A program made the translations under genes and the position numbers. DNA of 64,000 bases from Macrostomum lignano (Eukaryota). Below the pieces are notes generated by a model. That model ran no database searches. It had not been told where the DNA came from and worked only from the letters and a program-made list of their open reading frames with translations. Where the stretch lies: NCBI GenBank assembly GCA_002269645.1, contig NIVC01001615.1:62001-126000 (forward strand), given 5' to 3'. Shown in pieces: positions 1 to 64,000 of the stretch (position 1 is its first letter; each line of letters begins with the position of its first letter).

Positions 1-904
1 TGGCCTAGCAATAAAGGTGGAATGGGTGAACATTTTGGCTCAGCAATGTCTTAGTCGGTGGCTTGGTCTCGCGCGTATCGAAAATTATTCTATCTTTATC
101 TTCCATGTCTATTTCTGTTATACTCGAAGACTTTTACATATTAATTATACCTCTGATTTCTTGATTACTTCCAAATTTTTAATAAAATTTGCTACTGCTA
201 AAAGTACTTTTAGTTTGTTTGGCTTGCAACCTATTTATAACAAATTATTTGGATTTATTTTACGGTAACAAAGAAACATATTAGTTCTTCAGTAGTAAAC
301 CATTTATAAACTGAATTTGATAATTCAATACTTTTTTGCAATGTGATACAAAGCTCTTGAAATTTGTTAATGACTTCACCTCAATTTTAATAGCAACGCT
401 TTGTGATTGTTTCATCTTGGCAATTTAGCTTGTGTTTCAGTTTAGGCTAACGTGGTCTCTCGAGTGTCTCACTCTACTTAAAGTAGAGAGCTGGGTGATT
501 TATCCATTTTCTAAGAATATTTTTGCTGTTTATGCCTACCGTTTTTTTGAAACTTGTATGTACTGTATATGTATGATAATTTTTACACGAGTCCTTTATA
601 TTGAAATCTTATTTATCTATCTATCCAATCCGAGTTTTCTGATTCCTTTAAGTCAGGCCTGACTCTGCTGTCACCGGCCTGGGTATATTTCATTCTAGGT
701 ACATTTATAGGTACAATAGGTACAATAAGGTACAATAACGCGTCCTTTTTTCTGTAGCATTTGCGTGTGTTCCTGGCTCACAGCAGCGTTGTAATTTGAT
801 ACTCTGCAATAGGCAACCCCTATGCCCCGGTTAGCCTCACGATCCCGGTCAACCGGGTCCACCAGTTAGCCTCCTCAACCCCTGCTCAAGAGCCAGTCTC
901 TACC

Positions 905-1290
905 CTGTCCACCAGTTAGCCTCCTCCCCTGTTCACTGGTTAGCCTCTCCCCTGTTCACTGGTTAGCCTCTCCCCTGTTCACCGGTTAGCCTCTCCCCTG
1001 TTCACTGGTTAGCCTCTCCCCTGTTCACCGGTTAGCCTCTCCCCTGTTCACCGGTTAGTCTCTCCCCTGTTCACTGGTTAGCCTCTCCCCTGTTCACTGG
1101 TTAGCCTCTCCCCTGTTCACCGGTTAGCCTCTCCCCTGTTAACCGGTTAGCCTCTCCCTGTCCACCGGTTAGCCTCTCCCTTGTCCACCGGTTATCCTCT
1201 CCCCTGTGCACCGGTTAGCTTTAATTCCCCTGTGAACCGGTTAGTCTCAATTCCCCTGTTCACTGGTTAGCCTCAATTCCCCTGTTCACC
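905..1290. repeat. Minisatellite, ~23-bp unit CCTCTCCCCTGTTCACTGGTTAG, upstream of CDK1
   Basis: Directly visible tandem copies; boundaries approximate. Confidence 0.9.
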
Positions 1291-1909
1291 TGTAAATTAT
1301 TAAGTCTGAAGACGCCGCTTCGCCAGAAAGGTCAAACGATAAGCGTGTTACAATTTTCAATAATTATAAATAATCATATCCTTTACTTCGGCGCAATTCG
1401 GACATTTTTTGATCATATGCGTGCGCATCGATCTTATTAGCGTTATTATTTATTGTACTTACTTACAAAAAGACAATTTCTTATTTGCTAATATTAATTA
1501 TATTTAAGTCGGTGTAACAAGCGCTCAGTAATAATATTCTAATTCCCTGAGGCAATATTTACCTGTCTTCATATTACGCACGCGCATACATATTTTAGTC
1601 ATTTATAATAATTATAAAATAATTGTAATGAATTTCCTGGCAATTTTTTTTATTACTTGCCGTTGTCGTAATTTTTCCCTTTCTTTCCTTACTGTTTTGA
1701 CTGGGACGGATCGTTGTAGCTTTAGTCATTAGCAATGCGTCTAATGTTCCAGCTTCTTCACGATAATTATTGTTCTACAACTCGCATTACTGCATGCAAG
1801 CTGACCAAAAATTCCAACGAGCTACTTTAAGTAACAAGTGCAGCAAACTCGAATAGCAGCATATTTTCTAACTAAATAAATCTATAATCAACCATAAAAG
1901 CAAGAAGCA

Positions 1910-4900
1910 ATGTCTGCGGCGCAATCTTCTTCATCCAAGCTGGAGAAATGGGCTATCGAGGACTTCAGCAAGATTGAAAAGATTGGCGAAGGTAACGGGC
2001 GCTAGGTATAGAGCGGATTTGGGGCTGGAGAGAGAGCAGATAGGGACGATATGGAAAGAGCGGATAGAGGCGATAGGGAGAGAGCGGATAGGGGCGATAG
2101 ATAGGGGGAGAGCGGATAGGCGCGCCAGGGAGAGAGCGGATAGGGGCGCCAGGGAGAGAGCGGATAGGCGCGCCAGGGAGAGAGCGGATAGGGGCGCCAG
2201 GGAGAGAGCGGATAGGGGCGCCAGGGAGAGAGCGGATAGGGGCGCTAGAGAGAGAGTGGATAGGGGCGCCAGGGAGAGAGCGGATAGGCGCGCCAGGGAG
2301 AGAGCGGATAGGGGCGCCAGGGAGAGAGCGGATAGGGGCGCCAGGGAGAGAGCGGATAGGGGCGCCAGGGAGAGAGCGGATAGGGGCGCCAGGGAGAGAG
2401 CGGATAGGGGCGCCAGGGAGAGAGCGGATAGGGGCGCCAGGGAGAGAGCGGATAGGGGCGCCAGGGAGAGAGCGGATAGGGGCGCCAGGGAGAGAGCGGA
2501 TAGGGGCGCCAGGGAGAGAGCGGATAGGGGCGCCAGGGAGAGAGCATATCATTCCAAAGAGAGGTCGACTGCTGGACTCCGATACACTGCTACTATTTGA
2601 GAACTAACCCCTGGATTTGCCCGAACCGCAGGCACCTACGGTGTAGTGTACAAGGCGCGCAACAACCGCAACCAGAAGATCATGGCTTTGAAAAAGATCC
2701 GTCTGGAATGCCAGGAAGAAGGCATGCCGTCAACAGCTGTACGCGAAGTGTCCCTGCTCAAGGAGCTGCAGCATCCCAACATTGTCTGTCTAGAGAGCGT
2801 GCTGATGCAGGAGGGCAAGCTGTATCTGGTGTTCGAGTACCTCACTATGGACCTGAAGAAGTACTTGGACAACCAGCGCGGCAGGACTCTTATTCCTGAG
2901 AAGACTCGCAGCTTCATGTATCAGTTGTTGCAGGTGCGTCCTCTGCTTTTGCCTTTCCCTATCTCTGTGCCTTCCCTTCATCTCTACCTTTCCCTCCCTT
3001 CATCTCTACCCTTTCCTCCCTTCATCTCTACCTTTTCCTCCCTTCATCTCTACATTTCTCTCCCTTCATCTCTACATTTCCCTCCCTTCATCTCTACCTT
3101 TTCCTCCCTTCATCTCTACCTTTTCCTCCCTTCATCTCTACCTTTTCCTCCCTTCATCTCTACCTTTTCCTCCCTTCATCTCTACCTTTTCCTCCCTTCA
3201 TCTTTACCTTTTTGTCCCTTCATCTCTACCTTTTCCTCCCTTCATCTCGACATTTCCCTTCATCTCTACATTTCATTCTTCTCATCTCTACCTTTTCCTC
3301 CCTTCATCTCGACGTTTCATTCTTCTCATCTCTACCTTTTCCTCCCTTTATCTCTACCTTTCTCCCTTCATTTCTAAATTTCCTTCCTTCATCTCTACCT
3401 TTCCCTCCCTTCATCTCTACCTTTTCCTCCCTTCATCTCTACCGTTTCCTCCCTTCATCTCTACCTTTTTCTCATTTCTCCCTTTCCTCCCTTCATCTCG
3501 ACCGCTCCCTCCCTTCATCTCTACCTTTTCCTCCCTTCATCTCTACCTTTTCCTCCCTTCATCTCTACCTTCTCTCTTTATTTCTATCTTTTTCCTTTTA
3601 TCTCTGTCCTTCCCTTCATCTCTTTCCTTTTCATCTCTGTCTATCCCTCTCTTCCTTTCTCTGCCTTTCCCAACCTTATATCTCCCGACAAAACGTACAA
3701 ACTTCTCACTCTGCGCGTGTTCCCAACTCCCTTGGCAACCCAGGGCCTGCTGTTCTGCCACACCCGGCGTGTTGTCCATCGCGACCTGAAGCCGCAGAAC
3801 ATTCTGCTAGACGAGCGGGGCGTCATTAAACTGGCGGATTTCGGACTGGCTCGCGCCTTTGGCGTGCCTGTTCGCGTTCTGACACACGAGGTTTGTGCTT
3901 GTGGGATCTTTTTAGCGCATTGGTCCAGGTTCTCTTGGTATCTTTGAGTCTTCTTTCTCGGACCTATTTATTGACCCACGCCCTGAATCACTGACCCATT
4001 TATTGACCCACGGCCTGAATCACTGACCCATTTATTGACCCACGCCCTGAATCACTGACCCATTTATTGACCCACGCCCTGAATCACTGACCCATTTATT
4101 GATCCACGCCCTGAATCACTGACCCATTTATTGACCCACGCCCTAAATCACTGACCCATTTCTTGATCCACGGCCTGAATCACTGACCCATTCACTGACC
4201 CACACCCTGAATCACTGACCCATTTATTGGCCCACACCCTGAATCACTGACCCATTTATTGACCCACACCCTGAATCACTGACCCATTTATTGACCCACC
4301 CTGAATCACTGACCCATTTATTGGCCCACACCCTGAATCACTGACCCATTTATTGACCCACATCCTGAATCACAGACCCATTTATTGACCCACGCTCTGA
4401 ATCACTGACCCATTTATTGACCAGCACCCTGAATCACTGACCCATTTACTGACCCACGCTCTAAATTACTGACCTATTTATTGACCTACGCTCTGAATCA
4501 CTGACCCATTTACTGACCCACGCTCTAAATCACTGACCCATTTATTGACCTACGCTCTGAATCACTGACCCAGTAACACTTTATCGCGACCGAGTTTTGC
4601 ACTCATATTCGAACTCCAGGTAGTCACTCTGTGGTACCGGGCTCCCGAGATTCTTCTGGGCAGCCCCCGCTACTCCTGCCCGGTGGACATGTGGAGCATG
4701 GGCTGCATATTCGCCGAGATCGCCATGCTCAAGCCGCTATTCCACGGCGACTCGGAGATCGATCAGCTGTTCCGCATCTTCCGCATCCTCGGCACGCCAA
4801 CTGAGGACACGTGGCCTGGCGTGACCTCCATGCCGGAGTACAAGCAGATGTTCCCAACCTGGCAGGGCCTCCGGTTGTCTAGCGCTGTTGAGAACCGGCT

Positions 4901-5665
4901 CAATGATGAAGGCATGGATCTGCTGCAGGTGCGTTTGGGGCGCGACTCCCGTGTCAGACTGTAGCACTCCCGTGTCAGACTGTAGCACTCCAGTGTCAGA
5001 CTGTAGCACTCCCGTGTCAGACTGTAGCACTCCAGTGTCAGACTGTAGCACTCCCGTGTCAGACTGTAGCACTCCAGTGTCAGACAGTAGCACTCCAGTG
5101 TCAGACAGTAGCACTCCAGTGTCAGACAGTAGCACTCCAGTGGCAGACTGTAGCACTCCCTGTGTCAGACTGTAGCACTCCAGTGTCAGACTGTAGCACT
5201 CCAGTGGCAGACTGTAGCACTCCCCGTGTCAGACTGTAGCACTCCCGTGTCAGACTGTAGCACTCCAGTGTCAGACTGTAGCACTCCCGTGTCAGACTGT
5301 AGCACTCCAGTGTCAGACTGTAGCACTCCAGTGTCAGACAGTAGCACTCCAGTGTCAGACAGTAGCACTCCAGTGTCAGACTGTAGCACTCCAGTGTCAG
5401 ACTGCATCACTCCAGTGTCAGACTGTAGCACTCCAGTGGCAGACTGTAGCACTCCAGTGGCAGACTGAACCGTCTATAACGAACATCTCCAACCCCGCAG
5501 AAGCTGCTGATCTACGAGCCATCAGACCGGTGCAACGCCCGCGAGGCGCTGGAGCACGCCTACTTCTCCGGCATGGACAAGTCCGCTATGCCGGCCCGCA
5601 CGCCCGAGAAAGTTTGGCGGCCTCAGCGCGCCCCTCTCAACGTAGTGGAGAACATGGCGGTCTAG
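1910..5665 (+). CDS. CDK1: Cyclin-dependent kinase 1 (cdc2), 5 exons
   Basis: Exons 1910-1991, 2632-2933, 3744-3890, 4620-4928, 5501-5665, all introns GT-AG with consistent phase. Spliced protein reads [37 protein letters not shown]...[17 protein letters not shown]...HRDLKPQN...[28 protein letters not shown]...[13 protein letters not shown]. The PSTAIRE-like helix, GEGTYG loop and GDSEIDQ motif are typical of CDK1/2. Confidence 0.93.
2030..2545. repeat. Minisatellite, 24-bp unit GGGGCGCCAGGGAGAGAGCGGATA (CDK1 intron 1)
   Basis: About 20 near-identical tandem copies. Confidence 0.95.
2970..3570. repeat. Minisatellite, 22-bp unit CCTTTTCCTCCCTTCATCTCTA (CDK1 intron 2)
   Basis: Pyrimidine-rich tandem copies filling most of the intron. 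Confidence 0.93.
3960..4570. repeat. Minisatellite, 32-bp unit GACCCATTTATTGACCCACGCCCTGAATCACT (CDK1 intron 3)
   Basis: Tandem copies visible. Confidence 0.95.
4945..5468. repeat. Minisatellite, 21-bp unit CCAGTGTCAGACTGTAGCACT (CDK1 intron 4)
   Basis: Tandem copies visible. Confidence 0.95.
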
Positions 5666-6239
5666 ATGGGGGCCGTTTCAATTTAATAGTGTCAACAGTG
5701 CTTAGGCGCAATGGATATTGCCAGTTAATTCTTTGCATACGTATTAATCCAATTAAATTAATACCTTCCTACCTGCTAATCCAAAATATGCCTAAATAAT
5801 AAGTTTATTTTCTCTTCAACAACTTTTTACAAACTTCTCTCTCTCTCTGTGTGTCTGGATAGTGCATTTTTGGCACCGGTAATAAAGTTTAGCAGTTGCC
5901 CTACTATCAGTAGCTAATGAAGTCTATTGCATTTTGTTTGCTATTTACCAATATATTTTTGTGCGCGTATTATTAGTTGGTTAAGTATTTTTTATTTCCT
6001 TTTTTAACATGCAGCGGCTGCAATTGGGTCAAGTTTATTTTAACGTCACCAACCCGTCTTACTGTTCCGTTAATTAGTTTAATATTTGCTGCTCAAATCT
6101 TTTCGGTCATTATTGATTTCTCGCTTTGCGCTAATTTTCCTCGTTTTACTTCAGGATTGAATTCGAAAAGTAGCTCTGTTAATTAAATTTTGACTGGGTT
6201 GGAATTTCATTTCTTCTGAAAATTGAGGAGCTGCATCTA

Positions 6240-6975
6240 GTCTAGACAGCAATAGTTAGATCTGAGCATTTTGTGTTAAATCTAGACAGAAACTGGTTAG
6301 ATCTAGGCATGTTCAGAGTAGATCTAGACATGAAATGGTCAGATCTAGGCATGTTCAGGTCAGATCTAGACATGAAATGGTCAGATCTAGACATGAAATG
6401 GTCAGATCTAGACATGTTCAGGTCAGATCTAGACATGAAATGGTCAGATCTAGGCATGTTCAGGTCAGATCTAGACATGAAATGGTCAGATCTAGACATG
6501 TTTATAGTAGATCTTAACATAAAATGATCAGATCTAGGCATGTGTGGGTTAGATCTAGACATGAAATGGTCAGATCTAGGCAAGTTCGGGTTCGATCTAG
6601 ACATAAAAATGGTCAGATCTAGGCATGTTTATAGTAGATCTTAACATAAAATGATCAGATCTAGGCATGTTCGGGTTCGATCTAGACATGAAATGGTCAG
6701 ATCTAGGCATGTTCGGATTAGATCTAGACATGAAATGGTCAGATCTAGGCATGTTCGGGTTAGATCTAGACATGAAATGGTCAGATCTAGGCATGTTCGG
6801 GTTAGATCTAGACATGAAATGGTCAGATCTAGGCATGTTTATAGTAGATCTTAACATAAAATGATCAGATCTAGGCATGTTCGGGTTAGATCTAGACATG
6901 AAATGGTCAGATCTAGGCAAGTTCGGGTTCGATCTAGGCATGAAATGGTCAAATCTAGGCATGTTCGGGTTAGAT
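6240..6975. repeat. Minisatellite, 21-bp units (AGATCTAGACATGAAATGGTC and variants, often alternating as a 42-bp dimer) between CDK1 and MPPE1
   Basis: Tandem copies built on overlapping AGATCT/TCTAGA palindromes. Confidence 0.93.
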
Positions 6976-7147
6976 ATGGACAGAAAAGGGTCAAAATTTC
7001 AGTAATAAATTAACAGTCGAGGACCACAACGAGAAGCAAGTTAAATATTTTTAAAGTACATTCTCCAGTTACAGCAGCGCCTCAGCTCCCTGCACTGCAT
7101 CCGCAATCGGCCGGTTTTGCTGTTGCTGACTGAGGCGTTGGGTCCAG

Positions 7148-9727
7148 CCATCCGACCCCAGCATCCCCGTCACTGACAGAGACCGAGGGTCAGACCGAGC
7201 CGCACACACCGCCCCTAAATCAGGGACGGTGCCCGATTCCTGCGCTGCTGTGGCCGCCGACGCCGTCTCGTCAACGTCGACCACGTCGTCGACGTCGACA
7301 ATTGCGTCGCCGTCGCGGCCGCCGCGCCGTTGTCGGCGGCGCTTCCTGACGCTGCTGGCGCTGCTAGGCGGCTTGGTTGCGTTCTGCGAATACCTGATCT
7401 ACTATGCCGTCCTGCTCGCCTGCACCTGGCCGGCGCTGCCGGGCGAGTCGCCGCTGGCGCCAACCAGCCGGTCGGATGGCGTCCGGGTGATGCTGCTGGC
7501 CGACACTCACCTGCTGGGCTGGCGGCAGGGCCACTGGTTCGATAAGCTGCGCAGGGAGTGGCAGATGGAGCGCGCATTCCAGACGAGCCTGTTTCTGCAC
7601 CGGCCCCAGGTGAGGGCTGGCGGGTTGCTGCTTCTAGAGGGTGCTGCTTTGGGATTTGGGATATTGGAGCTTTTTGGGGATTTCGGATATTGGAGTTTTT
7701 TTGGCGGATTTGGGATATTGGAGTTTTTTGGGGATTTGGTATATTGGAGCTTTTTGGGGATTTCGGATATTGGAGTTTTTTTGGCGGATTTGGGATATTG
7801 GAGTTTTTTGGGGATTTGGTATATTGGAGCTTTTTGGGGATTTGGGATATTGGAGTTTTTTGGGGACTTGGGATATTGGAGCTTTTTGGAAATTTGGGCT
7901 ATCTGTGTGCTTTTTGGGATTTAAGTACTGGTGCTTTTTATGGATTTGGGATATTGGTGCTTCTGGGGGATTTTGGATTTTTCAGCTTCGTTCGAATTTG
8001 GGATATTGGAGCTTTGTTGGGATATTCGGCACTTTATAGTACTTAAAATTTTCATGTACCAACATCGATTTATGTAATAATTCAAGCAATGGCCCCTCCT
8101 GGCAGGTTGTTATTATCCTCGGCGACCTGTTCGACGAAGGCAAATGGGCCGACGACTTCGAGTTCCGGCACCACTTGGCCCGCTTCCGCCGGATATTCCG
8201 CGTCCCGGACGGCACCCGCCTGCTAGTGGTGGCCGGCAACCACGACATCGGCTTTCACTACGATGTCACGCAGCACAAGGTGGACCGCTTCGAGGCCGCC
8301 TTCCACCTGCCCGCTGTGCAGCTGGTGTCGGTAGGCTGACTTGGATACTCAGCCGGAACCTCGCCTTTTGATTATCACTTACCTCGCCCCAGCCCAATCC
8401 CGAATTGCAAGAATCGCCCTAATCTCGAATTCCAAGCATCGCCCCAATTCTGTGAATTGCAAGAATCGCCCAAATCCCGAAATTCCAACAATCGCCCTAC
8501 TCTCGAATTCCAATAATCGCCCTAATTATAAATTCCAAGAATCGCCCCAATTCTGTGAATTCCAAGAATCGCCCTAATTCTGAATTCAAAGCATCGTCCC
8601 GATCCCGAATTCCAAGAATCGCCCCAATTCTGTGAATTGCAAGAATCGCCCTAATTATAAATTCCAAGAATCGCCCCAATTCTGTGAATTGCAAGAATCG
8701 CCCTAATTATAAATTCCAAGAATCGCCCTAATTATAAATTCCAAGAATCGCCCCGATTCTGTGCATTCCAAGAATCGCCCCGATTCTGTGCATTCCAAGA
8801 ATCGCCCCAATTCTGTGAATTGCAAGAATCGCCCCAATTATGAATTCCAAGAATCGCCCCAATTCTGTGAATTGCAAGAATCGCCCTAATTATGAATTCC
8901 AAGAATCGCCCCAATTCTGTGAATTCCAACAATCGCGCCGACCCCGCTACCCGCAGATTGGCGGCGTGAATTTCGTGCTGGCCAATAGCGTCGCATTCGA
9001 AGGCGACGGCTGCTTCCTCTGCCGACGCGCCCGAGTCGAGCTGGCCGCCGTGGCCAACCGGCTGCGCTGCGCATTCGGCATCCGCCTCGGCGACGCCTGC
9101 AGCGAGGAAGCCCTCGGAGGCGGCGGTCAGCTGCCCCCGGCCACCGCCCCGATCCTGCTGACGCACTACCCGCTGGCCAGGCTCGATGAGAGCGCCTGCG
9201 ACACCGTCGCTTCGCCTGCCGAAGGAGCCGCCGCCGCCCCAGGCGACAGTCGCGACAACGTCGAGATCATCGACGGCGAAGACTCGGCACCGGCTGCTGC
9301 TCGCCAGACGCGGCTCCGGCCTCGCTGGGACTGCCTGTCCGCAGAGGCGTCGGACACACTGGCCGAGGCTGTCCGACCGCGACTGGCCTTTGTCGGACAC
9401 ACGCACTGGTCCTGCCGGCGCCGCCTCAGCCTGGCCGGCGGCTCGCGCAATCTCACCGAGTACACTTTGCCCAGCTTCTCCTGGCGCAACATCAACTCGC
9501 CCAGCTTCCTACTGCTCACCGTGTCCGGTGGCGCCCACTCCGTTGCCAAGTGCCGGATGCCGCGCGAGTCCACGGTGATCGGCCTGTACACCTACGGCGT
9601 GCCCGCCGTGCTGCTGTGGTTCCTGTGGCCCTGCCTGCTCAGTCTGGCCGCTTCTGTGTGCTGGCACTGCGCCAGTTTCTTCACAGCGCAGGCGCCCTGG
9701 CGTCAGGCGGACGATAAGCACCTGTGA
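7148..9727 (+). CDS. MPPE1: Metallophosphoesterase 1 / PGAP5 (GPI remodelling), 3 exons; 5' end uncertain
   Basis: Exons ~7148-7609, 8106-8330, 8957-9727. N-terminal anchor FLTLLALLGGLVAFCEYLIYY..CTWP, motifs ADTH, GDLFDEG, GNHDIGF, THYPL, GHTH, and a C-terminal hydrophobic segment. No in-frame ATG precedes the anchor, so the start coordinate is a candidate in-frame acceptor. Confidence 0.9.
7645..8030. repeat. Minisatellite, ~25-26-bp unit GGGATTTGGGATATTGGAGTTTTTT (MPPE1 intron 1)
   Basis: Degenerate tandem copies. Confidence 0.9.
8395..8935. repeat. Minisatellite, 25/27-bp units CCAAGAATCGCCCCAATTCTGTGAATT (MPPE1 intron 2)
   Basis: Tandem copies visible. Confidence 0.92.
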
Positions 9728-9864
9728 GACCGTCGATCAATGATCCGCCGCCGCCCTTCTCCAGCCCGCATTCCTGACAGTTCATTCTGCTGTGACTCGG
9801 ATCTCGAATACTTTATAGATGTACAAATTTATCCTCTTGTGTCTAGTTTTTGCTTTAACAGATT

Positions 9865-10330
9865 TAGGAATCCCAGATACCAAAGCTGAGAATCCCAGAT
9901 CCCCAAGTCTGAGAATCCCAGATCCCAAAGCTGAGAATCCCAGATCCTAGCGCTGAGAATCCCAGATCCCCAAGTCTGAGAATCCCAGATCCCCAAGTCT
10001 GAGAATCCCAGATCCCAAAGCTGAGAATCCCAGATCCCAAAGCTGAGAATCCCAGATCCTAGCGCTGAGAATCCCAGATCCTAGCGCTGAGAATCCCAGA
10101 TCCCCAAGTCTGAGAATCCCGGATCCCAAAGCTGAGAATCCCAGATCCTAACGCTGAGAATCCCAGATCCCCAAAGCTGAGAATCCCAGATCCCAAATCT
10201 GAGAATCCCGAATCCCAAATCCGAGAACCTCATATCCCAAATCTGAGAACCCCAGATCCCAAATCTAGGAATCCCAGATCCCAGACCTAAAAATAAGTAT
10301 CTTAGATCCCAGATCTAAATTCCAATCCCA
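9865..10330. repeat. Minisatellite, 22-23-bp unit GCTGAGAATCCCAGATCCCAAA downstream of MPPE1
   Basis: Tandem copies visible. Confidence 0.92.
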
Positions 10331-10934
10331 AAGCCTATGCTATGCTAAACATTTTGCTAGAAAATAAACAATGATCGCAGGCACTCAGAAAAAAATTAAA
10401 AAACACTATTTTGAGCAACATTTATCGAGTCCTCTTGTCCCTCTGACCCGCGTCTTTCTACTGACGGAGTTCTGCTGAGAAAAGAAAAAAATTAAACAAG
10501 TTTCTCCGCAGTTTAGCCGCGTAATGCTACTATGAGTAGGTTTTATTAATTGAAAGTATATAGCTTGTGTGTACTTCATTGATTGCACATCGATTTTGTG
10601 TATTCGTGCCTTTGCGCTAAATGGCTATTGGGGTGGATAATTTGTTATATCTATTTAGAAGCAGAATTGCATGATTGCTATATTTGTTTCCTGCAAATTA
10701 CTGCTTTTTAATAAATCCTTGTTAATCCGCTCTTAGTGCGAAGCAGCAGCTGTGAAAAACTATACTGCTATAATATTAAATATAACTGCTTAGAACTGTT
10801 GAATTTCTTGCCTGATTAACTGATTACCTTGTGTCTCGTTTTAAGTGTATTAAATCTGAATGAGTTTTTATATCTAAGTTTTTTTTCAAAGATATTAATT
10901 TTTTCAAGTCAACATCAATTATCTGTCTGAGTAT

Positions 10935-11350
10935 CCTCAAGGCTCGATTGGAAATCTCATGAGAATTCCCAAAGCTCGATCGGAAATCTCATGAGAATCC
11001 TCAAAGCTCGATTGGAAATCTCATGAGAATCCTCAAGGCTCGATCGAAAATCTCATGAGAATCCTTAAAGCTCGATCGAAAATCTCATGAGAATCCTTAA
11101 GGCCCGATCGGAAATCTCATGAGAATCCTCAAAAATCCATTGGAAATCTCATGAGAATCCTCAAGACTCGATCGGAAATCTCATGAGAATCCTCAAGGCT
11201 CTATTGGAAATCTCATAAGAATCCTTTAAAGCTTTATTGAAAATCTCATGAGAAGCTTCATAGCTCTATCGGAAATATGAGAATCCTTAAAGCTTCAATG
11301 GAAATCTCATGATAATCCTCAAAGCTGGATTGGAAATCTCATGAGAATCC
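10935..11350. repeat. Minisatellite, 32-bp unit GAAATCTCATGAGAATCCTCAAAGCTCGATCG
   Basis: About 13 diverging tandem copies. Confidence 0.92.
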
Positions 11351-11889
11351 TTTTAAAAAATTTGGAGAATCTCAGGATGTGCACTGCAGTAGGAATGGGT
11401 GATTCAGGTGTGGCTCTTAGGACTGCTCATTAATACGCTCAGTTGGATTTGGATATTTGTGCTTAGCCATTGTAAAAGAAAGCGCCTTGGGGTTCAATGG
11501 GTTTTGTTAATTAATATTTGCTTCAGAATTTCCTGTAATTTTCTTTTACTATATTACTTGTATAATGGAAGGGTAGGTTTACCTGTAGACAGGTCATTGG
11601 GTGCGCCCAGTCCACCTGTGTTGTTGACCGTTCTCGCATCCTATAGTTACGGTGCATGGACAGCTAAAGTAGGGCGCACGCTGCACTCATAAATCATGCA
11701 GATTTCAGTGGAGGCTGGTTTTCGTCGGAGAGTTCATTGGCGAGATGGAGAGCGGCGGCATCTTCCCGCAGATAGCGCTGACGGCAATTCAGCCCGTCCC
11801 GCTGACTCCTGGGCACAGCACACAAGCGCGACAATGCTGTACGCAGGCCCGCACCCATACACGCGCTCAAGAAAGCCCCAAATGAATGT

Positions 11890-12000
11890 GGCCGCTCGAG
11901 GAATCGAACCAGGGGTCTGCAGCTGCAGCACCTGCATCTGTATCGGGAGCTGCCGTGAGCATTCGACAGCCTTCAGTCGTCGATTACCACGATCGAGCTG
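11890..12000 (-). mobile_element. Possible tRNA-derived SINE head (Pol III A/B boxes)
   Basis: Minus strand has an exact B-box GGTTCGATTCC (plus-strand GGAATCGAACC near 11900-11910) and an upstream A-box-like AGCTCGATCGTGG. Spacing is too long and no cloverleaf was seen, so it is not called a tRNA. Confidence 0.3.
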
Positions 12001-12269
12001 TCTCCCATAGCCCCTTGTCAGCTAGACAGGGCAGCTGCTGTCATAAATTACACGCACGCTACCGCATTATGTTTTGTCCACTCTCAGATTGAAGCTGAGT
12101 CGTAAAATAAAAAACACTGAAAATCTTTCAGCTCTGCTTTACTTTATGGCACATGCCATCACACGGATTTATTTTTTTCGCGCGGCGACTTTAGACACTC
12201 AAGACATCGGAGGGGCGAATTTAATTAAGCTTTAAGTTTTCCATTTTGAGAGTCACTTTATCTTCGATA

Positions 12270-12600
12270 CTCCGGGAACTCGAACTCGTCAGTGAACTCA
12301 GCAGGGAACTCGTCATATAACTCATCAGGAAGCTAGTCAGATAACTTGTCAAAGAACTCGTCAGGGAACTTGTCAGGGAACTCGTCAGGGAACTCGTCAG
12401 AGAACTTGTCAGAGAACTTGTCAGGGAAATCGTCAGGGAACTCGTCAGAGAACTTGTCGGAGAACTTGTCAGGGAAATCGTCAGGGAACTTGTCAGGGAA
12501 CTCGTCAGAGAACTCGTCGGGGAACTCGTCCGGGAACTTGTCAGGGAACTCGTCAGAGAACTCGTCAGAGAACTTGTCAGGGAACTCGTCAGAGAACTCT
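12270..12600. repeat. Minisatellite, 12-bp unit TCAGGGAACTCG immediately 3' of the GPCR stop codon
   Basis: Tandem copies visible. Confidence 0.92.
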
Positions 12601-12615
12601 TTTATCGAGGACTTG

Positions 12616-13620
12616 TCAGTTGCCGGGCACAGTGGAGTCGGCCTCCACGGTGGCAGACTGCGGAGCCACGCGCCTGTTGCTGCCAGCGCAGCAGCAGCGG
12701 CTGCAGGGCAGGTCGCGCATGATGAGGCGACGCACGCTCGGCGAAGTGAGCGCGTAGATGTAGAGCGAGAAGCAGTTGTTGGTGTAGGACAGCAGGATGA
12801 GGCCGCTGTAGGCCGTGTCCAGCGCCGGGGTCCAGTTTCCCGGGTTCAGGGCCCGGTAGACCAGCATGAAACGGCTGGGCAGCATGGAGACGAAGAAGTA
12901 CACGGAGATCCCGAACAGCATGCGGAAGGCCTTGGCCTCCTTGGTCGCGTTGCTCGACGAGGCGGCGCTGCCGGAGGCGCAGGCGTAGCGGCAGAGCAGC
13001 GAGCCGTTGACGGCCAGCAGGTAGAGGCTGGGCAGGAGGATCCGCAGCGCCAGGTCGCAGGCGATGAAGGCGTCGAAGTTGAACTCGGGAGCCGAGATGC
13101 ACACCGCCCTGCTGTAGATGGGCACCCAGATCAAGCGCATGATGTACAGCAGGCAGTGGTTCTTGATGGCGGACCCGGCCACGAGGCCACAGACGACGCC
13201 GACCATCAGGCGGACGCCGAAGCGTCTTGTCGGCAACACGACGGCCAGCAGGCGCTCTGTGGCGATGAGGCAGACTATCCAGCCGCTGACGTCGGTGGAC
13301 AAGTAGACACCGAAGATGTGCATCCGGCACAGTGGATCCGACACGGAGCGCAGGTCCCAGCCGGTGGACAGCAGCGACAGGTAGCGGGTCAGCGAGATGA
13401 GCATCACGGCCAGGTCGGCCACGGCCAGCAGGCGGAAGGTCGCCCGGGTCGACTCGCCGAGGAAGCAGCGACGCCGGAACAGCCAGAGGATGCCGGCGTT
13501 GCCGACGATGCCGAGCGCCATGGCGAGGCAGCCGAATGCCAGCAGCAGGCTGCGCGTGACGGCGAAGGCGTTGCCGGAGGGCGAGACGCCGTCGGCATTG
13601 GAAGAGCCGTTGTCGCTCAT
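12616..13620 (-). CDS. Intronless class A (rhodopsin-like) GPCR, peptide-receptor-like orphan
   Basis: ATG at 13620 (MSDNGSS, N-glycosylation sequon). Seven hydrophobic segments with TM1 GN, TM2 LAVAD, extracellular Cys before TM3, ERL at the DRY position, TM6 FFVSMLP and TM7 NNCFSLYIY. Confidence 0.88.
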   Translation of the reverse strand: MSDNGSSNADGVSPSGNAFAVTRSLLLAFGCLAMALGIVGNAGILWLFRRRCFLGESTRATFRLLAVADLAVMLISLTRYLSLLSTGWDLRSVSDPLCRMHIFGVYLSTDVSGWIVCLIATERLLAVVLPTRRFGVRLMVGVVCGLVAGSAIKNHCLLYIMRLIWVPIYSRAVCISAPEFNFDAFIACDLALRILLPSLYLLAVNGSLLCRYACASGSAASSSNATKEAKAFRMLFGISVYFFVSMLPSRFMLVYRALNPGNWTPALDTAYSGLILLSYTNNCFSLYIYALTSPSVRRLIMRDLPCSRCCCAGSNRRVAPQSATVEADSTVPGN

Positions 13621-16064
13621 CGGAGAGCTGGCGAGCTTCAAGTGCAGACGAGCGGATCGGTCTCAAGTCGAAATCCCAGCCGAGCATGAGTTGAGCATGT
13701 ATTTATGCGCTCACCCTGAGCTGCTCCTCCATTGGCTGGCTAAAGTTGATTGGCAAGCAGTCAGCCTTAACTTGATAACTCAGTTTTCTTGCTGAGCACG
13801 ATGTCTGAAATCGTGTGAGTTCGGCTGCAGGGTTCGGGCTTATGAATAAACTTGGCTGTTCGGAGCTTCTCTCGAACTTGGATCTTGAAGCTACATTTGA
13901 ACTTTTTTGCTGGTTTTTGAGAGATCAAAAAAGTACGTCAATAACTTTTGAATTTTTCAAAACTCCCAACAGGGCAATGTAAGTTTACATCCGCGTCAAC
14001 CAAACAGACTGCAGCCAAACAGAGTCGCCGTGCGACATCTCGCCTTGGAAACAGAAGTATCATATTTGGCTAAGAATATACTCACCCAAGCCTTCCATGC
14101 TAGTCAGAGAAGTGACTGCTTTTGTGACCGCTTCTTTCATGGATTTCTTCTCATCAGTTCCACGGTTTCATTTGCCGCTGCGCTCGCAATGGTTTGACTT
14201 TGCCTCAAAATCAAAGGGTTTTTTTGGCCGGGGAACTTCACAATAATCGATTCGGATGAAAAGACTAAAACTGAAGCTTTTCTGATCGATCATGTCAAGA
14301 GTTGTCTTTGATGCTTGAGAATATTGATCCTTAATTGACTATACTCGAATTCCCAGTATGAGCACCCGTCCTTCAGTATGGATAGATATCTAGTGAGCCC
14401 CAATGTAACACGTGAGCACCGGTGTAACAGGTTCTCATCCTTCTCAATCTTGATTCAAATATTTCCTATTTCACAGCCTCAAAAAAAGAATCACGGATGA
14501 AACATATCTAAAAAGAAATTGCACACAAAAGCTCTTCAGAAAATTCAAAAGCATTGCTTCAATTTCTTAACGGACAGGAGCACCAGAACATGATTCATTT
14601 ATAGCCCCTGTGCGACTCAAACAGGTGAGTGGGATATACATGTACTTTTATGCTCATCCCTCTTATAGGTAAGTCTCTGATTTCCATGCAGCGCACAGAA
14701 TCAAGTCAGCATCATCATCTGCCTCGGCTGTCTTAATAAAGCACCTCGCGCAGCTCTGAAAGCCGCACTTGTACTCACTTCAGTGGATGCTGAGCATGAG
14801 CAGGAATAACAGAGTTACGTTAGTTTCCCCAATTTACTGGGAACTCTAGGAACCTGCAGCTCAGAATAAGATCTATGCCCGAGATTGTACGTACGTGTAA
14901 AAGCATAAGATTATTGCACTTATAAACACTGGATCAGAAAACAGTTTTTAACCAGAATTAATACAACATCAATAGCTCTAAGAAAACCATTGCTACGTAC
15001 ATTAGCAGACGCAAAAAAACAAAAAGCAAAGCACGTGACGCGCCTCAGAGTCTGGACGAGACTACAAAATAAATTCCAAACCTATTGGAGAGGGGGGAAG
15101 AGAGAGCAGACGGCACCAAGCCCAGCCAATCAGCGCGCCGCGCAGGGTAGAACTGATACCCCAGGGGAGAGGGGGAGAAAGGGACAGTAAGGACTGACCA
15201 ATCGGTTTGCAGAAAAGCTGGAGGTGGATGCGGGGGAGTCGGGCTGCATAACAAGAGAGACAGAGAGTTCACGGCGTATCAAGTAATTAAATTTAATTGA
15301 TTGGGGACCCTGTGTGGACCAGATCTTCTGTTCCTGCGTACGTGCCATATCCGCATGCTTAGGAGTCCCCGGAGTTGTCCATGAAAGCCTTGCCTTGCCT
15401 CCTAATTGCTGGCTGCGTGTCGACTGTTGCCTTGATCTGCGGCAATGCCTGCAGCCCCACCACAGCACACTGACGCTGACTCTGCAGATTCTGGCTGACC
15501 GACGACCGAAAAGACTCGAAAAATACTCGCGTCCAGCCAGGCGCGTCAGGTGTCGCTGTTTTGCTTTCGGCTTTTTTGCGCTCGAAACCTGTCGGTCACG
15601 CCCTTTGCCGGCATAAAAGCCCGCCTGCTCAGCGACGCGACCGTCTTTGAAGATTAAAAAAGCAGCCCACTTCTTCTCCGAGTCTAGAGAGAGAGAAACT
15701 GGCATGTGGCTATAGATTTATAAACATGTCTGGACAAATCATCCGGTATATTCACTACAAACAGTTGGTTAACCTAATGGGAAAAAACTCCCGTTCGCGT
15801 TAATAAATGCCTTTCAATAAAGATCCCTTTTATTTTTTATCCACTCAGCTTCATCTGGGATGCTGAAATCCAACGCTCTGCACCAAAAAGCCCATAAAGC
15901 TCCTAAGAAGGGAATCTCGAATTCTAAGGGATGCCGTCCAATATCTGCTGTGTGGGCCTTTGATCCTCTGATTTCAATGTGGACAAACGGATTCTTTGCA
16001 CGTGATTAGAAATTTTCTTTAAAAAAATTTCTTCTTGTTATGGATGAATTGTTTTTCAGATTCG

Positions 16065-16913
16065 ATGTCAGCCATGCATGCAGTTTGCAGAGGGCCTTTG
16101 GTTTGGCGGCTCTGACTTTCCTCAAGTCAGTCGAGTGTCATGCAGAGAGCCTTTGTTTTGGCGGCTCTGACTTTCCTCAAGTCAGTCGAGTGTCATGCAG
16201 AGGGCCTTTAGCTTGGCGGCTCTGACTTTCCTCAAGTCAGTCGAGTGTCATGCAGAGGGCCTTTGGTTTGGCGGCTCTGACTTTCCTCAAGTCAGTCGAG
16301 TGTCATGCAGAGGGCCTTTGGCTTGGCGGCTCTGACTTTCCTCAAGTCAGTCGAGTGTCATGCAGAGGGCCTTTGGCTTGGCGGCTCTGACTTTCCTCAA
16401 GTCAGTCGAGTGTCATGCAGAGGGCCTTTGGCTTGGCGGCTCTGACTTTCCTCAAGTCAGTCGAGTGTCATGCAGAGGGCCTTTGTTTTGGCGGCTCTGA
16501 CTTTCCTCAAGTCAGTCGAGTGTCATGCAGAGGGCCTTTGGTTTGGCGGCTCTGACTTTCCTCAAGTCAGTCGAGTGTCATGCAGAGGGCCTTTGGTTTG
16601 GCGGCTCTGACTTTCCTCAAGTCAGTCGAGTGTCATGCAGAGGGCCTTTGGTTTGGCGGCTCTGACTTTCCTCAAGTCAGTCGAGTGTCATGCAGAGGGC
16701 CTTTGTTTTGGCGGCTCTGACTTTCCTCAAGTCAGTCGAGTGTCATGCAGAGGGCCTTTGGTTTGGCGGCTCTGACTTTCCTCAAGTCAGTCGAGTGTCA
16801 TGCAGAGGGCCTTTGGTTTGGCGGCTCTGACTTTCCTCAAATCAGTCGAGTGTCATGCAGAGGGCCTTTGGTTTGGCGGCTCTGACTTTCCTCAAATCAG
16901 TCGAGTGTCATGC
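16065..16913. repeat. Satellite, 55-bp unit GAGGGCCTTTGGTTTGGCGGCTCTGACTTTCCTCAAGTCAGTCGAGTGTCATGCA, about 15 copies
   Basis: Highly homogeneous tandem array; each unit contains the CTGACTT-TCCTC-AAGTCAG hairpin. Confidence 0.96.
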
Positions 16914-19900
16914 CTATGGGAATTGTTGGCCCATATGAGAGCTGTGGATCACGCGACAATGCCGGAGGCAAATTAACGAGACCGGGAACTCATGCATTCC
17001 CGCTGAGCTGCTGAGCTACCGGCTCCATCCAAATTGAAGGTTTGAATCAGTCGATTGAGTTGTAAGCTTCGACCGGTCCGATCAATACGTATTAGTAGGA
17101 GTATTTTGAAATCCTAGAAATAATTATTAATTGTTAGTAGCCTTGACAGCCATATAGTTCATTATCTTCCCAAATACAACGGGAAAACATACTTTAAGGG
17201 TTTTGTAACTTGCGCTTCAACGCACAATTTGCTAAAGGCTCTTCAGTTTGCTCATGCAAAATGCATGCATGGAAAGGTAAGGAGGGCCTAGTTCTGAAAA
17301 AACTCTAATTTGCTAATTGCATGAATAATTGCTATAATAGTAGCTGCATGACGCTCACGACCAAGCCCGTGACTTGTATTTACTCAAGCTTTAGTTTGTG
17401 ATGTTAAGCCAATACATTTAGTATGAATTTTCTCTTTTTTTCAATGTACACGGTTGCAATATACAAAATTAAGTTATGATTACGTCGACGGGTTTAGAAT
17501 TCAGAAAGTGCATATCGTCTAGCCGAATATATTAAGAAAATATGAATACTTCGTTGAAATGCTTTAAAGGAACTTGCAACTTGTTAATAATAAAGCATGC
17601 ATGCGATTGGGTTTTGGATTGATTGGAACTGTAGTACATGCAATTTTTTTGTCCCGACTCACAACAGGCCCATTATCATAGCATTTGTAACATGCAGTCA
17701 CAGTTTTGCAATTGTAGATGTAAATTGTCAGTTTAGCTTAGCTTACAAATTTACAGTAATTTCAAAGCTAAAAACTGTTTTATATCAATTCTACTTTGCG
17801 GCCATTCGAAAGACCAATTCTTGAAAGCGTGGTTTCGGTGTATAATTTGTTGTTGTTAAATGTGGGTGTAGAGCTAGGCGATCTCCTCAGGAGAGCTCAG
17901 GGAAGGGCTCTACCGCTGGATGGTGATTCCACCAGGGGCATATAGCCCGGGTCACCAGGATTGGAGCTAGGAGTCTTGCCCTATCGACTGCAGGGCTCAA
18001 CAAATTGAGGAGGACACCGAGGACCCAAACAGCGGAATCAGGTAGACGAGTTTTAAGGACTGCCCCCAGGCCACCACCCCAACTGCATGCCATAAACCCT
18101 AGTGTGTGCGCGCAAAAAGAGAATTGGAAAGAAAAATGTTGGAAAGTTTTTGAAAAGCAGATCCAAGAGCGGGACCCACAGAATACCCCTCGGCATTGTT
18201 TTTACCTATAACAATGCACCCAGGGCTACGGAAAAGGCTTTCAGATTGGAATGAGACTGGGCAGCTTAATTATTTCACCATGGGCGGGGTCTCCTATCAG
18301 GTAGCTTGGCTGCCCTCACACCTCCAGTGCTGCAAGCCACAAATTGGCTTCTTCGCTACCAACTCTAATTGCCCAAGCCAAGGGTAGAGCATGAGACACA
18401 CCAGAGCAAAATTACACCGCGGGCTCATGAGCCGCGGTTTTCCCCGATTCGGGACCGATCTTTTGGGACGCCTGTCCCCAGTCAGAGATGAGAGCCAAGA
18501 CACTTATAGCAGGGAGACAACCAGAGGAGACAGCAGATACATGTAGACCGAGGGAGCAGATGGACCAAAAGGCAGAGATCATCATAACTCCTAAGATGGA
18601 ACGGCCATAACCGAAAAGAAAAACCAAATAAAACGGTAATAAAAACAAATAGAGGAGGATCACCTGAACCTTTTTGCGGCTCAACCACAGGGCTGCTGGC
18701 ATCAACTGGACTCTATCGTAAACTTTGTGAATGGTCGTCTCTCCTGCTCGGCGGGTACAACCGCGAGGCTTAACAAGTCCTTGATCTACCGTCCAGCATC
18801 ACATTCACTCCAGGTACGCCCCCCTAGAACCAAGGCAGGGCAGAAAAGAGAAAAGTTATTTTTGGAGTGGACATCACCTCCGGTGAGGCCACTTAAATTG
18901 AGCCACCCGATTGGGCAGGTCAATAGGATTCCGCACAAGCCGACGATCGAGAAACGCCACCATGCAGTAATTGCAGCCCAAAAAAACAGTCAGAGACCGT
19001 ATCGGTGTATTTAAGTGTACTACTTCTAAAAATGGTGTCAAAATGGTATAAAAACTGTAAAATTCAGAAGTAGCATCATGCTTTTTAAATGAATTTTCCA
19101 GAATTACGAATTTGTAAAAAATGTTAAAAATCATAAGACGCAATTAATTAATGGAAATTGAATTTAGAAATTAACATAATAATAATTAAATATTATATTA
19201 TTAAACTATTATTTATTTCATATTATGCCCTGCTCATCGAAATTATTCTCAAAGTCAAATCTTTTTTCTCAGTTGACCAATTCGCTTGGACCTCTTCTGC
19301 TGCTGCTCCACACCGCTTGAATTCTATGCACGTGTTATTAATGTAAATAATTACAATTTAAGCGAACCATTAATGTAGGCTTATCCGCTTGATGTACGAA
19401 AAACATGTTTCTGCTAAACTTAAATCATTTAATATTGTTTTGTTTTTATTATAAATGCATCGTCGTAAGTTTTTAAATCACATTCGGTCATCAAATAAAT
19501 TTATATAACGATTGTTGTTGATTGCCTATTTATTTCAATCTATCGACATGGTTTTCTTGACGAAGCAGAGCCGTATTAGAAGGTATAGACAGTATCAGAT
19601 AGTACAGAAAATCTTAAGTAATATATCATGATAATTAATAATAGAATATGTATCCACTCATGGGGCAAAATTGTCATGCTAAGCTAATTATCCCAATCAC
19701 GAAGCACAATACATACAGTCAGTATACGAATTATTTTGATCAGAAAAAAATAGTACTTCTTGAACGATTGAACTCATTATTAATGCTAAGCAAATAGTAG
19801 ATCTAATCTGAGAATATTTATAATTTATTTTTTGCTGCAGCAGGTAATAATGAATTGAGCCAAATTCCAATGAACCATTTAAAAAATCCATTATTATTAT

Positions 19901-20130
19901 TCCTTTTTCTAATACTAATAGTAATACTTGGGCAGCCAAATTGGGCTTGGACTACTATAGTCTATAATTTTGGATGTCTTTGTTTAAAAATATCATCTTA
20001 ACTCTAACTATATGATATCATTTGTTGAATACTTGAAATTGAATAGGCCCCTATCATTATATCAATATGACAATAATAGGATATGTAGACCTAACTTTGG
20101 CCAATTGGTTTTTACTTTTTACCAATTTTG

Positions 20131-20289
20131 AAACCAATGTTAAAATGTACATAGTGGGAGCAGGATGGCTATATACTAGATAACAAAATTGTGGGATGGC
20201 TGACTAAGGCGAAGGGGTAAAGGATAAGTGAATCATTATATGGAATAATGCACATCAGCATATGTCTATGTACATTTTAACATTGGTTT
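20131..20289. repeat. Perfect 24-bp inverted repeat pair (MITE-like)
   Basis: AAACCAATGTTAAAATGTACATAG (20131-20154) and its exact reverse complement (20266-20289); no clear TSD. Confidence 0.6.
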
Positions 20290-22318
20290 TAATTAATGTC
20301 AGTAACAACCAGTGTTGGGCACCAATCCATTAATAAGTGTTAATCCATTAATTATCATTAAGATTTTTCATGAATGTTAATAGACTATTCAGTAGGCCTA
20401 GTGTAGCTAGGATTTTGAAAGGGGAAGATAACTCTAAGGAACAAAATTGTAGACTAATGAAATAGTTTTTTGGCAATTTTTCTATTAAAAATACATTTAA
20501 AAAGTATCAAAACCATGTTTATTAGGCTAAAAAACTTTCTTTTGGTAAAATGAAAATAAACCTGATAGATATCTATCCTGACCATACCATTTTAGGAACT
20601 AAGGATTCATGGAAATATTGTTTAAAACATTTTAATAGTAATTTACAATTGAAATAAGCCAATTTTTGGCAATTTTGATAGGTCTAAGCCATTTTATTTT
20701 GATTTTTTTCAAAAAATCTCTTTTTTTTCATTGCCTTTAAATTATCAAAAGGGGGGATACATCCTTATACCCCCCTTAGCTATGCTATTGAGACTATGGT
20801 TAAGATTTTTTGAACTTACAAATTAACAAATTTGCATTAATAATTTTGTAAGTTGACAAAAAATTCATCATTAATGTTAATGGCAATGTCAATGTTTAAA
20901 AAAGCAAAGAAAGAACAAAAATTAAAGTCTAAAAAGAAGTTACAACATTACAAATATATTTGAATTCAGGCCTACCCCTACCTAAATGCCTAATTAATAT
21001 CTTTGTTTATGATAACAATCATGCAAATGTAACAATTTCTTATTAATGAAATTAAATAATAAATTAAAATTATAAACTTTATTGCTTGCACATAAGCATC
21101 AATTGCTTTTATTCACTTCTTTCCCCAATCCTTTTGTAACTTTCTGCTATGCCTGCTAATGCTAATAAAACAACCTTCTTATTTGGATTTTATTATTAAC
21201 TTTATTAAACTTGCATCACTGACTGAATAAGCAAGTGTCACAAGCAGAAGAGTGAATGAACTTGACAAGAATTCCATCATTTATTCCTGACTGACTGGCT
21301 GACTCATATGACTGGTTGGTGATGCTGCATAAGCTGCACTGTTCCAGTTTAAGAATTCAATATGAGAGCTGTCCACTTGCTCTGAAGGTGTTGGACAACT
21401 CAGCTTGTTAGCCTATTTCTAATTGTATTGAGATTTTTCATGAAAATTAATCAATGTTGTGTTCAGATATTAATGCAAGTTTGTGTGCAGTTTCTTCAAA
21501 ATTGGTGCCAGATTGTAGGAGTAATTCAGTGATACAGAGAACTTTTGGGATGACCATTAGATATATAAAATATCAATCCTATGGAAGTGCACCTAATAGT
21601 ATAATGTAAAATAGTTTTCATTATAACTTATAATTTTTTGTTAAACAAATCAGAAATTAGCATATAAATAGCTTTATTAGAAATTGAGATGCATATATTT
21701 TGGCTGAAATATATTCTACCTTGATAATAGGCTATTCTTTCTTTCTTTGAGTATAAGTTTCTTAAAAAAATCTTTCCTAGGCTTTTATGCTAGTTATGGC
21801 ACTAGGATTTTATTTGCAATGTTATACAGTTGTTAAAGATACATGTACTAACTAGATGTACTATTAATTAGGTTCCTGCCCTTATGATGTTATATAGCAT
21901 CTTTTAATAATTATTATAATATAATAAAGAATCTTGTTATGTAATTTTTCTAATTTATATTTATACTTCATTCTTGTAATAATTTTCTAGACTTAGAAGG
22001 CAAAATAGTAGGTAGTCACTAGGATTTTAATAAAATTATTATACTCTTTAGAAGATACTGTTTACTGTAAAGAATCTTTAACTACAAAAGTTGCACTAGT
22101 CTTTTAAAAGTTTGACTATACTATTTTTGTATAAAGAACTGAAATGAAATTTTCTAGTGAAATGACTTTTTAAAAGTTAAAAATTAATTATTAAAAACAT
22201 CAATGAACAATTTCAAGATGAAGGACTTAGAATTTCTTTGTCAAACATGAATAGATTATTATGTCACTCAGATAGTCTAATCCCCTTGTATTTATTCTGG
22301 CAGACAAGAAGCCAGGAC

Positions 22319-25300
22319 ATGTCTGGTCCAGTCACTGAGGACCAGGAGAAGCTGCTGGACGAGGCCCTGTCAGTGGTGAAGCTGCAGGCCTTCCAGATGA
22401 AGCGCTGCCTGGACAAGGCCAAGCTGATGGACGCGCTGAAGCATGCCAGCAATATGCTGGGCGAGCTGCGCACCTCGTTGCTGTCGCCAAAAAGCTACTA
22501 CGAGCTGTACATGCTCATCACTGACGAGATGCGCCACCTTGAGCTCTACCTGCTCGACGAGTTCCAGAAAGGTCGACGAGTTCAGGTAGGGGTAGAGTAG
22601 AGGCTTGGATTGAGAGCAGGTTCTGTGCGCATTGGGTTGAGAGCAGGTTCTGTGCGCATTGGGTTGAGAACAGGTTCTTTGCGCATTGGGTTGAGAACAG
22701 GTTCTGTGAGCATTGGGTTGAGAACGGGTTCTGTGAGCATTGGGTTGAGAGCAGGTTCTGTGAGCATTGGATTGAGAGCAGGTTCTGTGAGCATTGGGTT
22801 GAGAACACGTTCTGTGAGCATTGGGTTGAGAACAGGTTCTGTGAGCATTGGGTTGAGAACACGTTCTGTGAGCATTGGGTTGAGAACAGGTCCTGTGAGC
22901 ATTGGGTTGAGAGCAGGTTCTGTGAGCATTGGATTGAGAGCAGGTTCTGTGAGCATTGGGTTGAGAACACGTTCTGTGAGCATTGGGTTGAGAACAGGTC
23001 CTGTGAGCATTGGGTTGAGAACAGGTTCTGTGAGCATTGGGTTGAGAACAGGTTCTGTGAGCATTGGGTTGAGAACGGGTTCTGTGAGCATTGGGTTGAG
23101 AACACGTTCTGTGAGCATTGGGTTCAGAACAGGTTCTGTGAGCATTGGGTTGAGAACGGGTTCTGTGAGCATTGGGTTGAGAACAGGTTCTGTGAGCATT
23201 GGATTGAGAGCAGGTTCTGTGCGCATTAGGTTGAGAACAGGTTCTGTGAGCATTGGGTTGAGAACGGGTTCTGTGAGCATTGGATTGAGAGCAGGTTCTG
23301 TGCGCATTAGGTTGAGAACAGGTTCTGTGAGCATTGGGTTGAGAACAGGTTCTGTGAGCATTGGGTTGAGAACAGGTTCTGTGAGCATTGGGTTGAGAAC
23401 AGGTTCTGTGAGCATTGGGTTGAGAACAGGTTCTATGAGCATTGGGTTCAGAACAGGTTCTGAATCTGTGAGCATTGGGTTGAGAACAGGTTCTGTGAGC
23501 ATTGGGTTGAGAACAGGTTCTGTGAGCATTGGGTTGAGAACGGGTTCTGTGAGCATTGGGTTGAGAACAGGTTCTGAATCTGTGAGCATTGGGTTGAGAA
23601 CAGGTTCTATGAGCATTGGGTTGAGAACAGGTTCTGAATCTGTGAGCATTGGGTTGAGAACAGGCTTTATGAGCATGAGGTGCCGAGCCAAATCCTATAA
23701 CCTCGCCACCCTGGCCGCCAGGACCTGTACGAGCTGGTCCAGTACGCCGGCAACATCATCCCCCGCCTGTACCTGCTGATCACAGTGGGAGTTGTGTACA
23801 TCAAATGCTCCGAAATCTCTCGCAAAGACATCCTGAAGGACCTGGTGGAGATGTGCCGCGGCGTGCAGCACCCGCTGCGCGGCCTGTTTCTGCGCAACTA
23901 CCTGCTGCAGTGCACCAAGAACGTGCTGCCAGACTGCGTAGAAGAGGAACAGGAAGACTCCGGCTCCGTGTCTGACAGCATCGACTTTGTACTGTTAAAT
24001 TTCAGCGAGATGAACAAGCTGTGGGTGCGGATGCAGCATCAGGGCCACACGAGGGAACGGGATAGGCGAGAGCAGGAGCGGCGCGAACTCAAACTGCTGG
24101 TTGGCACCAACCTGGTGCGCCTGTCCCAGCTCGACACCATCGATGTGCAGCGCTATCGCTCTGTTGTGCTGCCCGCTGTGCTGGAGCAGGTGGGTTTGCG
24201 GCACTGCTGAGTCACCTTTGACATCCCCTGAGTCACCTCTGACATCCCCTGAATCACCTCTGACATCCCCTGAGTCACCTCTGACATCCCCTGAGTCACC
24301 TCTGACATCCCCTGAGTCACCTCTAACATCCCCTGAGTCACCTCTGTCACCGCCTGTCACTCCCCTAAGACAGCTTCTGTCACTCTCCCCTAGACAGCCT
24401 CTGTCACTCCCCCAAGACAGCCTCTGTCACTCCCCCAAGACATTCTCTTTCACTCCCCCCCAAGACAGCCTTGTCACTCCCCCAAGACAGCCTCTGTCAC
24501 TCCCCCAAGACAGTCTCTGTCACTCCCCCAAGACAGCCTCTGTCTTATCCCGAGCACAGCCTGAAGGGTGCTCAAGGTTCATTGCTCATTCTGGTGACAA
24601 AAGATAAAATATTCGATCTGCCCTTCCAATCCAGGTGGTGAACTGCAGGGATGCCCTCAGCCAAGACTACGTGATGGAGTGCATCATCCAGGTATTCCCG
24701 GACGAGTACCACCTGGCCACCCTGCAGGACTTTCTGCAGGCCTGCGCAGAGCTGAACCCGGCTGTGCCAGTCAAGAACATCCTCATCAGCCTCATCAACC
24801 GGCTGTCCGCCTTCGCCACCAGGGACGGCAGCAACGGCATCCCGTCCGACATTCCGCTGTTCGACTTCTTTAGCGAGCAGATCGCCAAGATTATCGAGGT
24901 GATTAGGAGATTAATTATAACTGATTGGCTGCTCATGTCCCCTTTGCCTACTTACAGTAGCAATGCTTAAATAAGTAATGAATTTTTTCCTTTGCAGAAC
25001 AAGCCAGACCTGTCCCCTGAGGATCTGGTCAGCCTGCAGGCGGCCCTGACAGGCCTAGCTCTAGGCGTCTACAAAGACCGCGAAGACTACGTTGACAAAG
25101 TGCTGGAGACCACCAACTCGGGCTTGGACAAGCTGGGCGTGGAGCAGTAAGCGTTTGCATTGTTGTTTTACCACCGCTGCTATTACGTAGCTCTTGGCAG
25201 GCTAGTAAACCATGGGGTCAAGCAGTTAAAAACTATTACTACTACTACTTCTAATGATACTTATACCATTACTACTAATACTACTACTACAACTATTGCT

Positions 25301-25350
25301 ATTACTGCTACTACAACTGCGACAACAACAACAACAACTACTACTAGTAT

Positions 25351-25403
<53 letters not shown>

Positions 25404-25422
25404 TTACTACTACTACTACTAT

Positions 25423-25517
<95 letters not shown>

Positions 25518-28500
25518 TTACTACTACTATTGCTATTGCTATAACTTCTGCTTTTACTACTACTAATAATACTACTACTACTGTTAATACTAATACTACT
25601 ACTGCTACTACTGCTGCTGATTCCACCCCACCACCAACCCCTCAGCATCAACGACCACTCGAATCTGTCCCGCGAGCTGATGAAGCTGCTCAAGCTGCCC
25701 ATCGACCTGTGGAACGACGCCCTGGTTCTGCTCCGACTCCGGCACTACTCGCCTCTGCTGCAGCGTCTCGATTCGCCGACTAAAAAGTCCGTGTCCGCCT
25801 ACCTGCTGCAGAACATGCTCAACAATGGCACCCTGGTGCCCAGCTCTGAGCAGGTCGAACAGCTGCTCGACCTCGTTCGCTGCCTGGTCGCAGATCCCGG
25901 CGCCGACGCCGCAGCAGCCGCCGCCGACGCAACCGCCACAAACAGCCTTGGCGGCGATCCCGGCGACGGTTCCGCCAACGGCGCCGGCCCGGGCAGCGAA
26001 GCGGACAACGAAGACTTGGCCGAGGAGCAGTCCCTGCTTGGCCGGGTTGTGCACCTCTTCAGCACCGGCCCGGATCTGCTTGATGAGCAGTTCGGCGTGC
26101 TCAAAACTGCCCGACGGATTCTGGCCACCGGCGGAGGTCGGCGAGTGAAGTACACCCTGCCCCCGGTGGTGTACCAGGCCTACCAGCTGGCTATCAGGTG
26201 TGCTGCTGGTGATCCACTTCCCTATCGCAAGCTGGTGACCCACCTCCCCATCACAAGCTGGAACCCGTGACCCACTTTCCCATCACAAGCTGGAATCCGT
26301 GACCCACCTCCCCATCACAAGCTGGAATCCGTGACCCACCTCCCCATCACAAGCTGGAACCCGTGACCCACTTTCCCATCACAAGCTAATGACCCACTTC
26401 CCCATCACAAGCTGGAATCCGTGACCCACCTCCCCATCACAAGCTGGAACCCGTGACCCACTTTCCCATCACAAGCTAATGACCCACTTCCCCATCACAA
26501 GCTGGAACCCGTGACCCACTTCCCCATCACAAGCTGGAACCCGTGACCCACTCCCCCATCACAAGGTGGAACCCGTGACCCACTTCCCCATCACAAGCTG
26601 GAACCCGTGACCCACTTCCCCATCACAAGCTGTAACCCGTGACCCACTCCCCCATCACAAGGTGGAACCCGTGACCCACTTCCCCATCACAAGCTGGTGA
26701 CCCACTTCCCCATCACAAGCTGGAACCCGTGACCCACTTCCCCATCACAAGCTAGAACCCGTGACCCACTTCCCCATCACAAGCTAATGACCCACTTCCC
26801 CATCACAAGGTGGAACCCGTGACCCACTTCCCCATCACAAGCTGGTGACCCACTTCCCCATCACAAGCTGGAACCCGTGACCCACTTCCCCATCACAAGG
26901 TGTAACCCGTGACCCACTTCCCCATCACAAGCTAATGACCCACTTCCCCATCACAAGGTGTAACCCGTGACCCACTTCCCCATCACAATCTGGAACCCGT
27001 GACCCACTTCCCCATCACAAGCTAGAACCCGTGACCCACTTCCCCATCACAAGCTAATGACCCACTTCCCCATCACAAGGTGGAACCCGTGACCCACTTC
27101 CCCATCACAAGCTGGTGACCCACTTCCCCATCACAAGCTGGAACCCGTGACCCACTTCCCCATCACAAGCTAATGACCCACTTCCCCATCACAAGGTGGA
27201 ACCCGTGACCCACTTCCCCATCACAAGCTAATGACCCACTTCCCCATCACAAGCTGGTGACCCACTTCCCCATCACAAGCTGGAACCCGTGACCCACTTC
27301 CCCATCACAAGCTAGAACCCGTGACCCACTTCCCCATCACAAGCTAGAACCCGTGACCCACTTCCCCATCACAAGCTGGAACCCGTGACCCACTTCCCTG
27401 CGCAAATTCCACTCCCCAAGATCGAATCCCCTCCCCCTCCTTGCAGGTTCCACAGCCGGCAGGACAGCGACGACAAGTGGCGCAAGAAGTGCCGCAAAAT
27501 ATTCGAGTTCTGCCACAGCACCGTGTGCGGCCTGGCCAAGTGCGAGCTGCCCAACTTGGCTCTGCGCCTGTTCGTTGACGGCGCCCTGGTGGTCGATAAA
27601 ATACCGTTTGATCAGCACGACACAGTGGCCTACGAATTCCTGTCTCAGGCCTTCAGCCTCTATGAGGAAGAGATCTCGGATTCTAAGGTGAGTAGTGTGC
27701 TCAGGTAGACTGTGGGAGTAACTGTGTCTGATTTATTACAAGTGCCTTGCCATCTAATTAGACAATTGGAGTGATTTTTAGTACCTAAACACGTACGTCT
27801 TCAATTCTTAACTGTCCTCTACCTACTGTAGACACATTCCATCCAGTCCAGACACATTCCATCCAGTCCAGACACATTCCATCTACCCCAGACCCCAGAC
27901 ACATTCCATCTACCCCAGACCCCAGACACATTCCATCTACCCCAGACCCCAGACACATTCCATCTACCCCAGACCCCAGACACATTCCATCCAGTCCAGA
28001 CACATTCCATCTACCCCAGACACATTCCATCTACCCCAGACACATTCCATCCAGTCCAGACACATTCCATCTACCCCAGACACATTCCATCTACCCCAGA
28101 CACATTCCATCTACCCCAGACACATTCCATCTACCCCAGACACATTCCATCTACCCCAGACCCCAGACACATTCCATCTAGTCCAGACACATTCCATCTA
28201 CCCCAGACCCCAGACACATTCCATCTACCCCAGACCCCAGACACATTCCATCTACCCCAGACCCCAGACACATTCCATCTACCCCAGACACATTCCATCT
28301 ACCCCAGACCCCAGACACATTCCATCTAGTCCAGACCCCAGACACATTCCATCCAGTCCAGACACATTCCATCCACCGCAGACACATTCCATCTACCCCA
28401 GACACATTCCATCTAACCCCAGACATATTCTATCTATCCCAGACACATTCCATCTACCCCATACACATTCCATCTACCCCAGACACATTCCATCTACCCC

Positions 28501-31144
28501 AGACACATTCCATCTACCCCAGACATATTCTATCTACCCCAGACACATTCCATCTACCCCAGACACATTCCATCTATCCCAGACACATTCCAATCACCGC
28601 AGACACATTGCATCCACTCTAGACACATTCCATTTACCCCAGACACATTCCATCTTCCCCAGAGGCATTCCATCTACCCCAGACACATTCCAACCACCCC
28701 AGACACATCCCATCTACCCCAGACACATCCCATCTACCCCAGACACATTCCATCTACCGCAGACACATTCCAGTCTAAACTCCAGTGCATTTGGACCGTA
28801 GTGTTATTAACTTTTTGAGTAAACGGCGAGAGTAACTATCCGTACATTTATTTACACCAATGCCTCGTCATCTAATTAGTATTGAATGTGGATTTCTTAT
28901 TGCGGCAGGCCCAGCTGGCTGCCATCACCCTGCTCACTGGCGCCCTGCAGCGCATGACCTGCTTCGCCGCCGAAAATCACGAGCCGCTTCGCTCCCAGAC
29001 GGTGCACGCCGCCTCTAAGCTGTTGCGCAAACCCGACCAGAGCCGCGCCGTGGCCGCCTGCGCCCACCTGTTCTGGAGCGGCCGGCCGCGCGAACTGCAA
29101 GGCGCCGAGATGCGCGACTTGAAAAAAGTCGGCGAATGCCTGAAACGGGCCGGCAGGCTGGCCAGTCAGTGCATGGACGCCGGACTGCAGGCCCAGCTGT
29201 ACACGGAGCTGGTCAACTACTATCTGTACTTTGTGCTGCAGTCCGCTGGTCAGTCTGGCAGCTCTGGTGCCGCTTGTGTCCGCAGTGTCTGGAGTGTGTC
29301 TGGTGTGGTTTGAACGTGTCTTTCGCAGTTATAACGTGTTTAGAGCAGTTGGAATGTGTTTTTAGCAGTTAGAATGTGTCTGGAGCAGTTGGAGTGTATC
29401 TGGAGCAGTTGGAGTATTCTGGAGCAGTTGGAGTGTGTCTGGAGCAGTTGGAGTGTATCTGGAGCAGTTGGAGTATTCTGGAGCAGTTGGAGTGTGTCTG
29501 GAGCAGTTGGAATGTGTCTGGAGCAGTTGGAGTGTGTCTGGAGCAGTTGGAATGTGTCTGGAGCAGTTGGAATGTGTTTAGAGCAGTTGGAGTGTGTCTA
29601 GAGCAGTTGGAGTGTGTCTGGAGCAGTTGGAGTGTGTCTAGAGCAGTTGGAATGTGTCTGGAGCAGTTGGAATGTGTCTAGAGCAGTTGGAATGTGTCTG
29701 GAGCAGTTGGAGTGTGTCTGGAGCAGTTGGAGTGTGTCTGGAGCAGTTGAAGTGTGTCTGGAGCAGTTGGAATGTTTCTGGAGCAGTTGGAGTGTGTCTG
29801 GAGCAGTTGGAGTGTGTCTAGAGCAGTTGGAATGTGTCTGGAGCAGTTGGAATGTGTCTAAAGCAGTTGGAATGTGTCTAGAGCAGTTGGAGTGTGTCTA
29901 GAGCAGTTGGAGTGTGTCTGGAGCAGTTGGAATGTGTCTGGAGCAGTTGGAGTGTGTCTGGAGCAGTTGGAATGTGTCTGGAGCAGTTGGAATGTGTCTG
30001 GAGCAGTTGGAGTGTGTTTGGAGCAGTTAGAGTGTGTCTGGAGCAGTTGGAGTGTGTCTAGAGCAGTTGGAGTGTGTCTGGAGCAGTTGGAGTGTGTCTG
30101 GAGCAGTTGGAATGTGTCTGGAGCAGTTGGAGTGTGTCTGGAGCAGTTGGAGTGTGTCTGGAGCAGTTGGAATGTGTCTAAAGCAGTTGGAATGTGTCTG
30201 GAGCAGTTGGAGTGTGTCTGGAGCAGTTGGAATGTGTCTGGAGCAGTTGGAGTGTGTCTGGAGCAGTTGGAGTGTGTCTGGAGCAGTTGGAGTGTGTCTG
30301 GAGCAGTTGGAGTGTGTCTGGAGCAGTTGGAGTGTGTCTAGAGCAGTTGGAGTGTATCTGGAGCAGTTGGAGTATTCTGGAGCAGTTGGAATGTGTCTAG
30401 AGCAGTTGGAATGTGTCTGGAGCAGTTGGAGTGTCTGGAGCAGTTGGAGTGTGTCTGGAGCAGTTGGAATGTGTCTGGAGCAGTTGGAGTGTGTCTGGAG
30501 CAGTTGGAATGTGTCTGGAGCAGTTGGAGTGTCTGGAGCAGTTGGAGTGTGTCTGGAGCAGTTGGAATGTGTCTGGAGCAGTTGGAATGTGTCTAAAGCA
30601 GTTGGAGTGTGTCTGGAGCAGTTGGAATGTGTCTGGAGCAGTTGGAGTGTGTCTGGAGCAGTTGGAGTGTGTCTAAAGCAGTTGGAGTGTGTCTGGAGCA
30701 GTTGGAGTGTGTCTGGAGCAGTTGGAGTGTGTCTAAAGCAGTTGGAGTGTGTCTGGAGCAGTTGGAGTGTGTCTGGAGCAGTTGGAGTGTGTCTAAAGCA
30801 GTTGGAGTGTGTCTGGAGCAGTTGGAGTGTGTCTGGAGCAGTTGGAGTACATCCGTTGTGGCCAGCAAATGTTTTTTCTCAAATAGAAATTGCTGCAGTT
30901 GCATTGCAACTTAATCGCCGCACCCCATATTTGGTTGCCAGGCAGCAACCTGGACGTGTCCCAGCTGAGCAGCACAGCTGGGCAGCTGCTGGCCAAAATC
31001 CGCGAGCTTCTATCCGGCCTGGAGCCCAGCGCGGACTCCGAGCACATTCACAAGCACTTCGAAGCCACTGTTGAATTCGCCCGCAGTCAGAGCGCCTCAG
31101 GCGATGCCACGATTGCGGGACTGCTGGCCCAGCTGGAGCTCTGA
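22319..31144 (+). CDS. VPS35: Vacuolar protein sorting 35 (retromer core subunit), 8 exons
   Basis: Exons 22319-22585, 23722-24189, 24635-24898, 24998-25146, 25646-26197, 27447-27687, 28909-29248, 30942-31144, with GT-AG introns and matching phases. [46 protein letters not shown] and FPDEYHL are hallmark VPS35 sequences. Confidence 0.96.
22605..23680. repeat. Minisatellite, 27-bp unit GAGCATTGGGTTGAGAACAGGTTCTGT (VPS35 intron 1)
   Basis: Tandem copies fill the intron. Confidence 0.95.
24205..24545. repeat. Two adjacent minisatellites (21-bp GAGTCACCTCTGACATCCCCT; ~22-bp CACTCCCCAAGACAGCCTCTGT) in VPS35 intron 2
   Basis: Tandem copies visible. Confidence 0.9.
25230..25620. repeat. (TAC)n microsatellite (VPS35 intron 4)
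   Basis: Long TAC trinucleotide run with TAT/ACA variants. Confidence 0.95.
26215..27400. repeat. Minisatellite, 32-bp unit GTGACCCACTTCCCCATCACAAGCTGGAACCC with 26-bp variants (VPS35 intron 5)
   Basis: Tandem copies fill the intron. Confidence 0.95.
27825..28770. repeat. Minisatellite, 20-bp unit CCCCAGACACATTCCATCTA with 26-bp variants (VPS35 intron 6)
   Basis: Tandem copies visible. Confidence 0.95.
29330..30850. repeat. Minisatellite, 20-bp unit GAGCAGTTGGAGTGTGTCTG (VPS35 intron 7)
   Basis: About 75 tandem copies. Confidence 0.96.
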
Positions 31145-31647
31145 GCTGGGCTGGCCGATGCCGGAGAGCTCCGCGCCGCACTCTGTAACCATAGAAACTG
31201 TTGCGGTGTTCTTCTGATCGACTATATATAGATAATGAACTATACTTAGTGCTTGGGCTTATATCAAGTTATTCAAGTCTTTGTTGCGTTTTTTGTCGGT
31301 TTGGTTAGCGACTGCAAATTCTCAGAATTGTCCTGTCTGGTTTATTTATTGAACTGTAATTCTCTGTGTCAGCCGCAGGTCTGGCAGATCTATGAGCTAG
31401 TACCGGATTAGCCTGTCCTATACTGATTCATTTTTTAATAATTCATTTTTGCTCTATTGGCTGCAGAAATTAGCTATGATTTGAACTCGACCTGTCTCTG
31501 TGCAACCGTGCAAATCGCTGCATAATAAATCTTGTTTCAGTTCATGTAAATGAGTAGCACCACCCGCATTGGAACCGCTGAGATTTGAAATTCTGTCACC
31601 GGTGCAGAGCTTCAGCCCGAAACCTGATTTCAGCCCTGTTGGATTAC

Positions 31648-32312
<665 letters not shown>

Positions 32313-33379
32313 GGAATATTCTAGCGCGAAATTTTTTAAAGAAAACGTCAGTCAGTTATTAGTCTGTCGTCAGGCCCTTATAATTTAATGTGTTGTGGTT
32401 GAGTAACAATAATAATTATAATAATTAATGGTACTGACACAATATGCTCTCGCTCGTAATTTAATCCAGATAAATTTAATTCGCTTTACTTCGTTGTTCA
32501 ATTGCTCATCGATTTCCCTCACTAATGTGACTACTACTAGCTAAAGTACATGATTGATAATTAGTACTACCGCAGCGTGTTGATCCATCATCAAATGAAA
32601 AGCTCTATTTTTCTTTAAAAACAACAGTTTAAACAAATTTGAATTTTGACTCTTACTAAATTCTGCACAGATGTTGTACTCAATAATGCAAGATTAAACA
32701 ATATTTACGGAAAGCAATGTTGGTCAATTTTTGTTTTCAATAATCCAGCGATTGCTGTTTATTATTCGTTATAATATTCAATCTACCAACAAGGCATGCC
32801 GATTTTGTTCAGTTCTTATTCTATTGCTTGTTATTGACGGTTAAATATGTTGTCTCTCACACCTCTATATGAAATATAAAGTTGACTATTATAGACTAAG
32901 TTTGATTGCTGCCTGATTCATTTTGCTGATTGTCTCGCATAGAATATTTTATATTGCCAAATTTAGTCTTTGTTTTATTTTGTTCCGCGATAGAAAATTC
33001 TCGAAATGTAGAAGATCGTAGGTTTTATTTTACCCGACTTGAGCTTGAAGTTAAACTACGAGCTAAAAAACTAAACTTTTTACGTAGTAAGTAGACAGTA
33101 GTCCTGTTTAGCTAACAGATTTAGCTAATGGTAATACATTTATGGGCTATACATGTATATTAAATTTCACAAGATTATATACAGTAATTGTAAGAATAAT
33201 AAAGAGTAAATAATAGAACATTGTGTGATAAAAAATATTCGTATACCGCTATTTGAAATTTGAAATTTGACATTTTAATATTAAACAGGAAAAAACATTT
33301 GTTGTTTTCTTAAAGCTATTTTTGATGACGCATTTCAGCTCCAACTCTAAAGTCGTTAGATTAAAGTCGTCTGTGTAAG

Positions 33380-33575
33380 GCAGACAGGCAGACAGACAGG
33401 CACTAAGACAGACATACCACAGAATATACTGTGTAATATATTCTGCGCAGACTTACACTAGGACAGACGGACAGACAGACACTAAGACAGACGGACAGAC
33501 ACACTAAGACAGACACACTAAGACAGACGGACAGACAGACAGACAGGCTCTAAGACACAGGCAGATAGACAGAGA
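33380..33575. repeat. Degenerate (GACA)n-rich repeat
   Basis: GACAGACAGACACTAAGACA-type units. Confidence 0.75.
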
Positions 33576-33822
33576 CCGAACTTTAGTACCGTGCGCCTCA
33601 TCTGAAATACCCTCGGAAACATTAAAAAGTTTCGCACTTGTATGTACATGTACCACAGGAGGGCCATAGCTGGAGGCTGGCCCTTAATGGCACCTAGCTA
33701 GGGTACCCCTAAGGAATCTAGTGACAACCCCCTAGGTAACCCCTAGCTAGCCACTAATTGTAGCCCCTAGGGGCCCCCTAGGCAATTTTCAAGTGGGAAG
33801 GATCAAAAGCCACTGCAGATAA

Positions 33823-34452
33823 ATGAATGTGCTGCATTACTTCGAGTTCTTCAGCTGCTAAAACTGGGCTGCCAAAAAAGCGGCAGTGCTACGAATTTTA
33901 TGAGATCTACAAGGAATTGTTCCGCAGCATGAACTTAACGTGTCTTTGTACCGCTTCGACAGCCAGGGCGTGCTGCTGCCACTCATGCGGCTCTCTAAGA
34001 ACGAGGAGAACTGGACTTACCGAGTAGCAGCCGGCAGGGCTTGGATCCGCAGCAGTCGGTGGTGGCGGCAGCCACCGGTGCGCAACGGCATGGCTGGCCT
34101 ACCGAGCACCATGCGTTACTTTCAGCACCTCAGAGCTCTGTTCAATGAGTCCTGGGTGGTGATGGTGGAAAACGAATCGACGGACTTGACCCGCAGCTTC
34201 CTGTACCACATGACGCTGACCGATTCCAACATGTGGCTGCTGGGCTGCGGCTGGATCAACTCTCCGCTGCCGTGCAGGACCAACTACCGACACAGCACCG
34301 GGTGCGAGCACTGGCCTGGTCCGTACCACTACCGCAGCTTCGCGGAGGAGTTTGTTTGGTTGGTAGCTAGTTGGTTGGTAGCTAGGCGAAGCTCCCGCTT
34401 TCCCACTGCCTGTAGCTTATTTCCTCAATGCGGATGCTCACCTTCTACGTGA
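33823..34452 (+). pseudogene. Probable pseudogene or orphan exon of unknown family
   Basis: GC-rich island with G/C-ending codons. The frame from ATG 33823 (MNVLHYFEFFSC*NWAAKKAAVLRIL*DLQG...SLYRFDSQGVLLPL...GCGW) has in-frame stops at 33859 and 33901 and is then open to 34452. No recognisable domain. Confidence 0.4.
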
Positions 34453-35493
34453 AATTTCGTTACAGTATGGAACTGTAACTGTAGCACCGATTTGAAACGG
34501 CCTCAGGAAACAAAAGAGCAAAATCAAAACTCTGTTTCAACCTCCTCAGTTGCTTAATTGCACTACGGAATTACAAACTTCCCTTTTGACAACTAATTCT
34601 GTTTTAAAAGTTAAGCAGTGTGCACAGTTCCTTTTCTTAAGTCTCTAATAAGATTTGCATGGAACAGTAGTTAATGAAGTCCCATTATTCAGCATTAACT
34701 TTGTTTTAACTACCATGTATTTCTAAGGAATTTTGCAGAAAGTTTAAGTTCAGATAAATTTACTTGCCCGATGGCCGGTCTGGTACTGGTCTGGCCCGTT
34801 AGCGTTAACGTCCCGCCTGTGGTCTGATTAGTCTGGAGCTGAGTGCGATTTTCATCCATGTCACAACTCGCAGGTTGTGTAAAATGTTTGCGTCATCTTG
34901 ATGCATACTGTCTAGCCTATAAACAAATGAAGACGTGAAGTCAGCTTTTCGAATTTAACCTATTTGTCATAAAGCAGATTGCAGAATAACCATACCGCTA
35001 ATTTGTCCAGTCACTGCACAAATAAAAACTGTCTTGTCATATTAATGCCACCTGAATCATGTGTAAAGAGTAGATCTAGTCATCTATTAATATGGAGTTA
35101 TATATATAGGCCTATAAGTAACAAAAGTCATGCTCTAGGCCTAACATGTAGCCTGTTTACACTGTACATGGTCCATCGTCCATGGATGATGGATATTGAG
35201 ACTTATACTATTGTTAGGCTTAGGTAGGGACTCCAGTGAGATTTTGAGAATGATTCTTTTTTTATAATTTTTCATTATTATCCATTTGATTAATCTCATT
35301 TGCCTTAAAAAATCCTTTAATTTTGAAAAAAAATTGGTGAATTCTCAAGAGTCAAGCAAACTATTCAAATTCAAATATAAGTTTTAACAGTATTTTGTCA
35401 AATGGAAAATTACAGATTTTTGCATTTTTTTTCAAAAAGTTGTAGTACATGGTGTGAACAAACTTTTTTCATAGTAATAGGCCTAGTTCCAAT

Positions 35494-36155
35494 GGTGCGC
35501 GGTCATTTCGTCTGCCGCCTTTTCGTCTGCCGGCAGACGAAACGACTTTTTAAAATAAGTAGCAAAATAAGTTTTATAAATGGCTGAAATTAATTTATAG
35601 TTTATTTTTAATACTTATAATTTACTAGTAATTTTCAGATTTAGAATTAGATGTAGTCTTTGCATTTTTTATTTTGCTTATCGCAATGTTTCCAAGAAAT
35701 ACAATTATTCGTATATAAGCTTTAATTGAATCTACGTAGTGAGCTATGTAAAAATGGGATTTATAATTTGTGCGCGTGTAACTTACTTATAATAAGTAAA
35801 ATAATTCCAACTCGACTGATTGCTTTTGAGCTTTGAAGCTTTGAGACGGTTAAGAGATAGTATGGCGTCTGCCATATCATGACGAAAATGCATTGAATTC
35901 GTTCAATTGCGTAGTTAAATATATATAAACAAAAATATTCAGAAATTACTCGTTTAAGTCATTACTACTAAGAAATGATCCGATATCTTAATCACTGTTA
36001 TCTTAAATATCTCAAATCTCAAATTAATGACAACAACTGACATATTTACACTTATTAAAACTTTACTATTCGTTGGCAGACGAAACGACTGTATCGTATT
36101 CTTGCAGACGAAAGGGTGGCAGACGAACTGGCGGCAGACGAAACGACCGTCAACC
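35494..36155. mobile_element. Non-autonomous DNA transposon (MITE), 662 bp, imperfect ~38-bp TIRs, 8-bp TSD GTTCCAAT
   Basis: Left end GGTGCGCGGTCATTTCGTCTGCCGCC; right end reverse-complements to GGTTGACGGTCGTTTCGTCTGCCGCC. GTTCCAAT lies at 35486-35493 and 36156-36163, and an empty paralogous site is at 37377-37384. Confidence 0.85.
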
Positions 36156-39100
36156 GTTCCAATACATGGCGCAAGCAAACTTTTTTGATAGGATTCATTC
36201 TGGTGCAGGTGTGCCATGATCCTGACTATGGATACATAGTTAAAAAGATAGCCTTTTTCATAAAAAATTCTATCTTAAAAGTGGGTTGGATATGTACCAC
36301 ACTGGCGCATTCCAGTGCAGCAGCAGGCAAGGAAGGAAATCTGGCTCAGTACCTATGGCACAAGTCAAAAAATTGGCACAATTATTTGTAAGACAATATT
36401 TTTTAAATAGAAAATTAGTATTTAGGTCATTCAATGAGATGGTCCTATCATGTTTTTGAACTTTAAGCACTTGTAAAAAACAACTATCAGAAAAATTTAT
36501 GCTTTGCTATGGGTTTAGTTTTAGAATTCATACAACATAAATAGCTATATGAATAGAGTTAGAAGTTTGACATATTGTTTTTTGCATCTTTGTTCTATCT
36601 ATAGTCTAGATCATGCTAGGTGCACACCTGAACAAAAATTAAATAATTACAAATGCATGCCAAAAAAATTGATTGCACACCCATTCTTAAAACTATGCCG
36701 GTGTTGCAACAATAAATGATATTTTCAACATTGTGACAATAAATAACCTTTTTGAATTGCATAATGGACATTTTTTGGCAAATAATTTAGTTCATTTTTA
36801 TGATTTTTGGCAATATTATTTATAGTGAATATTGACTCATGCAAAGATTTGTTTAAATGCTTTAATACAAGCTTTAAAAACCCCTAAAGCTTGAAATTTA
36901 TGCTTCAGAATGAACTTTTCTTAACTTTTTTCTATTTCATAATAACTCTTCTGCATGATTCTTTAAATTGCACACCAGGTGTGCATACACAATTTTTCTT
37001 AGGAGTGATACATGCCAACCGCATGCCTACTTTTGGCGTACAAGGCCAATGTATGCCCAGTGTATACTATATGATCTAGAGTGTGGTGTTCTATCAATTA
37101 GGCCTATGGTTCAAAAGTTATAAGTGCTTAAAGTTCAAAACATGATGGGACCCTCTCATGGAATTACCCAATTTATTTTTATTAGCACTTTTTTGTTTGC
37201 CAGTGTATTAGTAGCTTTTTTAATTAAAATATATTAACATTGCATTTTCCATGAAACAGATTCAAATATAAGTTTTAATGGTATTTTTCAAATGGAAAAT
37301 ACTGCTTATTGTATTTTTGCTTTTCTTTTAAAAAAATTCTGGTACACAGTGCAAGCAGATTCATTAAATAGGAATAGTTCCAATGAATAGCATGCATAAT
37401 CAAACTATTTATCTGGCACAGGTATGCCATGATCCTGATTATAGACCCTATAGGAAAAAGTTGTAAAACCCCAGATGGTGTCTGGCGCACTTTTGAAATT
37501 TTTCTAAAGCATAGAGCACGCACAGGTGCATCGCCTGCATATGTGCTGCGCTTTCTTACTGGCTGCTGCTCTAGCAAATACATATACATGGAAATGGGTA
37601 TAATACCTCTGTTGAAGGGGCTTATACACGTAATTTATTACAAAATTTTGTTACAAAATTTGAAATATTTTAGAGCAAATTTCAATAACAACAAAAATTT
37701 AGAAGTGAAAATTTTGGTAGTGTCTAAAAAGTTGCTAAAAATAAAACTACTTTCTACTACATATACATCTATTACTTTTTGCTTAAGCAGTAAATTGAAA
37801 GTAAAAAAGTGAGTGTTGATCATACTAAACTTTGTTTTTCTGAATTATGATTTCAGGAAATTTCAATTTAGATTTTGGAAAGTTAGCAAACAAATTTTGA
37901 TTTTGACAAGACTGCAGATCTTTCGGAACATCTCTAATAATCCTAAAGCGCGATAAAATAGTTTGCCTCTTTTCTAAAGTGCGCGTCCGTGGGTTTTTTA
38001 CATTTATTCCAATAGGGACTATAGATAGTAATCAATAGCAATATACCATTATCATTATGCTTATTATTGGTAGTTATAATCAACTATAGATAGTCACAGT
38101 TATTATTTAAGAATTGAGAGATATCACATAGTCATTTGACTTCTCTTTATATCTTAGGAGCCACAATAGCCAACAATAATTTAGAGGTTAAAAGCTACCT
38201 CTTTTTGAAAAATTTAGAGCTGTGCCTGTGGCCACTTTAGTGTGTGGTCATCTTAGACATTCGCCATTACTAAACTTTGCTCTTTTGGAATTAAGAGAAG
38301 TCCTTACTTTTTATATAAAAAACTAAACTTTTAGGCCTAGCTAAATATTTTTTAATTTTTTCTCTAATTGCCTTACTTAGGTTAGGATTAATAGTTAAAG
38401 TTGAATTTTCATTTTTAATAGACCTAGAAGTAGATTCATTATCATTAATTACTTCTAATTGATTATTGCTATTTAGTTGACCTCCACAGACCATGGTCTT
38501 GATGATGCTCTTCACTAGGCAAACAAGTGGTAGCAACATTTATTTGTTCAACATGTTTCTTATGGACTCTTCTTGTATGAGCCTTTAAGACTTCAATAGA
38601 ATTACAGGAATGAAAACATAGTTGTACAAGACTTTTAATACAATTAATTAATTTAATACAAAATGAATGGTATGACTTAAAATGGGATAAACTTTAATAA
38701 TATTCCTTGAAGAAAATAGGCAAAAATGACAAAATTGGCATGCAACCACCATAATATCCACTTTGTCCTTAATGTCCACTAAAACATTTGGAGCCTGAGT
38801 GGACCTCTAATCTACAGTGAAGACTTGATATAAAAAAGTTCATAGCCTAGCATAGATTTTCTTTGTATATGGAGCTTTTATCCATTGTAATTTTAAGATC
38901 AAGGACTGCTTGTACACTCCTCATCTAGAGCTTTGATGTTGCCTTACAATATATTGTGGGCAAGCAAGCTTCAAACTGTTGATCTGAATTCTCTGTTTTG
39001 TAGATCTGCAGAGCTTCCAAGCTAGAGAGTCTCCAGCCTCAGCAGCCTCAGCAGCTCTCTCCTCTTAGCTTCTCTAAAAAAACTCAGCCTGTAGCAATAC

Positions 39101-39490
39101 TGCAGCTCCAATGCAATGGCTTGGTTTTCCATTTAACTTAGCCTGAATATCACTCTAACATTTTTAAACTAGTTCCATCCTTGCGGAACCTCACTAGAGT
39201 GGACAATGTCTTCAGCATGCCAATGAGAGGTTTTGAGAACACAGGCACCTTTCCCCAGTTGAGCACATGTGTATGATAATTCTATATAATAAATGTACAC
39301 TTGTATGCCTATTGACACTTTATGTGTATATGAACTCTGATAGAGGTCCACCCACATAGCTAATGACTTGCCTTCTATTGCTCCCCCACTAGAAGAGTTG
39401 AACAATTTGACAAACCCATGATGGGTGTACATTGAATGCAGCAGGCATTCAAATCTTTTGTCGGTCATCCTAGAGACCTCTGCCTTGCAG

Positions 39491-42400
39491 ATGATGAAAA
39501 CAGGCTGTCGCGAACGCGCCACGCGCCGTGGCGCAGGCGCCAGCAACGGCGGCGTCAATAGCGGCGCCGGTAGCGGCGCCACGCGCCTAACCAAAGCGGC
39601 GCTACTGCTGCACTTCGACGACCTGGTGCGCTCGGCCTCGGTGCTGCGCAACAACTCGGCAAGCGCTGAGCGCGCCCTGGCCAGGGTGGCCGCTGAGGCG
39701 CGGGAGAGCGCGCGCCTAGCCGAGGAGCGCGCCGAATCGTTGCGCCGCGAATTGGAGGAGGCTCGCATGGAGCAGCGCCGCTCGCAGGCGCAGCTGATGC
39801 AGGCGCGCGCCGATTTAGAAGAGGAACAGCAGCGCCGGCGCCGCTGCGAGGCCGGGGCGCGCGAGCTGCAAGCCAGACTGCGTGGCTTGGTAGGGCTAGG
39901 AGTTTACTGATTTAATCCTCAGATTAATGCTCAATCCATTCGGATTACCCCCGTGACTCCTGGACTATTAGATTTCCCCTGGGGATCCCGTGGGAATCCC
40001 GTGGGATTTCCCCTGTAAATTCTGTAGGATTTCCCCTGGGAATTCTGTGGGATTTCCCCTGGGAATTCTGTGGGATTTCCCCTGGGAATTCTGTGGTATT
40101 TCCCCTGAGAATCATGTTGGATTTCCCTGGGAATCATGTGGAATTTCCCCTGGGAATCCTTTGGATTTCCCCTGGGAATCCTTTGGATTTCCCCTGGGAA
40201 TCCTGTGGAATTTCCCCTGGGAATCCCGTGGATTTCCCCTGGCAATCCTGTGGGATTTCCCCTGGGAATCCTGTAGGATTTCCTTTTGGAGTCGTGTAGA
40301 ATTTCCTCTGTGATTTCCATGTCATTTAATACTCCATCGAACTTTTACTTCGAACCAAACTTTTCTCCAGTGCACCGACGCTTCTCAGCTCGGCGTCGCC
40401 GCATCCGGCGTTCTTGACGCCGCCTACATTGACGACATTGTCGGCTTCGGCGGCAACCGTGGCGTTGGCGGCGGCCGCAACGTCGTTGGCGCCAACGGCG
40501 GCATCGGCGAGGAGCACAGCTCAGGCGACCTGCTGGATCCCGACGACTTCGACTACGACAACACCGACGAGGAGGCAGCGGCCGCGGCCAATGTCGCCCC
40601 CTCCTACTCGCACCGACGGGGCAGCCCGCCAGCTCCCGTTTCGTCCGCCGCCGCCTTTACGGCAACGCCGACAACTTCGACAGCAGCTCCGTCGCGTTGG
40701 TCGCCGCCACCGCCAACCGTGCCGCAGCTGGTTGTCGACTGCGTCCGCGAGATTGAGCGGCGTGGCCTGCGGGAGGTCGGCCTGTACAGGGTGTCCGGCT
40801 CGCAGAAGCAGGTCCGCCAGCTGTGGGACGCCTACAGCCAGTCGCAGCAGCGTAAAGTGAGAATTCACCGCCTTTGCTTGCTTGATTTCCTCAGTTGGTT
40901 TCTGCTTTCTCATCCGCTCAACTGCCAACTCCATTGCCCCCCCCCCAACTGCCAACTCCATTACCCCCCCCCCTCCCCAACTGCCAACTCCATTGCCCCC
41001 AACTGCCAACTCCATTACCCCCCCCCCCAACTGCCAACTCCATTGCCCCCCAACTGCAACTCCATTGCCCCCCCCCAACGGCAAACTCCATGCCCCCCCA
41101 ACGGCCAACTCCATTGCCCCCCAACGGCCAACTCCATGGCCCCCCCCGACGGCAAACTCCATTGCCCCCCAACGGCCAACTCCATTGCCCCCCCCTAACG
41201 GCCCACTCCATGCCCCCCCCAACTGCCAACTCCATTGCCCCCCCCCAACGGCAAACTCCATGCCCCCCAACGGCCAACTCCATTGCCCCCCCCAACGGCC
41301 AACTCCATGGCCCCCCCCGACGGCAAACTCCATGCCCCCCCAACGGCCAACTCCATTGCCCCCCTCCCTAACGGCCCACTCCATGCCCCCCCCCAACTGC
41401 CAACTCCATTGCCCCCCAACGGCAAACTCCATGCCCCCCCAACGGCCAACTCCATTGCCCCCCAACGGCCAACTCCATTGCCCCCCCCTAACGGCCCACT
41501 CCATGCCCCCCCCAACGGCCAACTCCATGGCCCCCCCCCGACGGCAAACTCCATGCCCCCCAACGGCCAACTCCATTGCCCCCCCAACGGCCAACTCCAT
41601 TGCCCCCCCTAACGGCCCACTCCATGCCCCCCCAACGGCCAACTCCATTGCCCCCCCCCTACGGCAAACTCCATGCCCCCCAACGGCCAACTCCATTGCC
41701 CCCCAACGGCCAACTCCATTGCCCCCCTAACGGCCCACTCCATGCCCCCCCCGACGGCCAACTCCATTGCCCCCCCCGACGGCCAACTCCATTGCCCCCC
41801 CGACGGCCAACTCCATTGCCCCCCCCCAACGGCCAACTCCATTGCCCCCCCCCGACGGCCAACTCCATTGCCCCCCCCAATGGCGAACTCCATGCCCCCC
41901 CCAATGGCGAACTCCATGCCCCCCCCAACGGCCCACTCCATGCCCCCCCTAACGGCCACTCCATGCCCCAAGGGTTTCCATACTAAGCTAGTGCAAGCCG
42001 CTCCCACTCTGCCCCCAGGTGCCAGACTTATCCGGAGTCGAGGACGTCCACGTGCTGTGCGGCTTGCTGAAGATGTACCTGAGCAGCCTGCCGGAGCCAC
42101 TGCTCACCTACCGGATGTGGCCAGACTTTGCCCGGGCGGCCGAGACCGCCAACAACGAGCTGGCCTCGGCCACTTTGCTCAGCCTGCCGCCCGCCAACCG
42201 GGACACCCTGGTTTACCTGTTGGCACACCTGTTACGCGTGGCCGACAGTCCGGCCGTGCAGATGACCGAGTCCAATCTGTCCCGCACTTTGGCGCCCAGT
42301 CTGGTTGGCAACTCGTGCCACGATCCGGAGCCCATGATGGTGAGATCCAGTCTGTTCTAGTCTTTATTGCTATCCTCCTGAGTCTTTGTTGCTATCCTCC

Positions 42401-43356
42401 TGAGTCTTTGTTGCTATCCTCCTGAGTCTTTGTTGCTATCCTCCTGAGTCTTTGTTGCTATCCTCCCGAGTCTTTGTTGCTATCCTCCTGAGTCTTTGTT
42501 GCTATCCTCCTGAGTCTTTGTTGCTATCCTCCTGAGTCTTTGTTGCTATCCTCCTGAGTCTTTGTTGCTATCCTCCCGAGTCTGTCGCTATCCTCCCGAG
42601 TCTGTGTCGCTATCCTCTTGAGTCTTTGTTGCTATCCTCTTGAGTGTGTCCTATCCTCCTGAGTCTTTGTTGCTATCCTCTTGAGTGTGTCCTATCCTCC
42701 TGAGTCTTTGTTGCTATCCTCTTGAGTGTGTCCTATCCTCCTGAGTCTGTGTCGCTATCCTCTTGAGTGTGTCCTATCCTCCTGAGTCTTTGTTGCTATC
42801 CTCCTGAGTCTTTGTTGCTATCCTCCCGAGTCTGTGTCATATCCTTCCGAGTCTGTGTCTCTATCCTCTTGAGTCTTCGTTGCTATCCTCTTGAGTGTGT
42901 CCTATCCTCCTGAGTCTGTGTCGCTATCCTCCTGAGTCTGTGTTTCTATCCTCCTGAGTCTTCGTTGCTATCCTCTTGAGTCTGTCCTATCCTCCTGAGT
43001 CTGTGCCACCATTGGCATCCCTCTTTCCTCATCCCGAACCGCCGTAGACCATCAACGAGACGGCCGTCCAGCAGTCGATTCTGCGGCAGCTGCTCTGTCT
43101 GCCTAGCAACTACTACGCCGACCTGTTGGCCTCCGCATCCTCTGGCGACGGCTCGCTGCTGGGCGGCGGCGGGCAGCCAGACGGCGGCGGGCAGCAGCAG
43201 AGCAGCTACATCGCCTCCAAGACGCCGCTGCTCCGGCCGAGGTTCAAAGCTGCACCAGTTGGCGACCTGAGGGACCCGAATTTCAAGGAGAAAGTCAACC
43301 TGATGCGGGAGACCTACCGGGCCACCAGGAAGCTGTTCTTTCCGCATCCCAAGTGA
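39491..43356 (+). CDS. RACGAP1: RACGAP1/CYK-4-like RhoGAP (N-terminal coiled coil + RhoGAP, no C1 domain), 4 exons
   Basis: Exons 39491-39889, 40371-40856, 42019-42339, 43048-43356, all phase 0. LLHFDDLVRSASVL and AQLMQARADLEEEQQRRRRCE resemble the RACGAP1 N-terminus and coiled coil. GAP domain reads VPQLVVDCVREIERRGLREVGLYRVSG...DVHVLCGLLKMYLSSLPEPLLT...NRDTLVYLLAHL...MTESNLSRTLAPSLVG. Confidence 0.82.
39965..40280. repeat. Minisatellite, 23-bp unit GGGAATTCTGTGGGATTTCCCCT (RACGAP1 intron 1)
   Basis: Tandem copies with a quasi-palindromic unit. Confidence 0.92.
40918..41975. repeat. C-rich minisatellite, ~22-25-bp unit CCAACTCCATTGCCCCCCAACGG (RACGAP1 intron 2)
   Basis: Tandem copies with variable C-tracts. 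Confidence 0.94.
42350..43005. repeat. Minisatellite, 22-bp unit CTCCTGAGTCTTTGTTGCTATC (RACGAP1 intron 3)
   Basis: Tandem copies fill the intron. Confidence 0.94.
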
Positions 43357-43547
43357 CACCTGACTTGCTCTTTTATAATCAACTCGACTGTCTCAGCTGT
43401 CAGTACTTTCTGCTTGTGTGCTTAGTTTAGCTTTTTAATATCCCGTGTACTTATTATTTATTATATCTCATTTTTTGTTAATCTGCGTATTCCTTCAGTA
43501 GGTAAAATTTTCAAAATGCGAGCAATTGTTATTGTGTAATTATTGTA

Positions 43548-44340
43548 GGGCCTGGATTTATGGCCACTGGCCTGGATTTATGACCACTGGCCTGGATTTA
43601 TGGCCACTGGCCTGGGTTTATGGCCACTGGCCTGGATTTATGACCACTGGCCTGGATTTATGGCCACTGGCCTGGGTTTATGGCCACTGGCCTGGATTTA
43701 TGACCACTGGCCTGGGTTTATGACCACTGGCCTGGATTTATGGCCACTGGCCTGGATTTATGACCACTGGCCTGGATTTATGGCCACTGGCCTGGATTTA
43801 TGGGCGCTGGCCTGGATTTATGGCTACTTGCCTGGATTTATGACCACTGGCCTGGATTTATGACCACTGGCCTGGATTTATGACCACTGGCCTGGATTTA
43901 TGGCCACTGGCCTGGATTTATGACCACTGGCCTGGATTTATGGCCACTGGCCTGGATTTATGACCACTGGCCTGGGTTTATGGCCACTGGCCTGGGTTTA
44001 TGGCCACTGGCCTGGGTTTATGGCCACTGGCCTGGGTTTATGCCCACTGGCCTGGATTTATGACCACTGGCCTGGGTTTATGACCACTGGACTGGATTTA
44101 TGGCCACTGGCCTGGATTTATGACCACTGGCCTGGGTTTATGACCACTGGCCTGGATTTATGACCACTGGCCTGGGTTTATGACCACTGTCCTGGATTTA
44201 TGGCCACTGGCCTGGGTTTATGGCCACTGGCCTGGATTTATGACCACTGGCCTGGGTTTATGACCACTGGCCTGGATTTATGGCTACTGGCCTGGGTTTA
44301 TGGCCACTGGCCTGGGTTTATGGCCACTGGCCTGGATTTA
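43548..44340. repeat. Minisatellite, 20-bp unit TGGCCACTGGCCTGGATTTA between the convergent RACGAP1 and UBL-ankyrin 3' ends
   Basis: About 40 tandem copies. Confidence 0.95.
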
Positions 44341-44940
44341 CGAGTATGGGTACAGGGGTTGCAAGGCCTAAGTTTATTCGGGATGGTGTCCGTATTTAAC
44401 ATCGCATTGTATTTCACAGTATATTTATAATAAAATTTTATTTTTTAAACCTTAATTACTTCTGAGCATTGCAGCATCCGCACAGTCGGTCTGCTTTTCG
44501 CATTTTTAATATTTTAATTAATTAACTGCTTTCATTTATAACAAAACATTTGAATTTTAGTCCGCTCAAGCTCTCTACACTCGGCATTTGTCTGTCTTTA
44601 AAGTCGCTGTTTTTTTGCTCGCAATTAATGACTTTAATAAATTATAAATTGTATAATTAATTGCTAACAATAAAGCAATCTGGGTCACTACTCAATGCTT
44701 GGTTTGCTGTCTCGGACTTATTATAACTTGCTTGACTTGCCTGTCTCTCGGTGTTTCTTTCTTTTATAAATAACCCACTTTCTGGGTAAATTCGTTTAGA
44801 AAAAAATAAGCTGACAAAGCTTACAGTCTACTGACAGTAGCTGCGTAGTTGTTTAGCGGTCAAAATATTTTCTACTCTGTATTGGGTTATTGGGGTTATT
44901 TATTATTGACATCGCTTCATATTAAACAATTTTATTATTC

Positions 44941-45123
44941 GGGATCAGCTGAGAAGGGGAAGCAGCTCCCACAGCGGGATCAGCTGAGAAGGGGAAGCAG
45001 CTCCCACAGCGGGATCAGCTGAGAAGGGGAAGCAGCTCCCACAGCGGGATCAGCTGAGAAGGGGAAGCAGCTCCCACAGCGGGATCAGCTGAGAAGGGGA
45101 AGCAGCTCCCACAGCGGGATCAG
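44941..45123. repeat. Five perfect 35-bp repeats GGGATCAGCTGAGAAGGGGAAGCAGCTCCCACAGC abutting a stop codon
   Basis: Identical copies; the final partial unit overlaps the minus-strand TGA at 45120-45122. Confidence 0.95.
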
Positions 45124-48040
45124 TCAGCCCTCGGCCCGTTCGAGAAGCTCCTCGTACGGCAGCTGGCCTGTCTCTTTTGCCAAGCAGGCTGCTGATGATC
45201 AAGATGCTGATGAGGTTCAGCCTCCCGACCAGGCAACGGCATGCGGAACAGCTTCATCGACTCGGCGGCACCACCTGACGGTGCCGCTGGCGCACGCGCA
45301 CCGCCGACGCTGCGCTTCGCTGTCTCACCGAGCACCAGCCTGCGACACGCGGTGGCCGCCTCTGAGCCTGCCGACGCTGCCGCCGTCGCGTAGTCGGCCG
45401 CCCGCCGGCCGGAGGCGTCTCGCAGAGCAGCAGCGTCTCGCGGCATCCGCGACAGGAGCAGCCGGCACACGCGGGGCTGCTGATGGTAGCAGGCGAAGTG
45501 CAGCCCGGTGCGGCCCGTGTGGGGCGTGACGGCTGAGGCCAGGCTCGCTGCGGGGTGGGATGGGGCGGCTGCTGTACTGATCATCCCAGTCCGCATCCAC
45601 AACAGCCTGCACCCACACCAGCCTGCACCCACCCCAGCCTGCACCCACTCCAGCCTGCACCCACCCCAGCCTGCATCCACCCCAGCCTGCACCCACTCCA
45701 GCCTGCACCCACACCAGCCTGCACCCACTCCAGCCTGCACCCACCCCAGCTTGCACCCACACCAGCCTGCATCCACCCCAGCCTGCACCCACTCCAGCCT
45801 GCACCCACTCCAGCCTGCACCCACTCCAGCCTGCATCCACCCCAGCCTGCACCCACCCCAGCCTGCATCCACCCCAGCCTGCACCCACCCCAGCCTGCAC
45901 CCACCCCAGCCTGCACCCACCCCAGCCTGCACCCACCCCAGCCTGCACCCACACCAGCCTGCACCCACCCCAGCCTGCACCCACCCCAGCCTGCACCCAC
46001 TCCAGCCTGCACCCACCCCAGCTTGCACCCACACCAGCCTGCACCCACTCCAGCCTGCACCCACCCCAGCCTGCACCCACTCCAGCCTGCATCCACCCCA
46101 GCCTGCACCCACTCCAGCCTGCACCCACCCCAGCCTGCACCCACACCAGCCTGCACCCACCCCAGCCTGCACCCACCCCAGCCTGCACCCACCCCAGCTT
46201 GCACCCACACCAGCCTGCACCCACCCTAGCATGAACCGACACCAGCCTGCACCCACCCCAGCATGCCAGGCACCCCATCCTAGGCACCCCAGACACGCGA
46301 AACACCTTGACACCCCAGCCTGCACTCACGCAGCATCTGCAGGAAGATCCGCACGAGTCCCACAGAGCCGGCCCGACAGCAGGCCAACACGAAGGCAGAG
46401 TGCGCCACCGTTTCTGGTTCGACGTCCTCCTGATCTTCCTCCTCCTCCTCCTGATGCTCCTCTGCCGTTTCGTCAGCCAACAGCGCCTTATCCTGGGCCA
46501 GGACTCCCCGCTGTGGCCGCTGCCCTCGAGCTGCCGCTGCCTTGCCGCTTCGCAGCCGCCCCAGCCGCCGCTCCCTGGCCACCCCCGCCAGCCAAGCTGC
46601 TATCGACCTCTCATCCCTGCCGTCCTCGACGTCGTCAGCGAGCTGTCTGAAGACCGGCCGCACCGTCAACTGGAGAGTTGCCTCGGTCGGCAGGTCGGCT
46701 TCGGTCAGTTCGCGGCCACGCAGCAGCAGCTTCGTGCTCGCCGCGGTGTACCCGGACAGCAGCTCGAGCTGACGGAGGATCTGCTGCACCGCTGTATGCC
46801 CGCCGCTGTCCGGGCTGTACGACACGTTCACGATGCCTTCGCGAGGCAGCAGGACGAAGCATTCGGCCACCTGATCCGCCTGCTGCCGCTCCTGGCGGAT
46901 GGGCAATGATTATCCAGACAGGTGAGACATGATTATCCAGACAGGTGAGACATGATTATCCAGACAGGTGCAACATGATTATCCAGACAGATGAGACATA
47001 ATTATCCAGACAGGTGAGACATGATTATCCAGACAGGTGAGACATGATTATCCAGACAGGTGAGACATGATTATCCAGACAGGTGAGACATGATTATCCA
47101 GACAGGTGAGGCATGATTATCCAGACAGGTGAGACATGATTATCCAGACAGGTGAGACATGATTATCCAGACAGGTGCAACATGATTATCCAGACAGATG
47201 AGACATAATTATCCAGACAGGTGAGACATGATTATCCAGACAGGTGAGACATGATTATCCAGACAGGTGAGACATGATTATCCAGACAGGTGAGACATGA
47301 TTATCCAGACAGATGAGACATGATTATCCAGACAGGTGAGACATGATTATCCAGACAGGTGAGACATGATTATCCAGACAGGTGAGACATGATTATCCAG
47401 ACAGGTGCAACATGATTATCCAGACAGGTGAGACATGATTATCCAGACAGGTGAGACATGATTATCCAGACAGGTGAGACATGATTATCCAGACAGGTGA
47501 GACATGATTATCCAGACAGGTGAGACATGATTATCCAGACAGGTGAGACATAATTATCCAGACAGGTGAGACATGATTATCCAGACAGGTGAGACATGAT
47601 TATCCAGACAGGTGCAACATGATTATCCAGACAGGTGAGACATGATTATCCAGACAGGTGAGACATAATTATCCAGACAGGTGAGACATGATTATCCAGA
47701 CAGGTGAGACATAATTATCCAGACAGGTGAGACATGATTATCCAGACAGGTGAGACATGATTATCCAGACAGGTGAGACATGATTATCCAGACAGGTGCA
47801 ACATGATTATCCAGACAGTACATCAGCATCTGTGCCCAGTTGCCGCACCTGTAATCCGCTGGAGTCCAGCAGGTGCAGCCCGAAGAAGCTGACGCTGCGC
47901 CTGTCCTCGTCCATGTCAAAATCTTTGCCATTTTTATCGCCTCTGGTGCTATGCTGCTGGCTGTGCTGGTTTCCATGGCAACCGAAACCTACTCCGCTGC
48001 CGCTGCTAATGGACTGTTGAATCGCTCGACGGGCAGACAT
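45120..48040 (-). CDS. Ubiquitin-like domain + ankyrin-repeat protein (ANKRD60/ANKUB1-like), 3 exons
   Basis: Exons (minus) 48040-47822, 46891-46330, 45547-45120 with consistent phases. UBL-like segment AVQQILRQLELLSGYTAASTKLLLRGRELTEADLPTEATLQLTV is followed by ankyrin repeats AFVLACCRAGSVGLVRIFL and GRTGLHFACYHQQPRVCRLLL...RDASGRRAADYA. Family assignment is from recalled similarity only. Confidence 0.72.
45595..46325. repeat. Minisatellite, 16-bp unit CCAGCCTGCACCCACC (UBL-ankyrin intron 2)
   Basis: Tandem copies fill the intron. Confidence 0.95.
46907..47818. repeat. Minisatellite, 23-bp unit GATTATCCAGACAGGTGAGACAT (UBL-ankyrin intron 1)
   Basis: About 40 copies running to within a few bases of both splice sites. 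Confidence 0.96.
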
Positions 48041-48554
48041 TGAGAGCAGAGACCTGGGGTCAGACAAGGCGGGTGGGCTTCGTCAATCTGCCTGCTGTTT
48101 CCCTATTGTCTGCTTTCTCCTTATTTTACCTTTTTCCATTTTTATGCCTCAACTGTCTGTCTCTGTTATAAAAACAAGCCGGTTAGAAGTTCTATTTAGA
48201 AGTCATGACCCGTCTTTCTCCAAAGCTGAGCAGCTCTCTACCTTCTGCCTGCCTACTAGTGAAACCTGCCTGTCATTGTCTGAGGCCTGCTCACAAGCCT
48301 CACCGGGTGCAGCTCTTATCAATGATGCCATTGTATCCATTCTGTCTCTGCTTTACTCTCACTGCCACTGCGCATTTAATAGCTGAGGGTTGTCTGCAGC
48401 TAAGTACAGATGTTTGGAGAGAGAAACCCGAGCCTAAACGAATGGCAAAGTTCAGCCTCTTGGTCACGCCCCACTTTCTGTCGGAGTTCCTTTGGTTTCC
48501 AAAAACAAACTTTCTTTGATTTGAGTTCACAATTCCCACGGTTGACAGTCACGA

Positions 48555-48905
48555 ATACTCACAATCCTGAATCTTCACAATCCTTAATCTTCACAATCCT
48601 GAGTATTCATATTCCCGAATCTTCACAATCCCGAATCTTCACATTCCTGAATCTTCACATTCCCAAATCTTCACAATCCTGAATCTTCACAATCCCGAAT
48701 CTTCACAATCCTGAATATTCACAATCCTGAATATTCACAATCCTGAATATTCACAATCCTGAATATTCACAATCCTGAATATTCACAATCCTGAATATTC
48801 ACAATCCTGAATATTCACAATCCTGAATCTTCACAATCCTAAATCTTTACAATCCCGAATATTACAATCCTTAATCTTCACAATCCCGAATCTTCACAAT
48901 CCGAA
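48555..48905. repeat. Minisatellite, 16-bp unit CACAATCCTGAATATT between the divergent UBL-ankyrin and Rab genes
   Basis: Tandem copies visible. Confidence 0.9.
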
Positions 48906-49320
48906 TATCAATCCACGCATTCTACCTGAAGGCAGCCCACTCTCACTCAAACTGTAACACAAAGCAAGTACAGTCGCCCAGCCCAACTCAAAGTCAGAGT
49001 CGCTCAATTCGTTCGCCCAGCTCAAACCGCAGGCTTTGCTCACCTGACCAGGAAAAAAAGCCGAAGTTGTTAAAGGGTTTTTCTTCGTATTAGCTTGGTA
49101 GATTTGGCTGCTCACATGAGCTCAGCCAGCCACGTACTTATAGCCATTGCCATGCACTGCTCACTTGAGCTGTTATCTCATCTGACAGAGCAAATGCTTT
49201 TTAATCTGTCACGCCTGGCTGAGCACTCACTGCACACTAACACTGGCCCAGCAACAGCCATCGAACTGAGCCTGTCAGCCAACTGCAGTCTCTGACAATC
49301 CCGCCAGTGTCACACCTCTG

Positions 49321-52300
49321 ATGCAGTCAGCCCCGACCTTCAAGCTGGTGCTCATCGGCGAGAGTGGGGTGGGCAAAACCTCCTTGTTCATGCGGGTCAA
49401 GGAGAACCGCTTCTGCTCCGAGGCCGCTCTGGGACTCGAGTTCTGCACCGCCGATGCCACCGTGGATGGCGTCAGGATCAAGGTGGGTGACTGACTGACT
49501 GACTGACTGACTGACTGACTGACTGACTGACTGACTGACTGACTGACTGACTGACTGACTGACTGACTGACTGACTGACTGACTGACTGGCTGACTGACT
49601 GACTGACTGACTGACTGACTGACTGACTGCTCACCAGAAAGGTTTCAAAAAGCATCGGACTTACCAATTTACTGGCTGCAAAGTTACAAAAATTTGGCTT
49701 ATCGACCGCAGCGCTTCTGAGCAGACCCAGCGGCAGCTCAGGCCAGCAGCTTCATTATCAGCTCCCAATATTGGGACAAACTGCGATAACAAAGGTTCCG
49801 CCTGAGCACTGTAGAATTTACAACCGCTGGGTAATGCTTAGGGTCCAGGTGTATTAGAGATTAGGCTGGGGTCGGAGTGGCTGCTCCCGGTTATGCCTTA
49901 GCTCGGGAATCAGCTGGGAGGCTGGGAGATCAAATCCATTTCTAAGCGCGTGGATTTTTTTGAAGAACGAAACCCCCTCTGACTGTATCTGACAGGTGGA
50001 ATGCAAACTCCGCTTTTTTAGACAGAATTTTTAGCATTGACAGGCGCGTACAGGTATGCATTAGTGACGATTGGCTGACTGCTTCATCTATGCTCACCTG
50101 AGCACTGGCTGGAGTTGCCTGTCCCGCACTGGCCCTGGCCATTGTGTTGCAACAACAGGACAGCTCTCAGCGCCCGCCCACTCGCAATTCGTCAATTAAT
50201 TTGAAGGGCTGGTCAGAAACTGTTCGGAGCGACTGCGGGTGGCCGGGGATGATGGGGGGCTGGCGGCAGCTGGGCTTGCTTATTTTGTAGCTTTCTCTGC
50301 TTTAGAACTTTTCTTATCATGATGAGGCCTGCCCACCGTATCTAACAGGTTGTCGGCCCGCCCTGTCTACCAGACTGTTTACTCTCCCAATATACCAGAC
50401 TGTCTACTCTCCAAGTATACCAGACTGTCTACTCTCCCAGTCTACTAGATTGTCTACTCACCCAATCTACCAGTCTGTCTACTCACCCAATCTACCAGTC
50501 TGTCTACTCACCCAATCTACCAGTCTGTCTACTCTCCCAATCTATCAGACTGTCTACTCTCCCAATCTACCAGACTGTCTACTTTCTCTATCTACCAGAC
50601 TCTCTACTCACCCAATCTACCAGACTGTCTACTCACCCTATCTACCAGACTGTCTACTCACCCAATCTACCAGACTGTCTACTCACCCTATCTACCAGAC
50701 TGTCTACTCACCCTACTTTATATTCCAGCTCGCACTCTGGGACACGGCAGGCGTGGAGCGATTCCGCACCCTGACCAGGAACTACTACCGGCACTGCCAC
50801 TGCGCCCTGCTGGTCTGCAGTCTGGACGACAAGAGCTCGCTGGACAATTTGCACAGGTGGAACCAGGATGTCGACTTCTACTGCAAAGACTGTGAGGACG
50901 CTGGTCCCACCCGACCTCAGCAAGACCCCAGCCCAAGGACCACTGCAGTATAACAGGACGTAAAACTCAAAGATCGTGTAATTTTTAGGAGGCCAATTTC
51001 CTAAAAATAAAAAAATCATCTTTGCGGTGTATTATGTAGATTTTTTTCACGTCCCGTTATACTACTGTGGTTCTAGACCCAGCCTGGCCCCACCTGACCC
51101 CACCCGACCCCACCAGACCCCACCTGACCCCACCCGACCCCACCAGACCCCACCTGACCCCACCAGACCCCACCTGACCCCACCTGACCCACCCGACCCC
51201 ACCAGACCCCACCTGACCCCACCTGACCCCACCCGACCCCACCAGACCCCACCTGACCCCACCCGACCCCACCAGACCCCACCAGACCCCACCCGACCCC
51301 ACCAGACCCCACCTGACCCCACCCGACCCCACCAGACCCCACCTGACCCCACCTGACCCCACCCGACCCCACCAGACCCCACCTGACCCACCTGACCCCA
51401 CCCGACCCCACCAGACCCCACCTGACCCCACCCGACCCCACCAGACCCCACCAGACCCCACCTGACCCCACCAGACCCCACCTGACCCCACCTGACCCAC
51501 CTGACCCCACCCGACCCCACCAGACCCCACCTGACCCCACCTGACCCCACCCGACCCCACCAGACCCCACCTGACCCCACCCGACCCCACCAGACCCCAC
51601 CAGACCCCACCTGACCCCACCAGACCCCACCTGACCCCACCTGACCCACCTGACCCCACCCGACCCCACCAGACCCCACCTGACCCCACCCGACCCACCA
51701 GACCCCACCTGACCCCACCTGACCCACCTGACCCCATTCGACCCACCAGACCCCACCTGACCCCACCCGACCCCACCAGACCCCACCTGACCCCACCAGA
51801 CCCCACCTGACCCCACCTGACCCACCTGACCCCACCAGACCCTACCCGACCCCACCAGACCCCACCTGACCCACCTAACCCCACCAGACCCTACCCGACC
51901 CCACCAGACCCCACCCGACCCCACCAGACCCACCAGACCCCACCCGACCCCACCAGACCCCACCTGATTCAACCAGACCCAACCAGACACCACTAGATCC
52001 CACCAGACCCCACCAGACCCCACCAGACCCCACCAGACCCCACCAGACCCCACCAGACCCCACCAGACCCCACCAGACCCTACCTGAACCCACCTGACCC
52101 AACCCGACCCCGCTTGTTGCCACTCCTTCTCCATTCCCATTCTCCATTGACTCCATTCCCACCCACCCCTGAGCCACTCCATCAGTGCCAGCCATGACCA
52201 CCCGCAGGCTTGAAGGTCATTGTGGCCAACAAGAATGATCTGCAACCCGAGGTGTCCGCAGAGCAGCTGCAGAACTTCGCTTCCACCTTCGGCTGCAAGC

Positions 52301-54722
52301 AGGTCTTTTACGTGTCAGCGAAAACTGGTGAGCATTTGTGAGGATACAGATTTGTAGCCAGCTGCATACTTGTGATGCTGAGATTGATCCCAGTGAGATT
52401 CATGATGCTGAGATTGATCCCAGTGAGATTCATGATGCTGAGATTGATCCCAGTGAGATTCATGATGCTGAGATTGACCCCAGTGAAATTTATGATGCTG
52501 AGATTGACCCCAGTGAGATTCATGATGCTGAGATTGATCCCAGTGAGATTTATGATGCTGAGATTGATCCCAGTGAGATTCATGATGCTGAGATTGATCC
52601 CAGTGAGATTTATGATGCTGAGATTGATCCCAGTGAGATTCATGATGCTGAGATTGACCCCAGTGAAATTTATGATGCTGAGATTGACCCCAGTGAGATT
52701 CATGATGCTGAGATTGATCCCAGTGAGATTTATGATGCTGAGATTGATCCCAGTGAGATTCATGATGCTGAGATTGACCCCAGTGAAATTTATGATGCTG
52801 AGATTGACCCCAGTGAGATTCATGATGCTGAGATTGATCCCAGTGAGATTTATGATGCTGAGATTGATCCCAGTGAGATTCATGATGCTGAGATTGACCC
52901 CAGTGAAATTTATGATGCTGAGATTGACCCCAGTGAGATTCATGATGCTGAGATTGATCCCAGTGAGATTTATGATGCTGAGATTGATCCCAGTGAGATT
53001 CATGATGCTGAGATTGACCCCAGTGAAATTTATGATGCTGAGATTGACCCCAGTGAGATTCATGATGCTGAGATTGATCCCAGTGAGATTTATGATGCTG
53101 AGATTGATCCCAGTGAGATTCATGATGCTGAGATTGACCCCAGTGAAATTTATGATGCTGAGATTGACCCCAGTGAGATTCATGATGCTGAGATTGATCC
53201 CAGTGAGATTTATGATGCTGAGATTGATCCCAGTGAGATTTGTGATGCTGAGATTGATCCCAGTGAGATTTGTGATGCTGAGATTGATCCCAGTGAGATT
53301 TATGATGCTGAGATTGACCCCAGTGAGATTCATGATGCTCAGATTGATCCCAGTGAGATTCATGATGCTGAGATTGACCCCAGTGAGATTCATGATGCTG
53401 AGATTGATCCCAGTGAGATTCATGATGCTGAGATTGATCCCAGTGAGATTTGTGATGCTGAGATTGATCCCAGTGAGATTTGTGATGCTGAGATTGATCA
53501 CAGTGAGATTTATGATGCTAAGATTTATGACAGTGAGATTGATCACAATGAGATTGATCACAATGAGATTGATCACAAAAAGATTGATCACAGTGAGATT
53601 GATCCCAATGAGATTGATCACAATGAGATTGATCACAATGAGATTGATCACAATGAGATTGATCACAATGAGATTGATCACAATGAGATTGATCACAATG
53701 AGATTGATCACAATGAGATTGATCACAATCATTTGATCACAATGAGATTGATCACTATGATTTGATCACAATGAGATTGATCACAATCATTTGATCACAA
53801 TGAGATTGATCACTATGAGATTGATAACAATGAGATTGATCACAATGAGATTGATCACAATGAGATTGATCACAATGAGATTGATCACAATCATTTGATC
53901 ACAATGAGATTGATCACTATGAGATTGATCACAATGAGATTGATCACAATGAGATTGATCACAATCATTTGATCACAATGAGATTCATCACTATGATTTG
54001 ATCACAATGAGATTGATCACTATGAGATTGATCACTATGATTTGATCACAATGAGATTGATCACAATCATTTGATCACAATGAGATTGATCACAATCATT
54101 TGATCACAATGAGATTGATCACAATGAGATTGATCACTATGATTTGATCACAATGAGATTGATCACAATCATTTGATCACAATGAGATTGATCACAATGA
54201 GATTGATCACAATGAGATTGATCACAATGAGATTGATCACAATGAGATTGATCACAATGAGATTGATCACAATGAGATTGATCACAATGAGATTGATCAC
54301 AATGAGATTGATCACAATCATTTGATCACAATGAGATTGATCACTATGATTTGATCACAATGAGATTGATCACAATCATTTGATCACAATGAGATTGATC
54401 ACTATGATTTGATCACTATGAGATTGATCACTATGAGATTGATCACAATCATTCCCACTTGTCTGCAGGTGATGGAGTTCAGCAGCTGCTGACGGACACG
54501 GGGCGGCTGTTGATGGGCGCCCACCTGCTCGGCCGAAAAGCGTCGACACGCACGACAGCAGCAGGCGGCCCAGCCTCCGGTCGACCAGCTTCATCTGGCG
54601 GCGCCCTCAGGCTGGACGCAGCGGGAGGGCGTCGCGGCTCGGCCGGTGCCGGTGCCGGGCAGCTGCGGCAGGACGGGGCAGAGGGGGAGGCCGGAGAGAA
54701 GCGGTGCTGCAGACTCCTCTGA
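49321..54722 (+). CDS. Atypical Rab-family small GTPase, 4 exons
   Basis: Exons 49321-49482, 50729-50891, 52208-52327, 54469-54722 with consistent phases. G1 GESGVGKT, G3 WDTAGVE, RFRTLTRNYYR, G4 NKND, G5 SAK, and C-terminal CCRLL prenylation motif. Confidence 0.9.
49489..49629. repeat. (GACT)n microsatellite (Rab intron 1)
   Basis: Near-perfect tetranucleotide run starting just after the donor site. Confidence 0.95.
50375..50715. repeat. Minisatellite, 25-bp unit CTACTCACCCAATCTACCAGACTGT (Rab intron 1, 3' end)
   Basis: Tandem copies up to the acceptor. Confidence 0.92.
51080..52110. repeat. Minisatellite, 10-bp unit GACCCCACC(T/C/A) (Rab intron 2)
   Basis: About 100 copies, often as T/C/A trimers. 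Confidence 0.95.
52365..54450. repeat. Compound satellite: 30-bp unit GATGCTGAGATTGATCCCAGTGAGATTCAT grading into 15-bp GAGATTGATCACAAT (Rab intron 3)
   Basis: About 2 kb of tandem copies with a 120-bp higher-order period in 52621-53220. Confidence 0.96.
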
Positions 54723-55449
54723 TGATGAGTGGATCTGATATTCTTGAGTTAATTACGAGCATATCAGATGGATAATAAATTTTTCTGAGCCGCTGGCTTG
54801 TGCTCAGTTTGAGCCAATTTGGCTTTGTATTTGCAACCCTCCATTGGCAGCTTTTTAATACTGTGTTTTAATTTATTACTTTTATTTGTATGCAGCTGCA
54901 TATGTAAGTGGGCATCGGGGTCAACTGAGGACATACTAGTGTAATCGTTCAATGAGTATAGATAGACATCGGGGTCAACATAAAGAAACAAACAATAAGT
55001 AGTTATACTAGGGGACAGCAGGGTCATTTGAGGTCACACATTGAGTTCGAATCACAATGACGCCCTACGGAAGTTGCCTTGAAAAGTTTGAACGAAGTCG
55101 CCGAAGTTGGGCGCGAAACATTTCGCAGAAAAGTCATTCGTCTACAAGCCAAATTGGGACGAACTGATGCAATTTTATCAATTTGGTCTATGGTTGAACC
55201 CATCAAGATGGAATTCCAGCCCCAGGAGAAAATAGTGAGCTCTCATCACTGTACTCGAACTAAGCTTGCAAAAGGGACGCTTGACTATTAATTTTATATT
55301 GAATTTTTGTTTCTTCAACTGTCAGAAAGAAAGCCTAAAAAGTCTATTAGAAGCGAGCCAGCAATTTAGCAAATAGCGGCACAGAAGGAGCAGCAAGCAG
55401 CAAAAAACGCGCACCAAGCAGCAGGCAACTGAAGCAGCAGCCAGCCGGA

Positions 55450-57777
55450 ATGCCGCGCAGCCCGTCCGGCCCGGAGCCGAAGCGGCCCAAGAAGCGCCAC
55501 GCCCGGCGAATTCTGCGGTTCCTGCGCGGCCTCTTCGCTGCCAGCCCGACTGCACCGCCGGAGATTCTGGCATCCGGTCTCGGCGGCGGCGGCAGCGGCT
55601 GCGGCTGCGGCTGCTGCACCGGCATCGGCGGCAGCGGCTGTCCGGCTGCGGACGGCAGCGGCCTCGGCAACGCCGCAGGTGTTCCGCAGATTCGGGTGCG
55701 AGTCCAGCTGCCGCCGCCGCAACAGCTGCCGCAACCGCCGTCGGCATCGCAGTGCGAGCATCCGTGCTGCCTCATGCACCGTCAGGAAGGAGACGAGCCT
55801 GCTTCGACAAGCCGCTGGACTGACAGCAGGTCGCCGTCGCCGTCACACCCGCAGCCGGAGACGATCGACAACGTGGGAAATGCCGATGGCGGCGCCAGCG
55901 ACGACCTGGAGGCGGCCCCGGGCGCTTTCGAGTGTCCTTCAATCGGCCGCGAATCGACCGTCTCGACGACGACTCTGCAGCCAGCCGAGCCACCTTCGAC
56001 ACCCCGACTGTCGCAGATGTCGAAACCCATCGACAACGCGTCGTCGTCGACATCGGCATCAGCGTCGGCGTCGGCAGCTCGCCGCCTGACGACAACCACC
56101 GCGGCGTTGATAACGCCGGTGCGGACCGCCTCGCTGCAGCAGGCGGCGGCGCTGATTGGACCGCCGACTGACGACGTTGGCGCCGTCAGAAGCTGCCGAC
56201 TGCAGCCGGCGCCAGTCAGCCTGCGGCAGGTGGTCACCATGAGCGGCGGCGGCGGCAGTTGCGTGGAATCCGGAGCCGTGGCTTCGGCCGAACGGGAGAC
56301 GCCTCCTAAACTGACTGACGGCTCGACAGTGAGTTTTATTACAAGCTTTTTCCTCGAACAGCCCCTGGTGCTAAAGCTCTTGGTGCTAAAGCCCCTGGTG
56401 CTAAAGCCCTCAAAAGACTCCCTTAATGAAAACTCCCGGCTCCGCCCCTGATGCACTTCTGCGTTGCTCTTGCTGAACCCAAAGTTTAAGAAGCCAAACT
56501 CGTATTTCTGCAACATTGAGCAGCTCCCGCCTGCCGTCAGCGCAGCCCGCCAGCTGCAGCTGCCCAAGGTGCAGTGGCTGTTCCAGACGTCTCACTCGGC
56601 TGCCGCCCTGCCGCCGCAGCCAACGACGCGTACAGCGGATGCCGCTGAACTGGACGAGCCCGTCGCCAATGTCGAGACTGGGCGCGGCGGCTGCCGACTG
56701 CTGCAGCTGCACCGGCACCAATCGGCCGTGGCTTCATCGGCGAGTCAGCGACAAACCCTGCTGGCAGCATCAACTCCACCGCAGCCGCAGCCGCCGCGAC
56801 AGGTGAAGCTGCGCCCGCTGCAGCTGAGCGAGCTCAGGCCGGAAGTTTCAACTAACCACAGACTCGGCGATTGTTGCAGCTCGCTGCGGCCTTCTGATGG
56901 CATTTCGGACAAGCAGCAGCCACAGCAGCAGCAACAGCAGCAGCCACAGCAGCAGTTGCCGTCACCATCGGCAAGCTTGAAAGCCGCGGCCAAGCCGATG
57001 CGCACCAACTCGCTGCTGGTCGGTCGCGTCGCCGAAACGGTTCGACGAATCAATGCCATCCCGACGGCTGGCACCGCTGCCGACCGATCGGAACCGACGG
57101 TCCCGATGTCAACGTCGAACACGCTGGACCCGACCCGGGGCGAGCAGCATCGCTACCGGCTGCGGCAGCTCGCCTCCGGACCGAGCTCGCGATTCTATCG
57201 GGCCGATGCGGCCGCCGTTTTGTCGTCGTCGACGTCGTCGTCGTCGCGTCCTCCGAACTTGCCGAGCGGCGCCAAGCTTCGAGTCGAGTTTTCCAAACCG
57301 GATGAAACTCGCAAGATGACAACGACTGGCGGCCTCGTCAGAAGCGCAACCTCGGTTGCCAGTGGCAACAAGCCGCAGGTGAACTTCTCCGAGCTTCTCG
57401 CCCGGTTCGAAGTTGTCGATCGACGCAGGCGCGCCAGAGCGGCAGCTGCGGAGGCTCCGGCCGCCGATGACCATCCATCAACAACTGAGGTCCCCTCAGC
57501 CTCGAACTCCAAACCTCCTAATCGTTCGTCAAGCGCAAACAGGGATGCTGCGGAGGTTCAAGCGCGGGAACCTGGCCTAAAAACCAACAAGATTGTCTGC
57601 AAGAGCGACCCGCCAGCTTCAACGGCGCAATCGGCAGTCGCACTGCCGACATGCAGACGGCGGCTGCTGCTGCTGCCGGGCTGCATGCTGTGCAGCCTCG
57701 CGGTGCTGCTGGGGCTGCTCGGCCTGCTTCTGCTGGGACACGTGATTAGAGCTCGGGTACTGGCTGTGTACATGTAA
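55450..57777 (+). CDS. Orphan, largely disordered Ser/Ala/Pro-rich protein with a basic N-terminus and a C-terminal transmembrane helix, 2 exons
   Basis: ATG at 55450 and two GC-rich in-frame ORFs joined by a GT-AG intron (donor ACA|GTGAGT at 56329, acceptor at 56520 or 56523, phase 0) that contains the in-frame TGA and a 15-bp repeat. Ends LLLLPGCMLCSLAVLLGLLGLLLLGHVIRARVLAVYM*. Confidence 0.65.
56362..56406. repeat. Three copies of 15-bp CCCCTGGTGCTAAAG in the orphan-gene intron
   Basis: Directly visible; one copy has a mismatch. Confidence 0.85.
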
Positions 57778-58969
57778 CTAATTAGGGCTTTTAGAGTAGG
57801 GAATTGCGACTTAAGTTCTCCTAAAGCATTCCTACCCATTAAGCTTGACTTGCCAGACAGAATCGATAAGACCTTCGATACAGGCACATTCCTACAGTAC
57901 AAATTATAGTTCTGTACGTGAAGGTGGTGCATTTGTAATTATTATATTTTCTTTTTTAACCAATTTACTGTGCTATCATTTAGATATGAGCTAAAATACA
58001 TGTCATTTTTATAGGTGAGAAATATTACTTTGTAGAACACAGAATATTTTATTTACACAGAAATTTACATTAGCGAAAACTTTATACAATTAATCAACTG
58101 AAACGAATAAATATATTTAAATAATATTAAATTTAATTCTAAAGCAAATTTTCCGCGACCGTAGCTTCAAAAACTTAATAGTGATGCCTTTTGATACCCA
58201 TATTATTAAAGTTGTAAAAATCTCGACTGCGCTAAAGTGCAAGACACTTTACTTTTCGGCATAGCACCGATTACTGTGGCTTAATGCCAAGAACATAACA
58301 TGGCATTCCTACATGTTAATTCTACTGTGTTAAATCGGATGCGCATAAAATTTTGCAGTAGTAAAAAAGAATATTAAATATCAATATTATTCTTGGTCGG
58401 TATTTCGGACCCACACGGCATCCAGTCAAAGGCTGCAGTCGATTGAGTAAACGACACTAAAATAATTTATATGTGATTCATATTCTTAGTGTCATTCGAT
58501 GATAAATCAGGTGCTGGTTTAGGTTTTTTGAAAGAGTCAAAAAAACTCTTTCACGTTTTCATTATCATTTTTAGTAGAACTAAACGTTGACATTTAATGG
58601 ACTTATCAATAGAGCAGTAGATTAGATTCCATTCCAAAAACTAGCAACCAATAAAGAAACCCGACAAAATTAAATTATATCTCAGCTATATTCAAAATGT
58701 CTAAAAAAGATGAAGTTTTTTTAATTTAGTGCTGTTAAGCTTGATTAATTTTTCTAATGCAGAAGTAACTTTTGTGTTAAAGTTTGTTTCACGCAAATAA
58801 CTCGGTTTTATTACAGCGCGATATTTCAAACTCGCGCTTTACATAAAAAAACAATCCTGTCCGATAAATGAAATCTCCGATTGTTTTACACACTAGGCCT
58901 ATTGCTTAATTGTCAACGAAATACACCGATCTGCTGCTTTTCATACGAAATTATTAGCTAAAAATTAAA

Positions 58970-61628
58970 ATGGCATTTAAATATAACTATGCTATTGTTC
59001 AAAGAATTCCTAAGTCTTTTGCACAGAAGTATCCAAAAATAAATGTTGACCAGGCCAACGAAGAACAAGAGACACTTGTTGAGATTCTACGACAGAGTGC
59101 TATTGACATTCTTGAAATCGATGTCGAAGAACGGCATCCAACAAGCCCTTTTGTTGATGACACAGCAGTAATTATTAATAATATTGCCCTAATGTGCAAC
59201 CCTTATGGAAATAGGCAAGGCGAGGTGAGTTTTTTAAAGTTCTTGTACTTTGTCAATTGCCTATTAAAATTGTATTAAGATGCATTTTAATCATATATTT
59301 TAATATGATGGCACACTATGAATTCTTTACGAAAGAATCTGATTGAGCATTCTTAATCATATTCAGCCCCGACTAATTTGAAATTTGGGTAAATAAAGCT
59401 TTAAGTTTAATTTATAGATATTTTAGTAGTATAATAGACTAAACAAAACTGTATTTTTAGTAAAGACTAAAGTCTAAGTTAATTTTATAACTATAAAATA
59501 TTCCTGATTTGGAAATATTTTTTTGATTCTTATTTTTTCATTTTTTATATTCTAGCTAAAATAGTTTTTCTTCATAGAAATTTTCAAGAAATTTTAAAAT
59601 ATGGATATTCTATCTAGCCCCCAGCTCCTAATACATACCATTCATTTTCTACTATATTGTCTTCCTAAACCATGCTCATTAACTCATTTATGCTATATCC
59701 TTGAATCACTCCCATAGTCAGGAAGGTGGCACAGTGTGCGCCGGAATAAATTTTTGGGACAATTTGTGCGCTGTCTATGCGCCATTTGTGCGCTGTCTGT
59801 GCACCACTCTTCACGAGTAGAGTTTTCTAAGAAAGGCATTTGTACGAAAAGCCTTTTTAAAATGTTGCGCATATTTTCATTTTAAACAAACTAAAATTAT
59901 ACCTACAAATAGAGTAATGCAAAATTTACTGTTAATTTTAAAGAAGCTAAAAGTTAATCATTGACTTTCTAGACTATACAAATCTCCTTTATATTACGTA
60001 AAATTGTTAATATGCATTACAATTTTCATGCATGTCAGGGACCTTTTGCACCGCATGCGCTAGGAACCTCAGTGTGTGCCATGATTATGCGCCAAGTGTG
60101 CCAAGGACCCCTTGTGTGCGCTGTGCTTGTGCGCCAATGTGCGCCGAGACCCTTTGTGTGCGCGGGAATTTTCCCCCTCAGAGGCCACCTTCCTGACTAT
60201 GGAATCACTCTAGTTCTAGCATTTGAAAGACTATCATCAGTATACTAATATATAGGCAATATATTCATATACAATATATGCAATATTTATACCTACTGAT
60301 TCAATCAGATGTAAATTGTTTAACCATGCTGAGCATTAATAACTCACATAAATTATATATTACATTTTCTTTCAAACTTGCTTCGCTAACAAACTGAATT
60401 ATTGTTTAGTCTTGATAAAACCAATTCTATTGCTCATATTTTTTGCAAGTATTTCTAATAAAGGCTCTAAGTAGGAATATAAAATAAGGATCCTTGTCCT
60501 TAAACATTAAAATATACCTGAAATACATCAAAATGTACCATTGTTTTTTGGAAGCATAGCTTTTTTTATAACTGGTTAAAAACCTAGAATCTTAATGTGA
60601 CACAAAATTTGAAACTAGTTGATTAAAAACTGCTCATTGGTTTCCAAATTTCCCAGGTGAGTGCAATTCGCCAGACTCTGAAGCGTCAGCTCGGCATGAA
60701 GGTGGCTGAGATATCCATTGATGGGGCTGCGCTGGAGGGCAGCGATGTTCTGTTTACTGGTGAGTGTGCTGGTCTCTGGTAGTTGGCTACCAACTTAAGT
60801 AGGTTTAACCTACTTTTATCTTAGAGTCTCTCACATACAATTCTGTGAATCTGAATCACCCCAGATCACTCTGAGAATCAATCCAGATCACTCTGAGAAT
60901 CACCCCAGATCACTCTGAGAATAACCCTAGATCACTCTGAGAATAACCCTAGATTACTCTGAGAATCACCCCAGATCACTCTTAGAATCACCCAGATCAC
61001 TCTGAGAATAACCCTAGATCACTTTGAGAATCACCCTAGATTATTCTGAGAATCACCCCAGATCACTCTGAGATTCACCCCGGATCACACAGTGGAATTG
61101 CAGTCACCTCCAGAATGCATCCGCCATCCCTCGGCAGGCAAGGAGATCATCGTGGGCATCTCGCCGCACACTAACGAAGCCGGCGCCACCTGCGTGGCCA
61201 AGACCTTCCCAGAGTACCCGGTTACCACGGTAACCGTGCACCCGCTCGAGTCCAAGAAGGCCGGCCACACCTCGCTGAAGGACCTGGTCTGTATGGCGGG
61301 CGCCAGCGTCATCGCAGTGGGCCTGAGCCCCAGCGCTCAGAAGACCTTGAAGGAGATCAACTGGAAGGCCTCGTACAACTACCGCATCATCCAGCTGCCC
61401 GAGGACCAGGCCTGCAACTGCCTGTACGTCAACGGCTACCTGGTGCACCTGGCCCCGGACCTCATCCCGTCTAGCATTGGGATATTCGAGAACAAGATCG
61501 ACTACAATAGGATCCCAATCTCCCTGCCTCACCTGGTTGAGCAGCGTGTGTCCATGACCAAGCTGTGTCTGCTGGTGCAGAAGACTAAGAATACAAATCT
61601 GAAGAGCATCATGTCCACCCTGCCGTGA
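58970..61628 (+). CDS. DDAH: Dimethylarginine dimethylaminohydrolase (DDAH) homolog, probably catalytically altered, 3 exons
   Basis: Exons 58970-59224, 60657-60759, 61138-61628. YNYAIVQRIPKSF, PFVDDTAV, RQGEV, LEGSDVLFTGKEIIVGIS..TNEAGA, SLKDLVCMAG and ACNCLYVNG follow the DDAH/amidinotransferase pattern. Confidence 0.9.
59712..60202. mobile_element. MITE, 491 bp, perfect 19-bp TIRs CCATAGTCAGGAAGGTGGC, 8-bp TSD AATCACTC (DDAH intron 1)
   Basis: TIRs at 59712-59730 and 60184-60202; AATCACTC at 59704-59711 and 60203-60210; subterminal TGTGCGC repeats at both ends. Confidence 0.92.
60855..61085. repeat. Minisatellite, 22-bp unit CCCAGATCACTCTGAGAATCAC (DDAH intron 2)
   Basis: About 10 tandem copies. 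Confidence 0.9.
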
Positions 61629-61769
61629 CTGAGCCCGGCTGCAGCAGCTCTGCTTGTGTTAGTATTCGGATAATTAGCTATGCTGTGACTGCTAATGCTT
61701 AACTACCACTTAGCGAAATGTTCAATTCTAATTCATGGGAAGAGGAAAATCCCTATTAATATCGGCCTG

Positions 61770-62480
61770 AATTCCTATGGGAAGAAAATCCCCCAATAGT
61801 ATCGGACAGAAATCCGTTGGGAAGAAAATCCCCAATAATATCGGACTGAAATCCATTAGGAAGAAAATCCCCAATAGTATCTAACTGAAACCCCTTGGGA
61901 AGAAAATCCTCATTAGTATCGGACTGAAATCCGTTTGGGAAGAAAATCCCCAACAGTATCGAACTGAAATCCGTTTGGGAAGAAAATCCCCCAATAATAT
62001 CGAACTGAAATCCGTTTGGGAAGAAAATCCCCAACAGTATCGAACTGAAATCCGTTTGGGAAGAAAATCCCCAACAGTATCGAACTGAAATCCGTTTGGG
62101 AAGAAAATCCCCAACAGTATCGAACTGAAATCCGTTTGGGAAGAAAATCCCCCAATAATATCGGACTGAAATCCCTTGGGAAGAAAATCCCCATTAGTAT
62201 CGGACTGAAATCCATTGGGAAGAAAATCCCCCAATAATATCGGACTGAAATCCATTTGGGAAGAAAATCCCCCAATAATATCGGACTGAAATCCATTTGG
62301 GAAGAAAATCCCCCAATAATATCGAACTGAAATCCATTGGGAAGAAAATCCCCAGTAATGTCGAACTGAAATCCATTGGGAAGAAAATCCCCAGTAATGT
62401 CGAACTGAAATCCATTGGGAAGAAATCCCCAATAATATCGAACTGAAATCCATTGGGAAGAAAATCCCACTAGTATCGGA
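61770..62480. repeat. Minisatellite, ~40-bp unit TATCGAACTGAAATCCGTTTGGGAAGAAAATCCCCAACAG downstream of DDAH
   Basis: Tandem copies visible. Confidence 0.94.
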
Positions 62481-63199
62481 CTTGTCAGTGTCAGTTTTCT
62501 CAAGAAAGGCATTCATAACTGCTACTCACTGCTAACAGCACTCGAGCAACTGCCGCGCACATGCAACTCATATTCAGCTCTGTATGCTTTGCAACCTTAG
62601 CAAGCCTGTAGTCTGTAGTGCAGGTTCGATACTTATAATAAACTAGGTCACCTCACTTATTCACAATGCGCAGCCGTCAAAGGCGTAGTTAGATTTCCTG
62701 CATGCGAATTTTCAATTTTTTTTTCATTAAGCTTTTTTTGTTTGTTTTCTTGTTGTAGCGTCTATTTTATACAACAAACCGTGCAATACTACTTACAGCA
62801 GCTGAACGAGATATTTTTGCATTACTGAGTCCCTGTTTATTATTAAGTTTAACTGTTCCTCTGTGGATGAGAGTTTTATAGATATTTTTGGCAATTAGTC
62901 ATATATTGAATTTTTGTAGTTTTGTATTTCTAGTCGCTGGTACAGCTGAGAGTTGAAGCTTTGGTGTGTTTGTCTGTGTGGGCTTACATGAAATTTTCCA
63001 TTTTTGGCTCTCTGAAATACACTGCCGGCTTTTCTTAGCTTTGCTAAAGCCATAACTGTTATGCATAATCTCTCTGATTCCTGAGTCTGAAGGTTTTCCA
63101 TTAGTCCTTTTTATAGTTTTGGGGCTCTGAAATTCTATTATTGGCAGTTTTTTCTGATCCTGCAGGTGCAAGTTTAAGTTGGACTACCGCTTGAACTCT

Positions 63200-64000
63200 C
63201 TCCCAGATCCTCAGCTTGAGCAGCCGGCCTCCCAGATCCTCAGCTTGAGCAGCCAGCCTCCCAGATGCTCAGCTTGAGCAGCCGGCCTCCCAGATGCTCA
63301 GCTTGAGCAGCCAGCCTCCCAGATGCTCAGCTTGAGCAGCCGGCCTCCCAGATCCTCAGCTTGAGCAGCCAGCCTCCCAGATGCTCAGCTTGAGCAGCCG
63401 GCCTCCCAGATCCTCAGCTTGAGCAGCCGGCCTCCAGATGCTCAGCTTGAGCAGCCGGCCTCCCAGATCCTCAGCTTGAGCAGCCGGCCTCCCAGATCCT
63501 CAGCTTGAGCAGCCAGCCTCCTAGATGCTCAGCTTGAGCAGCCGGCCTCCCAGATCCTCAGCTTGAGCAGCCAGCCTCCCAGATGCTCAGCTTGAGCAGC
63601 CGGCCTCCCAGATGCTCAGCTTGAGCAGCCAGCCTCCCAGATGCTCAGCTTGAGCAGCCGGCCTCCCAGATGCTCAGCTTGAGCAGCCAGCCTCCCAGAT
63701 GCTCAGCTTGAGCAGCCGGCCTCCCAGATCCTCAGCTTGAGCAGCCGGCCTCCCAGATGCTCAGCTTGAGCAGCCGGCCTCCCAGATCCTCAGCTTGAGC
63801 AGCCGGCCTCCCAGATCCTCAGCTTGAGCAGCCAGCCTCCTAGATGCTCAGCTTGAGCAGCCGGCCTCCCAGATCCTCAGCTTGAGCAGCCAGCCTCCCA
63901 GATGCTCAGCTTGAGCAGCCGGCCTCCCAGATGCTCAGCTTGAGCAGCCAGCCTCCCAGATGCTCAGCTTGAGCAGCCAGCCTCCAAGATGCTCAGCTTG
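63200..64000. repeat. Minisatellite, 29-bp unit CAGCTTGAGCAGCCGGCCTCCCAGATCCT, truncated by the window end
   Basis: Homogeneous tandem copies. Confidence 0.95.

What the first reader, a model, noticed from the sequence alone, without database searches (positions are those of the whole stretch)
7127..7492. MPPE1 lacks an AUG before its conserved membrane anchor, possibly supplied by a spliced leader
Seen: there is no ATG in any frame from 6979 to 7403. The frame is closed by TGA at 7127-7129. The first in-frame ATG (7490) lies after the conserved anchor FLTLLALLGGLVAFCEYLIYY and behind two out-of-frame ATGs (7404, 7476). An AG at 7146-7147, about 20 nt after a branch-like GCTGAC, places CCA TCC GAC exactly in frame. 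Established: flatworm spliced leaders end in AUG, and this AUG can act as initiator when spliced in frame. Inference: SL-AUG plus 7148 gives M-PSDPSIPV..., so translation would depend on trans-splicing. Alternatives are CUG (7130) or GUG (7229) initiation, or an unseen upstream exon.
Basis: partly seen in the sequence, partly recalled or inferred. Interest (0 to 1): 0.72.

Follow-up and report, generated by a model that had tools for sequence, protein, structure and literature searches.

The report
Start codon missing from flatworm MPPE1
In the flatworm Macrostomum lignano, the gene for the GPI-anchor-processing enzyme MPPE1/PGAP5 has no start codon of its own ahead of its conserved membrane anchor; it most likely borrows the AUG at the end of the trans-spliced leader, a known flatworm mechanism, but probably at a splice site about 80 bases upstream of the one first proposed.

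Summary
The window is Macrostomum lignano, Mlig_3_7 contig NIVC01001615.1, positions 62001-126000. There is no ATG from 6979 to 7403. A TGA at 7127 closes the frame. The first in-frame ATG (7490) is an internal, conserved Met downstream of the conserved signal anchor (7343-7405). GenBank annotates all three genomic copies from that internal Met, which gives anchorless 371-aa proteins.

The M. lignano spliced leader (SL) ends in ATG, and SL-AUG initiation is established in flatworms. The kind of explanation is therefore reasonable and not new.

The proposed acceptor (7146/7147) is weak. In the diverged second copy (homeolog, dN/dS 0.15, so functional) a 2-bp deletion puts that AG out of frame, and CAG has become AAG.

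A better fit has three parts:
- SL addition at the tandem, in-phase acceptors CTCCAG|TTACAG|CAG| (exon starts 7069, 7075, 7078).
- A 73-nt exon 1a whose codon usage looks coding in the SL-AUG frame.

This model is in frame in both homeologs.

No RNA evidence could be reached, and the microintron donor is poor. Interest is modest.

The parts
1910..5665 (+). Upstream same-strand CDK1/2-like kinase gene (5 coding exons, stop TAG 5663-5665). AATAAA lies at 5881-5886. It may be the upstream partner in an operon.
   Evidence: tblastn of P0122; called genes with Pkinase; sequence.
6241..6993 (.). Tandem repeat array with a 42-nt (2 x 21) period. It fills most of the intergenic or outron region and carries about 30 ATGs, the last at 6976.
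   Evidence: Tandem Repeats Finder; sequence.
7063..7077 (+). Three tandem acceptors, CTCCAG|TTACAG|CAG|. The exon would start at 7069, 7075 or 7078, and all three are in the same phase. This is the proposed site of SL addition. The first two match the published trans-splice acceptor motif [T/C]TNCAG exactly.
   Evidence: Motif from PMC8629364; motif scan; conserved in the homeolog; exon start used by public models P0126 and P0253.
7069..7141 (+). Proposed coding exon 1a (24 codons + 1 nt: LQQRLSSLHCIRNRPVLLLLTEAL), read in the frame set by the SL's ATG.
   Evidence: Codon score +12 bits; 0.3% of shuffles reach it in this frame and 1% in any frame. GC at codon positions 1/2/3 is 0.58/0.38/0.83, against 0.65/0.44/0.82 in known exons. 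1.4% divergence from the homeolog, against 8.1% just upstream; the only indel is 6 nt.
7127..7129 (+). TGA that closes the anchor's reading frame in unspliced DNA.
7142..7223 (+). Proposed 5' microintron: GTCCAG...AAATCAG, 82 nt. Alternative in-phase ends are 7181 (40 nt) and 7193 (52 nt); the pair 7137/7179 is also in phase.
   Evidence: Enumeration of in-frame solutions. 5.0% substitutions plus a 2-nt indel, about the synonymous rate of 4.65%. 7184-7225 is not coding-like in frame (-1.02 per codon), whereas 7226-7339 is (+0.23). Public models P0125, P0002 and P0126 begin exons at these acceptors.
7146..7147 (+). It is in frame in this copy only.
7224..7609 (+). Exon 1b. It encodes a Ser/Thr/Arg-rich cytosolic tail, the RRCRRR positive patch, the signal anchor (7343-7405) and the first metal-binding motif (LADTH). 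The donor is CAG|GTGAGG at 7609|7610.
   Evidence: Translation; alignment with homologues; 0.9-1.5% divergence.
7490..7492 (+). ATG used as the start in the GenBank annotation of all three copies (371-aa products). It is an internal conserved Met, 28 codons after the anchor ends.
   Evidence: P0001 and P0121; alignment.
8106..8330 (+). MPPE1 exon 2 (GDLFDEG and GNHD motifs).
   Evidence: Pfam PF00149.
8957..9727 (+). MPPE1 exon 3, with the C-terminal hydrophobic segment and stop TGA 9725-9727.
   Evidence: 99-100% identity to P0001 and P0121.

Best explanation
The locus is one of three copies of the M. lignano MPPE1/PGAP5 gene. MPPE1 is an ER/Golgi metallophosphoesterase whose catalytic domain must be carried into the lumen by an N-terminal signal anchor.

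No copy encodes an AUG upstream of that anchor. The most likely mechanism is that the initiator is the AUG at the 3' end of the 35-nt spliced leader.

In the proposed model the SL is joined to the tandem acceptors at 7068|7069 (or alternatively 7074|7075 or 7077|7078, all in phase). The SL AUG then opens a 73-nt coding exon 1a (7069-7141). A 5' microintron is removed. It starts at 7142 and most likely ends at 7223 in this copy; in the homeolog it ends at the CAG equivalent to 7179. That joins exon 1a in frame to the tail, the anchor and the rest of the enzyme (485-499 aa).

If the microintron is retained, the SL-AUG frame ends after 36 codons at TGA 7174-7176 and no enzyme is made. The gene probably lies downstream of the CDK gene in an SL-resolved operon.

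Shown: absence of an AUG, conservation of and selection on the anchor, the frame arithmetic in both homeologs, and the coding-like composition of exon 1a.

Inferred: that the SL is added here, that the microintron is spliced, and that translation starts at the SL AUG.
For: 1. Species and gene: 99-100% identity to M. lignano BOX15_Mlig000731g1 and Mlig030469g1/g2. The window is identical to NIVC01001615.1.
2. The SL ends in ATG, and about 30% of genes are trans-spliced (PMC8629364). SL AUG as initiator is established and has been noted for Macrostomum.
3. There is no genomic AUG before the anchor in any copy. The anchor is conserved across phyla. dN/dS between homeologs is 0.15.
4. 7063-7068 and 7069-7074 are, with 6997-7002 (where SL addition would read ATG then TAA), the only exact [T/C]TNCAG matches between the repeat array and the anchor. 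All three tandem AGs are in phase.
5. Exon 1a is coding-like in exactly the SL-AUG frame, with shuffle P about 0.003-0.01.
6. The model is in frame in both homeologs. The 2-bp indel falls in the proposed intron and the 6-bp indel in the proposed exon.
7. Divergence steps from 8.1% upstream to 1.4% in exon 1a, 5.0% in the intron and 0.9% in exon 1b.
8. Each homeolog has a CAG acceptor in phase with donor 7142. This copy, where the extra AG puts the first CAG out of phase, has AG 7222-7223, which the other copy lacks.
9. Public gene models place exon boundaries at the same sites.
10. Microintrons occur in flatworms, including M. lignano, and cluster at 5' ends of genes (PMC6530080).
Against: - No transcript, SL-read or ribosome evidence could be obtained.
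- The microintron donor (TGG|GTCCAG; GTCAAG in the homeolog) departs from the GT[G/A]AG consensus, whereas flatworm microintrons are reported to have near-consensus sites.
- If any GT..AG pair is allowed, 95 in-frame solutions exist in this copy and 46 in the homeolog. Frame arithmetic alone therefore proves little.
- The public models that share the boundaries are probably gene-finder output, not RNA evidence. In P0253 the donor moves when assembly errors change the frame, and both long models borrow their ATG from the CDK gene.
- In this copy the first CAG after the donor (7177-7179) is out of phase.
- The indels lie in simple repeats ((TTGCTG)n and (AG)n), where such lengths arise anyway.
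- The substitution counts are small.
- The 2-bp deletion rests on one assembly contig.
Confidence: 0.42

Rival explanations
1. One reading: the SL is trans-spliced at 7147|7148 and its AUG starts M-PSDPSIPVTDRDRGSDR... with no further splicing.
For: - It is the only intron-free in-frame solution in this copy.
- A branch-like CTGAC lies 17-18 nt upstream, and the acceptor TCCAG matches 5 of 6 motif positions.
- The third copy, L003, is identical here.
Against: - In the homeolog the same AG is out of frame because of the 2-bp deletion. The SL-AUG frame there would end after a short (about 22-codon) ORF, and the acceptor is weakened to CAAG.
- That copy is nevertheless under purifying selection.
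- The stretch 7148-7225 evolves at about the neutral rate. Its 7184-7225 part is not coding-like in this frame, and 7142-7180 scores about zero.
Confidence: 0.1
2. Non-AUG initiation on the genomic sequence. Examples are ACG 7226 (G at -3 and G at +4), GTG 7229 or an in-frame CTG, whether or not the mRNA carries an SL.
For: - Constraint and coding-like codon usage begin at about 7226, right at ACG-GTG.
- Both codons are conserved in the homeolog.
- Everything upstream would then be 5' UTR, so the 2-bp indel would be harmless.
Against: - Near-cognate starts are usually inefficient (general knowledge), which suits a housekeeping enzyme poorly.
- It does not explain the coding-like frame and the conservation of 7069-7141.
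- If an SL were added at any AG from 7180 to 7222, its AUG would be out of frame and would open a roughly 40-55-codon ORF ending at TGA 7347-7349, which would compete with such a start (sequence).
Confidence: 0.15
3. An upstream cis-spliced exon supplies the AUG. It could be an undetected first exon in 5666-7068 or further upstream, or read-through from the CDK gene as in the fused public models.
For: - Acceptors are widely shared between cis- and trans-splicing in flatworms (PMC12582326).
- UniProt models P0126 and P0253 join ...NVVENMA to LQQR... at 7068|7069.
- The repeat array upstream holds about 30 copies of AAATG|GTCAG, each an ATG followed by GT.
Against: - The CDK gene has its own stop and an AATAAA 216 nt downstream, and the donor needed (GCG|GTCTAG) is poor.
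- The fused models behave like gene-finder artefacts forced to find an ATG.
- GenBank annotates the two genes separately in all three copies.
- The region 5666-7068 is AT-rich or satellite sequence and diverges by about 8%.
Confidence: 0.15
4. The annotated ATG 7490 is the true start, and the protein has no anchor.
For: - It is the first in-frame ATG and is used in the GenBank annotation of all three copies.
Against: - The Met is an internal conserved residue.
- The anchor upstream is conserved across phyla and shows only conservative V-to-A changes and synonymous changes between homeologs.
- Two out-of-frame ATGs precede it.
- An anchorless enzyme could not reach the ER lumen (established PGAP5 biology; my own knowledge).
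Confidence: 0.03

Closest known systems
Flatworm SL 3'-terminal AUG used as initiator methionine (Cheng, Cohen, Ndegwa and Davis 2006, J Biol Chem, Schistosoma mansoni; 'slORFs' in PMC9851317)
   Same: The SL ends in AUG. The recipient ORF has no AUG of its own for its essential N-terminus. The SL AUG would be in frame, so translation would depend on trans-splicing.
   Different: This is a different species (a free-living macrostomid) and a different gene. Here the frame appears to depend in addition on removal of a 5' microintron. Nothing has been shown experimentally for this locus.
SL-resolved operons of M. lignano (Wudarski et al. 2017, PMC5730564; Ustyantsev and Berezikov 2021, PMC8629364)
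   Same: There is a same-strand upstream gene. The intergenic distance is about 1.16 kb from the poly(A) signal and about 0.4 kb after subtracting the tandem repeat, below the 1-kb repeat-adjusted threshold. The acceptors match [T/C]TNCAG.
   Different: Trans-splicing of this gene and a common precursor were not verified. The two genes carry different transcriptional-unit names in the annotation.
MPPE1/PGAP5 of animals
   Same: 43-49% identity over the full length. The N-terminal anchor motif (FCEFLIYY..C.WP), the metallophosphoesterase motifs and a C-terminal hydrophobic segment are all present.
   Different: The cytosolic tail is about 65-80 residues, against 2-43 in the homologues aligned. 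There is no genome-encoded initiator.
Flatworm microintrons (PMC6530080)
   Same: [quoted passage not shown]
   Different: The donor is far from consensus, and no junction evidence exists.

Membership tests
MPPE1/PGAP5 metallophosphoesterase | Calcineurin-like phosphoesterase domain with D-x-H, GD-x-x-DEG and GNHD motifs | tested here: met
   Pfam PF00149, E 3.2e-9. LADTH, GDLFDEG and GNHD are present in the translation. 43-49% identity to named MPPE1/PGAP5 proteins.
MPPE1/PGAP5 metallophosphoesterase | Conserved N-terminal signal anchor ahead of the catalytic domain | tested here: met
   Alignment A4: E, Y, V, C, W and P are invariant in the anchor across 7 sequences.
MPPE1/PGAP5 metallophosphoesterase | Removal of the side-chain ethanolamine phosphate from GPI anchors | not testable with these tools
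   This is a biochemical property and would need an assay.
SL-AUG-initiated flatworm mRNA | The species' spliced leader ends in AUG | tested here: met
   The SL CGGTCTCTTACTGCGAAGACTCAATTTATTGCATG is given in PMC8629364. PMC10468722 notes the final ATG as a start codon.
SL-AUG-initiated flatworm mRNA | The mRNA carries the SL at a mapped acceptor | not testable with these tools
   No RNA reads or transcripts of this gene could be reached.
SL-AUG-initiated flatworm mRNA | The SL AUG is in frame with the ORF, with no intervening stop | tested here: inconclusive
   Met at 7068|7069 plus a microintron in both homeologs. Met at 7147|7148 in this copy only, and failed in the homeolog. Many GT..AG combinations would also satisfy the condition.
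SL-AUG-initiated flatworm mRNA | No genome-encoded AUG can give the complete protein | tested here: met
   No ATG lies between the in-frame stop and the anchor in the window, L003 or L001.
SL-AUG-initiated flatworm mRNA | Translation actually starts at the SL AUG | not testable with these tools
   This needs ribosome profiling, proteomics or a reporter.
SL-resolved operon (downstream gene) | Same-strand upstream gene at a repeat-adjusted distance below 1 kb | tested here: met
   CDK stop at 5665, AATAAA at 5881-5886, acceptor at 7068, and 753 nt of tandem repeat between them. The criterion comes from PMC8629364.
SL-resolved operon (downstream gene) | A polycistronic precursor and SL on the downstream gene | not testable with these tools
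   The only hints are fused public models, and these look like gene-finder artefacts.
Flatworm microintron | [quoted passage not shown] | tested here: met
   Candidates of 40, 52 and 82 nt in this copy and 38 nt in the homeolog.
Flatworm microintron | Splice sites close to consensus | tested here: not met
   The donor is GTCCAG or GTCAAG, against GT[G/A]AG. The acceptors at 7223 and at the position equivalent to 7179 are CAG.

The most novel reading that the evidence does not exclude
Production of an essential ER enzyme is gated by two RNA-processing events that are not visible in the gene's own coding sequence. Trans-splicing supplies the only AUG. Removal of a 5' microintron sets the frame, and retention of it gives a 36-codon dead-end ORF. 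This arrangement has been kept in both homeologs through compensating changes of the acceptor (a 2-bp indel together with gain or loss of AG 7222-7223). It would be a splicing-controlled on/off switch for translation.
Probability: 0.22. Interest if true: 0.55.

Novelty: new member of a known kind. Interest (0 to 1): 0.35.

Why it matters
If correct, three points follow.

1. Annotation. All three GenBank copies of M. lignano MPPE1 (PAA68219.1, PAA61056.1, PAA65803.1) are annotated from an internal Met and lack the signal anchor. The UniProt models either lack a start or borrow one from the neighbouring CDK gene. This is a concrete example of a general fault: transcripts with the SL trimmed off lose their start codon.

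2. Biology. It would be a gene whose expression depends wholly on trans-splicing, in a flatworm that can be made transgenic. The long-standing question of how often the conserved SL AUG is really used could then be tested directly with a reporter.

3. Expectations. The mechanism itself has been known since 2006, so this is an instance of it and not a discovery of kind.

Tried and rejected
- Protein search with the N-terminal ORF alone found nothing.
- A profile of both homeolog N-termini plus the unspliced ORF, and an exhaustive HMMER search of 1.84 billion representatives, found only M. lignano's own models (P0002, P0253) covering the extension. No transcript-derived proteins and no relatives with a comparable tail turned up.
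- Exact look-ups of four hypothetical full-length products (SL-AUG at 7069, SL-AUG at 7148, the homeolog version, and the version without Met) were all absent.
- Supplements of Wudarski 2017, Grudniewska 2018 and Grudniewska 2016 were searched for the gene ids and for MPPE1/PGAP5, with no hits.
- Wasik et al. 2015 (PMC4603488) is not held, so the basis of the ML2 gene models could not be read.
- The SL RNA gene is not in the window.
- RNA folding of 7040-7240 is not significant, z = -1.09.
- Pfam scans of ten other long ORFs gave only repeat-driven hits.
- No tRNAs were found.
- Rejected idea: that the fused CDK-MPPE1 models are RNA evidence. P0253 changes its donor to keep the frame across assembly errors.
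- Rejected idea: that the ATG-free run is significant in itself.
- The closest non-lignano relative (P0003, from run ERR9850614, 49% identity) has its own ATG two residues before the anchor and no SL on the contig. This shows that a genomic start is the usual state.
Full report
**Identity of the locus**

The spliced ORF (exon 1 up to 7609, exon 2 at 8106-8330, exon 3 at 8957-9727) is 99-100% identical to Macrostomum lignano proteins BOX15_Mlig000731g1 and BOX15_Mlig030469g1/g2. It is 43-49% identical over its full length to named MPPE1/PGAP5 proteins of many animals, and it hits Pfam Metallophos.

The first 19.7 kb of the window, which is all that the fetched locus L004 overlaps, is base-for-base identical to GenBank contig NIVC01001615.1 of assembly Mlig_3_7 (window position 1 = contig position 62001). 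Two further copies exist:
- NIVC01002076.1 (L003) is identical to the window across 6990-7350.
- NIVC01001410.1 (L001) is a diverged second copy (homeolog), 96% identical here.

**Check of the observation**

- There is no ATG from 6979 to 7403.
- The in-frame stop TGA is at 7127.
- ATGs 7404 and 7476 are out of frame.
- The first in-frame ATG is at 7490.
- AG 7146-7147 is followed by an in-frame CCA TCC GAC.

The anchor (7343-7405) aligns with the N-terminal anchor of MPPE1 from insects, an annelid, a leech, a nemertean and a frog, with invariant E, Y, V, C, W and P. All of those proteins start 2-43 residues upstream of the hydrophobic segment. The Met at 7490 aligns with an internal residue just before the D-x-H metal site.

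GenBank nevertheless annotates all three copies from that Met, as 371-aa proteins.

The ATG-free run has P about 0.005-0.013 for its composition. The window contains a dozen longer runs, so the run alone is not remarkable. The anomaly is its position.

**Both homeologs are functional**

From codon 7226 to the stop, the window copy and L001 differ at 17 synonymous and 7 non-synonymous sites. This gives pS 4.65%, pN 0.69% and a ratio of 0.15. Within the anchor the only changes are two V-to-A substitutions and some synonymous ones. Whatever supplies the start codon must therefore work in both copies.

L001 differs from the window upstream of the anchor in three relevant ways:
- a 2-bp deletion at 7178-7179;
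- a C-to-A change that turns the acceptor CCAG into CAAG;
- a 6-bp insertion further upstream.

In L001 no AG between the in-frame stop and the anchor is in frame. SL addition at the equivalent of 7147|7148 would give only a short dead-end ORF (about 22 codons). In the window copy, 7146/7147 is the only intron-free in-frame solution. I could not check that.

**What is known about the spliced leader**

- M. lignano has one 35-nt SL, CGGTCTCTTACTGCGAAGACTCAATTTATTGCATG. About 30% of genes are trans-spliced and about 15% lie in operons. The enriched trans-splice acceptor motif is [T/C]TNCAG (PMC8629364).
- Wiberg et al. [quoted passage not shown]
- Use of the flatworm SL AUG as initiator was shown by Cheng et al. 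2006, as cited in PMC9851317 and PMC12582326.

The kind of mechanism is thus established, and a new case is a new member of a known kind.

**A better-fitting model**

Between the repeat array and the anchor, the exact motif occurs on the + strand only at three places:
- 6997-7002, where SL addition would read ATG followed by TAA;
- 7063-7068 (CTCCAG);
- 7069-7074 (TTACAG).

A third AG follows at 7076-7077. Exon starts at 7069, 7075 and 7078 are all in one phase.

Read from the SL's ATG, 7069-7141 encodes LQQRLSSLHCIRNRPVLLLLTEAL. In that frame the GC content at codon positions 1/2/3 is 0.58/0.38/0.83, against 0.65/0.44/0.82 in known exons of this locus. The codon score is +12 bits, against -13 and -18 in the other two frames. 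Only 0.3% of shuffles reach that score in the same frame, and 1% in any frame.

That frame ends at TGA 7174-7176 unless an intron starting at 7142 (TGG|GTCCAG) is removed. With that donor, the AGs ending at 7181, 7187, 7193, 7199 and 7223 are all in phase with the anchor.

Three observations favour 7223 (AAATCAG|GG) in this copy:
- All six verified introns of the two genes end in CAG.
- 7184-7225 is strongly non-coding-like in frame (synonymous-codon score -1.02 per codon), whereas 7226-7339 is coding-like (+0.23).
- 7142-7223 differs from L001 by 5.0% plus the 2-bp indel, which is about the synonymous rate. By comparison, 7226-7339 differs by 0.9%, exon 1a by 1.4% (plus an in-frame 6-bp indel), and the 75 nt upstream of 7069 by 8.1%.

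In L001 the AG at 7222-7223 is absent (TCTGGG). There, the first CAG (CTGACAG|AC) is in phase thanks to the 2-bp deletion. In the window copy the same CAG is out of phase. Each homeolog therefore has one good in-phase CAG acceptor.

The product would be 485 aa (acceptor 7223) to 499 aa (acceptor 7181).

**Weight of the public gene models**

The relevant UniProt/WormBase ParaSite models from the older ML2 assembly are these:
- P0126 (833 aa) and P0253 (530 aa) start an exon exactly at the equivalent of 7069 and splice into ...RGSDR.
- P0002 starts at the first full codon after CTGACAG|AC.
- P0125, which is of the window type, starts at the first full codon after AAATCAG|GG.

This agrees with the boundaries above. 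I do not count it as RNA evidence, for three reasons:
- P0126 and P0253 take their ATG from the last exon of the neighbouring CDK gene through a poor donor (GCG|GTCTAG).
- P0253 uses a different microintron donor where assembly errors change the frame.
- I could not read how the models were made.

They look like the output of a trained gene finder that, finding no ATG, had to look elsewhere. That is independent computational support for the acceptors and for the coding potential of exon 1a, and no more.

**Weaknesses of the model**

- The donor GTCCAG (GTCAAG in L001) is far from GT[G/A]AG, although 35% of M. lignano donors lack that motif and one verified CDK donor appears to be GTTTGT. Flatworm microintrons are reported to have near-consensus sites and to cluster at 5' ends; M. 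lignano is included in that analysis (PMC6530080).
- If any GT..AG pair is allowed, 95 in-frame solutions exist.
- The indels lie in simple repeats, and the substitution counts are small.
- Above all, no transcript evidence could be reached. Protein searches, an exhaustive HMMER search, exact look-ups and three papers' supplements found nothing.

**Genomic context**

A CDK1/2-like gene lies upstream on the same strand (1910-5665), with an AATAAA at 5881-5886. A 753-nt tandem repeat (6241-6993) fills most of the interval. The repeat-adjusted distance to 7069 is about 0.4 kb. That is below the 1-kb criterion for operons in PMC8629364, so MPPE1 may be a downstream operon gene. This is inference only.

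**Verdict**

An SL-supplied AUG is the best explanation, with about 0.55-0.6 probability summed over all acceptors.
- The specific acceptor proposed is probably wrong. The favoured version is SL addition at 7068/7074/7077 plus a 5' microintron (0.42).
- The mechanism is known, and the case is mainly of annotation and model-system interest.

Noticed in passing
window 7490-9727; L001 and L003 10001 onward: GenBank proteins PAA68219.1, PAA61056.1 and PAA65803.1 (371 aa) for all three MPPE1 copies start at an internal conserved Met and lack the signal anchor. This is probably a consequence of calling ORFs on transcripts from which the SL had been trimmed.
   Followed up: yes
window 5650-7141 (UniProt A0A1I8IG76 = P0126; P0253): Gene models from the ML2 assembly fuse the C-terminus of the CDK gene (...NVVENMA) to MPPE1 (LQQR...) through a 1.4-kb 'intron' with a poor donor. 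This looks like a gene-finder artefact caused by the missing ATG. Because of these fusions, the 90%-identity protein cluster mixes kinases and phosphoesterases.
   Followed up: partly
window 6241-6993: The 42-nt tandem repeat just upstream carries about 30 copies of AAATG|GTCAG. Each is an ATG directly followed by GT, a loose mimic of the SL's 3' end plus donor (TGCATG|GTAAG). If spliced to 7069, each would be in frame. This is probably coincidence.
   Followed up: no
window 5000-5467, 7651-8021, 8393-8936, 9868-10283, about 10930-11350, about 12290-12610: Several of the introns and intergenic spacers of the CDK and MPPE1 genes are filled with their own 21-26-nt-period tandem repeat arrays, while the exons are GC-rich (about 65%, GC3 about 0.82).
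   Followed up: partly
window 7269-7315: The cytosolic tail of MPPE1 contains an imperfect 18-nt coding repeat (ACG TCG ACC ACG TCG TCG...) that encodes a Ser/Thr-rich tract. The tail is much longer (about 65-80 aa) than in other animals (2-43 aa).
   Followed up: partly
window 52308-53732 (- strand): A 474-aa ORF gives a very strong Pfam Pentapeptide-repeat hit (E 2.6e-47, 14 stretches). It could be a real pentapeptide-repeat protein or the translation of a DNA tandem repeat.
   Followed up: no
L002 (Logan contig ERR9850614_69539) 1-120: The closest non-lignano relative found (49% identity, organism unknown) has its own ATG two codons before the hydrophobic anchor. Its contig begins with a Nextera adapter remnant and carries no SL.
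   Followed up: partly
one search compared: The word-indexed protein search returned nothing for the N-terminal query, and did not list P0002 in either N-terminal search, although the exhaustive search later found P0002 at E 1e-30. Negative results from the indexed search on short, low-complexity queries should not be trusted.
   Followed up: yes
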